Source: an uncultured virus (IMG/VR IMGVR_UViG_3300035180_003568)
Lineage: Duplodnaviria > Heunggongvirae > Uroviricota > Caudoviricetes
Length of the DNA stretch: 20,000 nucleotides
Virus record (IMG/VR): IMGVR_UViG_3300035180_003568
Strand: one strand, 5' to 3'
In this document: positions 1 through 20,000 of the stretch, piece by piece
How the letters are laid out: the number at the start of each line of letters is the position of its first letter
Position numbering within the stretch: the first letter of the stretch is position 1
Notes under the pieces: generated by a model
What the model saw: the letters and a program-made list of their open reading frames with translations, nothing else
Told to the model about the DNA's origin: nothing
Database searches by the model: none
Position numbers and translations under genes: made by a program

Positions 1-282
1 AAAGAAATAATTATCATGTTTCTTTCTAAAGACAAATGACGTGACTACGACTGTATTAAATATTCTTTGATAGATATAAAGATCTAAAAGATCTAAATTA
101 GACAATATGTTTAAAACTTCCAACTCTGGAATTTTATTAGAAAATTGTTTCTCAATGAAGTCTTTAAACATCCCTTCAACAAAGGGCATGTATTTAATAC
201 CCAATTTTAGGGTATTCAACTCCTCTTGCGAAATATTTTTATTGCGTAATGCCGAGAATGCTTCATAAATTTTATTGAACAT
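1..282 (-). CDS. Hypothetical protein, partial (runs off window start)
   Basis: ATG at 282-280 overlaps the upstream TAA (TAATG coupling); open frame MFNKIYEAFSALRNKNISQEELNTLKLG... to the window edge. Confidence 0.7.
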   Translation of the reverse strand, partial: MFNKIYEAFSALRNKNISQEELNTLKLGIKYMPFVEGMFKDFIEKQFSNKIPELEVLNILSNLDLLDLYIYQRIFNTVVVTSFVFRKKHDNYFF

Positions 283-509
283 TAGTTAAACATTGGTTTT
301 TCTTCTTGAATGTCAGATAAAAATTCTGGAATATAGAAAGACGAATTAAAAGTTTTGATAGCAACTTGCATCTTGTCATTGCCATCCAGCTTGGCTTGAT
401 GAAGAATATTATTCTTATCTTTTACTGCAATTTCGGCAGAAACAGAAGTTGACACCAAATGCCAAGTTCCTTTGGGACGTGACTTAATATATAGTCCATG
501 AATCATCAA
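282..509 (-). CDS. Hypothetical protein, 75 aa
   Basis: ORF track; GAGG SD upstream; stop overlaps next start. Confidence 0.75.
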   Translation of the reverse strand: MMIHGLYIKSRPKGTWHLVSTSVSAEIAVKDKNNILHQAKLDGNDKMQVAIKTFNSSFYIPEFLSDIQEEKPMFN

Positions 510-865
510 AATACCTCTCCATTATATGCTAAATAATTAGTCCAAACCGATAATCGCATTATTTTTCGTTTAATAGAAATTTGTCTACTTTTAATTCCTC
601 CAGACGGGCTGCTAATTGAGCAATATCTTTTTTTTGATAGGAGAAGTACGTTTTCATGAATGAAACTTTCGATATCTTTTGAGCAATCTGATAAAAGTTT
701 AATGGGAACAAGCTTTTTCGCACTTTCTCGGCGGCGAGAAAGATCCTGATGTCTTTCCACCAATATGAATAGGAGAAAATACATCTAATACATAAGTCAT
801 AAAACACAATATTATTGTGCTAACAATAATAACAAAAAGATCATTCTTTATTGTTTGGCTTTCAT
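506..865 (-). pseudogene. Probable frameshifted membrane-anchored small protein
   Basis: ATG at 865 overlaps the nucleotidyltransferase TGA and TGA at 506-508 overlaps the next ATG; span is exactly 120 codons. Reads MKAK / (T)IKNDLFVIIVSTIILCFMTYVLDVF...KCEKACSH / KLLSDCSKD...NGEVF with two compensating shifts. Confidence 0.45.
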
Positions 866-1989
866 TTGATCAATGACTGTTCAATCAAATTAATGCATAA
901 TTTATCTATCTTCTCGCGATCAGGAGAATGTGGGAGAATTTTGCAAGAATTGTAAAGTTCATTCAACTGAGCGTCTTCAGTATCAGCAAATTCGATTAGA
1001 CGATCATATGTCCACGCCCCGTTTCTAATGGCAAGTAGCTCTTCTCTGTCTGGTCGTTTTACAATAACTTTCCCAGTCGTTAAAATTTCTCGACACATTC
1101 TGATTAATCGAACTAAATGATAAGCATGCTTGGTGTCATATCCAAACTTAGCTTCAAGAGCGGCTCTTTTTTCATTACGATTTTTCCTCCACTCTTGATA
1201 TTTATCCCACTCTTTCTTGGAGTTAACATAAGCTCGTTCTTTCTGCATAATCTCCACAAAATTATCGTTTAGACCAATTTTGCGAGCCGCCGCCATCCAG
1301 TGTTCATCCGAAGTGATTTTTAGTTCACCCAACATATCTGACATAACAGAACGAATGTTAATCTTGGCAGATTCTTCTAATCCTTCCATAAAGTCAAATT
1401 GAAATCTATCTAATTCCTTCTGGATCTCGGCTTGAGCCGCCAATAACTGATCTTTTGGAATCTCCGGTTGCTTTGGGAGCCCTAAACTTTCTCTGGTTGG
1501 AAGTTCAGTTGGAGGATTTAATAACCATCTACGATGGAGCTTGATTCTATGCAACTGAGAAACTGCATAACCAGTAAATGTATGTTTTATTTTTTTAGAT
1601 AGGAAAATATCTTTATTCTCTAATAGGGTCCTACCCAAAGGTGAAACTACAAAATGATCATCATCTGATGTATGCAATACCTCAATGATATTAGGATTGC
1701 AGTCTGATGCAAGGTTAATGAATTTTCTAACATCATAAACTACTGCGTCTGGATCTGGTGCTTTTAATTCTGCTTGCTCGAAACGCTTAAAACTGCTAAA
1801 AAAATATTCTTTAGGAGGAATAGTTACTCCTTTAAAGTCTTCGTCAGAAGTATCTGTGTTCGTACCATAAGCGTGGGATCCATGACGGACCAAAAGAATA
1901 GTTCGGTCCGTAATCCATGAAATGTTTTGGCTGCGCTTAGCCATCAAGTCTAATACTGGGTGTGACATAATAATTAATCTTTCTGACAA
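862..1989 (-). CDS. Pol-beta-fold nucleotidyltransferase, YcgL/RlaP-like
   Basis: GSHAYG..TDTSDED.KG motif, NPNIIE.L, YDTKHAYHLVRL and ELLAIRNG motifs typical of this family. Confidence 0.85.
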   Translation of the reverse strand: MSERLIIMSHPVLDLMAKRSQNISWITDRTILLVRHGSHAYGTNTDTSDEDFKGVTIPPKEYFFSSFKRFEQAELKAPDPDAVVYDVRKFINLASDCNPNIIEVLHTSDDDHFVVSPLGRTLLENKDIFLSKKIKHTFTGYAVSQLHRIKLHRRWLLNPPTELPTRESLGLPKQPEIPKDQLLAAQAEIQKELDRFQFDFMEGLEESAKINIRSVMSDMLGELKITSDEHWMAAARKIGLNDNFVEIMQKERAYVNSKKEWDKYQEWRKNRNEKRAALEAKFGYDTKHAYHLVRLIRMCREILTTGKVIVKRPDREELLAIRNGAWTYDRLIEFADTEDAQLNELYNSCKILPHSPDREKIDKLCINLIEQSLIK

Positions 1990-2150
1990 GAATCCCTATG
2001 AATGTGACTATATTTGAATTGAATATTCTTTTTACAAATATTACATTTGCGACAACAGGGCATAAAATGCAACACACGCATACCAGGGTGATGACAATGA
2101 CATTTACACTCTTCTTCTGTTAATTGTGCAACGTATTCTTCTTTAGTCAT
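1974..2150 (-). CDS. Small Cys/His-rich hypothetical protein, 58 aa
   Basis: ATG 1 nt after the iscA stop; CKCHCH, PCC, CxxC and H..C motifs. Confidence 0.6.
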   Translation of the reverse strand: MTKEEYVAQLTEEECKCHCHHPGMRVLHFMPCCRKCNICKKNIQFKYSHIHRDSCQKD

Positions 2151-2151
2151 A

Positions 2152-2475
2152 TTAAACTCCAAAACTAGATCCGCAACCACAAGCACTAGAAAAATTTGGA
2201 TTAATAAACTTAAATCCAGAACTCATTAGTCCATCTAGATAATCTATCTCAACACCATCAAGGTATTGCATTGATAATGGGTCAATAACTACGGTTATGC
2301 CGTTAATATCAATTAATTCATCGATGTCTGTCGGTACGTCCTCAAATGCTATATCGTACTGGAAACCAGAGCAGCCCCCACCGATCACTTGAAGTCTGAC
2401 CTTCAAATGACCAATTCCTTCTGCCTCAGAAATTTCTTTAAACTTCTCAATAGCTTTTTCTGTAATAGTAATCAT
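2152..2475 (-). CDS. iscA: A-type iron-sulfur cluster carrier (IscA/ErpA/HesB family)
   Basis: GGGCSGFQY and C-terminal CGCGSSF signatures; GAGG SD. Confidence 0.95.
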   Translation of the reverse strand: MITITEKAIEKFKEISEAEGIGHLKVRLQVIGGGCSGFQYDIAFEDVPTDIDELIDINGITVVIDPLSMQYLDGVEIDYLDGLMSSGFKFINPNFSSACGCGSSFGV

Positions 2476-2492
2476 ATACGACCTCTCATAGA

Positions 2493-2523
2493 ATCATAAT
2501 TCTATGAAATTGGATGTCAAGGG
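2493..2523 (-). promoter_or_regulatory. Sigma70-like promoter for iscA, with overlapping palindrome
   Basis: CCC-TTGACA-N16-TATGAT; 9-bp inverted repeat TCATAGAAT/ATTCTATGA at 2486-2507. Confidence 0.65.
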
Positions 2524-2533
2524 CGCCCGAATT

Positions 2534-3571
2534 TTACACGAACGCTGATAATTTTTTTAATTCCGGAAATGACTTCAATAAGTGTTTGATGTCTCCCATT
2601 TTACCTTTATTGGCAAGAAGTACTAACATTTTTTTAGAAGAAATCTGCGGACATTTTTTTATGAGGCGAATAATTTTGTCAGCATAAGCCTTCTTATGAT
2701 CATAATATTCTGAGTACATTTTTTGTACGTAAATAGCTGCCACTTCGTCGGCAAGATCTGGAGCTACGTCCAATATATTGATAATATTTCTAAGCCATCT
2801 ATCTTCTAACAACCAAAAATCGCAACTACTCACAAATTTAAGTATGTTTTCTTTATATGCTGGCTTGTATTCAGACTTAAGTGCCAACCTAATTTCATCA
2901 TCTACTAATGATGACATGATGGTAAAATGTACACTTAAATCATTTACTTCAAACAGTGCAGATTTTATCTTTGCATGAATTGCTTTTTGATTATACTTAA
3001 ACCCATGCAGTCTTAGCTCTTTTAGGAGCGACAAATATCTCCAGTCTTGCAATATTCGGTCCATAACATGATTTCCAAAATCATGGACATCTTTAAACAA
3101 ATACGGTATTAGAAACTGTGTTACTTTGATTGTTTTTTGCATAGATGAGAATGGAATTATCTCCAAATAAGCCTCTTTAGTTGCCTTTAGAGGATCTCGT
3201 CTATGTCGTTTAATCTTACAATATTCTAAAAATTGAGAGAATTCCGTGTCATATTTGGGGTCAGGCGATGCTTTTACCCTAATAAGGTTGATGAACCTTT
3301 TCTCTAAATAGTTTTGTATTTTTGCTGTAAGAGTCTTCTCTTTGAGAGAAAAGATTACATTGAGACGAAACGACCAAACTTTTTGGCTGTTTTCCCAAAA
3401 AATAACCGAGGATTTTTCAAACTGAGCAAACAAATACTCCAAATGATGTTTCGAGTTTAATCTCAATAGAGATTTATAATTTGTTAAATTAACATCAGTG
3501 CGCTCGGATAGAAAAATCTGATCTGTTAATTGTCTAAATTTTGGATGAATTTTTTCCAGCTTTAAGAACAT
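2534..3571 (-). CDS. Hypothetical protein, probably alpha-helical, 345 aa
   Basis: Long uninterrupted ORF; no motif recognised. Confidence 0.8.
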   Translation of the reverse strand: MFLKLEKIHPKFRQLTDQIFLSERTDVNLTNYKSLLRLNSKHHLEYLFAQFEKSSVIFWENSQKVWSFRLNVIFSLKEKTLTAKIQNYLEKRFINLIRVKASPDPKYDTEFSQFLEYCKIKRHRRDPLKATKEAYLEIIPFSSMQKTIKVTQFLIPYLFKDVHDFGNHVMDRILQDWRYLSLLKELRLHGFKYNQKAIHAKIKSALFEVNDLSVHFTIMSSLVDDEIRLALKSEYKPAYKENILKFVSSCDFWLLEDRWLRNIINILDVAPDLADEVAAIYVQKMYSEYYDHKKAYADKIIRLIKKCPQISSKKMLVLLANKGKMGDIKHLLKSFPELKKLSAFV

Positions 3572-3589
3572 ATTACATATGTTCTTATA

Positions 3590-3870
3590 TCACCACTTGA
3601 TTATATCATCGGGATTTACGCCATTTGTAATGAACTCAACCGGAACGCCCGTAAAATTCTGCACAGAATCCACAAATGGTTTCAATTCACTCTTATTTGC
3701 AGAGTCTTTCCAACCAGGAACTTTTATATACTGTGATTTAGCATAGAAAAATCTTCGGAAGAAACTGGAGGCTTCCCATATGAAGCACATACTGGAACCT
3801 CTGACATTTTTTCTAGAATATCAAATTTTGTCAAAATTAAACCATTGATACCGCCAACCTTGCAATCGTA
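3590..3870 (-). pseudogene. purA: Adenylosuccinate synthetase C-terminal remnant (5' truncated, one frameshift)
   Basis: YDCKVGGINGLILTKFDILEKMSEVPVCASY, a shift in a T run near 3750, then YIKVPGWK...VQNFTGVPVEFITNGV; matches the PurA TKLDVL, LPGW and GVPV..IS.G motifs. Confidence 0.85.
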
Positions 3871-4316
3871 AAACAAAAAGCATCAGTGCGTAATTATGGC
3901 ATTGGTAACCCAATGTGTGGAATTAAATTATTAGGCGAAGCTAATGGTAATTTCGGAAAAGAAATGAAACCTCATGTAAAAGAAATTCTCATTAAGATTC
4001 GTCGAAAACTATCTGACGAACAAATAAAAGAGACCATTTCTCTTTATTCATCAGGAGATCATTCCCAAACATTATTATCACAACAATACGGCATGTCATT
4101 GACACAAATACACCGTATTATTAAATGGCAATAGTTGGAGAAATAAAAACACGATGAAGTTACGACTAAAAAGAATCTTACTGCCAATGACATTATCATT
4201 ATCAGACAATTATATTCTTCTGGGAAATATGCTCAAAAGAATTGTCTATACGATTCAATTGTTCATTAGCTCACATGAATAGAATTATCAATTGTAAAAA
4301 GTGGAAAACACTTTAA
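3871..4316 (+). pseudogene. Homing-endonuclease DNA-binding remnant (NUMOD3-like plus two HTH repeats)
   Basis: KQKAS...GNPMCG...GEANGNFGK; repeats LYSSGDHSQTLLSQQYGMSLTQIHRII and LYSSGKYAQKELSIRFNCSLAHMNRIINCKKW after correcting three single-A shifts; nuclease domain absent. Confidence 0.75.
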
Positions 4317-4332
4317 CTCCAGAGCAAAAAGA

Positions 4333-4366
4333 AAGACCGGGATGGTCTATAACGCATCCCGGTCTT
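4333..4366 (-). terminator. Intrinsic terminator downstream of rIIB
   Basis: Perfect 12-bp inverted repeat AAGACCGGGATG/CATCCCGGTCTT followed on the minus strand by TCTTTTTG. Confidence 0.8.
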
Positions 4367-4383
4367 ATCTAAACTTATTTCAA

Positions 4384-5223
4384 TTAAAGAATCTCATCGT
4401 GGTAAGGATATTCATCCTCACACTCTCCGCTGCAATCCTCATCGCCACAATATTGACAGAAAGTCTCGTCTTCTTCCTCGTCTTTAGGAAAGTCAGTATA
4501 GCGAAGGCTATCATCAGATGCCCTATCTACTACACCAAGTACTTTATATCTACAGGTCCTCATCTTTGCCTGATTGTAGTCAACGGGCACCGCAACAACA
4601 TCAGCCGGATCAACCTCAACCTCTAACATAACGCCACCACCGTAGAAATTGGCAGCATAATCCCAGTTAGCTACATGTAAACCATTGCTGCATGTCTGGT
4701 TTGGGTCCTCATTCACCTGATTGCGAGGCATCTCGACCACTTTGCCAGGCGAGTTATCAAATGTTCCAGAATGGACATCCTTAAAATCCTCACGTACCTT
4801 TTTATACGCGATGAAATTACCACTCTCAGTAATTGGGTGATCATTCTTCTCCAAGAATTGGAAGAGCTGATTTACAGAGCGATATGATGGATTTTTTTGT
4901 AACTTCTCAGCGAACCTAACCAAAGGTTCGTATGGAAGACCTTCGTTTGAAAACTTCAAAATCTTATTGCCAAGAACCTCTGGGGCGGGCGTTCCATTTA
5001 CCAAAATCTGACCATCACGCACCATGAATGCGCCATCAGAATACTTCTCAATCCTCTTGGAAGTTGAGATGAGCATCGGGATTTCGTCCATCCGCTTCTC
5101 TTTAAGAGCCTTGATTAACTTATTGGCTAACTCGCCCGTTCTAGCAACGATATGAGTCTGCCCTTCATAATTGACTGTGATATTGTGGTCTGTGACTAAC
5201 CAATTAACTTTTTTCTCTGACAT
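4384..5223 (-). CDS. rIIB: rIIB-like protector from prophage-induced early lysis
   Basis: NPS.RS..QL..FLE....PITESG.FIAYKKV, DNSPG.VVEMPR, CS.GLHV and DVVAVP.DYN..KMR.C motifs; directly after rIIA; AAGGAG SD supports start at 5223. Confidence 0.93.
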   Translation of the reverse strand: MSEKKVNWLVTDHNITVNYEGQTHIVARTGELANKLIKALKEKRMDEIPMLISTSKRIEKYSDGAFMVRDGQILVNGTPAPEVLGNKILKFSNEGLPYEPLVRFAEKLQKNPSYRSVNQLFQFLEKNDHPITESGNFIAYKKVREDFKDVHSGTFDNSPGKVVEMPRNQVNEDPNQTCSNGLHVANWDYAANFYGGGVMLEVEVDPADVVAVPVDYNQAKMRTCRYKVLGVVDRASDDSLRYTDFPKDEEEDETFCQYCGDEDCSGECEDEYPYHDEIL

Positions 5224-5247
5224 CTGTCTCTCCTTCATTAAATCTTA

Positions 5248-7320
5248 TTAAGCCTTATCAATTAAGTTTACATATTGTGCAATACTGCTACATAGTTGTT
5301 CGTAATTATACACACTAATTGCACTTAACAGCGGATATTTTTCATCAATCTTTTTTTGGAGTTTTGGTAGGTTTCTATCTGGATTGGAATTTTCATAATC
5401 CGCCATATCCTTTTTTGAAATCTCTCCAGCTACTAATTCATATAAATCTAACATCGAGTCATGCTGTTGAGCGAGTTTACTTATAGTGTTATGTAATTCA
5501 ATCTTTTTAAGGAAGAGTGAATTCTTATCTTCAATCATTGGAGATAGTTTTTTTGCTACAGAAATTAATCTGGCTTCAACATAATGACTCTGTGTCGCTG
5601 CAAACTTTATCTCGACAAAATTCGTTTTCTTGGCATCAGAAAAATTCTCTTTTAGAAAATCTTCTAAATTGCCAAAATCCTCGGCAATCCTATCGTCTGA
5701 AATGTCGCTATCAATGCCATAAAATGAAACTTTGGGATGAAGTTCTTGTAATCCCTTAAATATATGTGCAGAAATAAGTTTCTTGTTTTCCAAGATGGCA
5801 CTTCTATTGGCAGAAGCGTCCCTGGTTAGTTTGCAAAGAATTTTGTCCTGAGAATCTACGTCAATTGACGAATATGATACCTGCCTAAAAGCCGCAGCCT
5901 TGGGATCAAACTTGAAGACTAATAGTCTGGAAGTTGCTGGAGTATAATTACGAGCAGTCGCCGTTGCAACGGATGACAGTAGCTTATATCCCATTTTATC
6001 AAAATGGTACTTCTTTTTCAAGACATCTAAGGTTACCTTGTCATTTGCGCAAACCACCTGAACAGATGTTAAATTTGAATCTGTATCGAAAATCTTTCGC
6101 ACATGCTTAGGTGTTGGTTCCTTAAGAGGAAGGTCATTGAAATATAGCGCGGAATTATTTTGGAAAACTAAATGGTTATTCAGTCCCCTCCTAATCTTAT
6201 TAGAATCATATCCTTTACCACGGGGATAGCCTCCTTTCTGGAAGTAATACACGGAACAATCCACAGAATCGTGTCGATTACGAAGCTCAATTCCTTGCCA
6301 AGTCAATTTGCCCAAAAATGTAATATTACTAAAGCTATTGGTAAGCTCGGACTGGAAGAAGATATTTGCTGACCATAGATCAGGCAGGGATGCTATTTTA
6401 TCTTCCACACGTTTCTTAAGTTCTTTTACAACTAATTCAATTCGTTTAGAAATCTTTGCCTGCGTCGGCTTATCAAGGTAAACCGCTTCACGGCTGGCTG
6501 AAAGACTCAATTCCCCAATACCAAAGTAAAGATACAAATTACCATAAAGCGCGCCGATCACGGCGCTGTCAGCATAGGTCTTGAGAGCGTTTAGGTCAAC
6601 GGGATACTCAATCCCGTCAATAATAATCTTAACAGTGCGGTTATAATCGTTAGACGCCATGACCGCCCAGCCAGTACCCGAGATGGTTTTCGTAGGAGTT
6701 TTATAGTCAAATTTCCCGCCTCGAATAATAGGAAGAACATCCCAGTGGCGGGTTGCAAACTCTGTCCATTCCGCAAAATTACGGAAATCCGCAGGTTTGA
6801 CAGGAACGATAATCTCGGTCCCGTTTTTCTCGGTGGTTGGAGACTCTCCAAGAGTCATTAGTTTGCCGACCTTTGTCTCATCAATTACGCAAGCGTAATT
6901 GTACTCAATGCCATTAAATACTGTCTTAATAGTAAATGTATCGCTATACGAGAATGGAGTTTTAGCACCCAATCCAAAACCTCCGGTCTGGATATTGTCC
7001 TCTCTCTTGGTACTCGCTGTATACTTAATAAAAATGTTAGACATGCGATCGGGACTAATCCCCGGACCAAAATCTCTGACTTTATAGAAAGGCTCTAGAG
7101 CGTTTGGGATAGTGATTTCCACCGGAACATCTTCCATTCCGACTTCTCGATGCGCGTCGCGCGCATTACACGAAATTTCTCGGCAAATAGCGAGAATGGG
7201 ATTTGAATACATCTTATTGCGTAAGATGTCGAAAATCATTCCCTGATCTTGAATTGAGAAGAACTGCTCCTGCAACTCACCCGATGTTTCTACTGTAGGA
7301 CGAATATCACTAAATTTCAT
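5248..7320 (-). CDS. rIIA: rIIA-like protein with N-terminal GHKL/HATPase domain
   Basis: MYSNPILAICREI.CNA.DAH, VRDFGPGIS, STK...N..TGGFGLGAK.PF.Y and SREA motifs. Confidence 0.93.
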   Translation of the reverse strand: MKFSDIRPTVETSGELQEQFFSIQDQGMIFDILRNKMYSNPILAICREISCNARDAHREVGMEDVPVEITIPNALEPFYKVRDFGPGISPDRMSNIFIKYTASTKREDNIQTGGFGLGAKTPFSYSDTFTIKTVFNGIEYNYACVIDETKVGKLMTLGESPTTEKNGTEIIVPVKPADFRNFAEWTEFATRHWDVLPIIRGGKFDYKTPTKTISGTGWAVMASNDYNRTVKIIIDGIEYPVDLNALKTYADSAVIGALYGNLYLYFGIGELSLSASREAVYLDKPTQAKISKRIELVVKELKKRVEDKIASLPDLWSANIFFQSELTNSFSNITFLGKLTWQGIELRNRHDSVDCSVYYFQKGGYPRGKGYDSNKIRRGLNNHLVFQNNSALYFNDLPLKEPTPKHVRKIFDTDSNLTSVQVVCANDKVTLDVLKKKYHFDKMGYKLLSSVATATARNYTPATSRLLVFKFDPKAAAFRQVSYSSIDVDSQDKILCKLTRDASANRSAILENKKLISAHIFKGLQELHPKVSFYGIDSDISDDRIAEDFGNLEDFLKENFSDAKKTNFVEIKFAATQSHYVEARLISVAKKLSPMIEDKNSLFLKKIELHNTISKLAQQHDSMLDLYELVAGEISKKDMADYENSNPDRNLPKLQKKIDEKYPLLSAISVYNYEQLCSSIAQYVNLIDKA

Positions 7321-7328
7321 TTATTTCC

Positions 7329-7802
7329 CTAAATTGAAAATTGGCGAGCAACAGCCATTGGCGCCCGCCTCCTATAAGAGTTTAAATCGTAAAAAATTGC
7401 CGTCAAGGGGGTCTTATTTTTTAAATTTGACCACGTTTTGCTTTCCGCGATCTTCTTTAATAAAATTCGCGTGCGCTTGCTCGGATCTTTAGTTAAGAAC
7501 CCTTTGCCAATTCCTTTGGAATAATCAAGTTTTGATTTGAATTGATGCTTAGTAATATCAAGAATAAAACCTGATGAATGTTTCAAAAAACAATGATTGG
7601 TTGAATTAACTTTCATACAATATGGTGTCCAACCAGCATCTTTACCACCAAGTAAATGATAAGCCGCCTCACTAACAACATAACAATGCCCGTAAGTCGT
7701 GTCAAGTAGCGGGTGTAATTTTTTATATTTGTGGCGCTTGCTATCTAATAAATCATCAGATAGATTCTATATAAATAGCTCTTTAAATTCAAACCACTCC
7801 AT
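7329..7802 (-). pseudogene. Phage protein with GHCY..SEA.YHLLGG motif, interrupted by an in-frame TAG at codon 12
   Basis: ATG at 7802 abuts the upstream TAA; MEWFEFKELFI*NLSDDLL...YGHCYVVSEAAYHLLGGKDAGW...ILDITKHQF...GKGFLTKDPSKR; the ORF track shows only the 3' part. Confidence 0.6.
7379..7410 (-). promoter_or_regulatory. Sigma70-like promoter for rIIA-rIIB
   Basis: CCCC-TTGACG-N16-TAAACT with A-rich upstream sequence. Confidence 0.6.
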
Positions 7803-8057
7803 TTATTTATCATTATAATTAAGTCGCTTTAATAAGCCCTTAAGAGCCGCATCAAATGACTTGAATGATGAAAATACATTTCGTACGACCCATTTGCCAT
7901 TATTGCATTCAATAATGCCCGATATCTGGTATCTTCCAATACATATTTTGTATGCTTTATTACTAAGATCATGACCGCCATTACGGTATACGTATGGATA
8001 ATCGCTATAGCAAAAGCTCATCTTGTCAGATATTATTAAATCTTCTTTTTTAATCAT
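7803..8057 (-). CDS. Hypothetical protein, ~84 aa
   Basis: ATG at 8057 overlaps the upstream TGA (ATGA). Confidence 0.65.
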   Translation of the reverse strand: MIKKEDLIISDKMSFCYSDYPYVYRNGGHDLSNKAYKICIGRYQISGIIECNNGKWVVRNVFSSFKSFDAALKGLLKRLNYNDK

Positions 8058-8500
8058 TTGCCACACATCGCCAAGAAAACTATAGCCCATAAAAATGTAA
8101 GGTGAATAATTTGGTCAACTGCAATCATTAATATCTTTCCAAGAGGAGTTGAAATGAATTCAATGAATCCTTTCTTTGGATCATTAGGCGCTTGCATCTC
8201 GGCAGGTTTTCTAATATATTTTGCCCAAAAGAAAACTGGTAAATATGTATCCTCAATAAAGTGAGACCAAAATAGGACATTCAAGCCAATTAACCATGCC
8301 CACCAAGAAAATCCTAATGCCCACATGGCAGGAACAAAACCAGCAGTATAGATTAAACAATGACGGGCGCGAACCTTGGGATTATTATGCTTTGCCATCG
8401 CCTCCGCGTGAGTTTGACAAATCCAGTCCACAAAAAAGTGAATGAAAGTGAACAGGGCAAATAAACCGCCAGCTAACGCCAACTTATGTAACATATCCAT
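8054..8500 (-). CDS. DUF3307-like membrane protein
   Basis: H.FVDW..QT..AMAK, H.LIY, SHF.ED and DQI.H motifs with hydrophobic helices; GGAGG SD. Confidence 0.8.
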   Translation of the reverse strand: MDMLHKLALAGGLFALFTFIHFFVDWICQTHAEAMAKHNNPKVRARHCLIYTAGFVPAMWALGFSWWAWLIGLNVLFWSHFIEDTYLPVFFWAKYIRKPAEMQAPNDPKKGFIEFISTPLGKILMIAVDQIIHLTFLWAIVFLAMCGK

Positions 8501-8592
8501 TATGACTTCCTCCAGAATTTTGTCTTATCCTTTTAGTTTGATAAGCTTGCAAAATTCCATCATACATATCTTGTAAGTCTTCAAATTCCATT

Positions 8593-8793
8593 TTATATCA
8601 ATTTTATTGAAAATATAATTTTATCCTTATTGAAGACCCTTTTAACTACCTGGAAAGTAGTTCCTAAGTATTCTGCGGCAAGTTTAATTGCCTCCCTAAT
8701 GGAATTAGAGCGTTTATTGAAAACAATAAAATGTTCGCTCTTTAGCCCCATAATATGATATTGTAGAATATTAATTTTGAATGGTTTCACCAT
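8593..8793 (-). CDS. Hypothetical protein, 66 aa
   Basis: ORF in operon context, AGGT SD. Confidence 0.55.
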   Translation of the reverse strand: MVKPFKINILQYHIMGLKSEHFIVFNKRSNSIREAIKLAAEYLGTTFQVVKRVFNKDKIIFSIKLI

Positions 8794-8907
8794 AAATTAC
8801 CTACTCAAATTAAAAAATAAACCAGAAGATAAAATTATCCACATAATAAAAAACTCAGTTAAACTCATAACTTCTCCAACATTTGGTTATTGTATATCCA
8901 AATATTG

Positions 8908-9447
8908 TTAAGAAAATATTGTATACAATTTAATTTTTGGTGACTTTGAGATGGCTTCTGGAAAGTGTTTGTGAACAATATTCAACATTTTCAGCCTTGA
9001 TTCGGGCTCTAGATGAGCCAACAAATAATCAATTGCTTTCCAAGATTGATTAGAATCTGTTAATAAATCGAGAATTGAATGGATTGCGTCATTAAAAAAT
9101 GCGTCTGATATTTGAGACAAATATGCCATATATCTAACAACCTTTGGAATGGCATTCTCTATTCCTAATTCATCAGTTTGTCTGATGACGTCTATATAGA
9201 GATAGATGTGAACTTTCCCAAAACTCGTTTCCAGTATTAAATACTTAAAAAACCTAACATCATCTTCATTTTGGGGAGAAAATGAAGCATCATGCACAAA
9301 TTGATAAACAATGTTTTTGTAACGCTGTATATCATTACAACTTTGCACTCTGTTAAGATAAGAATTATATTTTTCAGGAAATGATTGTTTCCTCGTCTTA
9401 ACTGGCGTGAAGGTCAAATACTCTTCCGAATGGTGCCTTAAATGCAC
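8908..9447 (-). CDS. Hypothetical helical protein (start uncertain)
   Basis: 179-codon ORF overlapping the VWA gene end; C-terminus resembles that of 2534..3571. Confidence 0.65.
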   Translation of the reverse strand: MHLRHHSEEYLTFTPVKTRKQSFPEKYNSYLNRVQSCNDIQRYKNIVYQFVHDASFSPQNEDDVRFFKYLILETSFGKVHIYLYIDVIRQTDELGIENAIPKVVRYMAYLSQISDAFFNDAIHSILDLLTDSNQSWKAIDYLLAHLEPESRLKMLNIVHKHFPEAISKSPKIKLYTIFS

Positions 9448-11131
9448 TTCCGCTTGTGATTAACCAGATTACATCCACGCCGGGATGTTTCATTTCTACA
9501 ATATCTTGTTCCAATAAGAACCCGTCAGTAATAACGATTAGAAAATCGCATTTACCAATATTCTTCTCATAATCGGAGAAGAACTCTGCGTATTTTGTTC
9601 CGCCGCGACCAACAATTTTGATTTTGTTTAATTCTTCTTGAGAAGCCTTCTTGATCTTCGTTGCTTTATCCCAATAAATAGTTGAATCAGCCGGCACAAT
9701 TGTGCCTTCAGATCTTTCATCTAATGCCGCCAATTGTGATACACCAAATGCCATATCTTCTTTGGTCATTGACCCAGAGGTGTCAAGTAAGCACCCAAAA
9801 TGGGCAAAATAGTTTTTACGTTTCGGCACAAGGAGCCCAGTAAACATAGGTCGGCTTCTAAACCTAGTCCAATCGTTACGACCATTGCCTGCACGGGCTT
9901 TTAGTAAACGAGTACGAATAATGTCTTGCCAAGTAATCTTGGGGGCTGTAAGCTTACCCAATTCATCTTCAAGAGCCGCAGGAATAACACCAGCCATTTT
10001 TCTTGCTGCATCAATGGCGTCAGAAATTCTCTGAGCTAATTTTTCTTCTGACTCGGAAGTGTCGATGTGATCGTCCAGAGTACCTCCTAATCCGAAAATA
10101 TCATAACCGCCACCACATTCATCACAACCGCCTTGACCTGGGGTTGGCTGCCCCCCGCCAGAAGAATCATTACCTGACTGATGACCAGGACAATTACATT
10201 GTTCCCCATCACCATGACAATGGTCATTATTAGCGCCTGGATTTTGTCCTTGATTCTTTTGTTTCCCCTTACCTTGTTGTTTAGATCCCTGATCTTCCTG
10301 TGGTTTTGAGGAGTTTACGTTGCCTTTATTTTTGCCCTGCTTCTTTAATTGGTCTTTGCTATAGCGACCAATTCTACCGCACTTCGGACATTTAGGAAGA
10401 AGATTATAAAGAAAATCATAAATCTTTTCCGGGCGTTTCATTTCGTCCGGCAATTCAGAGTCCGCATAATAAAACTTTATTTTCTTTTCTTGCCTCTCTA
10501 ATTCTTTCTGCTCTTGAGCAGTTAGAGGTCTGTCTTCATCCGGGGCGGGTAGTTTAACTGTTGTGACAATATCCCCTTCATTTTCATCAGTATCTGGGCT
10601 AATATCTTCAAATCCTTTGATCTTGGCATTAGGATTTTTGATTAATGTAGCAAATTGATCTAAGGTCATATATCTTCCAAGATATTTGGAAAAAGTATCT
10701 TTTGGATCCATTTTTCTAGCCTTAAAATCATCCATAATGGTACCATTGACTATATAGTCAACGGCAATATTCCATAGTTTAGGATTTCTAGTTCCCCTTC
10801 TTTGGGGGTGCATATAAATGGCGTGCCAAGCTTCGTGACCACAAACTATGCGTAATCCAATGGTGCTGCGTGTTGGTCCATATTGTTTGATGATAAATTT
10901 TGGATTCCAATAATACCTACGACCGTCAGTTGCGGCGGTTCTAATGCTTAGAGTGCAAACATGTTCCATTGGAAATAGCAGTGAGAACAAGAGTGGGTCT
11001 CCTCCCATACCGCTACCAACATGTTCATTGTCATATCGAGTTCCTAATTCTAGAAAAACATTTGATAATATTTCTTCTGCCTTAGCAACTAATTTCGAAT
11101 CAATATTGCCAATTACTTTATTAAACTTCAT
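9398..11131 (-). CDS. DUF2201-type metallopeptidase-like/VWA domain protein
   Basis: TAATDG, HEAWH (HExxH), WNIAVDYIVN, MIDAS DTSGSM, GRGGT, ITDG. Confidence 0.92.
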   Translation of the reverse strand: MKFNKVIGNIDSKLVAKAEEILSNVFLELGTRYDNEHVGSGMGGDPLLFSLLFPMEHVCTLSIRTAATDGRRYYWNPKFIIKQYGPTRSTIGLRIVCGHEAWHAIYMHPQRRGTRNPKLWNIAVDYIVNGTIMDDFKARKMDPKDTFSKYLGRYMTLDQFATLIKNPNAKIKGFEDISPDTDENEGDIVTTVKLPAPDEDRPLTAQEQKELERQEKKIKFYYADSELPDEMKRPEKIYDFLYNLLPKCPKCGRIGRYSKDQLKKQGKNKGNVNSSKPQEDQGSKQQGKGKQKNQGQNPGANNDHCHGDGEQCNCPGHQSGNDSSGGGQPTPGQGGCDECGGGYDIFGLGGTLDDHIDTSESEEKLAQRISDAIDAARKMAGVIPAALEDELGKLTAPKITWQDIIRTRLLKARAGNGRNDWTRFRSRPMFTGLLVPKRKNYFAHFGCLLDTSGSMTKEDMAFGVSQLAALDERSEGTIVPADSTIYWDKATKIKKASQEELNKIKIVGRGGTKYAEFFSDYEKNIGKCDFLIVITDGFLLEQDIVEMKHPGVDVIWLITSGSAFKAPFGRVFDLHAS

Positions 11132-11155
11132 TAAACCCTCAGATGAATATATATC

Positions 11156-12280
11156 TCATTTAACCTTACTATTAATTTGCTCTAGTACGGGCTCCCAATC
11201 AGGAAGTTCATCTAAAGTATATTTGACTAGCCTATCAACTTGAATCTGGCTTCTGACACAAACCAAAACGTTTTCATAGTCAACATAATTAAAGAATTTG
11301 CCAACATGCTTTGCAGCAGGCGGTAAATGTCCCGGAGTAGATTGATCTAGTTGGGTCGCTAGTCTTGCACAAGCAATCATACAAGTAATTAGTTTTTTGC
11401 TAGGATCAAGAGACATGTATTCCTGTTTAATGTTTTCACCTCTAAATACTCTTTCAATCTGAGGTAATAGTTCCTGATAGTACTCATAGTAGTTTTTGTA
11501 CTTTATGCCAGCTTCTTTGCCAACACAACCATGAACTTTACTATTCAGTAACCCCTTGTCCCAGCCAAATTTTTCCCCCATAGAAATAATGGCGGAGGCT
11601 CTTGCCCAACCACGAGGTGATGGGTCAGCATATCGGTCTTCTGGATCGACTGCTCCAAATAACATTCCAGGGTGGTCCTGAATGAATGCCGTAATAGATG
11701 GATGAATCTTTCCACTCTTGCCAGCCCACTTGAACCAAGATTCAACGTCAGCTTCCACAAGGTACTTTTCGGCTCGATCTAACAATGGAAGGCTGGGTCT
11801 CTGACCCCCTTCTGAGATTAGATTTCCCGTCATTATAATGGCTCTAAGATTTGGTAGAGGCATGCCATTGATTGTTCTGAACTGCGTAAATTCAAGTAAG
11901 GGAGCCCATAAGCTCTGATCGGCTTTATCAACTTCATCCAATAAAGCGACGACTGGCTGATTGCCTTCTATCATAGGCTGATACATTTGCGGAAGCAAAA
12001 AATTAACAAATCTTTGTTGCTGCGAAGCAGCTAATACGTTAGGATAGCCTCCTAAGTCAACCCTTTCCAATACTGATAAGTTAATGTAAACTTCTTTCAT
12101 ATTGGCTTTTTGAATTTCTTGTTTAGAAATTTCAGTTTTTCCTGTACCTCTTCTACCAAAGATCGCAACGTTTTCACCAATTGAAATTGATGCCTCCAAA
12201 TGCTTTGATAGGTCCTGCGTGCTTAGCTTCTGTAAATTGAAATCAGAAACTACCATACCTTTCGGCTCTTGTTTTGCCAT
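11156..12280 (-). CDS. MoxR-like AAA+ ATPase
   Basis: Walker A GRRGTGKT, Walker B LLDEVDKA, TGN sensor, PSPRGW motif; adjacent to VWA gene; GGAG SD. Confidence 0.92.
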   Translation of the reverse strand: MAKQEPKGMVVSDFNLQKLSTQDLSKHLEASISIGENVAIFGRRGTGKTEISKQEIQKANMKEVYINLSVLERVDLGGYPNVLAASQQQRFVNFLLPQMYQPMIEGNQPVVALLDEVDKADQSLWAPLLEFTQFRTINGMPLPNLRAIIMTGNLISEGGQRPSLPLLDRAEKYLVEADVESWFKWAGKSGKIHPSITAFIQDHPGMLFGAVDPEDRYADPSPRGWARASAIISMGEKFGWDKGLLNSKVHGCVGKEAGIKYKNYYEYYQELLPQIERVFRGENIKQEYMSLDPSKKLITCMIACARLATQLDQSTPGHLPPAAKHVGKFFNYVDYENVLVCVRSQIQVDRLVKYTLDELPDWEPVLEQINSKVK

Positions 12281-12308
12281 AATTAAACTCCAATGTCTGG
12301 TCTCAGCT

Positions 12309-12339
12309 AAGATACAACCTAAAAATATATTGTCAAGGG
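12309..12339 (-). promoter_or_regulatory. Sigma70-like promoter for AAA-VWA operon
   Basis: CCC-TTGACA-N16-TATCTT. Confidence 0.65.
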
Positions 12340-12355
12340 TGTAGAAATAAAATAA

Positions 12356-12664
12356 TTAATTATTCGGAGAATCTGAATCGGGCTCGAAGACAAGCTCGTC
12401 TTTTTTATAGGCTTCCAGCATCATTTTAGAAACTTCCCATGCGTCCCGTCCATAGGAGAGTTTACCTGCGGTAAACTGAATTCTAGTGATAATAATTTCT
12501 GGGCAATCCAATTTTTGTAATTCTTCCGCCAGCCACAAACCGGCAAAACAAGATTCTCTAACTGCTGGAGAGGCATAAAATTCTTTCGGTAATTCCGAAT
12601 CTGAGTCAATAATGATATTCCATTTGATAATGTCTGCTTGTGTTATAAATTCTGGTCTTGGCAT
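12356..12664 (-). CDS. Hypothetical protein, 102 aa
   Basis: ORF with AGGA SD. Confidence 0.75.
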   Translation of the reverse strand: MPRPEFITQADIIKWNIIIDSDSELPKEFYASPAVRESCFAGLWLAEELQKLDCPEIIITRIQFTAGKLSYGRDAWEVSKMMLEAYKKDELVFEPDSDSPNN

Positions 12665-12668
12665 TCGG

Positions 12669-12945
12669 TTCCTGAAATAAAAAAAATGATTCTGAAATAG
12701 TGCGGGCTTGCTCCCCCGCTGTGGTCACCAATATCCTTTAGGTGCAAAAGGAACCAATATGGTTCGTCTGTTATCAAAAGGTTTCACATAATCATAGCGC
12801 GCATTCAGATTATGTAGGTGTCAATTCACCGTGTCAATGGGCGTCTGTATCCGCCCTACCACTGGTTTTACAAACGCCAAAAATGGAAAATGCCGGCATG
12901 ACGTCCAGCATTTCTTTACATCTATAAAACGATCTATTTCAGGAA
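12669..12945 (-). ncRNA. Candidate large structured RNA
   Basis: Intergenic region closed by an 11-bp inverted repeat and containing at least five hairpins; G.U wobbles favour the minus strand. Confidence 0.45.
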
Positions 12946-12950
12946 AGCGA

Positions 12951-13478
12951 TCACTTAGGCGATATGGTCATATGTATGATTTTTCCTTCCATTTGGATTT
13001 GGGATACTTTTGGAGATAATTTTGATAATTGTTCAATAACAATTTGAAGTTTTTCTTTTGCCAGCTCTGGATGAGTAATTTCTCTCCCATAATGTTTAAT
13101 GGTAAATTTAACGTGATTACCATCCTCTAAAAATCCTCTGGCTTGAGAAATTTTGTGATTCAAATCATGAATATCAATATTTGGTCTAAATCTAATTTCT
13201 TTAATTTCAATCTGCTTTAAATTCTCTTTAATTTCAGAAAGCCTTTTCTTTTCATTATACTTAAACTTTCCGTAATCTATAATCTTACAAATAGGCGGTG
13301 AGACTTTCGCATTAATTTCAACCAAATCCAGCCCAGCATCTTTTGCCATTTGCAATGCTTGATGAGTTAACATCACGCCGGGCGATGAGCCATCTTCTAA
13401 TACCACTCTAACTTGCGGTACTTTAATTTGCCAATTAATACGAATGCGATTTTGAATGTTAGGTGTTTTCTCTTGCAT
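12951..13478 (-). CDS. infC: Translation initiation factor IF-3
   Basis: RIN..I....VRVV, GLDLVEI....PPICKIIDYGKFKY, KEIRFRP.ID.HD, FLE.G..VK, GRE..H, EGK.I.M...P. Confidence 0.97.
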   Translation of the reverse strand: MQEKTPNIQNRIRINWQIKVPQVRVVLEDGSSPGVMLTHQALQMAKDAGLDLVEINAKVSPPICKIIDYGKFKYNEKKRLSEIKENLKQIEIKEIRFRPNIDIHDLNHKISQARGFLEDGNHVKFTIKHYGREITHPELAKEKLQIVIEQLSKLSPKVSQIQMEGKIIHMTISPK

Positions 13479-13498
13479 ATTATCTGATTCTTATTACT

Positions 13499-13972
13499 TT
13501 ATTCGTCGTCAAAACTATCAATTTCACTCTTTATTAACTTTAGCTTGTCCCAATAATGAACCATTATCGTTGAATATTGCGTTGTCATTATATCGGCAAC
13601 TGAAGGAGGATTCATTATAATGCCATTATCCTCAATCATAAACTCTCTACCTTTTTCAATTAAAGAGCAAGCAGCAAGTGCATGAATAACTGCGCCTTCA
13701 ATTAATACTTCTGCAAAGATCTCAACGAAATTGTTATCATTGAATGTGTAGTAAGTAAAGTTTGGGACCTGATTGAAACCGCTTAAAGATAATATCAGGA
13801 AATTTTCTAAAGTCGAATCTCCAAATACATCTGAATCTACAAGATTAGTATGTCCAGAAGAATCTTTTATTGTTATTTTGCCTGATGAAACCAATCTTGT
13901 TTTCAATAAAGCTAAAAGAACGTCAAGATTTGATCTGCCGTCATCTGTCAAAATGTGTCTTAAATCAATCAT
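13499..13972 (-). CDS. Hypothetical phage protein, ~157 aa
   Basis: GGAG SD supports ATG at 13972 (MIDLRHIL) rather than the longer ORF overlapping the HNH gene. Confidence 0.75.
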   Translation of the reverse strand: MIDLRHILTDDGRSNLDVLLALLKTRLVSSGKITIKDSSGHTNLVDSDVFGDSTLENFLILSLSGFNQVPNFTYYTFNDNNFVEIFAEVLIEGAVIHALAACSLIEKGREFMIEDNGIIMNPPSVADIMTTQYSTIMVHYWDKLKLIKSEIDSFDDE

Positions 13973-13985
13973 ATAATCTCCAATA

Positions 13986-14423
13986 TTAAAACTTAATTCC
14001 CTGATAATAATTAAACTGTTTTGCAGTTTTTCTTTTATGACAGTTAGAGCATCTAACGTCGCATTTTTGAATTTCATCAACTAATTTTTCAAAAGAGGAT
14101 GTTATCATATGGCTTATGTTATTTTCCTTATCGCCACGATGATCAAACTCTAATACGACTGGATCCTTTTCACCACAATCAATACATGGGTGTTCTTTTA
14201 GAAAATCTATTGTATATTGTAGGTTTCTTAACCTATAATCGGCATTATGTTTTTTTGCCTTATCTTTGTAATAATCTTTGCGTTCCAAATAGTGTTCTTT
14301 ATGAAACTCAGATATACAGATTTTACAATGGTTTTGATATCCGTCTTTAGTGCCCTTTTTCTTATTGAATGATTTTTCTAATGGTGGATAATAAATATTG
14401 TTGCATTTAGTACATGTTTTCAT
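13986..14423 (-). CDS. HNH endonuclease with N-terminal zinc finger
   Basis: CTKC...CKIC; CIDCGEKDPVVLEFDH...CDVRCSNCH. Confidence 0.9.
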   Translation of the reverse strand: MKTCTKCNNIYYPPLEKSFNKKKGTKDGYQNHCKICISEFHKEHYLERKDYYKDKAKKHNADYRLRNLQYTIDFLKEHPCIDCGEKDPVVLEFDHRGDKENNISHMITSSFEKLVDEIQKCDVRCSNCHKRKTAKQFNYYQGIKF

Positions 14424-14429
14424 GTACTA

Positions 14430-14458
14430 GATACGAAAGTATTGATAGGTTTCGTATC
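14430..14458. repeat. 9-bp inverted repeat upstream of the HNH gene
   Basis: GATACGAAA-N11-TTTCGTATC fills the intergenic gap and ends 6 nt before the HNH ATG. Confidence 0.55.
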
Positions 14459-14460
14459 AA

Positions 14461-14682
14461 TTAATTTGATCTCTTTATAATTTCATTTTCAATTAATGAT
14501 TTACATTCTTCAATTTCTGGCAAGCGCTCTTTAAAAAAATTAGAATTTTGCTTTTCTTTTTGCAATTCAATTATTTGATCTTTCATAGATAAAAGAGATT
14601 TAAAGCTTAATAGCATGTCACGTAAATCATTAGTTGATAATGTGGAAATTTCTTTTATAAGTTTGTTTTTATTAATTATCAT
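14461..14682 (-). CDS. Hypothetical protein, 73 aa
   Basis: ORF; ATG 1 nt after a tRNA CCA. Confidence 0.65.
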   Translation of the reverse strand: MIINKNKLIKEISTLSTNDLRDMLLSFKSLLSMKDQIIELQKEKQNSNFFKERLPEIEECKSLIENEIIKRSN

Positions 14683-14683
14683 G

Positions 14684-14756
14684 TGGCACCCCTAGGAAGA
14701 GTTGAACTTCCGCAATCGAGTTTCGTAGACTCAACGCCAGGTCCGCTGGTAGGGGC
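14684..14756 (-). tRNA. tRNA-Arg(ACG), non-canonical fold
   Basis: GCCCCTA/TAGGGGT acceptor, CTACGAA loop, GGAAG-TTCAACT-CTTCC T arm, GCCA end. Confidence 0.85.
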
Positions 14757-14765
14757 GTGCTAATT

Positions 14766-14852
14766 TGGAGTCCCTAGTAGGAGTTGAACCTACAATGAGC
14801 TTTCGCTCCCTGGTTTCGTAGACCAGTGCCATATCCATTTGACGATATGGAC
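14766..14852 (-). tRNA. tRNA with ACG (Arg) anticodon and long variable arm
   Basis: CTGGT-CTACGAA-ACCAG, GAGC-GAAA-GCTC variable hairpin, GTAGG-TTCAACT-CCTAC, TCCA end. Confidence 0.85.
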
Positions 14853-14857
14853 AAGTT

Positions 14858-14929
14858 TGGCACCCCATTCAGGAATCGAACCCGAGCGGCAAGTTTAGAA
14901 GACTCGCCTGTAGATCCACTACATGGGGC
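14858..14929 (-). tRNA. tRNA-Arg(TCT), non-canonical fold
   Basis: GCCCCAT/ATGGGGT acceptor, CTTCTAA loop, TCGGG-TTCGATT-CCTGA, GCCA end. Confidence 0.85.
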
Positions 14930-14935
14930 GTATTG

Positions 14936-15067
14936 TTATTTTTTCGTTACTATTTTAGATACGATCAACTCTGGGTACCAGTATGATAAAAATAAAATGT
15001 TTCCATCTTTATCTAATTGGACTTTATATCCAGTTTTAATCAAATCTTGAATTTCTTTATTATTCAT
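14936..15067 (-). CDS. Small hypothetical protein, 43 aa (MNNKEIQDLIKTGYKVQLDKDGNILFLSYWYPELIVSKIVTKK)
   Basis: ORF fills the tRNA spacer; ATG directly follows the tRNA-Glu CCA. Confidence 0.55.
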   Translation of the reverse strand: MNNKEIQDLIKTGYKVQLDKDGNILFLSYWYPELIVSKIVTKK

Positions 15068-15142
15068 TGGCGATCCCAGCGGGAATCGAACCCGCGTTAC
15101 GAAATTGAGAGTCTCGCTTCCTAGCCGCTAGAAGATGGGACC
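15068..15142 (-). tRNA. tRNA-Glu(CTC)
   Basis: GGTCCCA/TGGGATC acceptor, CTCTCAA loop, GCGGG-TTCGATT-CCCGC, GCCA. Confidence 0.92.
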
Positions 15143-15162
15143 AATATATTTATAACTGTTTA

Positions 15163-15588
15163 TTACCAGTCTTTGTTGTCAAATTTTACTCTAACTACAT
15201 TAGCTTCAAATTTTTCCGGAGTAACTTCTACTGAAACTTTCTGAATTGCACTAACTGGTTGCCGAGTATCGGCGTCACTAATTTTGACATCAGCGGAAGT
15301 TACTGATGTTACCTTTCTTTGATCGGTAGTAATACGAATGTTCTTTTCAAATGTTTTAGAAACATCCGACTTAAAACCATTCTCCTTTGGAGAATCCATT
15401 AAACTAACCGTAGCCTTACAGGCTATCTCTACTGGAACATTAAAAAGATGTACGTGAAGACTTGTTAAATATCCTTCGGCGTCGGCTTCCCAAGATAAAC
15501 TTTGAATGCCATGAACCATCTCGCCAGTATCTTCGTCAATTAACTTGGTTCCTACAGAAGTTCCATCAGAAATAAGTTTGAGTTTCAT
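15163..15588 (-). CDS. Hypothetical protein with two internal repeats
   Basis: TKLIDEDTGEMVHGIQSLSWE versus VKISDADTRQPVSAIQKVSVE. Confidence 0.75.
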   Translation of the reverse strand: MKLKLISDGTSVGTKLIDEDTGEMVHGIQSLSWEADAEGYLTSLHVHLFNVPVEIACKATVSLMDSPKENGFKSDVSKTFEKNIRITTDQRKVTSVTSADVKISDADTRQPVSAIQKVSVEVTPEKFEANVVRVKFDNKDW

Positions 15589-15611
15589 AATAAGTAATAT
15601 ATCAAATGATT

Positions 15612-15678
15612 TGGTGATTTGTACGGGAGTCGAACCCGTGCTGAAAGTCCAGAGGACTAACCGCTAACCTAACAGACC
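15612..15678 (-). pseudogene. tRNA-Glu(TTC) pseudogene lacking the 3' strand of the anticodon stem
   Basis: 67 nt; acceptor, D and T arms and CCA present; TCTGGA-CTTTCAG joins directly to the T arm. Confidence 0.75.
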
Positions 15679-15681
15679 ATT

Positions 15682-15758
15682 TGGTGATCCCAGTGGGGGT
15701 CGAACCCAACACCGCCTGGTTGAAAGCCAGGAATTCAGAGCCGCTAAACTATGGGACC
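15682..15758 (-). tRNA. tRNA-Glu(TTC)
   Basis: CCTGG-CTTTCAA-CCAGG; GGTCCCA/TGGGATC; ACCA; imperfect T stem. Confidence 0.88.
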
Positions 15759-15863
15759 AGGGTTGCGATTATTTATTCAGGCTAACGCAATTTAATGACT
15801 GAAAGGTCAATTCCCTGAAGTCTAATATTTACGCCGGAAAGACTAACCGATTGCATCTTAACT
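15759..15863 (-). ncRNA. Candidate structured spacer RNA (copy A)
   Basis: Multi-stem fold; shares CAATCRG(T)TAGTCT with 17711..17795; strand not certain. Confidence 0.4.
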
Positions 15864-15941
15864 TGGGGTGATGTACGAGAATCGAACTCGTCAAAGAGTG
15901 TTTCACAGACACCCGGGGTCAACCTGCTCCCTCACATCACC
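15864..15941 (-). tRNA. tRNA-His(GTG)
   Basis: Encoded G-1:C73 pair, CTGTGAA loop, ACGAG-TTCGATT-CTCGT, CCA. Confidence 0.92.
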
Positions 15942-16004
15942 ATATGGCAATATAATTGTCTGATTATTAGTATATCTTTTATATATCCTCAAGTTTGGAG
16001 TTTT

Positions 16005-16517
16005 ATGACTACACGTAATACAGAAGAATTATTAACTTTAGCCACAGAATTCGAAGATCAAGCAGCTAACTTTGTTATTAAAAAAGCAAAGAAAGACTCA
16101 GCGGACTCAAAGGCTAAAGTTCGTAATCGTGGAAAAGTTGTTTTTCCTGCCGAAAGCTCCAATGTTAAGGACAACAAAGATCATTTTCCTATTAATGATG
16201 CTGATCAAGCCAGAAACGCTCTCGCCAGAGCCGGTCAATATTCAAGCGTACCTTCTTGGTACAATGGCTCATTGGAAAGCCTAAAAAGCGCCATTAGTCG
16301 CGCCGTTCACAAACATTATCCTTCAATTGGTAAGGAAAAGAAATCATCTTTTATGAGCATGTTAGCCAAAGAAGCCGGTCATAAATTCGAGGCTCCCCGT
16401 ATTGTTCAACTATATAATATGCTAAAATCTGAACCAAATGAAGAAGACAGAAAAGAAATTAAAAAGTGGATTGAAGAAGAACAGGCGAGATTAGACAAAC
16501 TTCGCTCTAAGAAATAA
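16005..16517 (+). CDS. Hypothetical protein with DUF6582-like motif
   Basis: HFPINDADQARNALARAGQ; GGAG SD; only intact plus-strand gene. Confidence 0.75.
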   Translation: MTTRNTEELLTLATEFEDQAANFVIKKAKKDSADSKAKVRNRGKVVFPAESSNVKDNKDHFPINDADQARNALARAGQYSSVPSWYNGSLESLKSAISRAVHKHYPSIGKEKKSSFMSMLAKEAGHKFEAPRIVQLYNMLKSEPNEEDRKEIKKWIEEEQARLDKLRSKK

Positions 16518-16979
16518 ATCTTCTAATACATAAGTGGGATTGATCTTCTTAATATCTTCCTGAGAAGGTTTTGTATCGTAGAAACACACATATCCTTCTT
16601 CCGGATATTCTTTTTCATATACATACCAACCGGTTCCTTCTGGACCATTCACGGTATGTAATGCTATCACTTCTATAGTATCCATATTTTCTTCCGAATT
16701 AGCTATCTCAGCTAAAACCTCTCCATGACAATCTTGCGGGGAACACCAACAACCTAAAATCTTTCCTTTTAACTCCGTTTTAGCGGCTTCTAGCAACCAA
16801 GGCGTTGCCATTATGTAATTTCTAAAACATTGAATGGCTTCTTCGCGAGTCTCTACAATATGCTCGGCAGCCGTCCCACCCCGATGAGTAAAAGGATTGC
16901 CCCATTTAGAAGGTCTTCCTATATAGACATCATAATGATCTTTTTTACAATGAACAACAAATTTTTTATATTCGGTCAT
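16491..16979 (-). CDS. DUF4326 domain protein
   Basis: VYIGRPSKWGNPF...LKGKILGCWC.P..CHGEVL. Confidence 0.9.
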   Translation of the reverse strand: MTEYKKFVVHCKKDHYDVYIGRPSKWGNPFTHRGGTAAEHIVETREEAIQCFRNYIMATPWLLEAAKTELKGKILGCWCSPQDCHGEVLAEIANSEENMDTIEVIALHTVNGPEGTGWYVYEKEYPEEGYVCFYDTKPSQEDIKKINPTYVLEDLFLRAKFV

Positions 16980-17158
16980 TTACTTTCTGGTTGTTCTCGA
17001 ATAACTATAGATTTGGTTGCGTGAATATAAATTTCTTCTTGCTCACCAGGACGCAATTCTTTATCAATCTCATATGCACCATCAGCAAAACGACCTATAG
17101 TAGTAACTATAGCAGTCTTAGTAGGATCTTCGTTTTTAATAACTATTCGCATGGTCAT
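16976..17158 (-). CDS. Hypothetical protein, 60 aa
   Basis: GGAG SD; ATGA coupling to the next gene. Confidence 0.7.
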   Translation of the reverse strand: MTMRIVIKNEDPTKTAIVTTIGRFADGAYEIDKELRPGEQEEIYIHATKSIVIREQPESK

Positions 17159-17227
17159 GATTTATCTCCAAATCATTTGGCGTTATCAATCAATATTTTC
17201 TGGGTCATTTCAACTTCATCGTCATCT

Positions 17228-17623
17228 TCATTGGTGTAAAATGATTACATCGGAATTTGTAATTGCATCAAGAGTCTCAAAAACTCTTCTATCCTCTTCC
17301 TCTTGAATGTCTTTTATTGCCAGCAACTTCATTTTCTTGAAAAGAAAGCGCTTCGCCCGCTTAACTAAAGATTCTGGTTTTCTTTTTCGCGGAGGCTTTG
17401 GGTGACATTTAGTGCAAAGAAACTCTAAATTGATTTGCCTATTATTAAGACGATTACCATTAATATGGTGGATATGAATACAATAAGTTATCTTGCATTA
17501 TGCGCAAGATTTAGCAATACCAGATTCAATCATCGCCCTACGTAAGCATGACGGATTTTCTAATTTGCCAGATAATCTATTGAATAGTAATATTTCTTTC
17601 CAATGAATCTTACTCTTCTTCAT
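17228..17623 (-). pseudogene. HNH endonuclease with in-frame TAA
   Basis: MKKSKIHWKEILL...LRRAMIESGIAKSCA*CKITYCIHIHHINGNRLNNRQINLEFLCTKCH...; TAA at 17500-17498 inside the CxxC. Confidence 0.85.
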
Positions 17624-17624
17624 A

Positions 17625-17708
17625 TGGTGTCAGAGGAGGGACTTGAACCCTCACGCCTCGCGGCACTGGCTTCTTAGACCAGCGTGGCTGCCATTACACC
17701 ACCCTGAC
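17625..17708 (-). tRNA. tRNA-Leu(AAG)
   Basis: CTGGT-CTAAGAA-GCCAG, long variable arm, A73, CCA. Confidence 0.9.
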
Positions 17709-17710
17709 AT

Positions 17711-17795
17711 AAACAATTGAGAATGAAAAGTCTTTACTCTTTTATTCCTAGCCTATCCGGGTGTAAAGATGAACCCTTTAGACTACTGATTGTTT
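17711..17795 (-). ncRNA. Candidate structured spacer RNA (copy B): three-way junction with kissing loops
   Basis: AAACAAT/ATTGTTT, TAGTCTA/TAGGCTA, GGGT/ACCC, GAAT-AAAAG/CTTTT-c-ATTC; loop segments TCTTTAC and GTAAAGA are complementary. Confidence 0.5.
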
Positions 17796-17882
17796 TGGTA
17801 CCAATGGTGGGACTCGAACCCACACGGGATTACTCCCAACAGCTTCTGAGGCTGCCGCGTCTACCATTTCCGCCACACTGGC
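17796..17882 (-). tRNA. tRNA-Leu(CAG)
   Basis: Canonical class II cloverleaf, CTCAGAA loop, ACCA. Confidence 0.93.
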
Positions 17883-17885
17883 ATT

Positions 17886-17963
17886 TGGCACTCGGAAAGG
17901 GTTCCGAACCCTTAAACCACAGATTCTAAGTCTGTGAGGTATGCCAATTCCCATCACCCGAGC
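17886..17963 (-). tRNA. tRNA with TAG (Leu) anticodon, short variable loop, G73
   Basis: ACAGA-CTTAGAA-TCTGT, 5-nt variable loop, AAGGG-TTCGGAA-CCCTT, GCCA. Confidence 0.85.
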
Positions 17964-17997
17964 ACGATACTCTGATTATATCAGAATATCACCAACC

Positions 17998-18174
17998 TTA
18001 CTTGTTGATTTCCTTCATAATTTGCTTTAGAGTAACAATCTTATCAGTAATTGTCCATAAAATACGCATAGTTACTTTTGACCAGGCATCAATAAGATCC
18101 TGAACATATAAGGAAAGCTGCTCAACTGCCTCAACTTTTTTCTCTGCCGCCAAAGCTCTTTGCTCCATTTCCAT
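17998..18174 (-). CDS. Small coiled-coil hypothetical protein (5' end possibly frameshifted)
   Basis: MEMEQRALAAEKKVEAVEQLSLYVQDLIDAWSKV...; frame open upstream to SKEDLIKRA, with an out-of-frame ATG just before. Confidence 0.55.
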   Translation of the reverse strand: MEMEQRALAAEKKVEAVEQLSLYVQDLIDAWSKVTMRILWTITDKIVTLKQIMKEINK

Positions 18175-18227
18175 GGCGCGTTTAATGAGATCTTCTTTAC
18201 TTTACCATTTGGTAATTTGTTAATACC

Positions 18228-18695
18228 TCATAATATCTTATGATTGTAATTCAAAAAATTATCGTAAAAGCTATAGCTGGTGAAATCCCATGGAGCAATG
18301 CATAGCCGATCGCCAGACGTTTTACGTCTTGCCAATCTAATTAATTGCGTACCAATTCCGAGTCGCCTATATTTGGGATCAATATAGATTTCAAATAGAG
18401 CGCCATCTCCTTCCTTAAAGGAAATGCCGCGAGGGAAAAAGTATTGTGAAGTTTCTCTGCTTAATAAAGCCCACCCAACCAAATCATCATTAATAAAAGC
18501 CGTTAAAACATGAGCTCTAACCGTTTTGTTTTGCTTGATTATATTTTGTAGGTTATCTAGCTCCTTATTCAAGCCCGAGTAAGGATAAAGAGTTAACTCT
18601 CTTAATTTTTGAAGAAGGCGCGGCTTCTTCACCACCAAGTTAAAGTCGAAGCTGCGGAGTGTCAAGCCCTTCAAATTTTCTTTTTTCGCGACCAT
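18228..18695 (-). CDS. GNAT-family acetyltransferase (true start possibly GTG near 18635)
   Basis: LVGWAL and IYIDPKYRRLGIGTQLI acetyl-CoA motif A. Confidence 0.85.
   Translation of the reverse strand: MVAKKENLKGLTLRSFDFNLVVKKPRLLQKLRELTLYPYSGLNKELDNLQNIIKQNKTVRAHVLTAFINDDLVGWALLSRETSQYFFPRGISFKEGDGALFEIYIDPKYRRLGIGTQLIRLARRKTSGDRLCIAPWDFTSYSFYDNFLNYNHKIL
18637..18669 (-). promoter_or_regulatory. Sigma70-like promoter
   Basis: GGGC-TTGACA-N17-TAACTT after an A-rich tract; lies inside the 5' end of the annotated GNAT ORF. Confidence 0.5.
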
Positions 18696-18704
18696 TTTTT
18701 TAAT

Positions 18705-19187
18705 TTAGACCTCAATCAAGTATTCTAATTTTTGCTGATTATGATTGTAAATAACGTGTTCGTGATCAGAAAAAATCTGAATAACCTCCAGGGACACCAA
18801 ACTATCATATCCGGGCGGGGTGAAGTTAACCCACAAGTAATCTTCTTATACTCTTTTATCTTGCCAAGAGCCGCAGAAGCCGCGGTAATAAAGCCGTGAG
18901 CGCCCCAGCCGGCTCCGGCATAACCGAATGCCGTATCTACTTCGCTTCCAAAGTAAATGCCATGATCCAGCCACCCCGCATCTGTTCTTGTTACGCCCCT
19001 CTTAACAACAAGCTAACGCAAGTTTTGTCTTGTGCAGATGCTAGTCTTTCATTATTGAATGAGATAACGTGTCAGCAGAAATATCTACCATAGTAAACTC
19101 TCTGCCTACCAAATCTGCAAGACCAGGAAATCTACTCTTAACAACTGATCTAGTAATTCTACGATACTTGATTTTTAGAGTTCTCAT
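18705..19187 (-). pseudogene. PARP-family ADP-ribosyltransferase pseudogene (vault PARP/PARP4-like catalytic domain)
   Basis: LVVKRGVTRTDAGWLDHGIYFGSEVDTAFGY...AALGKIKEYKKIT.GLTSP/PPGYDS/GVPGGYSDF/SDHEHVIYNHNQQKLEYLIEV* across three shifts; ATG at 19187 coupled to the upstream TGA. Confidence 0.85.
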
Positions 19188-19786
19188 CTAAGCTCCTCTT
19201 TAATATCAGTAGCGGTAGATAACAACTGTGCAGTATCATACGAGGCATCATCTAACCTTTTCAGGAAATCTAATAATTTTCTAGACCCCGTATCAGAATG
19301 CGTCTGATAAATAAGCGCTAATAACTCGCCTGCCTTTTCTGGCGCAGAAATTATAGAATCAATAAGGAACAATAATACGGAGTGTTCTGCATGATCCCAT
19401 TTTTTAATGGTAACTTCTTTTAATGGAATAATGTTTTTTTCATCCGGATTATGCCATGCTCCACAAGCACATGGACCAGCTTCCACATCACACTCTACCC
19501 CGCCATTCTTACGAGGTAAAGCGCGATTATGTTCTAAAACTTCCTCATTCTCAATCATGTTAATGAATTGTTGACGCAACTCGCCATACTCATTATTACG
19601 TTGAAGATAAAAAATGCCTACAAACTGGTTATTTAGCACGCCTAACTCTTCACACTTTACTTTCACTTTGCCATGAATTAAAGCATTAATGTTGGATGCA
19701 AACTTAGCAATCTCATCTTCTCCATCAAAAAGCAAAACGATTGGTAAGTTTACTAATATTTCTTTAGGTTTTACTTTCATAATCAT
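19184..19786 (-). CDS. Hypothetical protein with central CDVEAGPCACGAWH motif
   Basis: 200-aa ORF, GGAG SD, ATGA coupling. Confidence 0.8.
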   Translation of the reverse strand: MIMKVKPKEILVNLPIVLLFDGEDEIAKFASNINALIHGKVKVKCEELGVLNNQFVGIFYLQRNNEYGELRQQFINMIENEEVLEHNRALPRKNGGVECDVEAGPCACGAWHNPDEKNIIPLKEVTIKKWDHAEHSVLLFLIDSIISAPEKAGELLALIYQTHSDTGSRKLLDFLKRLDDASYDTAQLLSTATDIKEELR

Positions 19787-19977
19787 ATCTCCACAATATG
19801 CTGTGTAATTGCGGCATTAGACACTAAAACACCATTTCTAACAGATATCCCGTGCGCCTCATGACAATGACCGCACAAATAATGTGTGGGCATCTTCTCT
19901 TTTTCGATCTGATAATCCAGCGCATTATTCATTACCGAATTGCCAATTAACTGGTTTCCAATCGTTAAATCAAGCAT
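19783..19977 (-). CDS. Hypothetical protein with CxxC, 64 aa
   Basis: ORF track; coupled to the next gene. Confidence 0.6.
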   Translation of the reverse strand: MLDLTIGNQLIGNSVMNNALDYQIEKEKMPTHYLCGHCHEAHGISVRNGVLVSNAAITQHIVEI

Positions 19978-19983
19978 TTGATA

Positions 19984-20000
19984 TGGTGGGCAATGGCAAA
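19984..20000 (-). tRNA. Possible 3' end of a further tRNA (truncated by the window)
   Basis: Minus strand reads ...TTTGCC-ATTGCCC-A-CCA, same pattern as other tRNA ends; only 17 nt visible. Confidence 0.3.

Follow-up and report, generated by a model that had tools for sequence, protein, structure and literature searches.

Can a tRNA for an ordinary amino acid dispense with the connector between its acceptor and D stems, and if so, how is the rest of the molecule adjusted? Few features of cytoplasmic-type tRNAs are as conserved as U8 and the linker of two nucleotides between acceptor and D stems, and the exceptions known to us are special cases, namely tRNAPyl and animal mitochondrial tRNAs. 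The question is raised by two tRNA-Arg genes on the minus strand of a 20,000-nucleotide stretch of DNA (hereafter the window) from the uncultured Caudoviricetes virus IMGVR_UViG_3300035180_003568, for which an earlier note made from the sequence alone had drawn a cloverleaf with no connector and a 7-bp anticodon stem. Both genes lie where they had been placed and fold as they had been drawn.

Gene A, a compact tRNA-Arg(UCU) of 69 nt plus an encoded CCA, occupies positions 14929-14858 (minus strand, like all tRNA features of the window given here), as identified by its sequence, its fold and a family model. Its acceptor 5′ strand GCCCCAT (14929-14923) directly abuts the D stem-loop (14922-14910; stem GTAG/CTAC, loop TGGAT), followed by a linker A (14909), the anticodon arm (14908-14888; stem GGCGAGT/ACTTGCC, seven pairs including one G·U) with the anticodon UCU (14899-14897) in the loop CTTCTAA, the variable loop GC (14887-14886), the T arm (14885-14869; stem TCGGG/CCTGA, loop TTCGATT), the acceptor 3′ strand ATGGGGT (14868-14862), G73 (14861) and CCA (14860-14858). 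Gene B, a compact tRNA-Arg(ACG) of 70 nt plus an encoded CCA, was identified on the same three grounds at 14756-14684 and consists of the acceptor 5′ strand GCCCCTA (14756-14750), the D stem-loop (14749-14737; stem CCAG/CTGG, loop CGGAC), a linker C (14736), the anticodon arm (14735-14715; stem GTTGAGT/ACTCGAT, seven pairs including two G·U) with the anticodon ACG (14726-14724) in the loop CTACGAA, the variable loop TGC (14714-14712), the T arm (14711-14695; stem GGAAG/CTTCC, loop TTCAACT), the acceptor 3′ strand TAGGGGT (14694-14688), G73 (14687) and CCA (14686-14684). The start codon of the next ORF lies at 14682, one base past the CCA of gene B.

The two genes accordingly share one architecture. 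The acceptor stem has 7 bp and the D stem 4 bp, the D loop is a 5-nt NGGAN, a single base links the D stem to an anticodon stem of 7 bp, the variable loop measures 2-3 nt, the T arm is normal, and G73 precedes an encoded CCA; because nucleotides 8 and 9 are absent, the D stem starts right after the acceptor stem. The hallmarks of a tRNA cloverleaf, i.e., a 5-bp T stem, a 7-nt T loop of the form TTCRA, U33 within an anticodon loop of 7 nt and a D loop containing GG, are present in both, and the departure from the canonical form, which has U8/N9 and a 5-bp anticodon stem, lies in zero linker nucleotides and seven pairs. If a core counts as compact when at most one nucleotide separates the acceptor and D stems, the D loop has 4-5 nt, the anticodon stem at least six pairs and the variable loop about 3 nt, both genes are compact, with no acceptor-D nucleotide in either. 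Also common to both is a G1·U72 pair. Pairing of C-1 with G73, which would add an eighth acceptor pair, is possible in both genes but was rejected, as base -1 of the relatives described below is mostly T or C whatever the base at position 73.

In unconstrained RNAfold predictions the minimum-energy structure of each gene is the drawn cloverleaf, at -28.3 kcal/mol for gene A (z = -2.94, 1 of 200 shuffles as good) and -26.1 kcal/mol for gene B (z = -2.29, 5 of 200). Low scores with standard tools had been expected and were largely obtained: gene B is missed by ARAGORN and yields no match to RF00005 at E ≤ 10 in a search of 401 bases, and gene A scores 26.0 bits, under the 29-bit gathering score, so that neither gene reaches the threshold of that model, but ARAGORN does call gene A as Arg(tct) with the anticodon at position 31. 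With R1, a covariance model built on the zero-linker structure from 25 gapless family members, gene A scores 79.1 bits (E = 1.4e-16) and gene B 68.2 bits (E = 4.8e-14), gene A being among the 25 training sequences and gene B not; the best other tRNA in the window reaches 34.2 bits.

Between the two compact genes, and absent from the earlier note, lies a third tRNA gene (14852-14766; ARAGORN, 87 nt), a tRNA-Arg(ACG) that has a canonical core with U8, C9, an 8-nt D loop and a 5-bp anticodon stem and is not a member of the compact family, scoring 45.1 bits against RF00005 and only 17.1 bits against R1. Its variable arm of 16 nt forms a 4-bp hairpin with a GAAA closure, and A5 and G68 are mismatched. 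At one of five loci, L252 on a viral contig, a relative was found that shares this hairpin and shows compensatory changes in its stem. The window also encodes rIIA, rIIB and IF3, as well as an RlaP-type nucleotidyltransferase at 862-1989. The rIIA protein is at most about 31% identical to those of cultured phages and 42% identical, over part of the protein, to that of an uncultured 462-kb phage, and a search of GenBank phages with an 801-base query from the window gave tRNA-Glu matches only. Part of the window is contained in seven public runs, none of them listed as an RNA run. Amongst four public DNA runs compared, positions 14400-14920 are identical in contigs of one run, and parts are identical in two more; this comparison yielded no informative variation.

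The fold is real and under selection. When 46 distinct relatives are aligned by position only, pairing as drawn is seen in 456 of 506 cells (90%), in contrast to 30-40% when the partners are shifted by one or two positions. The four D-stem pairs form in 46, 45, 46 and 40 of the 46 relatives, and the seven anticodon-stem pairs, counted from the loop, in 44, 46, 45, 41, 36, 41 and 26; several relatives have an internal A/A mismatch in this stem (7/46 at pair 5). In the 25 gapless sequences, 95.1% of cells are paired as compared to 63.8% in shuffles, the acceptor and T helices being paired in 99.4% and 100%, respectively. Covariation reaches a score of 0.851, compared with 0.213 for shuffled controls, and none of 500 shuffles is as high; changes on both sides occur in all four D-stem and all seven anticodon-stem pairs, which bears out the proposal of selection rather than decay. 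Covariation is strong in the D stem and in six pairs of the anticodon stem. A seventh pair forms in 26 of 46 relatives against a shuffle mean of 16.8 (the sixth in 41) and is not a family trait; the 7-bp stem of the earlier note stands for both window genes but not for the family as a whole.

What is constant is a length. The acceptor-D linker, the linker between D and anticodon stems and the number of anticodon-stem pairs add up to eight throughout, as 2+1+5 in canonical tRNA, as 1+1+6 in an intermediate from syntenic phages, and as 0+1+7, 0+2+6 or 0+3+5 within the family. The intermediate is a second Arg(ACG) gene in the syntenic phages L002 and L003, with a 1-nt linker and a 6-bp anticodon stem, and these phages carry a canonical Arg(ACG) as well. 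The constant sum supports the idea that the anticodon stem compensates for the connector. Structurally, the two lost nucleotides would be made up for by two additional layers separating the D stem from the anticodon loop, in the window genes as one linker base plus seven pairs and in many relatives as two linker bases plus six pairs. By analogy with tRNAPyl and mitochondrial tRNA-Ser(UCN), the elbow-to-anticodon distance of the normal L-shape should thereby be retained; a point against this reading is that the 7-pair stem and its linker could lengthen the anticodon arm.

Both genes belong to a widespread family of compact-core tRNA-Arg genes found in the tRNA clusters of large phages and, sporadically, in chromosomal tRNA arrays of bacteria. 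Pattern scans revealed at least 74 distinct relatives, comprising 56 from phage contigs, at least 16 located in tRNA arrays of bacterial genomes, and the two window genes. A pattern requiring pairing of neither the D nor the anticodon stem matched 73 viral loci; together with earlier loci and the window, these gave 62 distinct parsed sequences, of which 58 have an acceptor stem with at least 6/7 and a T stem with at least 4/5 pairs, and in 54 of these 58 a zero acceptor-D linker is the best parse. The scan of bacterial genomes returned at least 120 loci (121 matches), at least 18 of the matches being tRNA-like (16 distinct sequences). Among the matches listed, 17 of 18 tRNA-like ones lack an acceptor-D linker, and of the 17 bacterial loci that were scanned with ARAGORN, 14 belong to clusters comprising 4-13 tRNA genes. 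One bacterial family has a match in 3 of 41 genomes, two of which were also recovered by the pattern scan. A prophage origin was considered for one bacterial array and rejected: the array is located between gap/pgk and a serA-like gene, and no phage family was detected by Pfam in 16 ORFs.

Within the family the D loop measures 4-7 nt with G18, G19 and A20 kept, and the anticodon loops have the ordinary form CU-NNN-AA. In the set of 74 sequences the discriminator base is G in 34, A in 25 and U in 15, and CCA is encoded in 45. Since the search pattern required GCCCC, GGA and an NCK anticodon, the conservation of these elements in the set is partly built in, a bias that R1 inherits; likewise, that 72 of the 74 carry an arginine anticodon is weak support, because six of the eight triplets allowed by the pattern are arginine triplets. 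Compact forms also occur for Ala, Met, Gln, Gly and Trp.

In a 213-kb phage record rated 100% complete (G004), the Arg(UCG), Arg(ACG) and Arg(UCU) genes are compact and a single Arg(CCU) is canonical-like, so that the compact genes supply three of four distinct arginine anticodons without overlap; its other isotypes look canonical. In the cultured Myxococcus phage Mx1, R1 finds three tandem compact Arg genes (ACG, CCG and CCU; positions 51522-51736 of the record) at 60-64 bits, whereas the feature table lists no Arg among 22 annotated tRNAs and lacks all three. The model and phage search that had been suggested as a check recovered homologues that also lack the linker. Near the tRNA cluster of Mx1, genes for a peptidyl-tRNA hydrolase and a TROVE-domain protein were noted. 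A blastn search of GenBank phages with gene A gave 22 records, among which 18 Gordonia, one Mycobacterium and one Klebsiella record match only the part from the anticodon arm to the T arm; the one Gordonia match inspected contains no full tRNA (23.8 bits against R1, partial), was read as an attachment-site-like fragment, and these records were set aside.

The closest known architecture is that of tRNAPyl from Candidatus Methanomethylophilus alvus, belonging to the class in which PylRS lacks the N-terminal domain. Like the phage genes, this tRNA is described as having zero acceptor-D nucleotides, a very small D loop (4 nt) and a short variable loop, and its anticodon stem has at least six pairs with a possible unpaired A, resembling the internal A/A of several phage relatives (PMC7609411, PMC10810272). 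As reported in PMC10810272, it is L-shaped and active in translation despite having no base at the acceptor/D junction. However, tRNAPyl is a PylRS substrate of methanogenic archaea with the anticodon CUA, and its Methanosarcina and Desulfitobacterium forms are described as lacking G18, G19 and T-psi-C (PMC7609411), whereas the family described here, from phages and bacterial arrays, combines arginine anticodons and ArgRS determinants with a normal D-loop GG and a T loop of the form TTCRA. With the anticodons UCU and ACG in place of CUA, genes A and B are ruled out as tRNAPyl proper. The same kind of trade, with a shortened linker, a small D loop, a lengthened anticodon stem and a 3-nt variable loop, is seen in mammalian mitochondrial tRNA-Ser(UCN) and in the Methanosarcina and Desulfitobacterium tRNAPyl (PMC7609411), but these have a 6-bp anticodon stem and one linker nucleotide, as opposed to seven pairs and none in the window genes, and differ in isotype and setting. 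The mitochondrial tRNA keeps G18, G19 and T-psi-C as well (PMC7609411); the second Arg(ACG) of the syntenic phages likewise has a 1-nt linker and a 6-bp anticodon stem.

Compared with canonical bacterial and phage tRNA-Arg, the window genes have in common the 7-bp acceptor and 5-bp T stems, the 7-nt loops, A20, C35, U/G36, G73 and the location in a phage tRNA cluster, and differ in the absence of U8/N9, the 5-nt D loop, the 7-bp anticodon stem and the variable loop of 2-3 nt. Non-canonical cloverleaves in tRNA clusters of uncultured phages have a precedent in the work of Mukai et al. (PMC5389517), where (8/4) tRNA-Ser, tRNA-His and allo-tRNAs with an acceptor/T split altered to 8/4 or 9/3 are described; its main text has no mention of tRNAArg, and its supplementary cluster figures might show such genes. 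In the main texts of the literature searched, which includes few subscription journals, no description of a phage tRNA-Arg without the 8/9 linker was found. The annotated tRNA-Arg(UCU) of the haloarchaeal virus HGTV-1 (NC_021328.1) is 82.7% identical to gene A over 51 nt, with TGGA in the D loop and seven pairs in the anticodon stem as further similarities, but it has about three acceptor-D nucleotides and a 5-bp D stem and breaks the sum-of-eight rule. As the linker is kept, it was rejected as a family member; its score against R1 is 39.4 bits after insertion of those nucleotides.

With respect to function, both genes carry A directly after the GG of the D loop (A20), C35, U36 or G36, G73 and C3-G70. 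The determinants given for bacterial tRNA-Arg in PMC9976931 are A20, C35, U/G36 and A/G73, with C3-G70 as a minor one, and A20 is described there as the main determinant for the E. coli ArgRS "despite variations in their frameworks"; the G2-C71 of its table is C2-G71 in both genes. A search for the ArgRS core domain PF00750 gave no match in five related phage records, among them a record rated 100% complete and the complete genome of Mx1. The control search detected the domain in 14 of 14 genomes, and no synthetase-like ORF was seen among the 18 window ORFs scanned. Given the retained determinants and the lack of an ArgRS match in the related phages, the host ArgRS would most likely charge both tRNAs. 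The UCU gene would then read AGA and AGG, and the ACG gene, after the usual editing of A34 to inosine, CGU, CGC and CGA. In 16 window ORFs (4245 codons) there are 191 arginine codons (80 AGA, 29 AGG, 32 CGT, 26 CGC, 19 CGA and 5 CGG), and AGA together with CGU/C/A makes up 82% of them. We therefore favour, as the probable reading of the sequence data, that both are working elongator tRNA-Arg isoacceptors of a large phage, members of the compact-core family charged by the host ArgRS, and infer that they are transcribed, processed, charged and used by the ribosome.

The least probable alternative, which we give almost no weight, is that these are decaying pseudogenes or misdrawn canonical tRNAs, as low scores with standard tools might suggest: compensatory changes are seen in every stem across 25-46 distinct sequences, the shifted-partner controls collapse to 28-49% pairing, parses with one or two linker nucleotides are no better for either gene, and the same sequence recurs in contigs of three public DNA runs. 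The earlier note had further raised the need for a dedicated, phage-encoded synthetase. The core shape is indeed unlike that of canonical tRNA-Arg, and the absence of base 8 from M. alvus tRNAPyl is reported to be one of the features recognised by its own synthetase (PMC10810272), but given the distribution of PF00750 (0/5 related records, two of them complete, against 14/14 controls), the lack of a synthetase-like gene among the window ORFs and the retention of A20, this appears very unlikely. Somewhat less remote, though still improbable, is a role outside translation, as decoys for host enzymes, regulators or processing signals that are never charged with arginine. The scores below the curated tRNA threshold would fit such RNAs, in the window and in the syntenic phages L002 and L003 a canonical-core Arg(ACG) makes the compact ACG copy redundant, and the start codon that closely follows gene B means that this tRNA could double as a processing or translation signal. 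Against it speak the retained ArgRS identity set, the U33 loops, TTCRA T loops, D-loop GG and frequent CCA, the non-overlapping anticodons of the 213-kb phage, the absence of any other annotated tRNA-Arg in Mx1 and, weakly in view of the pattern bias, the preponderance of arginine anticodons.

Another alternative leaves translation intact and concerns the reason for the compaction. The genes might be working arginine tRNAs whose core was remodelled against host factors that read the body of canonical tRNA-Arg, such as defence or toxin nucleases that cleave tRNA, or enzymes that act at U8, with ArgRS being unaffected. In favour of this scenario are the confinement of the family to phage tRNA clusters and sporadic bacterial arrays, the established theme of phage tRNAs escaping host tRNA nucleases (PMC10264068, PMC12409363) and the RNA-repair or tRNA-related genes near the tRNA clusters of the window and of Mx1. 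However, the escape cases described in these two papers concern the anticodon loop rather than the core, the family has anticodon loops of ordinary appearance, the same compaction is found in chromosomal arrays beside gap and pgk with no obvious phage-defence context, and no nuclease reading the tRNA-Arg core was identified in this analysis, so that we consider an anti-defence origin rather unlikely. Stated in its broadest form, and as speculation held with equally low confidence, a tRNA-Arg lineage of large phages with many hosts and of mobile arrays might have lost U8/N9 to gain a counter-defence core that is invisible to body-reading host enzymes and is still charged by the host ArgRS, chiefly via A20 and C35.

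Taken as a whole, the compact genes represent a linker-less tRNA family for an ordinary amino acid, under clear selection and present in phages, bacterial arrays and a cultured phage. Phage tRNA-Arg genes are under-counted by standard annotation, as exemplified by gene B and the three genes of Mx1, which biases studies of phage tRNA repertoires and of codon compensation with respect to arginine. With Myxococcus xanthus as its host, Mx1 provides a culturable system in which charging and function can be studied. The length invariant amounts to a natural experiment on the rebuilding of a tRNA core and is relevant to the engineering of orthogonal tRNAs; if the counter-defence reading were true, these genes might even be natural scaffolds orthogonal to the host enzymes that read the tRNA body.

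The stretch 14684-14929, in which the earlier note had read two tRNA-Arg genes, contains three rather than two, all on the minus strand: gene A, an Arg(UCU) gene (14929-14858), a middle Arg(ACG) gene whose core is canonical and whose variable arm is long (14852-14766), and gene B, an Arg(ACG) gene (14756-14684). The layout that had been drawn for A and B matches the sequence exactly. In both genes, a 7-bp acceptor stem with G1.U72 is followed by a 4-bp D stem with zero nucleotides between them. The 5-nt D loop reads TGGAT in A and CGGAC in B, and a single base links the D stem to an anticodon stem of 7 bp with a 7-nt loop; the variable loop has 2 nt in A and 3 nt in B, the T arm is ordinary, and at the 3' end G73 precedes an encoded CCA. 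When folded without constraints, A and B both have this same cloverleaf as their minimum-energy structure. The predicted poor detection by standard tools was also observed: ARAGORN calls gene A, with the anticodon at position 31, and misses gene B, and the Rfam tRNA model gives gene A 26.0 bits as compared to a threshold of 29 bits and finds no match to gene B at E <= 10.

With respect to the distribution of this compact fold, a first pattern composed of the features common to A and B retrieved eight phage contigs, each having an Arg(UCU) gene of the same layout with D stems that differ in sequence and are fully paired. A looser pattern was anchored by 5' GCCCC and by GGA at positions 13-15, together with TTCRA and a CT...AA loop containing an NCK anticodon, and did not require pairing of the D stem or the anticodon stem; as these four elements are demanded by the pattern itself, their constancy in the resulting set is not evidence. 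In the viral collection this pattern matched 73 loci, which together with the earlier loci and the window gave 62 distinct sequences. Both the acceptor stem (at least 6 of 7 pairs) and the T stem (at least 4 of 5 pairs) are intact in 58 of them, and for 54 of these 58 the best parse has zero acceptor-D linker nucleotides, while of the remaining four, three can be drawn by eye with zero linker and one with a 1-nt linker. In bacterial and archaeal genomes the pattern found at least 120 loci (at least 121 matches). Among the matches listed, 18 are tRNA-like (16 distinct sequences), 17 of them with zero linker. ARAGORN was run on 17 loci, and at 14 of these it finds a cluster of 4-13 tRNA genes within about 2 kb; the genomes concerned, most of them metagenome-assembled, are from Myxococcota, Planctomycetota and other groups.

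For an analysis of covariation, 46 distinct sequences with equal GGA-to-loop spacing were aligned by position alone, so that no fitting to a structure is involved. The D-stem pairs are formed in 46, 45, 46 and 40 of the 46 sequences, with several pair types at each, and the anticodon-stem pairs, from the loop outward, in 44, 46, 45, 41, 36, 41 and 26; altogether, 90% of cells are paired, in contrast to 30-40% in controls with the pairing offset by one or two positions. Likewise, in the 25 gapless members of 69 nt, 95.1% of cells are paired versus 63.8% in shuffles, the covariation score is 0.851 versus 0.213 (reached by 0 of 500 shuffles), and two-sided changes occur at 4/4 D-stem and 7/7 anticodon-stem pairs. 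Compared with a shuffle mean of 21.4, the frequency of the sixth anticodon-stem pair marks it as a family trait, whereas the seventh, with a shuffle mean of 16.8 and 15 of 10,000 shuffles as high, is enriched but optional. The covariation thus bears out the selection proposed in the earlier note, though not the seventh pair, formed in 26 of 46, as a trait of the whole family, and there is little doubt that the compact fold is real and selected.

A covariance model of the family (R1), trained on the 25 gapless members, which do not include gene B, assigns 79.1 bits to gene A and 68.2 bits to gene B, the next tRNA of the window reaching 34.2. When applied to a 213-kb phage record with a completeness rating of 100%, R1 reveals compact Arg genes with three anticodons (UCG, ACG and UCU), two of which start with GCCCT or ACCCT and are therefore beyond the reach of the looser pattern; the remaining Arg gene of this record, with anticodon CCU, is canonical-like, and its genes for Ile, Phe, Asn, Glu, Asp, Met, Gly and Pro look ordinary. 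Compact tRNA-Arg is a large family under selection.

All zero-linker members have 8 nt from the 3' strand of the D stem to the anticodon loop, divided into 1 linker nucleotide plus 7 pairs in A and B, 2 + 6 in many relatives and 3 + 5 in one case. Canonical tRNAs have 2 linker nucleotides at positions 8/9, and then 1 + 5. An intermediate form is found in the search loci L002 and L003, which share the tRNA synteny of the window (Leu genes, then His, Glu, Arg(UCU) and two Arg(ACG)) and in which a compact Arg(UCU) gene is directly followed by an Arg(ACG) gene with a 1-nt linker (T), a D loop of 6-7 nt and 1 + 6. The sum of acceptor-D linker, D-anticodon linker and anticodon-stem pairs is 8 in compact, intermediate and canonical forms alike, an invariant that supports the compensation suggested in the earlier note. 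The two nucleotides lost at the acceptor/D junction are offset by two layers gained on the anticodon side, and the added layers would be predicted to preserve the distance from elbow to anticodon.

This architecture is of the same kind as that of tRNAPyl and mt-tRNA-Ser(UCN) (PMC7609411). It had been taken for a more extreme form, which does not hold at the acceptor/D junction, as the tRNAPyl of M. alvus already combines a zero linker with a 4-nt D loop; with no base at this junction, it is a rigid L-shape and functional in translation (PMC10810272). Genes A and B are set apart by the 7-pair stem, by their arginine identity, by their setting in phages of bacteria and by retaining, like mt-tRNA-Ser(UCN), GG and a TTCRA T loop. 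Mukai et al. (PMC5389517) set a precedent for non-canonical tRNAs in phage clusters with their (8/4) tRNAs for Ser and His; tRNAArg is absent from the main text of that paper, and full-text literature searches turned up no description of a compact phage tRNA-Arg family.

In five bacterial genomes carrying the family, strong R1 matches occur only within tRNA arrays, and in one such bacterial family 3 of 41 sampled genomes have a match, two of them known beforehand, in scans that scored about 124 first-look candidates per genome and whose sensitivity may be weak. One array, on a 3.66-Mb contig, has gap/pgk on one side and a serA-like gene on the other and lies outside any obvious prophage. The carriers of the family are therefore large phages and sporadic tRNA arrays; compact tRNA-Arg lies outside the core tRNA set of the array-bearing bacteria, and the arrays probably move horizontally. 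Other isotypes in these arrays are shortened, too, with anticodons at positions 29-30, for example Gly(GCC), Trp(CCA) and Cys(GCA) (search loci L131 926-996, L149 391-459, L199 702-770 and L137 321-388); the D arm of the Gly(GCC) gene has a 3-nt loop and a 4-bp stem that abuts the acceptor stem.

Genes A and B retain the bacterial arginine identity set, i.e., A20 (the A right after the D-loop GG), C35, U36 or G36, G73 and C3-G70; for arginine recognition, the E. coli ArgRS depends mainly on A20, variation of the tRNA framework notwithstanding (Table 1 of and text in PMC9976931). The 191 Arg codons of the window genes include 80 AGA and 77 CGU/CGC/CGA, the codons read by the UCU and ACG anticodons. 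The latter acts after deamination of A34 by TadA, which needs the anticodon arm only. A search for the ArgRS core domain found it in all 14 control genomes but in none of five phage records related to the window, of which two are complete, nor was a synthetase among the 18 scanned ORFs of the window; given also the retained identity set, the dedicated synthetase considered in the earlier note is unlikely. Together with the precedent of M. alvus tRNAPyl, the identity set, the lack of ArgRS in the phage records searched and the codon match suggest, with fair likelihood, that A and B are working tRNA-Arg genes, for which we infer transcription, processing and charging by the host enzyme. Counting against such a simple reading are the redundancy of the compact ACG gene with a canonical-core ACG gene in the window and in L002/L003, the varied discriminators (G in 34, A in 25 and U in 15 of 74 sequences, comprising 56 phage-contig and 16 bacterial-array relatives besides A and B) and an internal A/A in the anticodon stem of some relatives. 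That the compact core serves the evasion of host tRNA nucleases is a speculation which fits the confinement to phages and mobile arrays and a general theme of phage tRNAs escaping such enzymes (PMC10264068, PMC12409363), but the anticodon loops of the family look ordinary.

The window is phage DNA of about 37% G+C with nearly all long ORFs on the minus strand, and encodes rIIA (5248-7320), rIIB (4384-5238), an IF3 homologue (12951-13478), HNH endonucleases and an RlaP-type nucleotidyltransferase. No close cultured relative was found in the GenBank phage set, and the identical sequence is present in contigs of three public DNA runs from sediment or microbial mat. According to ARAGORN, the tRNA cluster (14684-17963, minus strand) has eight genes, of which five pass Rfam's tRNA model. 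In the 16-nt variable arm of the middle gene (14766-14852), a G precedes and ATT follows a GAAA-capped 4-bp hairpin (GAGC/GCTC); the gene also has U73, an encoded CCA and one mismatch, A5/G68. Its shape resembles that of long-arm (class II) tRNAs and is unusual for arginine. Phage contig L252 shares its design, the hairpin there having 3 bp (GAC/GTC) with compensatory changes and the same GAAA cap, and four other loci with its anticodon arm have ordinary short variable loops. The ARAGORN tRNA-Leu(UAG) at 17886-17963 (minus strand) has only 78 nt and a variable loop of about 3 nt, without the long arm typical of bacterial tRNA-Leu, and shows an apparent 7-pair anticodon stem (TCACAGA/TCTGTGG), G1.U72, G73 and CCA; its counterpart in L002 is a normal 89-nt gene. 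Like this gene, tRNA-His(GUG) at 15864-15940 (minus strand), with G-1 and an apparent 6-pair anticodon stem (GGGTGT/ACACTC), stays below the Rfam gathering score, and lengthened anticodon stems may be a theme across the tRNA set of this phage. Directly after tRNA-Glu(UUC), a 64-nt sequence (15615-15678, minus strand) with acceptor stem (one C/A mismatch), D arm, T arm, CCA and an anticodon arm of about 3 pairs looks like a truncated tRNA-Glu copy; R1 gives it 16.1 bits, and neither ARAGORN nor Rfam calls it. The ATG of ORF 14461-14682 lies one base past the CCA of gene B, thus placing the purine-rich 3' acceptor strand of B (AGGGG) at the position expected for a ribosome-binding site (14680-14694, minus strand).

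Of cultured phages, Myxococcus phage Mx1 (OR576727.2) has three tandem compact genes at 51522-51736 (60-64 bits with R1), to which ARAGORN assigns the Arg anticodons ACG, CCG and CCU, at positions 30-31. This stretch carries no annotation, and the 22 tRNAs that the record does annotate include none for Arg; the available text of the genome announcement gives 22 tRNA genes and leaves arginine undiscussed (PMC10720576). A nearby stretch without annotated features (about 52052-52413; 1886-1955, 2095-2171 and 2172-2247 of L243) holds, by ARAGORN, two Met genes, one of them Met(CAU) with the anticodon at position 30, and a Val(UAC) gene. A DUF4326 protein is encoded inside or beside the tRNA cluster both in the window (16491-16979, minus strand) and in Mx1 (55548-56306), where it is fused to a SLOG domain, with a TROVE-domain protein and a peptidyl-tRNA hydrolase nearby, and such neighbour genes may be recurrently linked with phage tRNA clusters. 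The compact tRNA-Arg genes are of interest to tRNA as well as phage biologists, and they carry practical weight for annotation.

Follow-up and report, generated by a model that had tools for sequence, protein, structure and literature searches.

A predicted three-way-junction RNA between two tRNA-Leu genes of a large uncultured phage: a modest small-RNA candidate

The tRNA-Leu trio and its 87-nt spacer

The whole stretch of DNA analyzed here (20 kb, hereafter the window) is part of a large uncultured phage that was found in microbial-mat and sediment sequencing runs; the contig to which it belongs measures 75 kb. PHROG matches in the window comprise rIIA, rIIB, a translation initiation factor, HNH endonucleases, and a nucleotidyltransferase, and the nearest GenBank rIIA is 42% identical and belongs to a 462-kb uncultured phage. 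Two of these genes lie near the tRNA array: the translation initiation factor (12951-13478, minus strand; PHROG E = 2e-44), which we read as an IF3 homologue, and the nucleotidyltransferase of 375 aa (862-1989, minus strand; PHROG E = 2e-66). ARAGORN called eight tRNA genes in the window, all eight on the minus strand, and the RNA considered here is therefore the reverse complement of positions 17709-17795. The Leu trio runs along this strand in the order Leu(tag), Leu(cag), Leu(aag), with 3 nt between the first two genes and 87 nt between the second and the third. In the direction of the tRNA genes, the features of the locus are:

17966..17990, minus strand: perfect 11-bp palindromic hairpin around TGATATAAT (17983-17975); z = −4.71, with 0 of 200 shuffles as good
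17886..17963, minus strand: tRNA-Leu(tag), first of the Leu trio, 3 nt upstream of Leu(cag)
17796..17882, minus strand: tRNA-Leu(cag), 87 nt, with encoded CCA; its 3′ end sets the 5′ end of the element
17709..17795, minus strand: inter-tRNA spacer, 87 nt, consisting of the closed fold (17711-17795, RNA nt 1-85) and a 2-nt AU tail (17710-17709)
17625..17708, minus strand: tRNA-Leu(aag), whose 5′ RNase P site would set the 3′ end of the element
17490..17510, minus strand: terminator-like hairpin with a T-rich tail, the likely end of the transcription unit

The motif TGATATAAT sits 12 nt before Leu(tag) and, by our reading, would be an extended −10 promoter of the Leu operon. A −35/−10 promoter scan, which needs a −35 match, called no promoter on the minus strand, TGATATAAT included. 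The palindrome at 17966-17990 may combine a promoter with an overlapping operator-like inverted repeat. Downstream of the trio, a 41-aa ORF (17498-17623, minus strand) starts 1 nt after Leu(aag). Within the spacer itself, neither a promoter nor a terminator was called.

The tRNA coordinates bear out the boundaries given in the initial annotation, with the element starting at the first nucleotide after the CCA of Leu(cag) and ending 2 nt before Leu(aag). The 87-nt spacer contains no start codon by our reading of its sequence, and the element is A/U-rich with repeated AAAG and CUUU motifs. No second copy was detected within the 20-kb window, where blastn returned only matches with E of at least 0.15.

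Predicted fold and chance controls

The spacer RNA is predicted to fold into a closed three-way junction (−18.2 kcal/mol, z = −2.66), the minimum free energy (MFE) structure being the same as the centroid. As had been described from the sequence, the ends of the element pair through 7 bp, RNA nt 1-7 (AAACAAU) with nt 79-85 (AUUGUUU), and two hairpin arms are present in the predicted MFE fold. The junction strands measure 3, 0, and 2 nt. The predicted parts are:

17789..17795, minus strand: 5′ strand of the closing stem, AAACAAU (RNA nt 1-7), directly after the encoded CCA of Leu(cag); pair probabilities 0.74-0.96
17749..17785, minus strand: arm 1 (RNA nt 11-47), with a 7-bp stem, an internal loop, a 4-bp stem, and the 10-nt loop UCAUCUUUAC; pair probabilities 0.88-1.0
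17763-17769, minus strand: UCUUUAC (RNA nt 27-33), within the 10-nt loop of arm 1
17720..17748, minus strand: arm 2 (RNA nt 48-76), with a 5-bp stem, a bulge, a 6-bp distal stem, and an AAAG tetraloop; pair probabilities 0.77-0.96 (proximal) and 0.54-0.74 (distal)
17731-17737, minus strand: GUAAAGA (RNA nt 59-65), in arm 2, its outer bases within the distal stem of the MFE fold
17711..17717, minus strand: 3′ strand of the closing stem, AUUGUUU (RNA nt 79-85), placed by the predicted fold and its pair probabilities

A pairing between two loop segments, 7 bp long, had also been proposed, and this claim stands in part. UCUUUAC and GUAAAGA are exactly complementary, but in the MFE fold GUAAAGA is only partly a loop, the final 2 bp of the distal stem of arm 2 being made with its outer bases. 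Opening these outer pairs costs 4.2 kcal/mol (from −18.2 to −14.0) against about −5.2 kcal/mol for the 7-bp duplex, so the kissing form is computed to be roughly isoenergetic with the MFE; it is plausible and is not favored by the computed energies. Formed instead as a plain nested helix, this pairing would be highly unfavorable (−8.5), and inter-arm pairing, if formed, would therefore be a pseudoknot, as the initial annotation had it. The structure favors the tRNA-sense strand: the plus-strand sequence folds less well (−15.4, z = −1.5, versus −18.2, z = −2.66, for the minus strand), and the three G·U pairs of the fold exist only on the tRNA-sense strand. A fold of the whole 342-nt precursor failed to recover even the tRNA cloverleaves and is uninformative on the spacer.

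Two chance controls were applied to these features. The first consisted of 3,000 dinucleotide shuffles of the spacer; the second, a natural control, of 87-nt windows from both strands of the same 20 kb, of which 7,929 were kept after 37 of 7,966 had been dropped for overlapping the spacer. Ends were counted as closed when at least 6 bp formed within 3 nt of both ends. The frequencies obtained were:

energy at or below −18.2 kcal/mol: 1.3% of 3,000 shuffles; 21% of 7,929 natural windows
ends closed by at least 6 bp: 1.4% of 3,000 shuffles; 1.2% of 7,929 natural windows
inter-hairpin complement of at least 7 nt: 0.2% of 3,000 shuffles; 0.24% of 7,929 natural windows
closed ends together with a complement of at least 6 nt: 0 of 3,000 shuffles; 0 of 7,929 natural windows

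Equally good folding of shuffled sequences had been named in advance as evidence against the proposal, and it was seldom encountered (3 of 200 shuffles in a separate set, and 1.3% of the 3,000, at or below −18.2 kcal/mol). Among 1,659 GC-matched natural windows, 8.7% fold at or below −18.2 kcal/mol, and fold energy alone is ordinary for this genome. The joint statistic of closure and complement is post hoc, having been framed after the features were seen. Sequences with two perfect 7-mer complements made up 1.9% of 5,000 shuffles and 3.6% of 5,690 natural windows, and short complements are easier to obtain here because the sequence is A/U-rich with repeated AAAG and CUUU. The three-armed feature is real and its shape is unusual; the shape of the element is probably not accidental, and the statistics are not proof of function.

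These controls bear on an explanation that we consider quite possible, short of probable, namely that the spacer is functionless: insertion/deletion filler at a hypervariable tRNA site, transcribed and then excised as a by-product, with a fold owed to chance and to A/U-rich low complexity. The share of GC-matched natural windows that fold as well, the frequency of two 7-mer complements in natural windows, and the lack of a clear energy advantage for the kissing form are consistent with such filler. Against it stand the joint occurrence of closed ends and an inter-arm complement of at least 6 nt, seen in neither control set, and the preference of the structure for the transcribed strand.

Related phages and database searches

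Three syntenic loci (L010, L011, and L012) were found via the protein anchor P0012, and shorter contigs covering the site came from sequencing runs X2, X3, and X4. Across five related genomes the site between the Leu tRNAs holds 3, 3, 8, 87, or 1,290 nt, a spread that fits the functionless-filler explanation. In L010 and L011 the order is Leu(tag), AAT, and Leu(aag), followed by Glu, a 141-aa gene, Glu, Arg, and Arg. L012, a 433-kb phage, has a Leu(cag) homologue with the anticodon tag, then 1,290 nt containing two ORFs, then Leu(aag). A 5.4-kb contig from run X2 has the L010-type arrangement, and we read its inter-tRNA letters as an acceptor end, CCA, and a 3-nt gap. A 156-nt contig from run X4 joins 17710 to 17794 with only TATA between them, giving an 8-nt spacer, and differs from the window at 1 position in 74 nt matched to Leu(aag) and at 3 in 78 nt matched to Leu(cag). 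One contig from run X3 skips 17710 to 17795, with matches to the flanks only.

Four relatives retain Leu(aag) together with a Leu tRNA upstream of it, and the element is missing from each of them (3, 3, 8, and 1,290 nt at the site), so that the check on conservation of the loop pairing found no carrier of the element among the four with the same flanking tRNAs. Judging from the X4 contig, the element is either there in full or missing, with limits no more than 2 nt from the tRNA ends. The sequences compared mark the space between these Leu tRNAs as a hotspot of insertion and deletion and the element as accessory. Relatives keep the same tRNAs in its absence, so the flanking tRNAs evidently do not require it to mature.

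Several origins for the element were considered and set aside. A deletion remnant of the L012 cargo ORFs would be expected to resemble them, but no significant similarity was found (best match 10 nt, E = 4.9), which also counts against the functionless-filler explanation. A clean mobile insertion, with a terminal inverted repeat and a target-site duplication, does not fit either: the flanking letters common to the window and the 8-nt version amount to no more than AA and AT, and there is no duplication. Nor is the closed fold shared by other inter-tRNA spacers: six other gaps (in the window, L010, and L012) proved to be ORFs, single hairpins, or unstructured. Same-strand tRNA junctions elsewhere in the clade (the window, L010, L012, and the X2 and X4 contigs) measure 3-11 nt or are larger gaps mostly with ORFs, and a few shorter tRNA gaps lacking an ORF are also present.

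Other observations concern what occupies such gaps. The two ORFs between the two Leu tRNA genes of L012 (8510-9730) resemble, by eye, an O6-methylguanine-DNA methyltransferase (PCHRV motif) and an AlkB-type dioxygenase, and may be candidate DNA/RNA-repair cargo in a tRNA array. Other gaps in the tRNA cluster are taken up by ORFs of 41-43 aa, at 14936-15067 and 17498-17623 of the window (both minus strand) and at 11395-11536 of L010, where the product reads like a membrane peptide; the 87-nt spacer contains none of this kind. The window Leu(cag) (17796-17882, minus strand) and the L012 Leu(tag) (8414-8501) are close homologues with different anticodons, which looks like an anticodon switch within a phage tRNA array.

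Searches for homologues of the element itself covered several collections. With Rfam 15 at gathering thresholds, the window returned tRNAs only. At E ≤ 10, cmscan of 17500-18050 gave 10 matches, with no ribozyme, riboswitch, or tRNA (RF00005) model in the spacer; the only matches touching it were sroE (17.3 bits, gathering score 51) and Ysr209 (18.4 bits, gathering score 59), both of which we take as noise because they straddle a tRNA. No homologue was found among GenBank phages, where blastn with the spacer as query (50,697 phage records) produced no more than chance matches at E of about 9 inside protein-coding genes, and none in IMG/VR scans or JGI metagenome contigs. GTDB genomes yielded nine chance matches of an 18-mer, none extending beyond 28 nt, and a DNA search of two related 430-450-kb phage records yielded a single 18-nt match (E = 0.06). 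A single-sequence covariance model gave a best E of 3.55 in five viral records and, apart from the element itself, of 0.39 in the window.

Attempts to reach the locus through its neighbors were likewise made. The single proteins at 16491-16979 and 12951-13478, used as anchors, retrieved no IMG/VR relatives, and tRNA-anchored DNA scans led back to the same contigs or to L001-L004, a Leu(taa) family of no relation, and to nothing else. The 141-aa tRNA-cluster protein has 44 relatives, the full-length ones at no more than 53% identity, on contigs of up to 472 kb; among the matches listed, its alignment search gave only distant loci without tRNAs, and tblastn against GenBank phages gave no match. 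Three DNA sequencing runs with the phage contain contigs identical to the window across the spacer, and this zero variation leaves no population signal; no RNA run containing the stretch turned up. There is likewise no covariation signal because no homologue was found. The element is thus an orphan in the databases searched, a finding that, together with its absence from every relative, is also what functionless filler would predict.

Candidate origins and roles of the spacer RNA

The size of the spacer and its place in a Leu array raise the question of a tRNA origin. We consider it improbable that the element is a decayed or aberrant type-II tRNA of this array whose cloverleaf was lost while its length and a 7-bp acceptor-like stem survived. 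The 7-bp terminal stem, the unpaired 3′ nucleotides, and the 85-87-nt length do match type-II tRNAs (87 nt for Leu(cag)), and the closing stem with the proximal stem of arm 2 amounts to 7 + 5 bp, analogous in our view to an acceptor/T-stem stack. The cluster also has degenerate tRNA-like genes, at 14685-14757 and 15612-15678, that ARAGORN reports at a lowered threshold only. In the spacer, however, ARAGORN made no call in any of five settings, including the lowered threshold (-ps80) and mitochondrial mode (-mt), and the Rfam tRNA model (RF00005) gave no match at E ≤ 10. Alignment to eight local tRNAs reached z of −1.3 to 2.84, which is chance level, with His alone exceeding 2 among the eight comparisons. 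The fold is also one arm short of a cloverleaf (three, not four), it has neither a T-loop nor an anticodon loop of 7 nt, and arm 2 is separated from the closing stem by 2 nt that have no counterpart in a tRNA.

Position likewise brings in catalysis. The initial annotation had entertained a tRNA-processing ribozyme, and a new self-cleaving ribozyme or cis-acting processing element, theta-like, could in principle release Leu(cag) at its 3′ end or Leu(aag) at its 5′ end. The element starts at the first nucleotide after the CCA, and a structured trailer would need an endonucleolytic cut. HDV-type ribozymes have further parts 3′ of P1, namely P2, which closes at the 3′ end, and the catalytic C in J4/2. 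In the HDV-like theta fold, as outlined in PMC10879173 and generally understood, a nested double pseudoknot is formed in which P1, starting at nt +1, pairs with an internal segment. Theta ribozymes are proposed to cut tRNA 3′ trailers. The same source places them within 5 nt of phage tRNAs with tRNA-Leu among the commonest neighbors, and reports them from gut phages of Bacteroidota and Bacillota hosts (PMC10879173). The element shares with them a start directly at the 3′ end of a phage tRNA-Leu, and differs in that its phage comes from microbial-mat and sediment runs and in that its sequence cannot form the nested double pseudoknot.

Whereas the HDV-type P1 partner lies in midsequence, the sole complement of nt 1-7 is here at the extreme 3′ end (nt 79-85), two nucleotides before the next tRNA, so there is no room for the downstream HDV parts. 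No Rfam HDV-type model matched at E ≤ 10, and the earlier remark that the fold does not match HDV was correct. A hammerhead-type or HDV-type core could not be accommodated by junction strands of only 3, 0, and 2 nt. These junction lengths, and the absence of a match to any Rfam 15 ribozyme family at E ≤ 10 (hammerhead, twister, pistol, hatchet, and the like included), are our grounds for rejecting every known class of self-cleaving ribozyme. Furthermore, relatives with nearly identical tRNAs have an 8-nt spacer in the place of the element. The proposal of a tRNA-processing ribozyme is weakened by these three lines together, since relatives mature the same tRNAs without the element, and we regard it as highly improbable.

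The purine riboswitch aptamer and the type III hammerhead have an architecture like that of the element, a closing helix with two hairpins whose distal ends can pair. The element differs in having no Rfam match and in its junctions of 3, 0, and 2 nt, which could hold neither a ligand pocket nor a catalytic core. It also has no expression platform, and a tRNA starts 2 nt later.

Tentatively, and short of calling it probable, we favor the reading of the element as a structured RNA module of tRNA size, specific to this lineage and set free during maturation of the tRNAs, in the manner of T4 RNAC and RNAD. We infer its transcription, excision, and stability, and any function, from the arrangement of the locus. 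The spacer would be cotranscribed with Leu(tag), Leu(cag), and Leu(aag), from the promoter-like extended −10 (about 17975-17983) to the terminator-like hairpin at 17490-17510. The RNase P-type pathway of tRNA 5′ maturation is universal, and a cut by RNase P at G1 of Leu(aag) would make the 3′ end of the element, leaving the AU tail. Maturation of Leu(cag) after its encoded CCA would make the 5′ end, presumably by an endonuclease because the trailer is structured. The released RNA of 85-87 nt would have both ends in a 7-bp helix and would perhaps be compacted further by the inter-arm pairing; with its ends locked in this way, it would resist exonucleases and persist, as T4 RNAC and RNAD do.

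We count in favor of such a structured RNA the agreement of MFE and centroid with high pair probabilities, the preference of the structure for the tRNA-sense strand, the closure at boundaries set by the tRNAs, and the inter-arm complement. The contrast with the other tRNA junctions of the clade, the all-or-none presence of the element, and the T4 precedent point the same way. Counted against it are the lack of a homologue, the absence from relatives, the ordinary fold energy, the A/U-rich repetitive sequence, the zero variation among runs, and the post hoc nature of the joint statistic, as well as a figure legend in a review according to which bacterial tRNA operons had yielded no report of a stable internal transcribed spacer (PMC8166272). 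The structured-RNA and functionless-filler explanations are close rivals, and as a new phage small RNA the element is a modest candidate and not a demonstrated case.

The T4 RNAs are about 120-140 nt long. Descriptions of RNAC and RNAD place them in the T4 tRNA region with a role unknown (PMC3014915, PMC9697503), and RNAC has been seen on Northern blots (PMC9697503). The likeness lies in a non-tRNA RNA, a predicted one in the case of the element, inside a phage tRNA cluster, on the tRNA strand and presumably matured from the same precursor. It differs in being flanked by tRNAs on both sides and in having no sequence similarity to any GenBank phage record (blastn, 50,697 records). A further comparison is offered by 3′ETS-leuZ of E. 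coli, described as an external 3′ spacer of 53 nt whose binding partners are Hfq and the sRNAs RyhB and RybB (PMC8166272). By analogy, the element would be a transcribed spacer cut from a polycistronic tRNA precursor that could act in trans; it differs as an internal spacer with a predicted compact fold and little single-stranded sequence.

Large phages carry long tRNA arrays, and the sequence between their tRNA genes is almost never annotated. If tRNA-sized gaps do encode stable RNAs that borrow tRNA processing, they would amount to a hidden layer of phage noncoding RNA, of which T4 RNAC and RNAD are decades-old unexplained examples. The element adds one candidate with an unusually tidy fold and, without relatives, alone neither proves nor advances this idea. 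More speculatively, and in our estimate unlikely, it could be the first example sampled from a new class of RNA cassettes, relocatable and of tRNA size, built as three-way junctions with an intramolecular 7-bp kissing contact, which would insert between phage tRNA genes, be excised by host tRNA processing, and act in trans (for example, as nuclease-resistant decoys). A self-processing variant of such RNA cassettes is possible.

The tRNA cluster holds other unusual genes. The degenerate sequence at 14685-14757 (minus strand), called Arg(acg), is 73 nt long, ends in CCA, and has an odd D-arm; that at 15612-15678 (minus strand), called Arg(tct), is 67 nt long, also ends in CCA, and follows Glu(ttc), a position that in L010 is taken by a second Glu(ttc). 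Neither of the two is detected by the Rfam tRNA model at E ≤ 1. In the unrelated IMG/VR contigs L001-L004, a CCA-ending tRNA-like sequence about 5 nt after Leu(taa), uncalled by ARAGORN, has an anticodon region that looks abnormal. A tRNA with the Arg anticodon ACG (83-88 nt) is kept in all three related phages, at 14766-14852 of the window (minus strand), 11537-11624 of L010, and 10442-10524 of L012, and by our reading has a long type-II-like variable arm, which would be unusual for a tRNA-Arg.
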